Origin: Utricularia gibba
Lineage: Eukaryota; Plantae; Magnoliophyta
Assembly: GCA_002189035.1 (NCBI GenBank)
Contig: NEEC01000008.1
Location: 1,984,001 to 2,048,000 of the forward strand
Direction: 5' to 3'
Length of the DNA stretch: 64,000 nt
Shown: in pieces, positions 1-64,000 of the stretch
How the letters are laid out: each line of letters starts with the position of its first letter
Position numbering within the stretch: the first letter of the stretch is position 1
Notes under the pieces: model-generated
Database searches by the model: none
What the model saw: only the letters and a program-made list of their open reading frames with translations
What the model was told of the DNA's origin: nothing
Program-made: the position numbers and the translations under genes

Positions 1-53
1 AGAAAATGATCGAAATTCCTCAAGCGTCATTTTATTTACTGCTGCTACCTCAG

Positions 54-494
54 GAGAAGGAGTTGGCTGAAAAGCTTGCAGAATGTCAAGAGACCATATT
101 TCTTCTTGGCAAGCAATTGAAAACTTTGCGTGGCCAAGAAACCATCAGTTCGCTGCTTGGAAGAACTCTAAGGGTCGGAACGCATGGAGAAGAATCAACG
201 GAAATTGGGACAAACTTACAAGATTGCGTTTCCTTTGGAAGCGATACAGACACTTCTTTAAAATTTCAGAGAGCTGCTGGATTGGAATCGCCCCTACTGG
301 ACTTATGCAATCCCCTGTTCAGTCCTGACAACAAAAGAAATAAGTCCGCGAGATCCCCAATAAGATCAAAGCATTCCAAGCACCGGCCAACAAAGTCGTG
401 TTCATCTTCTTCATCTGTCCAATCTTTAGAGAAACCTGCCCGTGGGTTCAGTAGATTCTTTTCATCATACACAAGGGGAAAGGTCAGCCAATAA
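54..494 (+). CDS. FPP: Filament-like plant protein (FPP family), last coding exon; gene starts upstream of the window
   Basis: After acceptor ...tacctcag| (51-53) the frame reads EKELAEKLAECQETIFLLGKQLKTLR, the conserved C-terminal coiled-coil motif of FPP proteins, and ends ...PARGFSRFFSS...* at 494. Confidence 0.85.
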   Translation, partial: EKELAEKLAECQETIFLLGKQLKTLRGQETISSLLGRTLRVGTHGEESTEIGTNLQDCVSFGSDTDTSLKFQRAAGLESPLLDLCNPLFSPDNKRNKSARSPIRSKHSKHRPTKSCSSSSSVQSLEKPARGFSRFFSSYTRGKVSQ

Positions 495-687
495 TTAGTG
501 AATGGGTTGTTTTGATACTGTTCTGTTGCAGTTCATCATTTGACGTTTTCATGGAAATAAAGGTGCAAGTGCTAGTTGAACTTGTGTCATACATGTAATT
601 TGGTTTGGTTCTTAACAGGGAAAAACTGCAAAATCCAGATGCCAAAACCTTGTGTTCAACTTTCAATGATACAACAAAGACACCAAA

Positions 688-725
688 ATATATATATATA
701 TATATAATATATATATATATATATA
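688..725. repeat. (TA)n microsatellite, one interruption
   Basis: About 18 TA units between the convergent FPP and TRM6 stop codons. Confidence 0.95.
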
Positions 726-747
726 ATGATGTTAGAAGAAAAGAAGT

Positions 748-3659
748 TTAACCGGCCTCAGAACTAGAAATCCTCGTGCCACTCATTAGATAACCACCAG
801 ATGAGCTCATCTGCATAAACGGATGGCTTCTTGATGGAAGCACCTGAATGTTTGAAAGAATGCATATGATTATACGATACAGACAGCAGACAAAAGAGAG
901 CCGGAGGGGGTTTCTGATAAGATTTCCTCTTGATTGTGAAGTGTTATGCACCTGATATTCGCGTAACCATGGCTCGGAAAGCTGCAAGCCAATGGCCATT
1001 TTCTCCATCTGAAGATTGTGCATACATGTCGCAAGAGGCTGGAAACAGGAATGATTGAGTATACATGTTCATAAAAGTCTGAAAAGGGTGTCTGAAATTG
1101 CTTTACGAAAATGTGTCACCTGCAGATATTGGTGATAAACCACGAATGGTGCTGAGTGGGATAGAAGGGGTAAAAGTTCTTTGATGATCCCCCAAGCATC
1201 ACAATTCGGGGCTGCAACGATCAGACTAAAAAAAGAAATGCACGGAATGAGCTACAAAATCAACCGAAAAGCATGCAAATTCAAACACTACATACCTGGA
1301 AAATCCATTTTCCCTCCAGAATTTGATGACTTCAGGGGCCGCCTTCCCTCCGGATTTGACCTTTTTAATTTCTTGTGAAGAAGCTGTGGCATCACTGGCT
1401 CCGTCTATATCTCCAATGATATCACCTTCTGAACTTGGCAAGATTGCATCTGAAGGGCATCGTACATCTTCCTGCAGAAGAACAATGATGTATTCTCAAG
1501 ATAGCATGAGAATTTTGTGTAAGTACAGCACAAGAAACAGGACCTACTTCTGGCTTGGTTCCATTGCTGCAGACATTCTCAAGGTTGTTTGTGGATGCAA
1601 AAACTGCATCATCAGATCTTAACTCAGCTAATGAACAGTGCACGATCCTTGAAAGACGGGAAGAGTTGCAGACGTTACCCCCAACGACTTATAAACATGA
1701 TGAATTAACAATTGATTTCAAATGATGATAAAACAAGGTGTACCTCTGGCATGTTTCATCACTAAAGTTGAACATTCTGATTATGCTGGAAGGATATGGT
1801 TTGGTTCCATAATATGTATTGCAAGCATAGCCCAATCCTGCAGAGGATCCAAATAAGGATTCGGGCAATTATAAAACATAAAAAGTCCACAAAAAGCAGA
1901 TCAGAGTATGTTTATCAACAGATTGCCATCCAAAAAGGTAGCAAATTTTAAATTGTTTTTCTAGGAAAAAAAACATGCGCTATCTCACAAATTTGATCAA
2001 TGCTGATGCACGCATTGGTTAAGAATATTGAGCCCACTAAGAGATGGGCGATATTTCCTTTTAACATTATTTTTTTATGAAAAGCAAATGAACTAAGACA
2101 CGAAAGGGTGCCAAGAAATTAGATACCTCCAAGGCGCTCTGCAACAGCACCGGTTACTAGACCTTCAAGCATATCCACCAGTAAAACGCTTGAATTTGCG
2201 GTGATATTAGCCATTGAAAGGATAAGAGACAGTGTGTCCACCCTCAAGTACCTAATATTCATAGAAGCCATGGAAGGGAGTAACAAACTGAATAATTCCA
2301 GCGTAGATGTAACACAAGCAGGAGATAATATGATTTCTCAGCAAATAATAGGCGTGTCCACAAGATAACGAGCTTAAAACTTGGATAAGTTGGAATTTTC
2401 TCTCCAAGCCACGAAGTAGCAAACTCCGTACCCGATTTTCTCTGCATATTTTTTGAAGTAGGCTTCGCAGATGCTGGGCAAGGATAGAATGTATCAGCAC
2501 AAGCGTGTAAATCCAAACAACCCTAAAGTTGTGTCAAGGCTAATGTTTCATTTACATTGAATTATGTGCTAACCTAACCTTCTGGCAAATGGCCGCCTCA
2601 TAAGGATAGTGGGTGCATACTTTTTCTGTTTCTTGATACGATATTTCTCCTGGAAAAGAAGGGAAACATCTATTCAAAAACCTGTTTAATCACTTACCTG
2701 CCTAAGTGGATTTCTGAGAGTGACCTACCTGCGAAAATGCAGTCTTCTTCCCAAAAGTCGCACTGTTTGAAATAAGAGCGCCCACGATTTGGTCTCCAGT
2801 GGCTCCTCTTCTGCAGATAGTAAGCACGGAACACAACAAATCACTATGTATTGCTCAAATTTGAATTGCCTTTATCTCAATAATTCAAGGAGTTCAAACT
2901 TGAAAGGTGGCTATGTAATCACATGTAAGAATAGAAAAACATCTTTTAAACCAGACCTCCGCATGTCATCTATATCTTCACCAGTTAGACTCTGAGCTGT
3001 ATTGTTATCCACAAGCGCACGATTATCCCTTTGCTCCTCCATAGAAGGGTGCTCAGAAGTTTCATTATTGCTGCTACCTAATGATTAAAATCCAGAAACA
3101 AACATAAAAATAAAATAAAAGAAAATCAAGATAACGAAGTTCAAGTTCCACCAATCAACCAAAATCCCATAAAACACAGTTTTTAATGACGTAAAAATTG
3201 CATGCAACAATATAGCAACAAGACTATGAACCCAGCTTGAGCTCCTGCCTAATTCCTTTAAATTGTTATGCATTTTACAATATCAGCAGAAATTCATGCA
3301 AACCTTCTGCAGACGAAGAAACCCGAGAGAGGTAAGGTCCATTAGCCCCAATCTCTACCTGGAATTTAGAACCGAAAGGGCATCCAATCAAAGGCTGAAG
3401 AGAACAATTCTTGTTCCCAACCTTTATCCTCCTGAACAAATCACAATATTTCAGAAATTCAAAAATTCAATCAAACAGATCTAGTCCAGCCCTGAAAAAA
3501 ATGCAAATTTAACCCGAAAAGGTCTTACGATCCTCCTGTCAGACGAGCAAAAACAAATCGATCACCATCGTTAACGTCCAGCAAGACACTGCAGCCCTCC
3601 CAGGTGACCCTACTTCTCTGTTTCAGAGTCACATTTTCCCGCGTAACTTCACTCGCCAT
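748..3659 (-). CDS. TRM6: tRNA (adenine-58-N1)-methyltransferase non-catalytic subunit TRM6/GCD10, about 12 exons
   Basis: Spliced translation: MASEVTRENVTLKQRSRVTWEGCSVLLDVNDGDRFVFARL / RIKVGNKNCSLQPLIGCPFGSKF / DNRALVDNNTAQSLTGEDI / NSATFGKKTAFSQEKYRIKKQKKY / YLRVDTLSLILSMANI / LSEPWLREYQVLPSRSHPFMQMSSSGGY. All traced exons join in phase at GT-AG introns. Confidence 0.93.
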
Positions 3660-3752
3660 TGACTAAACAACACTCAGTTCCGAGAAAGCTCAGGACTTTG
3701 GAAAGGATGACGATGATTTGAACTGCAAGATTTGGCGCGACGCTTGAAGCAT

Positions 3753-3873
3753 AAACCCTAACCCACAAACCATATAATAAAGGTAGAATCAGTGCCCATT
3801 AGCACTTGACGTTGCCTTGATTCGTGGGCCAAACTTTCATTAACAAAGCGGTTGTGGCCCAATAAAAAGCCCG
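3753..3873. promoter_or_regulatory. Telo-box plus site II (TCP) elements upstream of TRM6
   Basis: AAACCCTAA at 3753-3761, TGGGCC at 3825-3830, GGCCCA at 3856-3861. This pairing is typical of plant translation and ribosome-biogenesis gene promoters. Confidence 0.65.
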
Positions 3874-6295
3874 ATAACGTGAATACAAAAAATCCAATCT
3901 ACATTTCCAGTTTCAAGTCTTGCTGTATCTTGAATGAAACATGTTCCGTTATCAGCAGCTACCATTAAGAAAACAGCAACCCGATTTGCCCTCTAACTCG
4001 AAAAGAAGATGCAGGCTATAAAGAGTTAATCCTTCAACACCTGAAGTGGAAGATTTTCTGATCATGTGAGCACTTCAGTGAAGATTTTGTAGTTGTTTCC
4101 TCATAATTCGATACGTGTTTGTTCCTAGGTGCAAGCACTTGGTTTGCAGGGAAACGAACACTGAATAATCTGCAGGGAAGACGAATTATAGTCACCCGAA
4201 GGAGCCAAGATGCACTTTGTGCCCCTACTTTAGCTGCTGGTTATGGACAAGAAACCCCTCTTGCATTAAGAGGGAGGAGCCCAAACACAAGACTAAACAT
4301 GTACTGATAATTGAACAACCAGTACCGAGTTTCCCATTCCTCGGAGACGTTTTTAATGCTTTTGCAGGACACAGTGCAGACGGGCCCAGTGCGCAATGGA
4401 CCAGTGGTTCTCCTTTGCAAGACAATGCTTAAGTCGCTTAGATGGCTTTAAGATAAACAGTTCAACTTGCAGTAGTTCCCTTTTTATTAAGGTAGGCATC
4501 CTCCCACAGACTCCCATCTGCCATGAGTCGCAGATCACATCTGCTTGCTCCAAATGCACAGCAGTCTCAGCTGCGAGACGCCGCTACAGGTCCCGGAGAC
4601 TCCCCATACCCTCCTTACGCCGGCCGCAGTTGGTGCCTGAACCAGAAGACCTCACAAATTTTCTTCATTTGCCAGCTTGATTCGAATTGTTCCAGCGACA
4701 GCAATCCACCGCGGTGTCGCTATTCCTGTCTCCATAAATCCTTGCTGTCTCTGCAACTTGTCAGCAAGCCAAGGCAACTGCTGTACGCCAGATGAGGAAA
4801 TAAATTAAAATACCTCAAATCGAAACACAATTCTGGTCACTGAAAAACCCAAAATTATATTTTTGAAAAATAAGTATTAGCAAAAAAGCTTAGCAATAAT
4901 TTAGAAGTATGATTAGTGATGGAAAGGGGGTGTCCCATGTGCCTCCTGATTTGGTTAGGGGGTACTTTTCGATACCAATTCAACTCGTTTCTTGACCAAG
5001 ACATGTTAGTGTTTAGCTAATGATGGACGATCACCTCTTCCCACCCACCTCTTTTGAAATTTCACCATATACTAAGAAGCTCCACAACCAAATCGGGTTT
5101 GATTCTTGATGTTTTGAGTTTACATAAAAGTTATCAAAACAAACAACGTATGTTGTTAAGATTTGAAAATAAAATAGTTAATTAATAGTAATCGATTGAA
5201 TTTAATTTTTTTTAATATAATTCATATTTTTTTATGTATTTAAATTTTATATGTATGAGATTAATTCACAAGATAATTAATTTCAATAAAAATAATATTA
5301 AAAGAAGTATTTTATGGTCAATGACTAATTTACCCTCAATTGTAATTGATTTCATGGAACGGGGAACTCTTTCCATTTTAAGTAATTCAATTCGTTTAAA
5401 TTAGATTTGGACAAGAACTATTTCCACACAAATAAGATGTGTGTGAACTATTCAATTTGATATTTATAAGAAAAATATTTTGAATGGAATAAATCAAAGG
5501 TGTGTAAATTCTTAAAAAAGCAAGAAATATTCTCTTTTGAAGTATAAATAATTCGTGTGATCAAAAGAGAGTTCAATTGTAAAGTATCGGAAAAGATGCC
5601 TATGCTTGTGGAAAGAGCCCGATATTGTCCCTTGTGAGGTATGCAAACATTACACCGATACCTTTTGCAATTGGAGATCATAAAACTAAAGTTTAATCGA
5701 TAAAATAAAATAATCAAGTATATAATAAATTATAAATAATTATTAATTATTTAAATAATATTTTATAATATGATTTGCATTGTTTGTATATTCTGATTTA
5801 ACATATTATTATCAATTTTTTATATACTCTCAAGGGGCTCAAAACCTAGAAGCTGCGATTTTTTATTTAAAAAAAAGAAATTATAAATTAAAAGTTGTGT
5901 GCAGGCTGTAGGAGTCCCACAGGCCATAGCCAGTTCCCGACGAATGTGTGGAGAAAATGACGCGGGGGCGTCACGCGCACCACCACGCTCCCCATAATAA
6001 CGTGACATCCGACGCGCCTTTTCTTCCTTTTTTTTTCCGAAATGCATCATCAACATGTAGGGTTAATTTTTATGTAACCAACTCCAGATGTATGTTGTTT
6101 AAGAGGGGGTGGAATTGTGTAACATTCAATTACGGGGGACAAATCATAAAGGACGGGGGAGGGCAGTTCCGTAAATAGGGAGAGATCAAGGGGCCTGATG
6201 GCAAGCTTTTACTTGCCATCATTCATCTCCATTTCTCTTGTTTCCCTTTTCGTTTGTTCCAGCGGGAGGAAAAAGCTGTCGGTGGAACATTCGCG

Positions 6296-7837
6296 ATGAG
6301 GAAGGAACCACCGCCGCCGGTCGTCGGGAAGATCTTTCTCTGCGTCGAGAGCAAGCCCTTTTTCGCGGCATTACTTGCGATAACGGTTGTTGTGCTGCTC
6401 TGGAACCTCCAGCCGTATTACGAGAATATTCTATCCGCGTCTTCGCGTTGCGCCGCCGGTGCTGGGGTTGGGTCGATGGATTCGGCGGGTATTGAGTCTC
6501 TTAGTTTGGGGTTGACCACGGCGTCGGAGAAGAGGCTTGTTAGTCCGCCGGTGGATCCAGACAAGCGGGTCTTTAGAGCTTATGGTAGTGCGGCGGCGCT
6601 GTTTGTGCAAATGGGGGCGTATCGCGGTGGGCCGGCTACTTTTGCGGTGGTGGGTTTAGCGTCGAAGCCTACTCATGTTTTTGGGAAGCCTTGGTTCAAA
6701 TGCGAGTGGTTTCCCAACAATGGGAACTCCTCGGTTAGGGCTAAGGCCTACAAGATGCTTCCGGATTGGGGATATGGCCGCGTTTACACCGTCGTCATCG
6801 TCAATTGCACCTTCCCGGAGAATCCAAACGCCGATAACGGAGGCGGAAAGCTGATGCTCAACGCTTATTACGGGGAAAGTCCCCGCCGATTCGAGAAGTT
6901 CACGGTATTGGAGGAGGCGCCGGGCGCCTACGACGAGTCAAAATACCGGCCGCCGTACAAGTATGAGTACCTTTACTGTGGATCATCTTTGTACGGGAAC
7001 CTGAGCGCAGCGAGGATGAGAGAATGGATGGCCTATCACACTTGGTTCTTCGGACCCAGCTCCCATTTCGTCTTCCACGACGCCGGCGGGGTGTCCCCGG
7101 AGGTGAGGGCGGTCTTGGAGCCATGGAAGAGGGCTGGGAGAGTCACATTGCAAGATATTAGGGCTCAGGCGGAGTACGACGGTTACTATTACAATCAATT
7201 CTTGGTGGTAAACGATTGTCTCCACCGGTACCGCCACGCCGCGAATTGGACCTTCTATTTCGACGTGGATGAATACATCTATCTCCCCGACGGCAACACT
7301 CTGGAATCTGTGCTCCGAGGCTTTTCTAACAACACCCAGTTCACAATCGAGCAAAACGCCATGTCCAGCGTTCTCTGCGTCAATGACAGCAATCAGAAAC
7401 AGGATTATTCCAGGTGTAATTTCCACTCTGTTTCTTTCAATTCCACCAAATCAGCGAATCAATCGTTGGTCTAACTCTCCGATGAACGATCTGAATGAAG
7501 GCAATGGGGATTCGAGAAGCTGGTGTTCAGGGACTCCAGAACAAGAATCCGGCGAGATCGGAAATACGCGATTCAGGCGAAGAACGCCTACGCCACCGGC
7601 GTACATATGTCGGAAAACGTAATCGGCGGAACCCTCCACGCGACGGAGACCAAGATCCGATACTATCACTACCACAACTCCATCACCGTCCACGAGGAAC
7701 TCTGCCGGAAGCTAGTACCCACCGCTGCCTTGAACGCCACCACCTGGATCGATAAGGTACCGTACATTTACGACGACAACATGAAGAAACTTGCTCCCGC
7801 CATAAAACAGTTCGAGATGTCAGCCATCCGCCGGTGA
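6296..7837 (+). CDS. GALS1: Galactan beta-1,4-galactosyltransferase (GT92/DUF23), 2 exons (6296-7413, 7501-7837)
   Basis: Type II membrane anchor, then LFVQMGAYRGG, KPWFKCEW, YGRVYTVVIVNCTF, YLYCGSSLYGNL, REWMAYH, SHFVFHDAGG, FYFDVDEY. Intron 7414-7500 joins YSR|QWGFEKLVFR...KYAIQAKNAYATGVHMSEN...IRYYHYHNSI. Confidence 0.95.
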
Positions 7838-8060
7838 AATGATTCCAGGTGTTAGTATCAGCTTATTTCTTTTCCCCGGAAAATTTGTTGCGGACATCAA
7901 CATCAACATCATCGCCGTCGCCATGGATGTACAAAAAGCTTACAACACACCGGAATCTGTATGATTATGATTATTATTATTATTCTTTTTTGTTCAAATA
8001 TGAAAAATCCAAAAAGTTTACACCTTCAGAATGTAAAAAGCATCAAATTAACCACATCGG

Positions 8061-8210
8061 GCCACGTGGCGCCCTATGCGTGTACCTACCTGACTGATTG
8101 ACACGTCACACCTAAATCGAATTAAAATAAAAGAAATCATTTTTCTAATTTTCGACAAAAAAAGAGTAAAAACAAACGACGACTATTGGTGGCAAGTTGT
8201 TTGCCACGTG
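8061..8210. promoter_or_regulatory. Cluster of ACGT-core (G-box/ABRE-type) elements
   Basis: Perfect palindrome GCCACGTGGC at 8061-8070, TGACACGTCA at 8099-8108, GCCACGTG at 8203-8210. Confidence 0.5.
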
Positions 8211-8717
8211 CCTTGCCGGGATGAGCAAACAATAATAATGTAATTATCAATAATTAAGTGCATGGAGGGAGCCGGAATTCATTTCCCCGATCACCAGTTC
8301 TCTAAATTTCGCCGACACCCGCGGCGGAGCCACCGCCGCTACGTCCCTAGATCCCTCTCCCTTTTATTTATTACCTGCATTGATGACTTCTAACATCCAC
8401 TGTAGTAATAAACAACTATTCACAACATTCACTGTGTCAACGTTATTGGTGTAAATACCCAATACAATTGTATCATGACCTTATTGTACCAAGTATTTTG
8501 ATGGGTATGTGGAAATTCCTTGATAGAAATTTTGATATTAAAAACGTAAAACCATGAGGATTGAGATTACGTATTTGAAGTAGTTATTGGATCGACATGA
8601 AATCGAAGGGTCGTAGATATTTGTTTGAAAGGTAGAGGAGTAGTGAATTGGGATTAGTTGGTTTGTGGATCCATGGTTTAATGTTGATTTGGTGAAAGTG
8701 CAACCGAGTGGTGGTTT

Positions 8718-10486
8718 TCAGCGTTTAAGGCACTGTGACTCTCCAAACTCCATGTCCTTGAGGGGTCCCAACTCCAGTCCCTCTTTCAGTAGATTGATTT
8801 CATCTTCCTTGTTGGATGTAGTTATGGTAAGTTGTGGGTGCTGCTGCTTTTCATCATCCACAGCCCAACTGTAAACCACCATTCCTATGACTGCAATGAT
8901 CATCCCCAAGATGTTCTTCAAGTTCATCTCAGAATCAAAGAGAATCCAGCCAAGAATCAGCACACAGACTGTCTTCATGTGGCCCAAAACTTGGAAAGAT
9001 ACAGCAGAAAACCGCCCAATGCATTGGTACTGGCTCACGTTCCAGAACACAGCCAGAGAACATGACAGGAGAATGAATAGCTGCATAGGGTAGATCAGGT
9101 TAACTCTCTCTCAATTTTCAGATCATCAAGTTGAGTTGGAGGGGAGGCTTACTGTGGATGCACCAGTGAATTGGTAGTTCAGGATCACGTTCCCAGAAAG
9201 GAAGAAGTCAATTAGAGGTGCAGGAACAAGGAGGGACCATGCCTGAATTGGTGATGTTTTGTTTAGTAGCTCAAATGACCCGATTGAATACTTCTTCTGT
9301 AAGGACCCAATTGACTGCAACCAGAAACAATGTTAGATGCACTCTCTGTGCCTGCTGCAACAATGTGGGACTAATAGCATTGGTGTATGCAATCGACGCC
9401 AGTCGAGTAGGAGCCATTGTGTTTCTACATGCTACTCAACTTGGGGTCCAAAAAAATAAAAGAAAAAAAGGATGGATTTGAGTGGAATGCTACAAGAAAT
9501 TTGATTGTGCAATGGTGGATAGGCTCTCACTAATAATTAGTTCCATCAACCTCTAATAATATGCTTAGAGTAACTTGGTTTTCCCAATCCAATGAAAGGG
9601 AAACAACGTGGGGCTTTTATATCTGTGAACAACCTAACCAGTTGGCACTGGGTACCAAACTACGGGACTATCATCATAAATCACAGAAGAAAAGAAGGCG
9701 ACTGCTCTAAACACAACTTGGTTGAGAATATTCTCGAAATTCTATCTTTTTTGCAATGAAAATCATGCAGGTGACTAATGGGAACTGTTGTAAGAAAAAA
9801 ATGTAGGGTAAGAACTTACGATCTGTTGTATGGAAGTAGACAGAACCGATACACAGGCACATACAAATCCCTTGGGGTTCACTTTGACATCAGTCACTGT
9901 ACAAACTCCTGCACCTATTATGACAACCACAACAGAAATTTTAACTTGGTTCGAGTACTTTTTCCCATAAAGGAACCACTCAATCACACATACAACTGGA
10001 ATCATGCTCAGTTTCGATATCTGCACAGAAAGAAGATGTGTCATATTGCGCTAATCTAATAATATGCCTTGCAAGGAGGGTACTTGGTTAATTCAGATCA
10101 TACTTGGTAAAAGCCAACTGAGTTCAGCATTAGACTTAAATTCATCCCTGTGATGGAAACATTTCCGAGAAATGCAAACCAGAGAAGCTCCCAAAAAGGA
10201 ATTTCCTTTGATGTGGATATACCGGTAGCATTAGATATCATCCCCACCAGTGCAGTAACAGCAAAATGAAAACCAGTCAATGTAGTGGCTGCAGGAAGCA
10301 AAAAAGGGTTCCAAAAAGAGCAACATATTGAAACCACTTAACTGTAATTGACTAACCAAAGCTAAAGCCATATCCAGTCGGTGACATAAGCTGCTTGTTC
10401 GCGATAATGATCCCGACTGAGCTAGCAACATTCATTGCCCAAACGGTGACATCTGAAACCGCTGATGGCTTCTTCTCCCCTTCCAT
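8718..10486 (-). CDS. URGT: Golgi UDP-rhamnose/UDP-galactose transporter (URGT1/2-like nucleotide-sugar transporter), 5 exons
   Basis: [35 protein letters not shown] / [16 protein letters not shown]...[11 protein letters not shown] / [11 protein letters not shown]...[12 protein letters not shown] / [17 protein letters not shown] / [22 protein letters not shown]. Closely matches recalled Arabidopsis URGT1. Confidence 0.93.
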
Positions 10487-12971
10487 GATGATCCACGATC
10501 AACATGAAAGAGATAGATAGAAGCGAGTCGTGCGTTGACCCACAATATCTGGTTCTGCCGAAGGATAGATTCCTGAGTGACATTGAATGACATCTAAAAA
10601 AGTAAGCGCCGGCTTTCCCAGGCAATCTGCAATCCTCTTAACAATTATGACATGGCCACTCTAATCTATTTACATGTTTTCATTCAATTACCATTGACCA
10701 AAACACTTTTGTTTTGCGCGGGAAGGATTGTCTGCAGTGTGGCATCAAGTGAAAAGCTTGAAAGGAAAAACAACAACCCAAAACGAAGATTTTTAATTTG
10801 AAATAAAAAGCCGAATGGTAAGGTTCCATTACAGTGCAAATGCTCCATTGTAGCACTAGCATTCTCTGTGTGCAATAGTTTTCCAATGGCTTGAGATTAT
10901 CACACTCATATAAAGCACCAGTCAATACACATGCTTCCTATATCCTTTTCTGAGGATTCACTGAGATACTCTTCCACTTATAACTAATCAAGGGTAGTGA
11001 CTAATCATAAAGGATTTTGTGGATCTCTAACCATCTTTCTGTCATTCTATTTATCCTTTAGCTTAGTACTATGACTTGAATACAATTCCATCTGCGTTGA
11101 TGCTTGTATAGTTCACTGCCTTCTTCATCATCGTTATTCCTATAAGAAATGCAGAAATTAGTTGTGAGACATAGGAAGAAAACTGATAGAAGTAGATTGC
11201 AAGCATAATCAATTCTACTAATGCAGGGTCGCTTAATTTTTTCCCTATCTTTCCTATAAGATAACTGCATACAAACTTTGGCATCAAAATCTAGGAAAGT
11301 CACCCTACGAATCACCATTAAGATAAATACGATAAGCATGGTGTATAAGGAGAACCTGAGAATCATCTTCCACACCATCACATATCAACAGAAGCTATAT
11401 GACCAAATTGGCTGATGAATAGTTTCAAGGAATCCCCCAAGAATCAATTTCAGGTACCCCAGTGCTTGTAACATAGGAATTTTACGTGGGGTTCCCCCCT
11501 TGTCTAAAGCTGCCGTCAAAAGTACCAGAAAAATGGGATCTTGGCTTACGCTCCACGAACCCCCATTAAAGCAGTACTCAACTACAACACCTAGCAACCG
11601 CATGGGCATACATTGGCATGAAGACATCGTCACCAAGACTCGTTTAATTGCTAGAACTCGAAGCGTGAGCACGTTTGAAATACGAAATTGGAGGAGAATT
11701 TGCCTCTTTTTTGAAACCACGTTTTAATATAAATTACAAAATATGAGTTATTTATATTTTAAAATATTTTAAAAAATAGAAATATTTCTTATTTAAAAAA
11801 ATTAAAAAACCTTAATTTTTAATTTTTCGAAATCATTTTTCAAAAATTGCTTCTTGAAAATTATACCAAATAGACCCTTAAATTGTGTCTTTACGTTTAA
11901 TTTTTTGTGCCTCCAATTAATAATTTCAAATTAATTGTATCATTCTCTTTCACGTCTTTTATATTATATTAATTTATAATTCATATTTTGGCACGTTTAA
12001 TTAAAATTCATTGCACGATCATCATGATTCTTCATGTCAAATGTCAATATAATTTTTTATTTTAATGATTATGCTTCCTAATTATGATTTGAAAGAGAAA
12101 GGAAAAAAATTATTTTTAGTTTATAATAAATTTAAAAAAACGACTATGTTTTTTATTAAATAAAATAATTAGTCTAGGGTTTTAAATAGTTATGGGTTTG
12201 TTAAATGCGCCAAATTTCCCTTGTTTTTTTTTCAATAGAAAGATTTAAAGCTTCATTAATTTGTAAAAAATATGTATAAATACTATGAAATGTTAAAAAT
12301 ACAAGATGATAGACTATCAACGTGGATGATGACGAGAGTTTCGACGAATGATCAAATATAGTTTAAACAAACATTGATGCACATGTAATGCATTTTTTAT
12401 ATTTAATGAAACATTTGTAATTTTACTCTTTCGATTGATTTCATAAAACATTCACCAGAATATTCAACACAACATATTCATCTCAAATAATTTCATCTCA
12501 CACATTAAATTAAAAAGTTTATATTATAAAGTGGCAAAAATGATAAGATTAGGGGCAAATTTATAATTCCATATCAAATTCTCCTTGGATTAGGTCAGTC
12601 AAATGATTGCTTGTCATCCACCAACTTTCGGTTAACGCCCCCACCTACCCTTCTGCTCTGCTCCTTAACTCCAACTTTCTTCTTCCTTTGATGTCCAAGG
12701 ACAGAAATAGCCTCGTTTTTTGATCCAGGTATGTCTCTTTTCGCGCGTTTGACGATTGTAGGTCCGGCAATGTTGAGGAAGGATGTTTTGGTTTACTGTG
12801 TTTATGTCGTTATGATCGCCTCTTCTCTTGAACGATTGATGGGTTAGGAATGATTCGATTTTTTAGGGGGGTGGGGTGGGGTGGGGGAGTGCATTTGGAG
12901 AAACTTGGGAGTTTGTGTATTGTTGATCACTTACATCTACCTTTCCGATTAGGTAGTCTGTGGAGGCTGTA

Positions 12972-14262
12972 ATGGCTGTTGGGTGCGCTAAAATCCTGCT
13001 GCCATTTACAGACGTGAGCTTTATTTCAAAGGGGAATGCATTTCCATGGCGGTTTGGGTCTAGTGTTCCTAGCGGGCAGCCGAAGCTCTGTATTTCTGCA
13101 CTGTCTGTTGGTGATGGCAATCTCATGAAGAAGAAAGGGGAAGCCCCTACTTCAAACTATGTAGTTCCTTTGGACAAGGCATCATGTCTCACACGTCCTT
13201 TAGCTGAGATTTTCCGTGACCTGAATAAAAGAATTCCTGATAACATAATCAAGTCTCGAGATGATGAACCCACATTCATCCCATGGTTAAGAGACTACTT
13301 TTTGCATATTTTCTGCGTTTGCTTTGAAAATCGCAGCTTATGTGATGTTATCTTTATCCACCATCTTCAACCAGGTACCAAGCAAACCGTATGCTGAGCT
13401 TTTACGCCCCAGGTTCTTCAATCCTGCCTCCTCATATTATTAGCCCTTTGTACCGTGGTTCTTGATTCTTATTTGAGTTCATGTTATCAAATTATGCTCA
13501 TAATGGAAATAGTCTGTAGAGATGAACAGTAGCAGACTACTTTTACATTTGATGGAAAAAAAACAAGACGGAGCTTAGAATCTGCATATTCTGCGATATC
13601 TCAGCTTCAAGATAAAATTCTTTATAAGCTCATTGAGTTGTATATTGTCCCACATTGCATTTTCAGATGCTCTCTGATAAAATAGTTGGGGGTTCACTGA
13701 AATATAAGAAACTCTCAGCTGCAATCTATTCCTTTTTTGTGTAGGTTGGTGTGGAGAAATCCGTGATGTTATTTTTTCAGAGAATTCCTATGTCACTGTT
13801 GTGTATAGGCTCACAATACGTGGTTCTGATGGAGAGGTGCGCCACTTAAACCTTTCTGTTGTGTGCATCCCCTCATTAGGTTGTTTTAGCACTTTAATCA
13901 TTTCTGCATGACAAATGATTTGGTTTCCTTTAGCATTTGCATTTCCCTGCCATTTTTCAGCCTTTATAATTTGGTTTGAAGGCCAAAGTCTTTGAACACT
14001 TTCAGTGACTATCTGTTTTTTGGCCAAAAATATGTGCAACTTTTGTTTTATCTTCTACGGTAAATAGCCTTTCATGTTGTATGGTAAGCCGCAACACCAA
14101 TGATGGTGGTCGATGCCACTGCAGGCACATCGTGAATCAACTGGGACGGTGTCGACCGCGGATGATAACATCGCTGATCCAGTTGCTGCTGCCGAGCAAA
14201 TTGCGTTTTGCAGAGCATGTGCGCGCTTCGGGCTGGGCTTGTATCTCTACCATGAAGATTAG
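12972..14262 (+). CDS. RAD52-2: DNA repair RAD52-like protein 2 (plastid-type), 4 exons (12972-13285, 13375-13412, 13745-13836, 14125-14262)
   Basis: Transit-peptide-like N-terminus, then NYVVPLD...TRPLAEIFRDLNKRIPDNII...FIPW|YQANRMLSFYAPG|WCGEIRDVIF...VVYRLTIRGSDGE|AHRESTGTV...AFCRACARFGLGLYLYHED*. Confidence 0.93.
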
Positions 14263-14635
14263 AGCATCCCCATAATAACTGTCTTGTAGTTGAGGTGAGC
14301 CCTGCCATGTTTTTCTGTACCATGACCTGTTGTTGCTACTCAGTATATGCATATTCTGGTGTCATCTGAAGTGGAAGCATTACTAAGATTATACACTGAA
14401 ATTGGTTGTGTTTATTAGTAAAATCAGTTCAAAATAACCGAAACAGGCTGACCACTTATGTAGCCACAGACATGATATAGATTTAATCCATATGATGTAC
14501 GGCTATTGTTGGAGCAGAAGAGAATGTGCCCAAAGTTCTTAAGAAGTGGAATCCATGGACTTGTTTATTGCCTTAAAAAAGTGGGTAATACAAAGTTACT
14601 GAAAAACATCAAGCAAGAGCAGAGAGGACGTTTTC

Positions 14636-17109
14636 TCATCCCCTGATCTGCGTGTCTCTTATGAAATAAATTATTACCCCTAGAACGATGGAAACAACAA
14701 CAATCAGGATAGCTGGAACAGGATTGATGTCAGCAGATTTATTAGATCTTGCATCCCCAGCTTTCCTAATTTTTGAGGCTGACGTTTCTTGATTGGCAGT
14801 TCCGTTTTCTGATACAACTTCCCAGAAATCTTTAGCGGTTGATGCAAGAGCGACTGGGGCTTCAACTTCAGGCTCTAGAATTTCTGATGAATCGTTTGGG
14901 AGCTCGATTGACATCAGTTCAGAACAGTGATCCTTGAGAACCTGAAATGAGGATGTATTTCATTAATCATTTAAGAGCAAAAGCTAACGTCTTCATTTTC
15001 CTAGTCATGTGGGATCTTGCGCTAAATGCTAATTCCTTACTACATGAGTCGATATTGCTACTTCAAAAAGGAAAACAAGGCCAGAATGGGACCTCTGTAG
15101 TCTCTGATGACTGGATATAGTCACATATATATGCACCCTCCAGCCATGGTATGAACACCCTACGAGGCAATGCCAAACAAAGCCATTTCCTGAAAATGAT
15201 TCAGCAGTCACCATCAGTTGAAAATGCACAAAAGGAGCTCATATTTCTCGAGGCTACGTTACTATTACCTTTTAAGTTGATTGTCCACAGCCCCTGGATT
15301 AGTAACAGATTTGCTAGATGTTTTAGACGACGCTGTTTCTGGATCATCGTATGTAGGCATTTCTAAGTGACTGACACCCTCATCTTGGAGTATACCCAGC
15401 CTGCTCTGCAAACTTCTTATGATGTCCTCCTGTTGACGAAGACAGTAGGATAAGTTCAGTGGCGGATGCAATGCATAGCTTAGATGACTATTTAAGAGGC
15501 CATAAAAGATAAATCAAGTTTGTATCACGTTTCAAACATAATCTTGAATACCTTTATATCGACCAGAGCTTGTGAAACAGGTTCCTTTGAATTCAAGTAG
15601 GACAGCGAACACACGGAGCCCTTAAAGTGAAAAACACCAAGAACCTTCTTCTGGAGACAGGCTTCCAACAGAAAGGTACTTTAAACAGAGGCTAAGAGTC
15701 AGTCAAATGACCACTGAGAGAACATATAAGCCATAAATACCTTCCAAATAGTGATCTTGAAAGAGCGGAGCCAGAAAATCAACTTCATGAAAATCATCTG
15801 ATATACAAACATCATCCTCAGTAACCTAGACCGAAAACAGGAAAAAATGCAGCTCAAAATTCTATCTACACCGAGTGTACAAAGAAATTACGAACATAAA
15901 TTGGAGGGCTTACCAATTTACCATCAATGGCTGTCTTCACATTGTCGAGTTCCTTAGTATGGTAAACAATTACATCCTGTAAAATATCAGAAATTTTTTC
16001 TTTTCTCTTTCTGTCCTCATGAAGAATGGGCAGCCTGTTGGGATTACAAGGAAGCATCGTGCAAAATAACAAATCAGTATCACATAAGCTATTAGTTACA
16101 TTAGGCGTTTCAAGGGCAGGACTAAAATCACATAATACAAGAAATTAAACAATGACACCTAATCACCAAACAAGCACAGGGAGTTCAGAAGAGCAGCAGC
16201 AGGATTACCTTACATCAAAATTGTAAGTGCATCGGAAGGTCTGCAGAGAACCAAAGACTCTACCCATCTTAAAATCACATGGGCGTAGAGTACTCGATGA
16301 AACATTAGAGGTAAGGGTGCAACTTCGGCATGACCACCTGAAGATTAGGTAACATTAATTTAACGAAATGCAAATAATAAGATTAAATTTTTTAAAGCGG
16401 TGGATACCTCAAGGGGCTGTAACTAATATGTAAAATCAGTCTATTATTACAATCAAAGATTGGAGATGCTCCCTCTGCAACTCCAAGGACCGTCTGTAAG
16501 AAAATCCTGAAAAATTAAAAAAAACACAGAAAAATGATTTGGAGGTTTTATTCGTGAAGCTGACCTGGCATAATGTCAATGACGAACTCTTGAAGAGGTT
16601 TTCATTCACCCATATGTAGATCCCAATCACCTTCATGCCACCAGGTAACATTCTGGAAACCTGAATCAAGATTTTCATAACAGCATGATTTCAGGTTACC
16701 AATACACGCAAAATGCAAAAAATGCCATACCTGACGAGCATGTTCGGAGACCCAATCACTGTCAACGAAGAGAGCAGAAGAATCAGGCTGAGATTTGGCT
16801 TTAGATGAACTCCTTTTACTTCTACTATTTTCACCTGCCCCATCGATCAAGGAACACGGTGGCTCCCCGGCATCATTAAGAGGCGTTGGGATCAAATCGT
16901 AAACGAAACCTCTATCCAACTTCCGACTCAGTTTCCCAATCACAAGACCAACCTAAAAAATCACACATATCCATCATTTTAGTTGTCCCAATCCCAATTC
17001 ACGATTGAATATGATTTCAGTCGCAAACCTCAGATCCGAGGGACGACTCCAGAAGCCGACTTTCGATCAATTTGAGTCGAGACTCATCCCCAATTACGGC
17101 TCTCACCAT
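14636..17109 (-). CDS. ODR4: Protein odr-4 homolog (tail-anchored, MPN-like fold), multi-exon
   Basis: MVRAVIGDESRL...SE|VGLVIGKLSRKLDRGFVYDLIPTPLNDAGEP...DSDWVSEHARQ|VSRMLPGGMKVIGIYIW / LHISYSPLRWSCRSC...LRPCDFKMGRV. C-terminal transmembrane segment ILIVVVSIVLGVIIYF. Confidence 0.9.
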
Positions 17110-17305
17110 GTCTTTCCAGCCCTAATTTCTCTTCGCGATTTCTCTGTCAGTACCGAGTATATAGCAGTTATGTTACCGTTGCAACTTCCAATGCCCTAAA
17201 ATCCCTAATCTCATTCACCAATTACCGGACATAATTCATTTTTTTTTTTAATAAAATATTCTGATTCAGTAACACTTTACATGATCCACATGCAGAAAGC
17301 ACAGG

Positions 17306-20300
17306 CTAAGTGCTGGAAGGAGCTTCCATTCGGATGTAATCGTACATGAGACCTTGAAAAGGGCTCTGGTTTCTGGGCTGTGTCAAGTACACCACATTCT
17401 CCCCTGCATCAATACACCAGCTTGTACGCTTATGTTGTAGAGCCAATACAGCCCATGAATCCCATGTCTTGCGATCGAGTTATCTCTCCCGATCAACCCA
17501 CTCGAAAACATCGGCCGACTTCTGGTATCCATATTGTTGACACGAATCTGGGGATGCCAAACAACGATTCTTTTAATGTGGGATCAGGGAAGCTTATTTG
17601 CAGTGTTTGGAGTGAAGGGGAGGAGATGAATCGTCACCTGAAGCTCAGCTAGAGTTGCAGATGCGAGCGCCACCCGCAGGGTGTAGGCGCCAGCCTGATC
17701 GACCGAGCTGAGAGTGAACTTGATCTGCCATGTGGTTCCTTCCAGTGTGTTGTCTGCTTTTTTCCTGTGATTCGTCATGGAAGCAAGGGTTGGTGTTGCT
17801 TGAAAATGTGGTTTAGTTTTCATAAGATATTGCCTACCTGTTGACTTGTGCAAAGAACCAATCTTTGCTGTAATCACTCTCACCAATTGTGAAAACCAAG
17901 TCTTGATCAGGGTACAATTCTGAGTACCTATCCCACAATCCATATTGCCTGAACCTGCTCGTTCTTCAAATCAAGCTGTTATCATCCCTTAACAAAAGGG
18001 GGATTTCGGAAAAAAAAGCAAGGCCAGGAGAAGGCTAACCTCTCCATGGAAAGTTTGTTAACGAGGTTGGGATCAGGATCAGGTATGTAGAATTCTGCAG
18101 CAGTGCGATCAGGAACTCCGATTTCCCATACTGTTGAGCCATTTCTAGGAGGGTGATATATCATCTCACCAATATCAATTTTACAACCTATTCAAGAATT
18201 ATCTGACAGGGATTAGCATGTGTGGGGCGACTATATATCACAAGATCTCATTTGTAATGTAACCTGCGGTTATGGTGATGGTAAGTTCACTTTTGTAATC
18301 CCCTATGAACCCAGGAACCCATGCATAGAGATTGTAGGTACCATTACGAATGTTTTGTATTGAAAAACAGCCCAAGTCATCTGCTGTTGCCCAGAATTGG
18401 TAATCCTGATAGATTCAGCATGATGCATTAGTTTGGCAGAATGAAGGGATTAACTGGATGCAGAAAAAACATATGGAAAGCCAATATGGCACCTTGCACT
18501 CTCTTTGCCAAGATCCAACATCGCCTGGAGGACAAACTCCAACATATGCACCACTTGCTGCAATGAGGTTGCTGCTGATACACCTATGAAGAGGATTGGA
18601 GAATATCACTCTCCCTATAAGGTGGAGTTTGTAAACGACAATAGAATTCATGGCATTCATACTTGTCGGATACAAGTAGTGTACCACTTACACTACCCCT
18701 TTGATCGGCCGAGTGGAAATCCTCTGAGGCTGGAAAATCATACGGCCAGCTTTGCACTTCAACCAGCATCTGAAAGAGTCAAGAAAAGGTACTGTTTAAA
18801 CGTTCATATGGCATTTACGTTTTCAAGCAAATCCATTTGTTCTGGTTGTTGTGCACAGTCCTAGGCTACCAAACCTGTCTTTTTGCATCATCCCATAAGT
18901 TTAAGGAATCGTTTTCTGTCATCTCAGAGTTGACATATATGAAAACTGGGCCAAAAACTTTTTTCCATGCTTCACCCTGAGCAAATTTTGGAATCAGGTC
19001 ATCTCCAGCATAGTGACCACTAAGAAAAACCTGAGCACAGAGCCATGAGTTTTCATTTATGAACAACATACATCGTGAAGCAAGATATGCATCTTACAGA
19101 GAGGGATGTAGGTCCAACATGGGAGGTGAGGTTTTGTTTGTGGGGCCTCCAGATCGGAACTCATAACTGGGTGTTATTTGCCAGAATCCCACTGGCGGAT
19201 TCGTAGAAATCCACCCATGGACCTTGATATCTTTGTTATCACAAGAGTACTGGTACTTATCATCTACCTACAAAAATTTCGATGATCTACAATATAACAG
19301 ATGACTCCCACATCCATGGGAGAAATTCTTTTAAACAACTGATTTAGAACTGACTTCTCCTTTGAGCAGAGGATTCAAGGGATTAATGAGAACAACCGCC
19401 TCCTGATAGGCCAGAGCTTGGGACCGCCCAGGCATTCTGTCATCTGGAAAGGGCATAATCCTCTGCCTACTGTCATCGATAGCCATATACTGAAACCTGC
19501 ATGTTTTGTTGCATTGGCATTAATCTCTGTTATCCTTTAACCAATCACGAAAAGAAGCAAATAAAAAAATCATCCTTCCAATCATGTCATATATACACAA
19601 ACTCTCATCTATGTGGGCATGTCTTGAGGTGAATCATCTCAGCAATTACTTCAACTCTACCATAACAGTATTCATGAATGTAAATGTAACAAGATATTCA
19701 ATCACAAGAGAATAGCAAAAACTATACTTGTCTTTCCGAAGCTTGAATGCAATCCTTGTTTCACCAAGGCTGAAAGCAGGCCAATCAGCTGAACCTACAT
19801 GTTCATATATTGCATAGGCATAGAAACCCGAGCAGCCACGGAGAAGAATATACCTATAAGGAAATCCTATTACACCCCATAAATGAACATTTCTAATCAA
19901 CGGACCTCATATGAAAAGAGCACCTTTTGTCAATATTCAAGGGAACCAACTTGCCAGCCAGAGAGGGGTCCCATGGTCTATAAAAAGATACTTCTATTTG
20001 GTCCTCAGTCTCCTTGACAACACTGAAGTATGCTGCTTTGATCCTGAAATGGGATTAGAGAGGTTGATGAGATTGGTGCACCGTTCATTCTCAGAATCAA
20101 CGTAGAATACATAATGTGAACTTACACTTCAAATGTTCCAGTTTTGCTGCTTCCATCCAAAGAATTCCAGACAACATCCCAGTACCTAAGCGAAGTTCCA
20201 AACATTAAGCCTTTTATTCATGAACCTTAAAAGTCTTCTCTAGTTTTCATTACTATTCACCAATCTACCACAGCATCTATTGATTGTAAGAGAACAGAAA

Positions 20301-20611
20301 TGGGTGTGAAAGTGAATTAACATTGGCCAACCAGGCCGATAATCACCCTCTGTTACCCTCATGGTTCAGTATTTCAAGTAAATTGTCAACCCCGTTGAAA
20401 CTGACTCCCGTAACATTTCCATCTGGATTTGACAGTGTGACTTGAAGAATGCCGTTGTCCAATACTACCTGCAAATCATTGTTATAAAATCGAATAAGAA
20501 GTCTGGAGACATGCATCAAAGTCAAAGTATCATACAGTGTTGCATAACGGAGAAACTCCATTTGCTTACATGACGATCACTGACGTATAACCGAACTCCA
20601 GTCTCTGACAT
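17306..20611 (-). CDS. Rhamnogalacturonan lyase (polysaccharide lyase family 4), about 14 exons; two 1-nt frameshifts in the assembly; may have a further upstream exon
   Basis: [14 protein letters not shown]|[17 protein letters not shown]...NRG|YWDVVW / [15 protein letters not shown] / [20 protein letters not shown] / [14 protein letters not shown] / [18 protein letters not shown] / DWFFAQV / [17 protein letters not shown] / [10 protein letters not shown]. Frame breaks at 19142-19145 and 17401-17404. Confidence 0.92.
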
Positions 20612-21885
20612 TTTACCGGTGACTGCAGAGAAAACTCCACTTCTCAGCAGAAGTATCAAATATGTTAGATAAAAAACTTTTCTCCTGGTGATGAAACAGG
20701 GATCTGATAACTAAAAAAAAAGAAAACGGGAAGATTATTTTAACGGCAAGAAAGCTTGAGGAACCCGCACCATTTCCCGGAAGCAAGGTTAACGATGTGC
20801 ATGCTTTGGCTTCACAAAAAAGAACAAGATAACGCCTGATTAACTTTCACTTCTACATACGTGGGATTGCACTAAAACGACAAGTACTTGCACATGTATG
20901 GCGATTCGGTTGGACACAATACAACAAGGGAATTTGCATGCAAATAAATACAAAGTGTTCGCCTTTCTTGTCGATTATTGCTTCCGAAATCTACCTGCAG
21001 TATCAGAATTCCCAGAAGAACAACTCCCAATCTTTAAATTTACAGCTTTCTTTAATTTCCCAATACCACGCCTCCACATTCTCCTCATTCTTTGCAATCG
21101 CTTATCGGGTAAAAAGAAGAAAGACAGAGACGAATCAGATGGTGACTAATTGGAAAATCGTAGACATGGGTTGCCTCCATTTCAATTCCAAGTACGCGTC
21201 TGCAAGCCTTTGCTTTCTACAAATCCACAAACCCAGCACATCAAAACGATCTCCCGGGAAAAGGTCGTTGCTGCTTCCCATCCCCAACAGCCACCGACCT
21301 CCGTGTTAAAAAACTGTAAAATTACCTCCCCGTTACCATATAATAAAATTAATCCGCAAAACATTACTGTTCATTTCACTATTTAAATTCAATTTTGCCA
21401 AAATCTATCTCAACTATTTATAATTTTGAAATTATTAATTTCCCAAATAATAATTTTCATTGTTGGTACAAATTCCTTACCAAAAAAATTTTACTACTAT
21501 TTTCCATATGTTTCTATAATATCAGATAATTTTTGATTGATGGTAATGAGATAAAATGAGTTTAATTTATTTGGATTTAAATAAAGTTGATACATTGAAA
21601 TTAATTTTCTAAGTAATATTTAATTATTGGGATTAAAAATAGAATTAAATGATATTAAGTAAAATAAGGGAGAGACATAATTTTATATAAATTCATGAAT
21701 ATGGAAATAAAAAAAAATCCTGTGTAATTACGTACTTTTTTAAACCTGTAAATTAAATATTTTATAATTTATAATCCTACTCTTAAACTCATATAATCTT
21801 TTAAACCAAACATATCTTAGTATTTATTTTGTGAACATTTTTTCTTGATAAACTTGACTTCTGAAATCAAAACAGGATCCAGTTA

Positions 21886-21916
21886 TGGGCCTTAATGGGC
21901 CTCTTAGTTATGGGCT
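21886..21916. promoter_or_regulatory. Three tandem site II (TGGGCY) motifs
   Basis: TGGGCC at 21886 and 21896, TGGGCT at 21911, in an AT-rich spacer about 1.3 kb upstream of the RG-lyase ATG. Confidence 0.35.
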
Positions 21917-23317
21917 TAAATACTTCTTTAGCGGTCCAATTTGATACTTCTGGTAACAAAATAAATGCACGCATAATAATTAATAATTATGCTCTTTTAC
22001 CCAAAACGAATGATTGTTAAAAAAAAGGAAAGAATAAATAATCCTTATATATAATAAAGGTTTTGTGATATTATTCAACTAATGAGATATTTCATTTACT
22101 TATTTTTAAATAAATAAATATTATATATTAAAATTGAAACTGTATTCTATATAGATTTTATAATTAGTATTTAAAATAAAATTACGTTAGTAAATAAAAA
22201 AAATCACTTAATTGAGAAAATTGAAGTAAAAATAGAGTTTTCAAATCCAAATATTTTTAAATTTTGTGTATATTAAATAGCATGTTTATTAACACACTGG
22301 TTAGCAAATTAGGGAGTTTTTTTATTTAAATATAATAGTTATAAAATGAGGAAGCAAACCATTAATGACTATTAAACGCCACGCGGCTGAGGGTGATGCA
22401 GCCACGTTTCCCAAAAAAGAAAGGAGCGACGCACGGCATCCTGTTTGTATATAAATATTTCTTTTTTTTTTAATAAAGAGATCGGGAACTTTTTTTCCTT
22501 TTCCGGTTTCAATTATCACAATCTTATTTAATTACTATAATGACACTGAATAATTGACACCGTGCCTGTCATCTCTTACCCTAATAATAATAATTAATAA
22601 ATTGTTTGCATTTCCAACATGCCATGTAACGTCCAAACTCTCATCTCATGTAGTTGCAAATATGTGGAGTTATCAAAAATCGAATACATTCATATTGAAT
22701 GATTATTTTAAATTTTTAATGATACAATATTGTTTCATTATCTTTTTAAAAAAAAATAGAATGGAATGTATGGTCGCTTTCAATTATATGTCAATTTTGG
22801 GGGCAAGGTGTTACATCCCCCAACATGTTGTTACTTGCTTATTTTTGGTATTATAAAAATTAGATGGGTAATTGGAGTGGAGTGGGAGAAGGTCATGTTG
22901 TTGCAAGGGACATGCCCGTTGGTGTGGTCTGCCAACCAACAAGCTAGAGGGTAATAACTGAGCAGCTATGTCTCATTGAAGTCCACGGGTGAGAACAACA
23001 CGCGCATGTGATCCATAATAGAGACTGTACTCTTGTCAGTTGTCAGTGATATCTAGGGACTCACTGCTGCTTCTCAATTTTAATTGGATTCCCAGCACAC
23101 TCACCATATGTCTATAAATAGAAATACTAAGTATTCACTAATTCACACTCTCCCACAATATAATGTCATTGTAAAATGAAAAAAATTCAAATAAATAATG
23201 ACAATTACTGAATAAATAAATAGTGATCATGATGATTCATGTCATCTACAGTATACCATTTCGAAGTTTAATCCCGAGCTAATTGCATTAGTCCATTATG
23301 TTTGAAAGATAATATTA

Positions 23318-23637
23318 GGTTACGTTTGATTAGTGGAATAAATAGTGATAATTAAATGATATATCATTATTAGGTGTTTGTTTATGAATAATAAATTAAT
23401 TATTAATTAATGTATGAATTTTTTATCACACGAAAACCCAAAAATACCATAAATGGTCTTTGTTTTTTTTTTGTGGAAAACCCAATTCAGAAAAATAGAA
23501 ATATTTTCATCATTTTAATTATACAAACAATTATCATATCCTAATTATTACAATATAAATCAAACACATCTAATCCTAATCCACTATTTTACTTAATTTT
23601 ATCTTGGGATAACTTATTCCACCAACCAAACGGACCC
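23318..23637. mobile_element. Tourist-like (PIF/Harbinger) MITE, 320 bp
   Basis: Left end GGTTACGTTTGATTAGTGGAATAA versus reverse complement of right end GGGTCCGTTTGGTTGGTGGAATAA (20/24 identical). TTA target-site duplication at 23315-23317 and 23638-23640. AT-rich non-coding interior. Confidence 0.8.
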
Positions 23638-24079
23638 TTATATTAGTTTGTAACAGTGCTATAAAGTGGTCAAAACGATCGGAATGATACGATTTGGGAC
23701 TTCAGTTTTTGATGTGATGGTGATTTTTTGGTTTTCAGAACATGCGAGTGTGATAGAATGACATAAAATTAATGTGTGATTGAGTAGTTTTTGATATTTT
23801 TATTTGAATTGGAAAGGGGGATTGGAGGTGGAGGGAGCTTGTAAAGCGCGTGAGGGTAATTGCCAATGGGGCTTGTCTCTCTCTCTCTCATCTGGTTAAT
23901 TAGCCATCCTCCCCTTCCAGTCTGACACTTTCTGACCTAGCTTCCTCCAATTCTCTTCTCCTCCATATACACAAAGGCTGCGTATAAATTCTACCTTGTT
24001 TTCCTCGCGTAGGCCTCGACGACTTGCGGGGATCCGATTTACTACTACGAATCTTTTCTTCTGAAGTTTCTAGAAGAGT

Positions 24080-25555
24080 ATGGCGGCGGCAGCGGCGGGG
24101 CAGTTTGGAGACACGACCTTCACCAAGGTCTTTGTTGGTGGGTTAGCGTGGGAGACGCAGAAGGATACCATGGAGAAGTATTTCGAGCAGTTCGGGGAGA
24201 TCTTGGAGGCTGTAGTCATCACGGACAAGATCACGGGGAGATCTAAAGGCTACGGCTTTGTAAGCTGGGTTTTTCAGTATGCAGCTGTTCTTGTCACGCG
24301 TTGTGATCGGATGCTTTGGATTTCCCTCAGGTGACTTTCCGGGAGGCGGATGCGGCGGCGAGAGCTTGCGTTGATCCGACTCCGGTGATCGACGGTCGGA
24401 GGGCGAACTGTAACCTCGCGTCGCTGGGGGCTCAGAGATCTAAACCCTCATCTCCTGGTAATTTCTTTGTGCGTTCATATCAAACCCGTATTAATTTCGC
24501 ACATAAATCAGCAATAATGATACGGTAAACGTGTTCGGATAACCTTTTATAACGCATCGTTCGTCTGCATTTAATTTCTCTTCTCCTTTTAATCATGTCT
24601 TGGTGGTTGGTTTTTATGGGTTCTTGCGGATCTGGAAATGGTGCGTGATGGGCTGGAAATAAGTGGAATAATAGAATAATTGCAACCAGGAATGTGTGTG
24701 TCTGTGTGGTGTGTGTGTGCATATAGTTGGCAGCAGCATGTGGTGGAGTGTTGTCAAGATGCATGGCAGCTAATCAAATGATTCCTCCTTTTGGTTAAGC
24801 AGCAATCTCTTTACATATTATTGGAGTCTGTGTTCCGAACCCCGGCCCACTGTTATCCAAATAAACCCACCCAACTCCCGACTGGTTGCTGTCTTGTGCT
24901 GTAAACCACGCCCCATGTAGTTTTGAGACCTGTAATGATCTAGGGTTTCGGTATAATCTTTGAATGCTGAACAGCAGGAAGAAACGCAAGGGTTTTGGGA
25001 GGTATTCATCATCGAGGTTTTCCTGTATCATCTCCCACAGCCGCCAACTTCCCAGGCTACTCCATTCAACAAAGGATTCCCTACAGTCCAATGTATGGGT
25101 AGGTTTCCTTCATCTTTCTATTTGTTTTGCAGTAGATCCAGCTTCTGCTTTTTCTAATAAATCTCTTGCAATGTTCTGCAGGTACTCACCATTCTGGGCG
25201 GAATACCCTTGCCCCCAAGTGCGCATGGTAGCACTCTACTATTTTTTCGTCTCAGCATCTGAATCAGTGTTTTAAGGGTTACCTTTTCTTTGCAGGGGTA
25301 CTGTGGGTCGTATGGAGGAGCAAGTGCACAGTACCCAGTTTACGGTCCCGGCAACGGACTCGTTTATTACCCTTTCCATAACGTGGGCGACGGAGCCGCT
25401 GCCGGAGCCGCGGGTTCTTCCCTGATCGGAGCTACGGCGTTTCTTATCACCCTCAACATCTCCTCCAGTACTCGGGTAACACCTTGGCCGCCGCTCGTCC
25501 TTCTCATCGCGACCCGCCGGTGCAGCTTGCATCCTCAATATCCCCGCTTCAATGA
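24080..25555 (+). CDS. Single-RRM RNA-binding protein (RBM24/38-like, plant ARP1-type), 5 exons; one 1-nt frameshift in the assembly
   Basis: [17 protein letters not shown]...[20 protein letters not shown]|VTFRE...[23 protein letters not shown], then a Tyr/Pro/Gly-rich tail. The conserved-looking end [15 protein letters not shown]...ISPLQ* needs one extra G at 25412-25414. Confidence 0.88.
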
Positions 25556-26379
25556 GGTGGTTGTGCCGTGCCATTCATCCCGGAGGGTGGACGGTGGCCT
25601 TTTACGTTTTGTAAAATATTCGTAAGGACATGTTTTGTAATAGCTATTTCTCGCCTTCTGATGTTCAAAGCCTGTCTTGTCGGGGATCGGATCATCTCTT
25701 CCGAAGGGAAGAGGAAATGCATCGGGCTTTTTCCAAAGGTGCTGTATGAGTACTCAAATATTCATATAATATTATATATTGTAATTAAATAAAAAATATA
25801 GTTTGCTTCATTACTAAAATAACACTTAAATACATTATAAAATTTTAATTCAAAAAAATTATTTATTATAAAAAACTATAGAGAAATATATTATTTCATT
25901 TAACTTTTTTTACATTTTTTTATTAAAAAAAGACACAAAGATTTAAAGATTGTTTGATATTAATATGTTAGTATGTTTAAGTATATTATAATTGAAAATG
26001 TATATATTCAATTATATATAATATTTAATATTTGAAAATATAAATATAAGTATGTGAGTATTATACTACTCATATATTCTTTTTTTGAGCATGTAAATAG
26101 TATAATTACATAAAGCGGATATACATATATTATTTAATATAAATTTAGTTACACATCTTATTATATTATATTATCAAATATCATCTTGGATATTTGATGA
26201 AAATAGGGAAGATAAATAGTGAATTATTTGAATTTTTTATAATTTGTAAAACACTGTATACACAAGTTCAGGTTGATTCAAATGGATTGGTTCGAATGGG
26301 CGATAAAACGACCTGGATGCTCGAGACTGTTCTGTATCCCGTACCGCATGGTGCTCTGGGTATTTATCGCACAGCTCTT

Positions 26380-27068
26380 CTATGTACCTTTCAAGTGCGC
26401 TGTGCGCCATCGCAGAACCACAAACACTAGAGCAACGCACACCCCAGCTTCCAAGACGAGAATAAGGAGGCAACATTTCCGCCGGAAATTCCAAGGTGTT
26501 GGAACGCTGGAAGTGGAAGTGAAGCCGCTTTCCATATCAAGCGAGCTACGGCAGTGAATGGGCACGGCGTGATGTTGGTGATCGTCACTTCTCATTGCTT
26601 GCTTCCCAGAAATCCGCAGCAATGGATCTTTCATTTCTTCGGATTTCGTAGTCGAATCATCGCTAGACGAGGACCCAGCCCGCTCCCGCAACGTGGGCAG
26701 GGAAGCTACCTTCTCAATTGACGCAAGTGATCGACGAACCATGAGTTCCTGCAAAGATTGGGATCTAAAAGCCGGAGCCCTGGCCCTTGATACTTCGAAC
26801 CCATCTCTCAATAGCTCGAGAAATCCGAGGATCTCCGAGTTGCTGACGTCGTCTTTCACTATTGCCAAGTAAACGTACCGTCTTCAAACAAGAACCCAAT
26901 ACTCACGTTCGCTACTGTCTGGATGCACCAGCGGTGATGCGGGGGAGCCGATTTCAAGCACCGCGCTGCCAATTTCTCCATAAATTGATTTCCTTCGCCG
27001 TACGCATACAAAGCTCGTCCCTTTCTTGAGATACTGTAGTAAGACACCTTGGTTTCTATGGGCATCAT
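26380..27068 (-). CDS. Phyl1: Phytolongin (non-SNARE longin, Phyl1-type), single coding exon; one 1-nt frameshift in the assembly
   Basis: VSYYSISRKGRALYAY...EKLAARCLKSAPPHHRW...GFLFEDG[Y]VYLAIVKDDVSNSEILGFLELLRD...LMVRRSLAS...KDPLL, C-terminal TM LLILVLEAGVCVALVFVV. ORFs 26859-27068 and 26380-26868 join if one G is added at 26878-26879. Confidence 0.85.
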
Positions 27069-27717
27069 TCAGGATGGATGCTTGACTAATCTTGATGAAA
27101 ACCCAGATGGATTTGGGACAGATATCGGTAGAATCAAATGATTTGGAAGATAAGCAACCCAGATCAGGGATGAGCTGATGTTTCAGTAAGTAGCCTCGGA
27201 AGCGTAAAGGAGTGTGGATATGGATTTGTCTGTTTGCCAGTTCATGTGGAGCTTAGGAAGCTCATTCTTGTTTACTTGGTCGTCTCTGTAGGGATGGTTG
27301 ATGGGTCCTTCGCCATTGAAGGTTTCAATCGGCATTTACTCTTCTTGTTGCCTGGTCCGTTTCGTCAGCTCTCACAGTTCAGGAACCGAAACACAAGTGC
27401 TTGGAAACGTATCCGCTTTCTCCTGTATGTTTCCAAAATCGCGCGGGCCCACGCGCTTCCTGTGCAGCCCCCCGTATAAGAATTCTCCTTTTCCCTCCCC
27501 TCCCATCAGCATCAAGAGCGTTCCATAACCGCCACTTGGTGGGCGGTCCACCGCTAGCCAGTGCACCTCCGCGCACCGAAGTAGCCGCTGCCTGTATGTT
27601 TTCAAAAATTGCCACTTGAGGATTGTACGCGTTGTGCTTGATGCAGATTTTGCGATGAACTTTCTTTGAGGATTGGTTGGAAGGGTATTTGATCTGTGCG
27701 ATTAGGAAAGTGTTGCA

Positions 27718-29560
27718 ATGGAAGAGTTATTTCAGTATATGAAGGCACTGCGATCACAGATTAACGGTGAGTTGTTTATCACCTCTGTATTCGTTTTGGT
27801 ATGAACGAGGCTGTGCTTTAAGGTGCGTTAATTTCGCTCGGTTTTTGATTTGGTGTTGAAATGTGTGCCGCTGAGTTCCAGATGTGGCGGATGAAGCAGC
27901 AAAGTTGTCGGTTGAAGAACATATGCAGTGCACTACTATGCAGGCTCTTCAGAAGGATCTTGATGCAGGTCGGTTGGAAAATGCGATTGGTTATCCTTGT
28001 GCTGGCTTCCTGCAGTTTTTTGCACCAGCTACAGATTTTCATTGTGCAATTGGGCGTATATGACCGTAATGTCTATAAATTTCTCTCGTTTTTTTTTTCT
28101 AATTGTATCGCAGCAAGGGAGGAAACTCAGATACTCAAGGAAGAAATTCATCAGATGTCCAAGGTAAAAGGTGACATCTGTCTGCAGATTTTGGAAAAGA
28201 AGAATAAAATTGCTTCACTGCGATCTGATTCCAGCACTCTCAGCCAGGTACATTGCAAAGGGCAAATTTATGATCCTGTAGTTTTGTGACTATTTCATGG
28301 TAACTGTCTAGTACTGTAATGAAGAGCATTCCTACAGCACAAAATAGCGATGCGAAGCTGCAATTGGATTTCTTCCTTACTCCAAAGTGGAATGACGATA
28401 TTATTAATTCCTTATTTATGCAGACATTTGACCTTATGCAGCAAGAAAGACAAACCCTATCTAGAAAACTCGTGGATCAGAGGTAATATGCTGTTCTTGT
28501 GTGCAAAAAACTTGAAAGTATCTTCTCCAACAAGCTCCATTTAAATAATAGTGCAGAATACAAAAGTATTGAACAGGCATATTTGAACAACTTAGGAAGC
28601 AGCAGGTTTAAAATCTTCTTCTGTGGGATTGAAGCTAAGGGAACTGAATGTTTCACTCATACTGGGCTAAATTTTACGTTGCAGGAATTTATGAATTCTG
28701 AGAATTGTAAGCTTCGACCAGGAGAGATCTTGGTAATGCCTTTTTTTTTTCGGGTTAGCTCCATATCTCAATGATCATGCATCAATGTATGTCTGTTCTT
28801 GTGGTTTCAGGTGAAAGAGACAATAGGTGGGCAGAAGGCATTTTTTTTTAGATTCCCTACTCCTACTGACTTAATTTGAATCCAGTTTGCCATGATGAAG
28901 ATGATCATATGGAAATTCAGAGTGAGGAAGCCATGCTTGATAGGATGGAAAAACTCAAAGAAGAAACCATTTTGGAGGTCTAACTTTACATCCCACATCA
29001 ACTTCCTCAGCTACTGATCTTGAAAAGCAGCAATACAGCACCATTATGATTTGCTGATTACAAATTATGCATGAGAGCATATGCTTTTTCTTTCATATGC
29101 TTTGGAAACGTGGCATGTCAAAAGTTGATAATATTTGCCGGTAGTTCATTCGCTAACTGTACATTTTCAGCTCCGTCAATCTATTCAGCTCATGAAGGCT
29201 AAAATGATTGCCTTTAAGGTGACCTTTTAATTGCCACGAATTTACTGTGTCAAATTCTTTGTTAGCATTAAGATCTCAGTATTCCATGACGAACACTTGC
29301 AGCAAGAAGTTCGGGATATGGACGAGAAAGGACTGGAGGACGAGCATCAAGCACTCTTGTCGGATAAAGCAAGAGAAGCTGAATCTCTGCAGGCCATTCG
29401 CAACAAGATTATGAGATTGAAAGTACGCTTTTAACTTCCCATTGCCACCGTTTCTTTTTCAAACGAGGATTACGCCTACTTCATCTGACATATTTTTTTT
29501 CAGGATATTTTACACACGGTGACGTGCTCCTGCGGCGAGGTGTATGGCATACACTGTTAA
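27718..29560 (+). CDS. SCEP1: Coiled-coil protein matching recalled Arabidopsis At1g33500, probable synaptonemal complex central element protein SCEP1; about 11 short exons
   Basis: MEELFQYMKALRSQIN|DVADEAAKLSVEEHMQ...LQKDLD|ARE...ICLQILEKKNKIASLRSDSSTLSQ|TFDLMQQER / DEKGLEDEHQALLSDKAREAESLQ / HTVTCSCGEVY. Family match is strong. The SCEP1 name and the middle exons (28546-28980) are less certain. Confidence 0.65.
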
Positions 29561-30100
29561 GCTGTGATGCGTGAGCTAGATTCCTCTCTTGTTTTTTCAA
29601 TCAACTGCTGCTACTGGTGAACAAAGAGTTGCTGTCTTTCTCAAGCCTAACTATCAAAGGCAGTAGATTTCATAATGAGGTACAGACAAGCCTTCGCTGT
29701 TTGGCTTGGGTTAGACGACATACACAAAAATAAGTGCTTAAAAAATCAGAATAAATTAAATGCAATTTTCGAATCATTTTGTCGTTTTCTAGGATAATGT
29801 TTTTTTTAAAACATATGCTACATCATTGGATTTATTTATGAATTTTGGTGTAACTATTTTTTGAATTGGTTAAATACGCTTTATTATTTTTTAATTATGT
29901 TTATAATTCATTTAATAAATACTTAAATATAAAATATACTTATATTTTTAGAATATAAGAATTCAAAATTGTATAAAAACATACTTATACAAATAAATTT
30001 AAATTCCCACAATATTCAAAAATATAAAAAAGAAAAATAGGTTTTCCATTAATTTTCAATATACTCTAAAATTGAGTCAACCGGGTACCGCATTGGGGAT

Positions 30101-30131
30101 TGGGCCGGGCTAAGTTCCAGTTAACGGCCCA
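30101..30131. promoter_or_regulatory. Site II motifs upstream of the RBM7-like gene
   Basis: TGGGCC at 30101-30106 and GGCCCA at 30126-30131, 70-100 bp before the start codon. Confidence 0.5.
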
Positions 30132-30200
30132 CGCCGTCGTGAATACGTTCCCCTGCACTGAAATTTCCCGTACAATTTTTCCTTTTATGTCGCGCTATTC

Positions 30201-31435
30201 ATGTTATTTTCTGATCATGGCGGCGGGGGCTCTACTTCCACGGTGTATATCGGTATGTTGTGTGTTCTTTTGATCTTTTAACTTAGCTTGACCTATTTTT
30301 TCGTGAAATTTTTGGGGAATTCGTGCTGCCGCAATTTTCGACTTAGTTCTTCCCAGATTGAAGCACTGCGAAAGTCATGACGACTAGATCCGGTGATTAA
30401 AAATAGTCGCAGCGGCTAGTCTTTGAGTTACCTGGGATTAGTGAGTCCCGCCTTTTTGTTTTTTGTTTTGGAAGATTCCTGTCAGCACCATTTGCTTCAA
30501 CAAAACGTTAGTTCCCTGAGATAGCCTGTTTTGAGTACGCACAGTTAGTGTTCTTGTTGCTTGTGTGGTTTCATCCGTGTAGCCTCCTCGGTAATTTGGT
30601 GCTTTTTATCAAATTTTATACCAGCTCATGATAGTTAATTGATGGATGTTGCTTGTTGAATTGATATGCATGACTTCATTCTAGGCAACCTGGATGAAAA
30701 TGTGACTGAGAGGATATTGTATGACATACTTATTGAAGCTGGGCGTGTCGTAGACTTGTATATTCCGAGGGACAGGGAGACCAATAAGCCAAAAGGCTAT
30801 GCTTTTGCGGAGTATGAATCTGAGGAGGTAGCTGAGTATGCTATTAAGCTTTTCTCTGGTCTTGTAACACTTAACCAGAAGACGCTGAAATTTATGGTAG
30901 GTCACTCTGAATACAAAAGTTTGGTTTCCAACTATTTTATGCATTGCTGGTAGAGATTCCGGTCGAGAGTGAGATCTGTCATCGTTAATGTTTGTTCCTC
31001 TGATGAATACTGGAAGTAGTCTTTTCCTGTTTTTTTTTTTTTAACCTCATATCGTTTATTTTTTGATACAGATCTCCGGGCGAGATAAAGTGACTTCGAG
31101 TTCCCAAGTTGCTACTCCAGTTAATCTGCCATTCAAACTGAGGTCGCACGGCACAATCAACACCCGATCACACCTGTATTCAGAGCAAAAAACGGATCAT
31201 TCAAGAGGTTGATGCTACTTCCATGCCAAAGAACCATTTCTTTTCTTGCTTTTTTTTTGGATTTTCTCATTGTTGATAGATGTTCATCATTTGGTTTCCA
31301 GATTCTTTTAATACACCTGAGCACCAATATAGTGGGTTTAGATCAAACCACAACAGCTCGGATTACCATTCTAGTCGAGGAGCACTTGGGACACCTATGG
31401 ATAGTGGCGGTCGCTACAGGTCTAGATATCACTAG
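30201..31435 (+). CDS. RBM7: RBM7-like RRM protein (NEXT/exosome-targeting, At4g10110-type), 4 exons
   Basis: STSTVYIG|NLDENVTERILYDILIEAGRVVDLYIPRDRETNKPKGYAFAEYESEEVAEYAIKLFSGLVTLNQKTLKFM|ISGRDK...RSRYH*. The in-frame ATG is at 30201; the ATG at 30217 is out of frame. Confidence 0.8.
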
Positions 31436-31805
31436 GCTCATAAAATTGTGAGTTCACAATCCTTCTGTCAATCTCCACTCTCATCAACAGATATCAGTCT
31501 TGTGTGAGGTGTTAATGTAGCCATTTACACACACCTTTGCTTTAACAGCTAGGTGAGTTTCATCTCTTTTTCTGTAATATGTTAACAACTGTAATCGTTA
31601 TGGTGGTGATGTATAGTGTTGCTGTGGCCTTCTCATGTTGCCCCTTGTACTTCAATGTGAATGCTTGATGATCCGACGGGCTTGGTCTTTTTCCCACATT
31701 ATTGTCGAATTTTTTTTATTTTTTTGGAAAAAAATTGTTCCCTTTTTCTCTCGGAAGCTGAAAAAATCTAAATAAAAATGCTCAAGTAGCCGATCCGCCG
31801 GATAA

Positions 31806-31917
31806 TGGGCCCGGGGCTTGTCGAAAGCATTGGAGAGGCGAAACTGGATGAGACATGGGGCCAATATATTAGCTCTGCTGGGCTCGTGATTTTAACACTC
31901 TAAATCTCCTTGGCCCA
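31806..31917. promoter_or_regulatory. Dense site II (TGGGCY/GGCCCA) promoter cluster with no recognised adjacent coding gene
   Basis: TGGGCC at 31806, TGGGGCC at about 31856, TGGGCT at 31879, GGCCCA at 31912. Confidence 0.55.
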
Positions 31918-31949
31918 AAATGCCGAGGCCGACGGTGAAATTAGGCTCC

Positions 31950-34190
31950 GCTGGTACATCTGAGCCGCTGCTGAAATCTTCTTGTTTGATCGTCGTTATG
32001 GGCGGGTGTGAGTCAATGACACGTTTGTCTTCGGATGTTCCTGCTTGCTCGTTTTTTACTTCGTGACATCTCCTTAACTGAATTGGTTCTTTTTTATTGC
32101 AGGTTGGATGATTGAAGGGAACCATCGGAAGAAGCCTTTCGTAGGATGTATGTAGGACATTTTTTTGATTTAGGAAAATTTGTTTTAAGGTAGTTCTTCG
32201 TTACTTTTGTTCATTTGTTTCGTTTGAAGGTTCTGCATTCTGCCCCTTGCCAGAGCTGGGCAATCATAAAGCTATCTAATTAGCGTGTAGCTTTATCTGG
32301 GCAATGCTTGAAGATGAACAGAAACCAGTTGAAACGGAAAAATGCGGCCATACTTCTGCGAAATGCTGCATTTCTCTCTGCAGGACTCGAATTTTTATTT
32401 TAACCAATGCATTGCTGGTTGAGCAACATAAATTTTTGTTCTTACAAAACCTCCTAGATAACAGCATTGCTTAGTCTGGGTTGATGCTTAGTGTTTACAA
32501 GATCTCTAGTTAGTATTAATATGCGCAGTATGTGCAGGACGAATGAATCATGGCCACTTGCTAAGGTGTATTTACTAGGATATGTGCTTAAATTGAATTT
32601 TTTTTTTTATTTTTTTTTTACAGATGATCTCTGCAGCGTGCTTCACACTGGAGACCTGGAAGTTTTTGTCCTGAAGCGTTTGACGCTGTTTCAACAGCCA
32701 TGCATCTTGAGTGGACGCCTAAACTTTTGCACAGATGGCAAGGAGAGATGACGTGACGGCTGACTGAATTTTTCCAAAAAAAAAAAAAAACACGAGTAGA
32801 TGTTTCTGCTTGCTGCAGATTAACAAAATTATACAAGGACAATGATAATGGAGAGAAGTTACGCATGCTGTTCATAATCGAACTGTGAAATTCTTGTGCG
32901 TTACTGATCTTTTGGTTTTCTTCATTAATATTTACCTACTACACCTCACCTAGAACCAAAGAATGCCACGTCTAGTCGTCAAGCTTGACACTGGTGGACT
33001 AGCCCAAAGAATTAATACCCCCGGTGGGAATCGAGCAACTGAGGAGGTAAAGTTGAAGGACTTTAAGCCCTTTTCAGTCTCCTTTATCCCTCAGAACCAT
33101 TTCCAGGGAAATGCTTCCACCAGTCTCTTTTCAGTAACAGCTGTTTCCACCCTCCACCAATAAGTTGCGCTACTCTTTATGCTGACTTGATGGCTTTTCT
33201 TTTTGTATCATATTTTCTGGTTTACGTATGTGAACGAGGCTTTTATGTAATTTTCAAGGTTTTTTTTATATTCATTTACTGGTTACGTAGGTGAGGAGTA
33301 GTGGGATTGAAGATTCAACAGGAGCGGGTGGTAAGAAACATTCTGGCCCAGATGTTTTTGTCTTGCTGTCATCCTTGACCATTGGTCAATCCATTTTTTT
33401 TAACCATTTGGTCAAATCTTAGTCAAAAGGATTTTAGTGGTATGTATTATCGTGCCAATCTTATATTCTCTTTGCTTTCCATGGATAGGATATGGCATTA
33501 GGAATATGCTTATCCTTTTTCTTGTAACCAATCACATGCATTAGATGGATTAACCACTCAGACATACATATATTTGCATTGTCACTATGAGATACTGGCA
33601 ATATTCACGACGATTATACTGCAGGATATGGAATATTAATATCATTAAACAAAACCAGCCTGCTGGTTTAGAATATGATACCTGTAAACATGCACAGGAA
33701 TACATATCTTCATTAAAACACCTGGATGTTGATTTGTGCAGAGCGAATCTGTCATAGCTGCCTTGGCAGTTTAATGGATTTCGGGTTGCTGTCACTAATG
33801 CGTGAAGTATGGATTTCAGAAAGTTCCATTTGAAGGTTCATTGTCAAAGATTACAGTGTATGGATCAGTATGGACCATCCCCAAATTCGTGCACCATCTG
33901 CTCTCCATGTGGTGATCCATCTCTGTCACTTTCTTGTCCATTGACATATCAACAGCTGTTTGTTGTCCTCTAGTGGGAGAAGGTTCCCAGTGATCTTTAA
34001 TTTCATTCGTGACATAAATCAACGCCTTCCTGCTTATCTACAGGTCTGGTTGGTGAAAAAATAAGTCTAAGGTCCAGGGAAAATCTCTATTCCATTTGGG
34101 ATTTTGATCTGCTGCAACTGTCTTCTAGATACTTGTTCCTATGCAGAGCCGCTAAGTTTTCCAGCCGAATTCAGGCGCGGGACCACGTAA
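31950..34190 (+). ncRNA. Candidate multi-exon long non-coding or small-ORF transcript
   Basis: Follows the site II cluster. Chain of short GC-richer blocks bounded by polypyrimidine-AG and GT(A/G)AG signals (about 32103-32140, 32624-, 33291-33330, 34147-34187). No recognisable protein. Confidence 0.3.
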
Positions 34191-34666
34191 GTGAGGTTCT
34201 TTTTGTCATCAATGAGCGCTTGAACATTGGCATGTGGTGTTAACATAATGAGACAAGCGGTTGTCCTATGCTTGCTTTGGCTATATTCTAGATTTTATCC
34301 AGTACATGAAACGCAGGGAGAAAACCATGAAAGTTGAGGTTCAACATGGTTGGGATTGGATTGAACTACTTTAGAACCTCTTGAAACAGCATGCTTGGAT
34401 TGGAAAACTAGGAAGCTTTGTCTCCGCCACTAACGTAGGTAATGCTCTGGATCAAATTCCCCACTGTAGAAGGAAGGAAGTTGAAAAGGAGATGGGACAT
34501 GGATTCTCATGCTCCCCAGCCATCATGCGAAATGTGTCCGTGGCTCCCCACAGAATCTCACAAGCTTCACATCAGTCAGTCTTCCCTTCCATTATTTATA
34601 TCTGGCCTCCGCAGGCGTGTTTGTACTTGAGCCAAAGACCCCAACTTCCTCCCTTCGAATCACCCC

Positions 34667-34993
34667 ATGTCTGGTGTCTGGTTTTTCAGGAACAATGGAG
34701 TGATGCAACTGGTTGAGAACCCAGGTGACAGCGGCGGCCCCAACAGACGCAAGGTCCTGGTCTACCTGCCGACATCGCAGGTGGTGGCATCATACTCCGG
34801 CCTGGAGAAAATCCTCCGGGAGCTGGGGTGGGAGCGATACTACCTCGGCGATCCGGACCGCCTGCAGTTCCACAAACCGGCCTCCAATGATCTCATCTCC
34901 CTGCCTAGACAGTTCGCCAGGTTCAGCACGGTTCACATGTACGATATCGTCGTCAAGAACCCAAACGTCTTCCATGTCCGTGACAACTACTGA
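34667..34993 (+). CDS. FPF1: Flowering-promoting factor 1-like protein (FPF1 family), intronless
   Basis: [19 protein letters not shown]...[10 protein letters not shown]...[27 protein letters not shown]...[32 protein letters not shown], the full FPF1 signature. Confidence 0.95.
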
Positions 34994-36100
34994 GTTCTCC
35001 ATGTAGCTCTGTTCTGCTCCGTTCTCCGCCGCGCCTTTGTTCCGTCTGATGGGCATTTGGCTTCCTCTGTTTATTTAAGCTTTCAAGTGCCTGGATGTAA
35101 AATGTGAATTAGGGAAGCGTTAACTGTGATTAACAGCATATTTAAAGGTGCTAAATTGTTGCATCATGGGACCCGGATGAGATCTCTGTCGGCCCCAATT
35201 TAGCAGCATCCAAATATAATAAAAAAAAGATTGTTTTAAGGAAGGGCACACTCCATTTAGCTCCACATTGTACCTAACGCCTTGGCGGACAATGCCTCCT
35301 GTTGGCCCTTGGGCAGAACCGATGCGCATCCCTAGGCGGCGGATAACCGGAATTTGGGATGTCTCTCGCCGGACCAGGAGAGCGGAGTAACTGAGCCGAT
35401 CGTCTTCACGAGGATTGAAGGCAGGGTGGATAGACAACAGTGTGAATCCTGAGAGTAGCGTCTCATTTCCTGATCAGAAAAGAGGCTGGAAGTTCCGACT
35501 CCGATTCTCAGTGCAGCCAATAAACCAACATTTTCAACACAGAGCCCATACATGATGATGAATGCTGTTGTGCCATGTCACCGAAGAGATGGATGCTTGC
35601 GGAGAGGGCAGACTTATAATAGAAAACAAAAAAAACCCAAATCCTCTTGCGAGGAGGAGTTGCACACAGTTCTCAGGAATGAAGCAAGTCAAATGTACTC
35701 ACGAAAGCGAAGACGTCCGGCGATGGCGCCGACGGAAGACGAGTAAACGACGCCGCGAGTGCCCAAATCAACCCAGGCGTCCGTCCCATTCCAGGCTCAA
35801 AACGTGGTCCGCTTGAATGCTGGATTCCTTCTCTTTCTCCATTTTTCAATTTATTTATCAATCACAGTAGCTTTTCCTTTATATTTTTTATTTTTCAGGC
35901 TGTTGATTCTTTAGTTTTTAGACCATTTTGGATTTTTCAGAATAATAAAAATTATTATTAACGTGTATTTATGGATTCAAAATTCACAGGATGAATTTGC
36001 ATTTGCATGTCATTATAATTATCGTAAATAATTTACACAAAAAAAAAAGTGAAAGCATCCCCTCCACTACACACAGAGGGCTCCGGCGACGAAGAAAGCA

Positions 36101-37663
36101 CTAGGACACAGTGAGTTTCCCAAGCCAAGGGAGCAGCTTCTCGTGGACCAGCTCGGGGCGGTCATCGTGGGGGCAATGCCCAACTCCTTCCAGCAGACAG
36201 AACTCCACATTCTGCATCCCGGCAGGCAAAGAAGAGAAGAATTTACCCACGGGGCCATCCACAGGAGTGAATGGATCGTTGTCGCCCCACACCACAAGAA
36301 CAGGAAGCTGTATGTTCGGAATCAGCTCCACCGGATTCGGACCAGGGGTCCCGTCAGGATCGAAACGAACACATCTAGTGCCCCATCCTCAACTGCTGGC
36401 TCCCTGATAATCTACAGATTCATGTCACAGTAATCATCATCACATAGAGAGCAGGAGCTGGAATCTTGTTGGGAGGAGTTGGTACCTCAACAAGGTCGTC
36501 GTCTACAGCCTCGGAGTTTCCATAGACAGAGAGTAGCACGTTCCTCAAGTTTTCTCTGCAGAAGCAAGTTTTAGACTGTGTTGTTTATCAGGGGAGGAGT
36601 TGGGTTTGGGAGAGGAGGGACCTTTGTATAACTCGATTGAAGAAGAAGGAAGCGATTCCTCTCTGCTTGAGCAGAATGTCAATAATCCAAAATACGGGTA
36701 GAAGTAACCGGATCCTCCAGTCATCAACTATAGCCTTGTTGTTCATTCCACCAGCACAGTTTAATAGCACTAGTCCTCGAACAAGGGCATTGCTGGACTC
36801 TATACCGAAGAGAATGTAATGCTTAGCAGCATAAGAGGGAGCCAGTGATGATGGTATCATTGAAGAAAAGAAGTGCACCTGAAGCAGCAGCAATGACACA
36901 AGCAAGACTACCAACAGAGTTTCCCACTAGCACAGTTGGTTGTTTGATGATTTCGTTGATAAAATCTAGTATTAACTGCAGAGCAAAATGGGAAACTGTA
37001 ACAAAGCCAAAGCATAGAAGGAGATGATTGAATCCATTCAGTCTGTAACCTGCGCCCATGATTCCATGGTAAACTGAAAATCAACTGGTTTATCAGAACC
37101 ACCAAAGCCAAGAAGATCAATGGCATACACCTTGTAGCTTTTCCCTAAAACCGGAATGTTCCTGAAAGTGGAAACACAAGCTAAGCGGCAAACAAGAGTT
37201 TTATGGATATGAAGTGGGATTTCGTGAAGAAATCAATCCAACGACAGATGCGAATGATCGAAACTCGAAATGACTCATAATTTATCAAATACCTACGCCA
37301 ATGGGCGATTGATGCACCAAACCCATGAACTAAAAGAAGCGGAAAACTGGTTTCATCGCCACTGCCATCAGGGTAGGCAAAATATTGAATATCGAATCCT
37401 CTCCATGCCCATTTCTTGGACTTGCCCTTAATTTCACCTACCTCCAAAGGCAATATCAACTCCCCCGTCTCAATAGACGCCGAGGCGGAAGCAAAAACTC
37501 TTCTTGAAGAAATGGAGTTCTTTCCACGAACCCCATAAACAACCCCAATTGATGTTTTCTGAAGATTGCCGATTGGAATACGCTGTGACGGAAGAGCATG
37601 TGAAGACAACCGGAAGCATGTGCTCGGTGAAGCATAATGAGCGGTTACTGACATCGTGAACAT
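36101..37663 (-). CDS. CLD1: Chloroplast alpha/beta-hydrolase, chlorophyll dephytylase 1 (At5g38520-like), 6 exons; one 1-nt frameshift in the assembly
   Basis: Transit peptide; LLLVHGFGASIAHWRR|NI...VYAIDLLGFGGSDKP / LVGNSVGSLAC (nucleophile Ser) / GLVLLNCAGGMNNKAIVDDWRI / VLVVWGDNDPFTPVDGPVGK...GVGHCPHDDRPELVH. The TGPPGPNP motif needs one more C (36345-36348). Confidence 0.88.
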
Positions 37664-38561
37664 GAAGCAAATCCTTAAACCTGCTTTAACTCGCACAAAA
37701 TGAGCAGCAATTCTCAGCCCTCCAGCTCTCACCACGCCGCAGATAATCCTTCCATTTAAATATCCAGAACTTGAAAAATTTACGCCCAGTCAATCATTCA
37801 TCCATTCGTGTCAGATTAATCCACCCACGGCGGCCTTGATCACTTGCTTCTACTTCATTGTAGTTTCTCGTCATCTCCCCAGTTTTGGAAAACGATTTGC
37901 TTCAAGTAGCCCCCGGTGAGGAATCCACAGACGGGGCTGGCCGTCATCGTGTGCCCGGTCCGACCGGGCTGCCCGCCCAGCACGCTGCAACCTGGCTTTT
38001 CACTGTAAATTTGTAATTGGGTTATAGCGGGTTGGGTCGGGTCGACCCACCATGTCATATAGTACACCCATTTCATGAATAAAATTAATATTTCAAATTG
38101 TGTTCGAAATTTTTTTTTAAAAACCAAACTACAAAAAAAAAAAAAATTAAAAATTCTTATTATTGTTAAAAACTCTAAAATTTGAATTTTATTAAAGAGA
38201 GATTAGTGGATTTAAAAAGTATTTTAAAAAAAAAAGAAGAAGAAAAAATGTTTGTAAATAACGTTGGGAAGGAGAAGACGAAATTGGCGCAGAGAGCATT
38301 CTGTGAAATCCTGGAAACCTGTTAGATCTGTTGCATGTGGAGTCACTTTCAAACATGTTACCCAATGTCACCAAGCGCAGCGAAAGGGAGAGCCAGGGCC
38401 ACCGCCGGCCGATGACACTTCCAGGCAACGCAACAAAAATTTACACCACATGCAAACGTCCTGTCAAACAACCACAACGAAACTTACACAGAATCAACAA
38501 AACAATCAGCACACATGAACTGGGCGCCCCTCCTTGATATCCTTTGAGTAATGGTTGCTGC

Positions 38562-40437
38562 TTATGTGGACGACTTGGTGACCTTGAATCTGTAGAGCAC
38601 CTTCTTCTTCCTGGAGGTCTGGTTGTCGAAAGTGAGGACTACTTTGCCAGGTTCAGTTATCTTGAAGCTCGATTTGATGAGCTGTTCGTTTGAGCCGATC
38701 TTCCGAGGCTTCTGGACTATCCATGTGTAGCTGCCCTCCGCGCTAGGCTCGAATTCCACCCCGTAGCTAACTTCCCAACCGATGACTCTAACCTCCCAAG
38801 CAAGAGTGCCAAGTCCAGCCTGAAGATTGATGATGATGAGAGTTAACTACAATCCTGATTACGAATGACTCAGAATGTATGTTGTTACCTCGGTGATTGG
38901 GAATTCTACTGTGTGTTTCGAAGATGGCTTGATTGTTTCTTCAGTTGCAGGATCGGCGGGGGAGAATTCTTGTTCGCCTTTGTTACCAAGACCGCCATAT
39001 TGAACAGGAGTTGCTCCGGTGCTATGTACCTGCCATTGGAGGATTCGTTGATTTGTGGTTATCCCATTTCGAAGGTACGAGATTGAAGAAAAGAAGAAAC
39101 TTTACTGACTTGAGGAGGGTCTCGGAAGTTCTTGTCGGCCCTGCAAACACAAACTTGCTCTTGGTTCTCTGGGTCAAGAAGGGACTGATCAATCTGTTGT
39201 ACGCCACATACCACCAAGGCACGTTGATAATGATCTTCCAATTGAATAATCAAAAAATCAGTGGATGAATCAGTCAGCAAACACCAGCAAGATGAAAGTT
39301 TCCATGTACCTGTTTGGCTACGAATTCAGGATAATTGTCCTGGAGCAACTGAAGGGCCTGATTGGTGGATTGGCGAAGTTCCTTCTTGAACAACATTAGC
39401 CCTGGTGAATTCTTGAGATCAATGATCTGAACAATGGTGCAAACGCCTCCAGGGGAGAAATCTAGTTTCCTGATGCTCTTCTCCAGGAACTGGATGTACC
39501 ATTTCAAGAACTTAGATCTCTTTTCAGCGTCATCAAAAGTATTGCCGTAGAGAACCTTGTCTTGGAACTCCCCGAAAGCGTTGTAAGAAACTGGGTGACC
39601 TTCTTTATCAACTCCATGTAGATAAACAACTTTCTCAAGCCCCTCGATGATGAGTTCCTCTTCCAGGAGCTCATCGATTTTGAAATCTTTCCTCCAAGCC
39701 ACCACGTTTTTCAGCATAGCGAAAGCTTCTTTTACCTTGAAGTCTCTCGCTCTCAAAAATTTCAGTAGAATCACATCGCTTCTGTCATCAGCGAGAAGAG
39801 GGACGCCCCAGATGGAAACCTCCTCCGGAGGAGACGTCTCTGAAACAATAGGCTTCTTCTCTTCCTCCCCGGGAGTGGCAACGGGATCATCAGCTGGCGG
39901 TGGAGCAGGAGAGGTGACTTCGTGAACTATTGTCTCCTTGATCTTTTCAACAGCTTCTGATACTTTTTCCTCCGCTTCCGCCTCCGGATCTGCTGGATTT
40001 TCTTCAACATTTTCCTCTTTCACAATTAGGGCTGGCGGCGCTTCAGTGGGTTCCGCCTCCAGATCCTGATTTTTCTCCTCAGGGATGGACTCTTGCTTCT
40101 CCTCCTCAGCTACGGGCTGTTTTTTCTTGTCCTCAGCATCCTTGGACGGAGGCGGCGGCGGAGGGTTGAAAGCACGGTTGTTGAGGGCGTCCTGAATCAG
40201 GAACTTGAGTTCGTCCAGTGCTTTTTTTTCCGGATCCACGAGATCTTCAACCTTGTTGCTTTCCTCCTTAAACGACACACACTCCCCAATCGTCTTCACC
40301 TTCTTCTCCATTTCCTCCGCCTTCTCCAGCCCCTGCTCCGGCTGCGGAGGCAGCGCGTCCTTGTCCACCAAAACTCTACCCTCCTTTTCTAACAGAACCT
40401 TTGCATCCACAATCTTCGTCTCCTTTTCCATCTCCAT
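38562..40437 (-). CDS. PATL: Patellin (acidic N-terminus, CRAL-TRIO/Sec14, GOLD), 4 exons; one 1-nt frameshift in the assembly
   Basis: PEEVSIWGVPLLADDRSDVILLKFLRARDFKVKEAFAML...QDNYPEFVAKQ|IIINVPWWY...PFLTQRTKSKFVFAGP...LLK|YIAPEQ[LP]VQYGGL / GWEVSYGVEFEPSAEGSYT...GKVVLTFDNQTSRKKKVLYRFK. Frame break at 39007-39008. Confidence 0.93.
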
Positions 40438-41559
40438 CTCCAAAGACGCAATCTTGCTCACCCCCACACCACCCCTTTGTGTGTGAACTGTGTGTAGCCG
40501 TTACAGCAACTTCAAAACAATTCAAAGTTTTCCGAGGAGATTGGTGAACCTGCGACAGAATATAAAAAAGAGAAAACCGGGCGGGCCACCCGGAACCCGA
40601 ATACAGCTACCTTTTGTGTTCCGTTCCTGCATGGAAAACGGGTCAGATTTTATAAAAACGATTTTATATTAAAAAAAAGAAACTTAATTCTTTATTCCAA
40701 ATATATAATAAAAATAAATATAAATTTATGAAAAAAATAAAAATAATTAAATAAATATCAGAAAAGGGACTCGTTGTCCAAATTCTTGCCAGTCGATGGC
40801 ATCGAGATCTGGTCATGTTGATGTATGAAGGGGAACAGTCTGTCTAAGACACCAAAATTAGCCAGCTCCTTTCCCTTTCTAACGGGGGCCCACTTCTCCT
40901 CCTTTTTTTCTTTTTCAAAAACATTAAATATGTTTTTTATTAAAAAATATTTTATTTTTTGAAAAAAATACATATAAATATATCTAATTATTCTTTTTTA
41001 TCAGTTGTGATGATAAACATCTCACATATTTGAACAATTCAAATACCTTGAGTATTTAATCAACTTGCATTATATTTTATATATTTCATTTTTTGTATAG
41101 GGATTAGCGATCTCAACTTGGCTACGCAGACGGCGACCCGGGAGCCTCCACCGGAGCATTTGCTGTCCTGTCCACACACGGTGTTTTTTCCACCGAATGA
41201 GGGTGTTTATGCTTCAAGATGGACGGACCTCCGGCGGAGGAAGGTGTCGATTGGATGGAGGAGCTGGAGGCGCGTGTACCTCACGCGTTTCTGGTCATCG
41301 CCTTTATCATTTTCCCTGGCGTGTGTGAATCTGTGATTAGAGAGCTGGGGTTCACTTCCATCACGTGAACAATGATAACAGGATAACATGTCAATCCGTA
41401 TTTTCCGATGAAGTGCAGCAGAACGGCGGCATCAACCCTGACAACCGAGACATGGGCGAGTGTCTCGAGAAGGGGAGGAGGAAAAACCTGCAACTTGAGG
41501 TGGAATTTACGTACAGGAGATTTTACAAACGAATGGAGTGACGAAGGTATTTTAGGAAA

Positions 41560-43619
41560 CTACGCGCCGGTTGAGGATCTCCTAGTGAAGATAATGAAGG
41601 TAGCTAAGCCGGCGACGCTGATTGCGGCCAGTAACCAGTAAAAGTAATCGAGGTGGGCGCGGTTCAAGTCATCGGCGAACCACCCATCTCGCCCTCCGGC
41701 GCTGGTGACCTCCTGGATCACGGACACCATCAAGCTGCTCAATAGACTCCCGATCCCGAGGATGCTGAGGTACATAGAGAAACCGATACTCTTGAGATCA
41801 TCAGCAACTTGGTTGTAGAACAGTTCCTGAAGCCCGACCATTGCGAACACATCCGCTATCGCGGAGATGATGTACTGCGGGGCCAGCCACCACACACTCA
41901 TCGGAACATAGGCCGGAGGAGTGCCGCCAACGGCGTATTCGTGGGCGATGCGCAGACGTTTTTGTTCGACGATGGCTGCGCAGATGATCGAGATCCATGA
42001 AAGGAAGAGCCCGAATCCGATGCGTCGGTGGATCGATATGCCGGAGGGGTTCATGGTGATGGATCGGGCGACCGGGACCAAGACGCGATCGTAGAGAAGA
42101 ACAACAACCATGGCCACGGCTGTGAGCCAGTACTGCTGAAGTGACGCAGCCGGGATATCGATCGTCGGAGTTAAGTGAAGATCCAGTGTGGCTGCCTGCT
42201 TGGTGAAGAGAGTCGACGGCTGCGCATATATCATCGAGTAGCCTAACGAGGCGAACCAAATTGGGACAAGATCAAGAATTCTCTTTGCATCCTCTACGTC
42301 CGAAACACTGCACAGGTTCTCCTCCGACGACACACTCACGTTTTCCGATAATGCTTTGTCCAAGAACCTGCAGCACAAACCATGTTAAGAAAGCAAGCTA
42401 TTTCTTAACTAAAGTAATGGGACAACGTGCTCCTTTTTGAAGACCTGAACCGACAGCTTTGACCGTCTTTAATGGAAACAACATCGGGTGCACGCCATCT
42501 TCTTGCTGCATGGAAGAAAACACGGCCGATCCTTTTCAAAGGGTTTCTTCTTTGTTGATCAGTTTGGCGAAACCGGTAGGTCGGAGTTCCGAGGTAGAAG
42601 ACGACTAGTGCGATGAACAAGACAATGGCCGGGATCCCGAATCCCAGAAACCAGCTTACTTTTTCCTGAATATAGGATATCAAAACAAGAGGAAAAAGAA
42701 CCCCCGCGGTGAAGAGAAAATACCACCAATTAAAGAAGGAGCTTTTGGCCTTCGATTCACGCTCCACTTCGTTGTCGAATTGATCGGCTCCGAAAGCTTC
42801 AATGCAGGGAAGGATTCCGGCTTGGGCTATTGCCACCAAGTAGAAGGAGGCGTAGAAGACAGTGATCCGATACTTGCCCGGAAACGTATCCGGTGATGTA
42901 AACGTAGTCGATAGTGCCATGAAGCATAGTCCCTGGAAACATCATCCAACGCCGGAATTAGCCAACGAAAAACCGTTCCTAATCTGAATCGAACCAAACT
43001 CAGCCCACTATTGGAGAGTTGACACCGGAAGTTTAAAACCGCCGGTCTTACTGTCCGTTTCCAATTTAGCTGACTTTTGATACAGAAACCAATAGTATCT
43101 TTTCTATTGAAACAATATTAAATGTTATCTCCACCCATCGGTTTACTGTAAATCCACGCAAGCGTATGCGTGTTTGCGTACCGTCATGTATGGCACGGAT
43201 GCTATAACGATCATGCGGAATTTACCGCAAAATGAATCAGCGATAAAACCGCCGACAATCGGCAAAACCGAAGAAATCCCGAACCAGGCGTTCAAATTCG
43301 CGGCGGCGGACGCCGTCGACTGCCCCATCTGGTGGGTCAAGTAGCTGATGAGATTAAAACTTATTGCGTAGTAAGCAAATCTCTCAGCCACCCCAGCAAC
43401 TAAACAGAAAGACAAGTCAAAATCTGGGAAGAAAGAGCAGCGCAGAGAAGAATCCCGACACTCACATATGATGAAAGACGCGGATCGCCAGACTCCCGTC
43501 CTAGAGCGAACGGCGGGATGCCCCTTGAAGTCAACGGTGCCGAGGACGACGTCGTTCAACAGCGGAGTCGTAGCCTCCGGAGCACTGGCGCCCAGGTCGC
43601 ATACAATCGTGGTCGTCAT
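41560..43619 (-). CDS. NPF5: NRT1/PTR family (NPF5.10-like) transporter, tandem copy A, intact, 4 exons
   Basis: GTVDFKGHPAVRSRTGVWRSASFII|[11 protein letters not shown] / AFGADQFD...[11 protein letters not shown] / FLDKA...DVEDAK...[14 protein letters not shown]...IPAASLQ / WLAPQYII...[14 protein letters not shown]...[13 protein letters not shown]. Confidence 0.93.
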
Positions 43620-43806
43620 CTTTGCGGATCGGCGCTTCAGCAAGCCGAGTGAATGATTTGCAAGTCAGAACGGCAGTTGCAATTCAATATATTGCAATAA
43701 TGGAGGCCCAGCAGTTCCGGACATTTTTTATTGTCGTTGTAGGACCAGAATGTCGGTGGTTAATCAGGTGGGATTTTTTGCACCACGTTATTTTTTCGAG
43801 TGCCAG

Positions 43807-43914
43807 TTTTTTAGCTCATAAAATTGTTATTTTCAATTGACAAATTTTTTAGTTAATAAAATCGTTATTTTCATTCGTAAGTTTTTTAGTTAATAAAATC
43901 GTTATTTTCAATCC
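43807..43914. repeat. Tandem repeat of about 37-38 bp, three copies, in the NPF copy A promoter
   Basis: Core TTTTTTAGTTAATAAAATCGTTATTTTCA exact at 43845 and 43882, degenerate at 43807. Confidence 0.85.
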
Positions 43915-45355
43915 ATAAAAAACTAAGTTCTAATGGTTCCTGTCAAATTTCAAAGGTCAGGACCCTTGAAAGCAGTTCCCTGCTCTAATCAAAAAAACAA
44001 GACAAGACGACATAGAAGTCGGATAGTGTGATAGACGGGACAAACGCTACACTTTTTTATGATTATTTTTTTAAAACATGTAATAAACTAGTTATATATT
44101 TATATTAATTTATTTTTTAAAAAATATTAATTTCTCGCATTTGTAATAATTGGTTTCTCATTTAACATTAGAGACAAACCCAAGCTAGTACTTGATGATG
44201 GGGAGATAAACCTCAAGGAGGACCATGAATTTCTATGGAGGAAGGGAGGAGAATGTGATATCCCACCTAAGGAAGGGTAGAAGGAACCTAAGCAATGTTC
44301 CAAATCAATTATGGATGGAATAAATGATAAGATTGAATAGAATAATAATGCAAACATCACATAAGGTTTAAGTAATTTGAGAAAAGGTCTTTAGGTGAAA
44401 GTAATTTCCCGAACACATAGTAAAATGTCTTTGGTAAAAACTTCAAACTCAAATATATTTCGGGTTGAAGTAATTTGAGAATAGATAACATTTTTGGTAA
44501 GTGAAAAATGAGAATAATGTAAAATTATGAAAATGAATAATATCGTATAAATTGATTATAAATAATTATATTTGATATCATATCTAAATTATTGTGAGCG
44601 ATCAATACATGGAGCAAACTTCAACATATATCTCACTTAAATTGAGGCTACACATATTTTTGTAATAATAACAATTCATTTGAAAATATGTAGAAATTGA
44701 GGCTACATCATTTGATAGCTATTTAAAAACTAATATGATTTAGATTATTTATATTTAGATAAATCGTGAAACACATATTTATTTGTGATAATATATTTAA
44801 TAGATAAATTGTGATTATTAAGTTTTATGAAAATGCTTAGTAGAAGTGTTTAAAAATCAAGTTTTATAGATAAATTATTAAGTAGAAATTTTATGCAATT
44901 TTAAAAAAATTTACATAAGATGGGAGATTATAAAAAACCTATTTTGATTATTAAATCCATATATTTAATTATCTAGGCTACCTAACTATAGTACCCTAAT
45001 TCACCACGATATTCAAAATGGTTCCCTACTTCCACATTTGACCATATAATATATCAAATTGAACTTTAATGTGTGTGCTTGGTTGGTAGAAACCAACACG
45101 ATAAATACGTCACCCTTGCTTTGAAAATTATTAATTTATATCATTTTATATTTCATGATGCTGAATAGTGTTATAGTTTTAAAAAATGAATATAATTTTC
45201 CGAATTCTTATATGTTCCCATTTTTAATTACATAATTTTACAATGTTATAGATTGTAGAAATAAAAATGAAGAACATCTGGAGAAGGGAGACAGTGTGAC
45301 ATTTTACAATGAGAAATGTTAAGGTGCGAAGCAGAAGCGGCCGGCGGACTCCGAC

Positions 45356-47427
45356 TTACGCAGTACCTCTCCGATAAGAATAGGACCTCGTGAAGTAAAG
45401 GAAGAAGGCGAGTTCGACGGAGCTGATAAAAGCGAGTACCCAGTAAAAGTAATCAAGATGGGCGCGGTTGAGGTCGTCGGCGAACCACCCATACCGCCCC
45501 GAGCCGCCGGTCACCTGCTGAATGGTGGACACGAGGAAGCTACTCAGCAGACTCCCGATGCCGAGGATGCTGAGAAACAGGGACAGCCCAATGCTTTTGA
45601 GGTCACCAGCAACTTCACTGTAGAAAAACTCCTGAAGGCCGACCATTGCGAACACATCGGCCATGGCGGATATCATGTACTGAGGCGCTAGCCACCACAC
45701 GCTCATGGGGACGTAGGCGGAGGGGGAGTCCTCCAGGCCGTGTTCACGGGCAATGGCGAGGCGATTCGTTTCGACCACGGCGGCGAAGATTATCGAGATC
45801 AATGAGAGGAACATGCCAAAGGAGATACGCTGCAGCATGGATATGCCAGACGGGTTCTTAGTGATGGATCCGGCCAGCGGGACGAAGACGCGGTCGTAGA
45901 GAGGAAGGGCTATGACGATGACCGCGGAAAGGAAGCATATTTGCAGTGAAGCCGCCGGGATTTCGATTGAAGGAGTGATGTGTCGGTCAAGAGTGGCTGC
46001 TTGCTTGGTGAACAGAGACGATGGCTGCGCAAAGATGATTGAGTAACCTAACGAAGTGATCCAAATTGGTGCGAGACTGAGAATCCCCTTCGCATCTTCC
46101 ACGTCCGAAACCGTGCAAACACTGTCCTGTCACAATCCATTCGATCCCAGCAATGCCTTGTCCAGGAACCTGAAACAACACAAAGCGCTCCACCGAATCA
46201 AAAAAAGAAAATTAATTGGATTTGCTGCGTCTTCGGCTGGGAATACTTACGTGAACCGATGACTCAGGCCCTCATGAGACGTTTCAGCATTGGGTGCACG
46301 CCAATGTCTAGCAGCTTGAGAGAAGACATGACGGATCCTGAGGAAAGGGTTTCTTTGATGGGAATGTCGCCGAAGCCGATACGTCGGAATCCCGATGGAG
46401 AAGAAAGCCAACCCCAAGCACATAACCGCATTTGGAATGACGAAGCCCAGAAACCAGCTCACGTTTTCCTGAATGTATGTTGTGCAGATTGCGGGGATCA
46501 TAATGCCTCCAGAGCTTATGCAATACCACCAGTTAAAGAAGGAGCTCTTGGCCCTTGACTCCTTTTCAGTTTCCTCGTCGAACTGGTCAGCCCGAAGGCT
46601 TCTATGCACGGAAGGAAGCCTCCCTGAGCTAAAGCCACCAAGTACGAGGAGAAGAAAAAAAAAGTGACCGCCAGCGTGCTCTGTGACGCCCCCGATGACG
46701 TAAACGTAGTCGATACCGTCACCAAGCAAAGCCCCTGAAATGGATAAAAACGCATCTCAAAACTTTTTGTTATTTTTAGAAAACTAAAAAATATATAAAG
46801 CACTAAATCCAATAAATGATGCGATACTTGCCATTTCAAGGTGGGTATGGATGTCCGAAAATAGCGTACTTTTTACTTAAATGTGAAAAAAAATTCATAA
46901 TCAAATCCTTATATTAACCCCAAAAGGGATGGTAAAAGTGAGGAGAAACCTACGGCGATGTAGAGGAGGGAGGAAATAATGATCATTCGGAAGCGGCCCA
47001 AGAAGGAGTCGGCGAGAAAGCCACCGGCGATGGGCAAAAGGGCGGAAACACCGTACCAGGCGTTGGAGTTCGCGGCGGCGGAGGCGACCGACAGCCCCAT
47101 CTTGTTGGTCAAGTAAGTTATCATATTGGAACCCATCCCGTAGTACGCGAATCTCTCAGCCACGCCGGCGCCTGCAACCCAAAAGGAAACCCGGATTTGA
47201 AGCGGGAAACCAAAAGGGGGGAATTGGAATTGGATTCGAAGCAAGCAAGCAAACAAACACAGACATATTATGTAGGACGCGGATCTCCATATCCCGGACT
47301 TGGATCGCACCGACGGCCGCCCTTTGTAGTCAACGGAACCGGAAACGACGTCCTCCAGCAGCGGCGTCTCAGCCTCAGCCTCCTCCCACCCCACCGTGGT
47401 CGGGTCTGCTGCAAAGATCGTCGCCAT
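45356..47427 (-). pseudogene. NPF5: NPF5.10-like transporter, tandem copy B, with an in-frame premature TGA and a 1-nt frameshift
   Basis: Same four-exon layout as copies A and C. The frameshift at 46591-46593 (AFG-ADQFD) is in a G-run. The last exon reads [27 protein letters not shown], with TGA at 46130-46132. The rest of the frame is well conserved. Confidence 0.6.
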
Positions 47428-49500
47428 TTTTCTATACAACTACCGGCGTACCGTCCCGTCCCGTCCCTCCCGTCTTATTCTTCCCCAGTTTCAGCACATC
47501 TCACCGACGGTGTGCACCACTGCGCTTTTTATCAACTTTCTTTCTTGGCCACATTAAATAATAATAATAATAATATCCATACTTTCACCTGTTGAAGAAG
47601 AAGCTGCTATTTGGTGACGTGGGCTCTGCTCATCCGGGGACTGCTTTAGAAGTTGCGGTGGGCCCGCTTTGCGTGCGTCATCAACGATGAAGCTTTCACG
47701 TTGGCGTGGGATCACCTCCTCCACCAGTCTTTTTTTTTTTTTTTTATATTTTTAAACAAGAAAAAACGGGGGTGTGGTAGGAATGTCAGTATCTGGTGAG
47801 CTGAATTATGAAGGGACGGGGACCTCCTTTTCATATACAATAATTGAGATTATAAATCACATTTCATAGCATAGTTTAATTTTTTATAGCATATTTAAAC
47901 TATAAACCAAAATTAATAATATATTTCGAATAAATGACTATATGGTATAATTTCTATTCAATTGAACCCACTTCTCCCTTTCAAAAATAGGTAACCAAAG
48001 AGTTTTTCTTTTCAACTTTTTATTGTTGTTTGTTTCGTACTATTTTGTTTTTCATTTGCTTTTGGTGCTACGCCATTCCCGTCAAAGAAAAGGAGGAGAT
48101 GGGGCACATGAAAGTTACGTATCTCCTCAAACCACAATTACACGATACACACGTGGCAAGTGTATGCCATCATTCACGAGGTGGGTTTATTATGAGTTCA
48201 GACAATTGTGGATAGAGTTGAAAGAAACCAACAATCTAACAAATGGATCTACATATCAAGAAGAACAAGGTTTTAAATTCTAAAAAATCCCGCATTACAT
48301 TTTGGTTAATTGGTTGTTTAAATACTCGTGTATTGATGACAGTGTATTTTTGTTAAATCTATCTAATAATACAGAACACTTGGAATGTTGATTTTATTGA
48401 AATTAAAAGATCGATAGATCGGATGAATGAATACGTGAAATTTAAATATACATAAACGTGGACCTTAATAAAGAAGATTATGTATAATCGATTTTTAGTA
48501 ATTTATAAACCATAATTTTTTATATATTTGAATATTTTATTTTCATTTGTTTTAATAGATTTTTGTTAATAATTCAAGTTATAAAGCATTTATTTTAAAA
48601 CATACATGACAAATACAATATTATTCTAAGCATATATGTACAAAATCTATATATCAAACAAATTCGTAAACTTAATCATATGATACGTGTTTATTTAAAT
48701 ACAAATAATTCAAATATAATATTAATTAAACCGGCATATCAAACACACTGTAAATGAACTTTGCATGTTTATCTTGGATGTTCGCTTTCATTTTGACTAT
48801 TTATCTTCGTTGTTCTGAGTATTTTATATTTTCCGAAATGTTAACGTGTTGTAGTGAATCATGTCACTAAAATTGTTTATCGAACCATCCTTTTTGCGAT
48901 AATAACATTGCATTTTTAATTCAATGGCTTGTGTTAGTGTACCGGAAAATGAGTAACGCAAGAGAACTTTAATAAAATACAATAAAATTCAACAAATACA
49001 TTGAAATTCAAGGCAACTAATGTCTCCACTTTCAATGACTTACGAATGAAGAATACCCGGTACAAATCATTAAACAAATTCAAAGTCTCATCTTATACGT
49101 TATTATCATCTACATCTAAATATTCTTTTTCCTAAGGATTGGGTTGACATCTCTTTTAATCGAATAGAAAATAGTATTACAAATTGTTTTATACCCGAAA
49201 AAAAAATTTGAACCAATTCTACAAATTTTATTTTTTATTATGACAAAGACATTAAACCGTAATTCACTATTAGTTGAATTATAATGAAATTATGATTAGA
49301 TTGTGCTTTTTTTTATATTTTAATATAATTTGAATTTAATTAAAGCATTAGATTGACAGGTTCACAATTCTTATCATAGTTGAATTGTGATTTTTGAAAC
49401 CCTAAACTAGGACATTCCAACCATGGACCTTCAATTTGTCCCTATTGCAAAGGAATTAGAACATTCTGACCATAGATGTCAAGATGTTGAAACCTCTAAT

Positions 49501-49524
49501 GGATCCGGATCCGGATCCGGATCC
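49501..49524. repeat. Self-complementary tandem repeat (GGATCC)4
   Basis: Four perfect GGATCC units forming a 24-bp palindrome in the NPF B-C spacer. Confidence 0.95.
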
Positions 49525-49978
49525 GTAGACGAAGAAGGGGAAGGGAAAGTTGGGAACAGCTGGACTGATAGGGAAAATTCAAAACTTCTTAATATTTGAT
49601 AATAAAATTATTTTTAAATGTTTTTTCAAAAATATAATTTATTTGCAATAGCCCCCTCGATTTTTATGTTTTTTCGAATCATCATCTTCTATACTCAAAA
49701 AGTGTAAATATGTCTATCAGATACAATATATTTGAATTTTATTGATGTTTTGGGAATTGGCATGGTGATATTAATGTTCCCATTATCCGTTATTTGTCAC
49801 ATTGTTGCTTATTTACATCCAGCTCCTTTTTCTTTTCGTTATTAATTTTCAGTACCCATTGCAAAGCACAAGCTACCTCTTTGTAATAATGATATTTTAT
49901 TTCAAAATTTACAACGCAATAAAGCAATCCATGAATTTTGCAACACATACCAAAACTATTTAATAAATTTTTCGAAAT

Positions 49979-51902
49979 TTAGAAAGTGTTCCTTCTCCGG
50001 TAGACGTAGGACCGGTTGAAGAAAAGGAAGGCGGCCAGACCGGCGGCGCTGATTCCGGCCAACAGCCAGTAAAAATAATCGATGTGCGCACGGTTCAGGT
50101 TGTCCGCGAACCATCCGTATTGCCCCTGTTTGCTGGTAACCTCTTGAATTGTAGACACGAGGAAGCTGCTGAGCAGACTCCCGATGCCGAGGATGCTCAG
50201 GTACAGGGAGAGGCCGATGCTCTTGAGGTCACTAGGGACTTGGTTGTAGAAGAATTCCTGGAGGCCAACCATTGCAAATATGTCGGCCAGGGCGGAGAGA
50301 ATGTACTGAGGTGCCAGCCACCACACACTCATCGGAATGTAGGCCGCCGGAGTATCGTCCAGGCCGTACGCGCGTGCGGTGGCGAGACGTTTTTGCTCTA
50401 CGAAGGCAGCGAAGATGATCGAGATCAAGGAAAGGAAGAGCCCGAATGAGATGCGCTGCAGCATGGTTATGCCTGAGGGGTTCTTGGTGATGGATCGGGC
50501 GATGGGGACGAAGACACGGTCGTATAACGGAAGGCCGATCATGATCACGGCGGTGATGAAGCATTGCTGAAGAGAAGCGGCCGGGATTTCGATCGAGGCG
50601 GTCAGGTGACGATCTAATGTGGCCGCTTGTTTGGTGAAGAGAGTTGAAGGCTGTGAGTAGACAATGGCGTAGCCTAGAGATGCAACCCAGATTGGGGCAA
50701 GGCGAAGAAGCCCTTAGCGTCTTCTACATCTGAAAGGCTGCAGATTTTCTCATCCAGGTACCCATCAGAGGCCAGCAGTGCCTTCTCCAGAAACCTGTTT
50801 GTCAGAGGGGAAAATACCAATGAATTCTGGTTCTACTGAAGCAAGCAATTGTTGCGGAAAAAGAACTTGTATGTCGACTTACTTGAATCCTGAAGCTTCA
50901 GGGGAGGAATCCTGGTGGCCTTGTTGTTCAAGTGAAGCAGCAGGATTAGGAGCACGCCAGTTTCTCAATGCCTTGACGAAGACACGGTTGATTCGCAGAA
51001 ACGGATTGGTCTGATCGGCGGTGACTCGAAACCTGTAGCTCGGAGTGCCGAGCAAGAAGATGGCCAAGGCGGCGCACATGACAACAGCAGGGATGCCGAA
51101 CCCAAGGAACCAGCTCACATTTTCCTGGACGTAGGTGATGCAAAGCAGAGGAGCGAGGATACCCCCGACGCTTAGACAATACCACCAGTTGAAGAAGGAG
51201 CTTTTGGCTTTAGATTCGCGTTCGACTTCGTCATCGAACTGATCAGCTCCAAAAGCTTGAATGCAAGGGGTGAGGCCTCCTTGAGCTATGGACACCAGGT
51301 ACATGGAGAAGAAGAAGAAGTATATCCGAAGAGTTTCGGAATTGAGTGAAGTAATGGTGGTTGAAAGAGCCAAGCAAGAGAGTCCCTGTAATCCGAGAAA
51401 CTGTGTCAGCAAAAACAGAGTACCCACGAAACCTCCATTTCAAGACTTTGGTAGTGAAAAAACTCACCGAAATGTAGAGGATGGAGGAAATAATGATCAT
51501 CCTGAATCGGCCGACAAACGAATCGGCCAGGAAAGCACCGAGGATCGGCAAAAGCGACGACGTTCCGAACCAGGCGTTGAGCATCGCTGCGGCGGATGCT
51601 GTCGGTTGCCCCAACTCAGTACTCAAATAGCTCACCAAGTTCAAACTTATCCCATAGTAAGCGAATCTCTCAGCTACTCCGGCGCCTGAAACAATCGAAC
51701 CTCTCACTTCAATCTCAGGAACAAGAAACATTAGAAGGCAAACAAAACAGGGTCCTCACTAACATGTAATGAAAGAAGCCGACTTCCAAATCCCGGTCTT
51801 GGATCGCGCCGCTGGACGCCCCTTGAAATCAACAGCTCCCAGAACGAAGTCATCGATGAGAGGAACCTCAGCCTCCGGCACAGTGGATACAATTAGCGTC
51901 AT
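49979..51902 (-). CDS. NPF5: NPF5.10-like transporter, tandem copy C, 4 exons; one 1-nt frameshift in the assembly
   Basis: [46 protein letters not shown]|[11 protein letters not shown] / [26 protein letters not shown] / [14 protein letters not shown] (break at 50711-50713) ...[14 protein letters not shown]...[19 protein letters not shown]...[13 protein letters not shown]. Confidence 0.9.
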
Positions 51903-52153
51903 TTGCGAAAGCGTTTCGGAATTTCAACTCTTTTTTCTGTCGTCCCTGATTCCTTGCCGTGAAGGATATGCACTCACCGTCGTGCACACACGTATATATA
52001 TATACCTTCTGTTGGGGGTATGTCATATGTGCGCTTTCAGCATCATCGCCGGCAATTGAAAGTCGTCCGTCAAAGAAGGAATCTTTTCTCTGTATTTTTC
52101 AGTTTCCATTAAACATTGGCGGGCTTGGTCTCCGAGATCTTATCCACAGGTGG

Positions 52154-52279
52154 GGCCCATACTGTTGGGAAGCAACGTGCGTAATTTCCCTCAGACACGA
52201 CTGTCCTGCCCGGACCAGAAGTTGTCCTCACATGGCGCGGCCCACAAGGTACTGCTATGCAACGTGCGCAATTTCCTCA
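52154..52279. promoter_or_regulatory. Duplicated cis-module (site II plus ACGTG core) about 250-380 bp upstream of NPF copy C
   Basis: GGCCCA...GCAACGTGCGTAATTTCCCTCA (52154-52193) and GGCCCA...GCAACGTGCGCAATTTCCTCA (52239-52279). Confidence 0.5.
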
Positions 52280-54283
52280 TCTCCGGGCGGTAATAGTCCA
52301 CAGGATCCGAATGCACCCTCAAAAGTCTCGGTGTTAAGTTAACTACACACAAAACCTGGGCCACGTACTCAACACTCAACCGGACCTTGAAGCATTTATT
52401 ATGCCTCCCGGTTACTGAAAATCTTAATTTATTATCATTAAAAATATATTATATTATTATCCTTCATAAAATCCTTTTCTTTGTTCGGTATTCGTATGAA
52501 AATTGGAATTAATGGTGTTTTCGGTAGTTATATACAAATTTAATTACAAAAGTTTATACTAAATCCACTACAATAATTTTTTCCAAAACAATCTTATCTA
52601 AATTTTATCAAGTCTTTAATTTACGTGTAATTAGTCTCACTACAATAAGGTTTTAATCACATGTAACTAACTAATTGAATGGTGCAATATGAGAAGGTGG
52701 TTGATTTGGGTAGGTTTTAAATAATTCATGATTCATGTGCATTTTAAAGACGACGAGAAGGTGACTATTCATGACAAGGGTGCTTGTGGTATTCCTTGAT
52801 TCCCTTCTCCCACAATCTTGAGAATTGTTGGAGCGATATTCCCTTCCCCTGTAATGTCTATGGTTTTGATCAATTTTTATTTAATCATAACCGTTTCGGA
52901 TTCTTATATTATAACTAAAACAATTTCACAAACGAGATTGTTTTTAATCTATGAATAATTTTGGTTAATTCGTGCTTGAAAATTATGCATATATTTTCTA
53001 ACAAATTATTTTCAAATACCTACAATAGAATTTATAGATGCTTAGAAGTTAAGTGCATATTTTTCAACAGATTATTTTCAAAAATACTCACAAAAAAAAA
53101 TCATTATGAAAAATACGCACATATTTTCTAATAAACTACTTCAAGACACCTACAATATAGATTTTGTTAGAATTATATGCATTTCCATTACATGTTGCAT
53201 TGGTGTTTATCATCTATTATCCGGTTGCAGTCCAAGCACATCACCTTATCCTAAAAGTGATCACAGTTATCCCCGAAATGTACATGCAGCACATTGGATC
53301 CAATTTTTTTTTATTATTAATTTAATTACTTGAATAATATAATTTAAATTTTTGATTGTATTATCTATGAAATAAAAATTAAATAAAATTAATCCGATAA
53401 ATGATGAAAATCGATCCAGGACTGAGAATAACAAGGGCACTTTGTCGTTTGTTATTCTTGTTTTTTACAGATAATTAAAACGTGGTCACTTTTAAATATA
53501 TGGAGCTCTATTATTTGGCATGGAGTGACACGTTAAAAATAAAAAGTTGCACGTGGGCGGCAGTGGCTCTACTTTGGCGGCTGACCGGGCCGGAGATGCG
53601 GGACTGGAGCACTCTGCTTGCTCGCCACGAGGTGCAGACCATAGACTAAATTAATACGCTAAAGTTATCTTATTAAATTTTTTTAAAAATAAAAGGCACA
53701 ATTCTCTCAGTGTCACATTATATCACACATTTAATCAAAAAATTTTAACTAAAAATAACTAATTTTATCATAAATTAAAAATAGAATGATCAGATTTTTA
53801 ATATATCCCCATGCGATGGTGATATATTTTTCTTGCATACAATTTCTCTATCGAGAAATTAATTTTTGAAAAACAAACTATGTTTTTTAGGTACTGCTTC
53901 TAATATTTAAAGATGAATTGTATAAGAAGCAAGTGTGAATAATTTATTTTGATATTGAATATTGTCTTATGAAAGATAATTATATCAAATTTTCTTTTTT
54001 TTGAATTTTTTTAAAGGTAAGTTTTTTTAAAAAAACTCTAATGTTAATAAAAGGATTTAAAATTTTTTTTAAAAAATAAATACATCTTGATTTATGTTGT
54101 TTTATAGAGTAGAAATAGTTTGTGCTAATAATGAAATTATTTGTGTAATATTTTTTATAAGAAGAATATATTCTACTGATATAGAATCAAAATCGCTCAT
54201 TTTTTTGTAATTAAATTGCTTCCATCCTCGATTGAAGAAAACAATAAAAATAATTTAATTTATTTTTTACAAAATAATGGATT

Positions 54284-54346
54284 TGGGCTATCCCAAGATG
54301 GGCTTTTTTATATGGAGAGTTTACGGCCCAAAAAGATGAATGGGCC
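54284..54346. promoter_or_regulatory. Site II cluster upstream of RanBPM
   Basis: TGGGCT at 54284 and 54299, GGCCCA at 54325, TGGGCC at 54341. Confidence 0.6.
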
Positions 54347-54489
54347 TGTGTAGCAACTGTACCATGTATAGTAGAGTTGTTCTCTGAAACAAATAATTGC
54401 AGGCATTGGGAATGGGATGGGAGGCTTGTAGAGTAAAAGAAGCGGTTTCAAGAATTTGATCCAGATCATCAAAATCTCTGCTGGAAAGG

Positions 54490-57320
54490 ATGTCGGAGGC
54501 AACATCGCAGGCTCAGAAGCCGCCGGAAGATGTTATTGGTACCTATTTTCTTGATATTTGGCGCCACTTGTCTAAAGTTGCTGCCCTAACTCCCGATGGA
54601 GCTCCGGATTCCGCGTTCGACGTGGATGTAGATAGCGAAGAAGTTCCTACGGAACTTGATACGGTCAACAGCTCTGGCGGGTTTTCGGTTATTAGACCGG
54701 ACAAACTGTCTCTTCTATACCCTAACGTCAATTTGCACGGCCACGATGTTGGAGTGGTGCAGGCCAATCACCCGGCGCCTTCCAAGCGTCTGCTTTATTA
54801 TTTTGAGATGTACGTTAAGAATGCGGGTGCCAAGGGTCAGATAGCTATCGGATTTACTACTTCTGCTTTCAAACTTCGGCGCCAGCCTGGGTTAGTTTCT
54901 TGATTTTCATTGATCGCCTTCGATTTTTCTTTAATGTACGTTTACTTTATTTTGGGGCGTGTATGTTACAGTTGGGAAGCTAACAGTTATGGATATCATG
55001 GGGACGATGGCCTACTGTATCGTGGGCATGGGAAGGGGGAAGCCTTTGGACCCACCTACACAACGGGTGACACAGTTGGGGGCGGCATCAACTATTTAGC
55101 ACAAGAGTTCTTTTTTACGTATGAATATCAATCGCCTTGAGTTCTGATTGCATGTTTTTGCGGTTAAACTTGTGATTTGAATAGGGTTTATTTGGATTGT
55201 CTTCTGCTTCAGCCATGATTGTTTTCGCCTTCATATTCTGTTCTGCTATAAATCTTTCATTTTAATGCTGTCAGGAAGAATGGTGCAATAGTGGGTACTG
55301 TGTTTAAGGAAGTCAAGGGTCCATTGTTTCCCACTGTTGCTGTTCATAGCCAAAATGAAGAGTACGTATTTTATTCACACATTGCCTGGGCACAGTTTTC
55401 ATTCCTCATTCTCTGCCTGTGCTCTACAAATTTATTTTTCTGAGAAAGTATTAAAGGCCGTTCATCTACGTTGTGGCTAAAATTAGAGTTTTGTCAGGGT
55501 CACTGTGAACTTTGGGAAGGAGCCATTTGCTTTTGATATAAAAGTAAGCCCAACCATTTGTTTTAGTTCTCATCTTGTTCTGAATTTAAGACCCTCTGAT
55601 GTACCGGTGGCTCTTCAATTTTGAATTTCTGATTATATCAATTGCTGCACCACAGTTGTTTGTTTGAAATATACATCCTCAATTCTGATGCATTTTCATG
55701 AGTTGTATTTTTATAAGGCTTACGAAGAAGAGCAAAGAGCCAAGGATCAGAGTAAAGTTGAGAATATCTCCGTACAACAAGACGCCAGTTTTAGGTGAAG
55801 TTGCAACTTATGTGGCAGATATTTCTGATTTTATCTTTTGTGTAGTGATGCTCTTTTAGATCCGCATTCATTGTATGGTAATTTAGTTTTTTTGGAATTT
55901 CGAAAGAAATTAGATTTAACAGTTGAAGATGCTGTGAAAGCCTGTATACTTCCTTCCTCATCAAAAGATAAATATCGCTTTCTCTTTAATGCAGATTTTT
56001 TTTTTTTTTTTTTGCGTAAGAGCTTTGCGTAACTTGACTGATATTTTGTCTCCAGAATAGTTCGATGCTATCTTCAACATTACGGATATGAAGAGACTCT
56101 TAAGTTGTTCGATGTTGCTGCAAGGACTAATTTGTCTCCAGTTTCCTTAGTTTCCGACGAGAGTTTGAATGATCAGTACAGCTCATATGCATTGAATGAA
56201 AGGCGAAATCTTCGTCAGGTAATGTTTGATGCATATTAGGTGCTCCAAATATTGCGTAAAACCACTGAGATTTTATATGTGGTATATTTTTTCCCCCTGT
56301 TCTATTGGTCAAACTGGTTCTTTCCTGACAGTTCTTCTTTTTCTGTCTATGGAAAATGCAGCTAATTAGATCTGGAAAGATAGACGACTCATTTTCTACT
56401 CTTGGCCAGTTTTATCCTCATGTTGTCCAGGTGGGTAAATTCAGAATGTTTTGGTATTCTTTTTTTTGGCAGCATTGTATTCTAGTTTCAATATTTTGAT
56501 AAGCTACTTCATACCCCAATTTTTTTTCCCTTTTTCTGCAGGATGGCAAATCTGCGATATGTTTTTTGCTGCATTGTCAGAAATTTATTGAGCTTGTTCG
56601 GGTAACGACATTTAACTATTCTTTGCTACTGTTTTTATACATAAAAAGATGGCGTGTGAGAAGTATTTCGGACCTGTAGATGGACTTGATTGTGTGTTGG
56701 TTAGATTTTGCCGACAGGGAATTTCATGAATCAACCGTGTAAGAAAGGAAATGGTCATAATAATCGCCAAACTGCTAACTTCTTCGGCCTATGGTTGTTG
56801 TGTCTAGTTTTGTATTGTTGTTAAGCTGAGGCAAGAAGAAGAGTTCATTCTAAGGTCTCGTATTTCATATTCAGGAAGAAAAGCTAGAAGAAGCCATACT
56901 CTATGGCAGAACTGAATTCCAAAAGTTCAAGAACCTGTCTGGCATTGACGATTTAGTCAAGGTACACTTAAAAATGCTTGTTGAAACCTTGTCCTCTGAC
57001 TGAAAAACTATGCTACTGAATTCTTGGCTCTTGCATTTGAATAGGATTGTGCTGCTTTACTTGCATACGAGGAACCGAGCAAGTCATCTGTTGGATATCT
57101 TCTTCTGGATTCTCAAAGGGAGCTGGTGGCTGACGCCGTGAATGCTGCGATTCTACATTCAAACCCGACCATGAAGGATTCTAGGCTGTGCATTCACTCA
57201 TCTCTAGAGAAACTAATACGGCAGGTGTCTGCATGCTATCTCGAGAAACGGTTCTTGGAATGGGATCAAGGTGAAGCTTTTCAGTTGAGGAGGATGCTGG
57301 AGAGCGGTAAGAAAGGGTAA
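54490..57320 (+). CDS. RanBPM: Ran-binding protein M homolog (SPRY-LisH-CTLH-CRA; CTLH/GID E3 complex subunit), about 10 exons
   Basis: PTELDTVNSSGGF...HGHDVGVVQANHPAP...YYFEMYVKNAGAKGQIAIGF...QPG|WEANSYGYHGDDGLLYRG...FGPTYTTGDTVGGGINY / LFPTVAVHSQNEE|VTVNFG / LLHCQKFIELVR / LLAYEEP...QRELVADAVNAAIL. Confidence 0.94.
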
Positions 57321-57580
57321 ACATTTGCAAGTGCCAATTCCAAATCCTTTATGTACAGTTTCAAGTACTCTAGCTACAGAGATTAAAAATTGTACATTTG
57401 AATCAATTCTTCAATTGCTTATTCAGTAGAATACTTTCTTTCAACTTGAGACGGTTTGCTTCCCAGTGTGTTATGATACTGTTCGCAAGTAAAATCTTTG
57501 CCATTCACTGTTAGAAAGAAATTAATGAATGAATCACCTTGTGACATGTAAGTTGTGTTTTCCATCCCCAGGGCAACAGA

Positions 57581-60244
57581 TCACAAAGGTAGGCATCGCT
57601 TGCTCATGATGGTTTTCCAACTTCTTTTTCTTCGCCTCCATTTCACTAGAGCCATTTTCTCATTTCTCCATCTTCTGTACCTTCCACGGTTCTTCAACCA
57701 AGCAGAGTAATCTTTGCCTTGTTTGCATTCGATAAAATCGATTATGTCATCTAAATTTGAGTCATTTTTTCTCTTCTTTACAATGCATTTGAAGAACATC
57801 TCCCCATTAGATGTCTCTGTTTCTTCTTCCAGGCCCTCAGGGTCATCCCCGATTTCCCTGAGCAATGAACAGTTTCAACAGTGAGCTTTTTGTGTGCATC
57901 AGTAAAAGAGCAGGTTCAATGCTAACATTACCTGGAACAAAGAGACCTTGTCTTTTGAAATTTCATTGCAACTGCAAGGCTGGAATTTCTGCCAAATGAT
58001 GTCTGTATTGCACAAAAAAGATGGTTCAACGCTTACCAAGATGATCAAAAAGGGGAAAAAAAAGGCATCGAGCAAATGCTCTACCCCATTGACTCTTATC
58101 GCTGATAGGTGAGAGGGCAAAGACTGTTTGAGTGAAATCAACATTGATTTTAATGCATCTCCACCACCATCTTCGAAGACAAAGAAATTCAAGAGAGCCA
58201 GAAGGGTCATCAAACAGCCTTTAGCTAAGCAATCAAGCCCACTGGCAAAGCTCAGCGACAACAATCCTGAGAAATGCAGGAACATCATTTTTGAATCCAT
58301 GTGCCTTGAGGGATGAGATGCCATCAAGCGGGATGCGGCTTGTTGCAGAGGCAAACTAGTGTCCAAATCTCTGAAACACTCTATAGTACTCAACATGAAG
58401 TTATATTCTTTGCATGAAGTGATAACTTTGGGGCGATGAAAGCCATCACTGTCTCTGATAGATCGGACAGCTTGTAGCATGGAGATACTCATCAACTTCA
58501 AAAGGGAAACAACAAGAGATATGTGCTGAAGAGTTTCCCCATCTAATGGCTGTACTGATTTACAATCACAATTTTCAGAAGCTTTCAGGACTAAGCATGT
58601 TAAGATGGCAAAAACTTCATCCTGAGATTGCATGGCATAGAGATTCTGGGATTCTTTCACAAATCTCATGCAAGAACTCACCATGTTGGAGTTCATCATG
58701 AAGAAACCATCGCCTGTGCTCAGATCTGGAGAGCTGTCTAACTCTTCAATGACTGTATTAATCCATCTTCTTGTCTCAGGCGATATGTATGATTCAAACT
58801 GCAGCTGAGAAGTATCGTTAGGTGAAATATGTTTGAAGCCACCTAAAAATGCAGTGTAGCCATCATTTTGCCAACTATACATGTGTGTCATGTACAAGCT
58901 GACTGACTTCTCAAAGGTTGATAAGAAGCTGCTGATCAGTTTTTTATCTGATTTCATGACTCTGATATCAATAACTTCTGAAACTAGAGAAATCACATGA
59001 ACTTGCAAATATTTTGGAGCCGAAACCATGATCGGACTGAGAAGCAACGATATCGCTCCATCAATACTCAAAGCAGGAGCTCCAAAAGGATATTTTGATT
59101 CCTTGGCATGAAAACAGAATAGGAAACTTAGAAATTCTCGCAGACCTTGCTTGCCAGAAAATGACATAATAAAATGAAAGGATATAGCTTCACATAGAAC
59201 CCCCGTATCACTAGGACAATGCTGTGGATTGAAAAGAATGCCATTGACTGAAGCAAGGGAATTAATCAACTTGAAGTAACTCCTTAAACGCCCGTGAGCC
59301 AAAAGCTCGTCTATAAAGACCTGCCAAAAGGCATTTAACGAAGCCTGTGAGCCTATGGAAAAGCATATGTAATTGCACAAGCATAGGTCAGCGGACACAT
59401 ACCTCCAAAATGCTACACCTGAGACAAAGGAAGGGACTGCGAGGCTCCAGGATTTGCAAGGAAGCAGAGAATTCATTGAGAGAACTTTCACAAAGAACTG
59501 ACTTCTCAAAAACAAAAGCCGTTTTCCTTGTGTTTATTGGTGAATTTGAAAAGCTCAACCTTTTCATTATCTTGAGAAGAATCAACCCCTTTTCCAAGAT
59601 ACGATTTTGCTGGCCTGCAAGCAAGATCAAGAGTAACATGCAACATCTAAAGAGCAGTGTAAGCACTTCCACTTTATCCAAGATGCCGATATCTTTTGTG
59701 GCATCACCATTGCAGAAACTCGACAATAAAGTCTCAAACTTTTCTTGTATCTCCTTGAAGAGTATCCCAGAGAGATCCCAAGCATCTCGAAAGCCCAATG
59801 TCGTCCCGTTATGACAAACAAGAATGTTAAATTCATGTGGAGGTGAAACAACCTCAGCATTGCATTGTTCCGTTGAAGACAAACTGACTAAACGATTATA
59901 CAAATTCTCCAGGAAGGGTCGGCTTATGCCCTGAAACATTAATTCAGGCGTCACTAACAAAACTGTTTAAGGTAATCTGCAAAGGTAACTGCACATCTGA
60001 ATGCAAAGAAGTTTTGGCGCTAAAAATCACAAGATGAGCACATCTTCTCGTCTTCTAACAATGTTAATTCAAAGCATTCATAGCAGACAAACAAACAGAT
60101 GCAAAGAATGGAATTCGAATTTCGAACCTCGGAGGATTTGATGAAATGGAGAAGGGCTTCGCCATTGTAGAATTTGTCTAAAGAATCACCCTTGGAGGGT
60201 TTAGTCGAAGCCGTTTTCTTTTTTCTGCGGTTCCGTCGTCCCAT
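57581..60244 (-). CDS. Uncharacterised conserved plant protein (recalled as At4g27510/DUF7812-like), 5 exons, basic NLS-like ends
   Basis: Exons join in phase: MGRRNRRKKK...KSSE|GISRPFLENLY...PFLCLRCSILE|VFIDELLAHGRL...|TSFGRNSSLAVAMKFQK|REIGDDPEGLEEETETSNGEMFFKC...DDIIDFIECKQGKDYSAWLKNRGRYRRWRNEKMALVKWRRRKRSW. Confidence 0.75.
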
Positions 60245-61080
60245 CGTACTCTTCGCTTGTTGCAGCCACAAAGTTGGGAGCTTGGGGCTTTGGCGCGCAA
60301 AATGCTGTTGACTGCAACTTTATTTTTACACAGACCGGACCGTGTTGCTGATATAGCATCAGATCAGCGCCGCCGCTACGGTAGAGAAAATTGGTAATTT
60401 AACGATGCTGTTTACTAATTTGAAGCCAGGGTTTCAAGAATGTCTTGGTTGGAAGATGGGGGAAAATGAAAGATGATAAATCCCTAGGACCCCCAGCTCG
60501 ATAACATCAGCCCCATTCGCCATTACTCCAGTTTCCACAAAATCAGGAATCCCGGCGGCTGTTTCCACCCCTGATTTCCTTCAATGGATTCTAGCAAGGG
60601 CGACGCCGCGGCAGTTAGACTGAACGGCAAACTGGGAGGACAGTTTTCAGGCGGGAAACAGGGCAATTCTCAAAGAAGATAAAGAAGCAGTTTTTAAAAG
60701 CTTCTCCACTGCAAATGAAATGCTTGCACAAGTCACACACCAGAAAGACACTGCTCTCAAAGATTTGGACAACGATGTAAGAAGGCAAAAGCTTGAAAAC
60801 GAAATCAAGCACTTCCACATTCAGTTTCTTATATAGGGAAAGCAATCCTCGACAAAGTTGAGGCACAAGATGCTGCTACTTTGAACTCAGATAATGAGAG
60901 ACTTGTGTTATGAAGTTGAAAACGCAGAAATGGAGAAAAAAAAGTACAACTAGGAAAACGAGATTCTACTCAAAGTTAATTGCTTGTGATTGGATTAGAT
61001 ACAATATGGAAGATCCATTCGAGGCAGAGGATCTTCATCAAAAAAGATGTTGAGATCTCACTGAGTACAGAAAGGATCCT

Positions 61081-61545
61081 CTACTTAAAGTTAATTGCTT
61101 GTGATTTGGGCAGAGGGATATGCGAGAACTTGACCATCCTTCGCTCGGAGCTGGAACAAGACAGATGCTTGAGTGGATGAATAGATAGATTCTTCATCAA
61201 CCAAATTGCTCTGTGAGCTCTTTTGCTTGCATTAGTGGAATCATCCTTCACAGGGGTCTTAGTCACCAGTTTGTAGGCAATAAAGAAAGGGTCCTCGTTC
61301 ATCTTCATGGCCCTCCTCATTGAGCTTGACCTCCATGACTCTGGCTCAAATGGACACGGCGGGAGTGGGATTTCCAGGCTTCTAAACGAATCGGTTCTCC
61401 GAAACGACGACCCCGGTGGAGGAGGAAGCTGCCGCTGGCAGTGATCCTCTAGCAAGACAACCGGTTCCTCCAACTCCAGATAGCTCCCCAGAGACCTGTT
61501 TGTCCTGTAGGATCGGACATTGCTTCTGCTCGACATAGACAACAT
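61081..61545 (-). CDS. Small intronless uncharacterised plant protein with PLPPCPF...EDPFFIAYK motif
   Basis: Open frame of about 154 aa containing IPLPPCPFEPESWRSSSMRRAMKMNEDPFFIAYKLVTK and SCSSSERRMVKFSHIP, which resemble a recalled family of small plant DUF proteins. Start codon uncertain. Confidence 0.6.
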   Translation of the reverse strand: MLSMSSRSNVRSYRTNRSLGSYLELEEPVVLLEDHCQRQLPPPPGSSFRRTDSFRSLEIPLPPCPFEPESWRSSSMRRAMKMNEDPFFIAYKLVTKTPVKDDSTNASKRAHRAIWLMKNLSIHPLKHLSCSSSERRMVKFSHIPLPKSQAINFK

Positions 61546-63462
61546 AACCCTGTCATATGGGAACAAGATGGAAACTTTTACACATAACAAGCAAGCTCAA
61601 GCAAATAAATCGCAAGGAAAACACCCTGTTACTAACGCATGCGAGTAGTGCAACTAGATTTGTAGGTTACAATGTAAGAAACTTGGAAGGCCACTAGTTG
61701 AAAAGCAGATCACATGTGTCGATGTAATGATTGGTGGAGTGGGTGTTTCATATTGGAACTGGCTGCATTATTCAACGCTGCAGGGAGTAGGAGCTACAGC
61801 AATGTGGAGGATATTTGGATTCCGAGCGGGGGTTGTGATGTAAGTACGATCACAAGACAGAAGACTGAAGCTTAAAAAAATACAGTAGCAGCCGCCCACA
61901 GCCACCCACCCCACGCCCTCCCTCCCCAGTCCTTGAAGTTTTTCCAGTCGCCCCAACGCGAAAAAAAAAAAATATTGTTTTCGACAATAATCGATTAATT
62001 GATTTATTTTTCAATTTTGACGAAAATCGAGTGTCAACCTCTTACACATCAGCTTTTGCTTTGGATCCAAACCTAACATCAAGAAATAAATAATATATAT
62101 ATAATATATATATATTTTTTATATTTAATCATCAACTTTTCGAATTTGATAATTTGTTAAATAATTATTCATATGTGTAGGGTTGTCGAATGTATAGATA
62201 TCTAAAAGTGAAAGAATCTAAAAGTGAGAGATTCTAATATTAAAGAGTATAGTAACCATATTTCACATTAATTATGGATAATAAGAGATGTACTTAAATA
62301 TAATGACATTCATAATTTTATATGAGATCTTTTTTTGTAAAAATGAAGAATGTAAAATTTTGAGAATTGGATATACGAAATGAATAGTATCATATAATAA
62401 TAGAGTGACATTTGATGTCATATATATAATTTGCTTATCATTTCTAAATTTAGAACCAATTATAATTGATATGACACTTCTTTGCTTTACTATTTCATGA
62501 TAATATAGTCACAAGTTTTCTTGGTACAGATGTCAATATAGTCCAAGTGATGTCCCTCCACTGATGATTCACCTGTTCACTAACTTTAAATATAATATCC
62601 ATTTTTTGGGATGTCCCCCACACCATCACAATTATAATTAGGTGATGAGTTTAATCATCCTTGAGTATATTTGTTATTTGGTACCAACCATCATTATTCA
62701 ATTTATTCAATATCCATACAATATTGTAGTCTATTTATATTTCATGTATGATTTTGATAGATACCAATAACACTGATTTTTTAAATCAAAAGTGTTGGTT
62801 TCTTTTTCACATACTTATGATTAAGACTATATTTGCTGATGTATTGATACTTGTTTTTGGACATCAAATTTTTAGATGATAGAATCTTCAAATTGCAAAA
62901 AACATGTTAATATTTAGAGAAAAAATGTTTAAATTGATCGAGTCTTCATGAATTTTGCTTTAGTGCAAGTTTTATATGATAGTATAATTAATAATGTATT
63001 TGATTTAAAACAAATATCTTATACCTTGGATTATTTAGCAAAACTCATCTAGAGTTTAAGTTTTAAAATACCTCATTCGAAGTGTTTTACAGTAAAACTA
63101 ATCTACCAAACATTCACTTCGTGTATTACAATCCACACGAAATCAATTTTGTATTTTAATGTGTTTTCCATGATATCAAACTACCAATTACCCATTGTAT
63201 GTCTTTTTTTTTTCAGGCCCATCTGTAAGTCTAATGGCACTAAGATTTCAAAAAAAAAAACAGAAAAGAGAAAAGGAGCTTCTTATATTACAACACATTG
63301 AGCCCAGAAATCCACAAACGAAAAAAACACTGGAAACACAGCAGATCTTTGTAAGATTAGAATTACATGTAAGAAAAGGGGGAAGCCATGATTATGCCCC
63401 TCTTCGTTAGCAGGTGATACATCTGATGAGTCAACAATATCCACAGTCATGAGGCCGATTAG

Positions 63463-63999
63463 TCAGGTTGAGTTGGTTGTTTCACAAGGCTGGTAGTCAA
63501 CTATTTTGCCCTGTTTGCCGCAACCGCCGCCTGACAGTGAGTTCTTGCCGGAACCACGATAACCACCATCCTCACTCGTTGTAGCAGGATAGGGGGCTGC
63601 TGTCACGTCACCCACATGGATTTGTGGATGACCAACTCCAACTGCTTGCGCAGATTTCATGTCTATGCCATCAACCAATGCTCCTTCAAATGCGTTTCCA
63701 CCAAAACTCACAACTCCGGTGCTGCCATTTACGTAGGCGGGGTACACTGGAGCAGCATTCACGTAAGGCAAGAAATTTCCCCTAACACCAATACCTCCGG
63801 CGCCCCAGTCATTCCTGGGGGGAACTGGAGCATATGTATAGCTGATGCCAGGATAATTTCCGATAGGATATCCACCACCACTGTAAATGCCAGTTCCATA
63901 GGGGTATCCAGCGAGGCTAGCATATCCATTGGGGAAGTATCCAAATCTTGGTTGGTATGTTGGGAAACCGGTTTGTTGATAAGGAGTGAAACTTGGGCT
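63463..63999 (-). CDS. 3' part of a Gly/Tyr/Pro-rich low-complexity protein; start lies beyond the window
   Basis: 179 codons open from the window edge: SPSFTPYQQTGFPTYQPRFGYFPNGYASLAGYPYGTGIYSGGGYPIGNYPG...GKQGKIVDYQPCETTNST*. Confidence 0.65.
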   Translation of the reverse strand, partial: SPSFTPYQQTGFPTYQPRFGYFPNGYASLAGYPYGTGIYSGGGYPIGNYPGISYTYAPVPPRNDWGAGGIGVRGNFLPYVNAAPVYPAYVNGSTGVVSFGGNAFEGALVDGIDMKSAQAVGVGHPQIHVGDVTAAPYPATTSEDGGYRGSGKNSLSGGGCGKQGKIVDYQPCETTNST

Positions 64000-64000
64000 T

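What the first reader, a model, noticed from the sequence alone, without database searches (positions are those of the whole stretch)
41560..51902. Tandem NPF5 trio that has lost both key proton-coupling residues (ExxER to GxxER; TM4 Lys to Leu/Thr)
Seen in sequence: after splicing, TM1 reads [11 protein letters not shown] (A), [11 protein letters not shown] (B) and [11 protein letters not shown] (C), where typical NPF5 has [13 protein letters not shown]4 reads [31 protein letters not shown] and [18 protein letters not shown], where typical NPF5 has [16 protein letters not shown]. The TM10 Glu (GLQEF/LFY) is kept. Established: in POT/NPF transporters the ExxER/K motif and the TM4 Lys (E41, E44, R45 and K164 in NPF6.3/NRT1.1, recalled) form the proton-coupling network, and natural loss of the motif is linked to passive transport or efflux, as in the NAXT-type NPF2s. 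Inference: the shared double loss predates the triplication and marks a clade of uncoupled facilitators or exporters, possibly for a specialised metabolite, hormone or ion. Copy A is intact and C has only a likely assembly indel, so these are substitutions rather than general decay.
Basis: partly seen in the sequence, partly recalled or inferred. Interest (0 to 1): 0.72.

Follow-up and report, generated by a model that had tools for sequence, protein, structure and literature searches.

The report
Lamiales NPF5 transporters lacking coupling residues
Three neighbouring plant transporter genes really do lack two residues usually tied to proton-driven transport, but the same kind of loss is already catalogued in this family, is shared by a whole group of mint-order plants, and does not by itself show how the proteins transport.

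Summary
Three minus-strand, four-exon NPF (PTR2/POT) genes read GxxER in TM1. At the TM4 His-Lys position they read IL (A), FL (B) and LT (C). The TM10 Glu is kept.

Public reads changed the picture. Both frameshifts (B and C) are assembly errors at homopolymers. All B and C introns are confirmed by spliced RNA contigs from three studies. B carries a real in-frame TGA that reads TCA in another genotype.

The double change is not peculiar to this trio. It marks one well-supported clade of NPF5.10-like proteins from at least seven core-Lamiales families. That clade is nested among ordinary ExxER/HK paralogues and sits in tandem arrays with them. Conservation is close to that of the ordinary paralogues. 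C is the conservative copy; A and B evolve about 2.5-3 times faster.

The "uncoupled facilitator or exporter" reading is not supported:
- AtNPF5.11 (QxxER, Lys to Asn) is electrogenic and pH-dependent, and shows no efflux.
- Bacterial DtpC (QxxEY) is classed as proton-coupled.
- NAET1/2 (AxxER, Asn), on the other hand, are thought to load nicotianamine into secretory vesicles.

A published survey already found that 18% of NPF5 proteins lack the motif. My verdict is a new member of a known kind, of modest interest.

The parts
41560..43619 (-). Gene A (555 aa, intact ORF). Exons: 43619-43466, 43399-43182, 42932-42445, 42367-41560. It is the most divergent copy, and two of its splice donors are weak (GTACGC, GTCTTC).
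   Evidence: Its splicing was not checked with reads. Transcription is only inferred from the word share of run X2.
43392..43394 (-). A: Gly54 codon (GGG) at the E1 position of ExxER. Glu57-Arg58 (43385-43380) are kept.
42810..42815 (-). A: Ile164-Leu165 at the TM4 His-Lys position.
45356..47427 (-). Gene B (559 codons). Exons: 47427-47265, 47171-46954, 46734-46251, 46169-45356. The 5' UTR reaches at least 47540.
   Evidence: Spliced RNA contigs of X2 and X10 confirm introns 2 and 3 as joints. Intron 1 is supported by an X10 contig piece that runs from exon 2 to exon 1, with 5 contig letters not placed at the junction, where a skipped repeat lies (47234-47269).
46590..46591 (-). B: assembly error. 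One G of a GGGG run (minus strand) is missing. With it restored, TM4 reads AFGADQFD in frame.
   Evidence: table 4: 'put in behind 46590: C' in X2, X10 and X6 (DNA).
46130..46132 (-). B: in-frame TGA (codon 302). The nonsense allele is present in the reference and in X2. X10 reads TCA (Ser).
   Evidence: (table 3, place 46131)
47164..47166 (-). B: Gly57 codon at E1. Phe167-Leu168 at the TM4 position lie at 46617-46612.
49880..51902 (-). Gene C (558 aa once the assembly error is corrected). Exons: 51902-51764, 51685-51468, 51385-50883, 50794-49979. The mRNA 3' end with its poly(A) lies near 49880. It is the most conservative copy.
   Evidence: All three introns are confirmed in X2, X10 and X14. 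X14 has a 1788-nt contig with a poly-T loose end..
50710..50711 (-). C: assembly error. One G of a G run is missing. With it restored the protein reads [12 protein letters not shown].
   Evidence: table 4: insertion seen in X2, X10, X14 and X6.
51678..51680 (-). C: Gly49 codon at E1. Leu157-Thr158 at the TM4 position lie at 51274-51269. The TM10 Glu467 lies at 50257-50255.

Best explanation
A, B and C are lineage-specific tandem copies of a core-Lamiales subclade of NPF5.10-like transporters.

On the stem of that subclade two changes were fixed once. The first Glu of the TM1 ExxER motif became Gly, and the TM4 Lys became a small or neutral residue (Thr in most members, later Leu in A and B). 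The second Glu, the Arg and the TM10 Glu were kept. About a dozen other conserved positions also changed.

Shown here: single origin, long retention, near-normal protein conservation, transcription and correct splicing of B and C, and a conserved N-terminal acidic dileucine motif.

Inferred:
- They are working secondary transporters, probably on the tonoplast like Arabidopsis NPF5.10-5.16.
- They have a remodelled central cavity.
- They most likely still respond to the proton gradient through the remaining Glu-Arg pair and the TM10 Glu, as AtNPF5.11 does with QxxER and Asn.
- They are therefore more likely proton-dependent carriers than uncoupled exporters.
- The substrate is unknown: nitrate by analogy, or a lineage-specific metabolite.
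- C keeps the ancestral role. A and B are faster-evolving, partly relaxed copies, and B is being lost in some genotypes.
For: Family and gene models.

Expression and error correction: spliced contigs with CT..AC joints in three studies, a poly(A) end for C, and both frameshifts restored in RNA and DNA runs.

Clade:
- The nearest relatives are Lamiales 'NRT1/PTR FAMILY 5.10(-like)' proteins.
- All 33 G-state proteins plus A, B and C form one clade, support 1.0. Its sister is an ExxER/HK plus QxxER/FK pair, support 0.992. A+B+C has support 1.0.
- The TM4 position is T 24, L 5, S 3, A 2 and never K or R.

Constraint:
- dN/dS is 0.13-0.23 among A, B and C.
- G-type orthologue pairs are 75-84% identical, against 79-91% for ordinary paralogues of the same species pairs.
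- C changes 2 of 123 near-invariant sites, A changes 12 and B changes 5. Tajima relative-rate tests give p<1e-4.

Localisation:
- (D/E)x3-5L(L/I) is present at the same place in A, B, C and in 28 of 33 clade members, against 6.6% in shuffles.
- This motif sorts NPF8.3-8.5 to the tonoplast (PMC5383025).
- AtNPF5.10/11/12/14/16 are tonoplast proteins.

Coupling analogues:
- AtNPF5.11 is QxxER with Asn and is electrogenic and pH-dependent, with no efflux.
- DtpC has Q1XXE2Y and is classed as proton-coupled. In it one carboxylate at either position suffices.
Against: - No transport, localisation or substrate data exist for any member of this clade.
- Gly at E1 is a more radical change than Gln, and E1-to-Gln or E1-to-Ala mutants of canonical POTs and of NPF6.3 lose uptake.
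- AtNPF5.8/5.9, with AxxER and Asn, are proposed to move nicotianamine out of the cytosol into secretory vesicles, so the same residue pattern can go with export.
- The AtNPF5.11 change arose independently, so the analogy is not homology of state.
- dS among A, B and C is saturated (1.1-1.6), so the omega values are rough.
- The dileucine match is a short motif.
Confidence: 0.55

Rival explanations
1. Loss of E1 and the TM4 Lys has uncoupled transport from protons. The clade would then be passive facilitators or exporters of a hormone, ion or specialised metabolite. At the tonoplast or in vesicles these would let a substrate run down its own gradient.
For: - E1, E2 and R mutants of NPF6.3 lose uptake, and the motif is tied to proton coupling.
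- NAXT-type NPF2a proteins, which lack the motif, are passive nitrate or chloride efflux carriers.
- AtNPF5.8/5.9, with AxxER and Asn at Lys164, load nicotianamine into secretory vesicles.
- Both residues changed on the same stem branch, together with other conserved positions. That looks like a coordinated change of mechanism.
Against: - AtNPF5.11, with the equivalent double change and from the same NPF5.10-16 group, is electrogenic and pH-dependent and showed no efflux.
- All NPF4 and NPF7 proteins lack a full motif, yet they include nitrate influx carriers and proton-coupled proteins.
- DtpC lacks E1 and is classed as proton-coupled.
- E2, Arg and the TM10 Glu are strictly kept in the clade, whereas NAXT proteins lost every chargeable residue.
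Confidence: 0.3
2. The trio is a decaying gene cluster, and the odd residues are part of general erosion in copies that no longer matter.
For: - B carries a premature stop in the reference genotype.
- A has two weak splice donors and 12 changes at near-invariant sites.
- A and B evolve 2.5-3 times faster than C.
Against: - The same residues are fixed in 33 intact proteins of seven or more families.
- C is intact, conservative, spliced and polyadenylated in three studies.
- Both frameshifts are assembly errors.
- dN/dS is well below 1.
- B's stop is absent in another genotype.
Confidence: 0.05

Closest known systems
Arabidopsis NPF5.11 (AT1G72130), a tonoplast low-affinity nitrate transporter
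   Same: It belongs to the same NPF5.10-5.16-like group. E1 is lost (QxxER), the TM4 His-Lys is replaced (Tyr-Asn), and E2, Arg and the TM10 acid are kept. The TM3-TM4 loop is shortened.
   Different: Its change arose independently in Brassicaceae, with Gln rather than Gly and Asn rather than Thr or Leu. It was the outgroup of the tree. Its function is measured, whereas the trio's is not.
Ordinary NPF5.10-like paralogues of Lamiales (for example Paulownia Pfo_020998 and Pfo_020997, and Forsythia P0004)
   Same: They are 51-60% identical to A, B and C. They lie in the same tandem arrays as the clade members of other Lamiales (locus tags). They share the N-terminal motif and the TM10 Glu.
   Different: They keep the full ExxER and His-Lys. 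One search lists 17 diagnostic positions that separate the two groups.
Arabidopsis NPF5.8/NPF5.9 (NAET1/2), which move nicotianamine into secretory vesicles
   Same: They are NPF5 members with AxxER and Asn at the Lys164 position, and the TM10 acid is kept.
   Different: They are much more distant. The NAET-like representative P0046 is 38% identical over exon 4, against 51-52% for NPF5.10-like representatives. Their loops and N-terminus differ.
NAXT-type NPF2a (AtNPF2.1-2.7)
   Same: They are natural NPF variants without a canonical motif. They are organised as tandem clusters and are linked to passive efflux.
   Different: They belong to a different subfamily. All chargeable TM1 residues are lost, yet 89% keep the TM4-TM10 pair. 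That is the opposite pattern to the trio.
E. coli DtpC/DtpD, the atypical POTs
   Same: E1 is replaced and E2 is kept (Q1XXE2Y). They are still classed as proton-coupled.
   Different: They are bacterial peptide carriers. The Arg is also replaced, and a compensating Asp sits in the pocket.

Membership tests
POT/PTR family (Pfam PF00854), MFS fold | Significant match to the PTR2 profile across the protein. | tested here: met
   Exons 3 and 4 of A, B and C match PF00854 with E 9e-28 to 6e-38, above the gathering score. PDB hits are NPF2.10, NPF6.3 and SLC15.
NPF5, NPF5.10-5.16-like group | Closest relatives are NPF5.10-like proteins. Typical blocks are present (xAERFAYYG, [12 protein letters not shown], [13 protein letters not shown]) and the gene has four exons. 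| tested here: met
   The best full-length hits are all named 'NRT1/PTR FAMILY 5.10(-like)'. They are 62-72% identical to the Paulownia clade member. No tree of all eight NPF subfamilies was built.
Canonical proton-coupled POT/NPF | Complete E1xxE2(R/K) motif on TM1. | tested here: not met
   Gly at E1 in A, B, C and in 33 clade members. E2 and Arg are kept.
Canonical proton-coupled POT/NPF | Basic residue on TM4 (Lys164 of NPF6.3) paired with an acid on TM10. | tested here: not met
   TM4 has Leu (A, B) or Thr (C). The TM10 Glu is present.
Canonical proton-coupled POT/NPF | pH-gradient-dependent, electrogenic substrate uptake. | not testable with these tools
   This needs oocyte, yeast or liposome assays.
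NAXT-type NPF2a efflux carriers | NPF2 clade membership and no chargeable residue in the TM1 motif. | tested here: not met
   The nearest relatives are NPF5.10-like. E2 and Arg are kept.
NAET (NPF5.8/5.9) nicotianamine carriers | Orthology to AtNPF5.8/5.9 (TM1 LLIVIAG(I/M)ERYAFK, TM4 GxGVLNPS). | tested here: not met
   The NAET-like representative P0046 is 38% identical over exon 4, against 51-52% for NPF5.10-like representatives. The TM1 and TM4 strings differ.
Tonoplast NPF | N-terminal (D/E)x3-5L(L/I) sorting motif, and tonoplast localisation. | tested here: inconclusive
   The motif is present in A, B, C and in 28 of 33 clade members, against 6.6% in shuffles. Localisation itself was not tested.

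The most novel reading that the evidence does not exclude
The Gly/Thr clade is a core-Lamiales innovation. A tonoplast NPF5 would have had its proton-coupling site rebuilt when it switched to a lineage-specific cargo, for example the iridoid or phenylethanoid glycosides typical of the order, or prey-derived nitrogen compounds if this genome is a carnivorous member. It would now work by a coupling mode not yet described for NPFs. The ordinary paralogue sitting next to it in the same array would serve as a ready-made natural control.
Probability: 0.12. Interest if true: 0.6.

Novelty: new member of a known kind. Interest (0 to 1): 0.3.

Why it matters
Whether the ExxER motif and the TM4 Lys are needed for proton coupling in plant NPFs is still argued from scattered cases.

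This clade offers a clean natural comparison:
- The double substitution arose once.
- It has been kept across many families.
- The proteins are expressed.
- In Paulownia, Penstemon, Rehmannia and Castilleja, clade members sit beside unchanged paralogues in the same tandem array.

Testing one such pair would show whether Gly/Thr proteins still use the proton gradient.

For annotation, the result is a warning. Motif loss alone should not be used to label an NPF as an exporter. It also shows that this assembly carries homopolymer indels that mimic pseudogenes.

Tried and rejected
1. The joined (spliced) proteins were never sent to a search tool. Searches were made exon by exon by reference. Joined models were used only in local scripts for alignment, trees and rates.

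2. A first fragment alignment (A1) scattered the exon-1 pieces and was dropped. A2 was used instead.

3. The representative library gave mostly fragmentary or fused gene models at 52% identity or less. It was useful only for leads (P0004, P0008, P0029, P0046).

4. A word search with A's exon 4 was meant to find same-species transcripts and so test A's expression. Nothing above 63% identity came back, so the species and its near kin are absent from that collection in the length range searched.

5. The string GVAERF was not found in the held part of Longo's Table S1. That file is cut after about a quarter of its rows, and the only Lamiales species surveyed (Mimulus) lies beyond the cut, so this says nothing.

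6. The midpoint-rooted tree split the G-state proteins in two. Rooting on the Brassicaceae NPF5.11-like sequence showed one clade, so the midpoint root was rejected as a long-branch artefact.

7. Pseudogene decay was considered and rejected for C and for the clade (see the rival explanations).

8. Structure prediction was not run. The tool returns no coordinates, and the residue equivalences were already fixed by the alignment to NPF6.3.

9. Read laying allowed only one 6,000-base stretch.
Full report
WHAT IS THERE

The region holds three paralogous genes on the minus strand. Each matches the PTR2/POT profile and has four exons with GT-AG introns.
- A spans 43619-41560 and is an intact 555-codon frame.
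- B spans 47427-45356.
- C spans 51902-49979.
- A tblastn of A against the window finds no further copy.

- TM1 has Gly where the first Glu of ExxER should be, while Glu-Arg are kept.
- TM4 has Ile-Leu (A), Phe-Leu (B) or Leu-Thr (C) where ordinary relatives have His-Lys.
- The TM10 Glu is kept.

phmmer against PDB chains aligns A's Leu165 with Lys164 of NPF6.3 and with the Arg of NPF2.10.

In an alignment with 88 ordinary NPF5.10-like proteins, E1 is Glu in 100% and the TM4 pair is His-Lys in 99-100%. The departure is real.

WHAT THE READS ADD

One 6,000-base stretch (45903-51902, covering B and C) was laid with contigs of four public runs. X2, X10 and X14, from three different studies, contain contigs that skip C's three introns and B's introns 2 and 3 exactly as modelled, with CT..AC ends. 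They are therefore RNA, and they confirm the gene models. B's intron 1 is seen in an X10 contig piece that runs from exon 2 to exon 1, with five contig letters unplaced at the junction beside a skipped repeat. X14 has a 1,788-nt contig of C that ends in a poly(A) tail near 49880. X6 has no joints and is DNA.

Both frameshifts in the window are assembly errors at short G runs:
- A base is restored after 46590 (B) in X2, X10 and X6.
- A base is restored after 50710 (C) in all four runs.
- With these bases, B reads AFGADQFD in frame and C is an intact 558-codon frame.

B also has an in-frame TGA at 46132-46130. X2 otherwise shows no difference from the window over B (table 8) and keeps the TGA. 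X10 is a different genotype and reads TCA (Ser). The stop is therefore a segregating nonsense allele, not an error.

X2 holds about 47% of the sampled words of 41903-51902, but only about 27-30% are accounted for by B and C on the laid stretch. The remainder is about the size of B's last exon plus A's exons. This is consistent with A being transcribed but does not show it.

AGE AND CONSTRAINT

Pairwise Nei-Gojobori estimates among A, B and C give dS 1.1-1.6 and dN/dS 0.13-0.23. The triplication is old or the lineage is fast, and most of the history was under purifying selection. The dS values are saturated, so the ratios are rough.

With three different outgroups, Tajima relative-rate tests show A and B accumulating about 2.5-3 times more amino-acid changes than C (p<1e-4). 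Of 123 near-invariant columns, A changes 12, B changes 5 and C changes 2. C, not A, is the best-preserved copy.

RELATIVES

The spliced proteins were not sent to any search tool. Searches used exons by reference.

A scan of 50%-identity representatives with A's exon 4 gave NPF5.10-like models at 52% identity or less. These included some with Gly at E1.

A profile of one full-length relative plus the trio's exons, followed by a search with the nearest full-length hit, Paulownia P0164, returned named proteins.

The trio's nearest relatives (56-72% identity) all come from core Lamiales and all share Gly at E1 and a non-basic TM4 residue. They come from:
- Paulownia
- Rehmannia, Castilleja, Striga and Phtheirospermum
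- Sesamum
- Buddleja
- Penstemon
- Phlomoides, Salvia and Perilla
- Andrographis

In a tree of 125 sequences rooted on the Arabidopsis suecica NPF5.11-like protein:
- The 33 G-state proteins form one clade (support 1.0). It also holds a fragment that lacks TM1.
- Its sister is a pair of Lamiales paralogues, one ExxER/His-Lys and one QxxER/Phe-Lys (support 0.992).
- A, B and C form their own group (support 1.0).

A midpoint root had split the clade and was rejected.

No G-state protein from Oleaceae, Gesneriaceae or outside Lamiales appeared in either top-120 list. All of those are ExxER/His-Lys.

Within the clade the TM4 position is Thr 24, Leu 5, Ser 3, Ala 2 and never Lys or Arg. Fifteen further positions that are conserved in ordinary paralogues are also changed, several in blocks such as AAxNVNxW, FFNWWY and LFTKQG.

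Locus tags show clade members in tandem arrays. In Paulownia (Pfo_020993-021000), Rehmannia and Castilleja they sit beside ordinary paralogues. In Penstemon, RD792_011091-011094 is a run of four clade members.

Orthologue pairs of the clade are 75-84% identical. Ordinary paralogues of the same species pairs are 79-91% identical. Constraint is nearly normal.

WHAT IS ALREADY KNOWN

Longo et al. 2018 (PMC6288477) surveyed 2,383 NPFs. Only 82% of 567 NPF5 proteins keep ExxER/K and only 85% keep the TM4-TM10 pair.

Their Table S1 lists AtNPF5.11 as QxxER with Asn at Lys164, and AtNPF5.8/5.9 as AxxER with Asn. I saw the NPF5.11 state directly in the A. suecica protein P0170.

He et al. 2017 (PMC5526873) found the following for NPF5.11:
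- It is on the tonoplast.
- It gives inward currents with nitrate at pH 5.5.
- It takes up 15N-nitrate at pH 5.5 but hardly at pH 7.4.
- It showed no efflux.

Killer et al. 2022 (PMC9309889) describe DtpC, in which the motif is Q1XXE2Y and one carboxylate at either position suffices.

On the other side:
- NAXT-type NPF2a proteins, which lack the motif, are passive efflux carriers.
- NPF5.8/5.9 are thought to load nicotianamine into secretory vesicles.

Other independent erosions in NPF5.10-like proteins turned up in Oldenlandia, Papaver, Triticum and another Buddleja gene.

HOW IT MOST LIKELY WORKS

Shown: the trio belongs to a conserved, expressed clade in which the two residues changed once and stayed changed.

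Inferred:
- The proteins are working carriers.
- They carry a conserved N-terminal (D/E)x3-5L(L/I) motif. It is present in A, B, C and in 28 of 33 clade members, against 6.6% in shuffles. This motif sorts NPF8.3-8.5 to the tonoplast, and the Arabidopsis NPF5.10-16 proteins tested are tonoplast proteins.
- The strict retention of E2, Arg and the TM10 Glu, together with the behaviour of NPF5.11 and DtpC, makes continued proton dependence with an altered cavity the more likely mode (about 0.55).
- Uncoupled or export-type transport is less likely (about 0.3).
- The substrate cannot be read from the sequence.

VERDICT

The mechanistic part is not supported, and its stated refuter is largely met by published work on AtNPF5.11.

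The kind of variant is already catalogued. The Lamiales clade itself does not seem to have been singled out in the papers I could search.

That made me think of a bladderwort relative, which would fit the Lamiales placement and the long branches. I did not test this, and nothing in the report rests on it.

Noticed in passing
window 46590, 46917 and 50710: The assembly lacks single bases at short homopolymer runs. Two of these fake frameshifts in coding exons of B and C. The third lies in B's intron 2 and is seen in the DNA run X6 only. Other apparent pseudogenes in this genome may be artefacts of the same kind.
   Followed up: yes
window 46130-46132: B carries a premature TGA in the reference genotype and in run X2, but TCA (Ser) in run X10. 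This is a segregating loss-of-function allele in a transcribed gene.
   Followed up: partly
window 49880-51877 (run X14) and 46112-47086 (run X10): RNA contigs from other studies differ from the window at about 1-1.5% of exonic positions. Examples are 28 differences over the 1.75 kb of C in X14, and 14 in B in X10 record 2. This points to divergent accessions or a close relative filed under the same organism label.
   Followed up: no
window 50135-50344 and 45903 onward (run X2): One X2 contig joins C's last exon to B's last exon (the 'goes back 4442' joint). This is most likely an assembler chimera through shared words in the two paralogues, not a real transcript.
   Followed up: no
window 39274-40467 (-), 57899-59515 (-), 6254-7474 (+): Neighbouring long ORFs match CRAL/TRIO (Sec14-like), DUF7812 and glycosyltransferase family 92. 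None is related to transport.
   Followed up: partly
A, B and C proteins, between TM3 and TM4 (for example window 42932-42830 in A): The extracellular TM3-TM4 loop is about 15-20 residues shorter than in ordinary NPF5.10-like proteins and lacks their Cys pair. AtNPF5.11 also has a shortened loop.
   Followed up: no
P0290 (Buddleja Bualt08G0141800), sister group of the clade: This paralogue has QxxER and Phe-Lys. It may be an intermediate or a parallel state next to the Gly/Thr clade.
   Followed up: no
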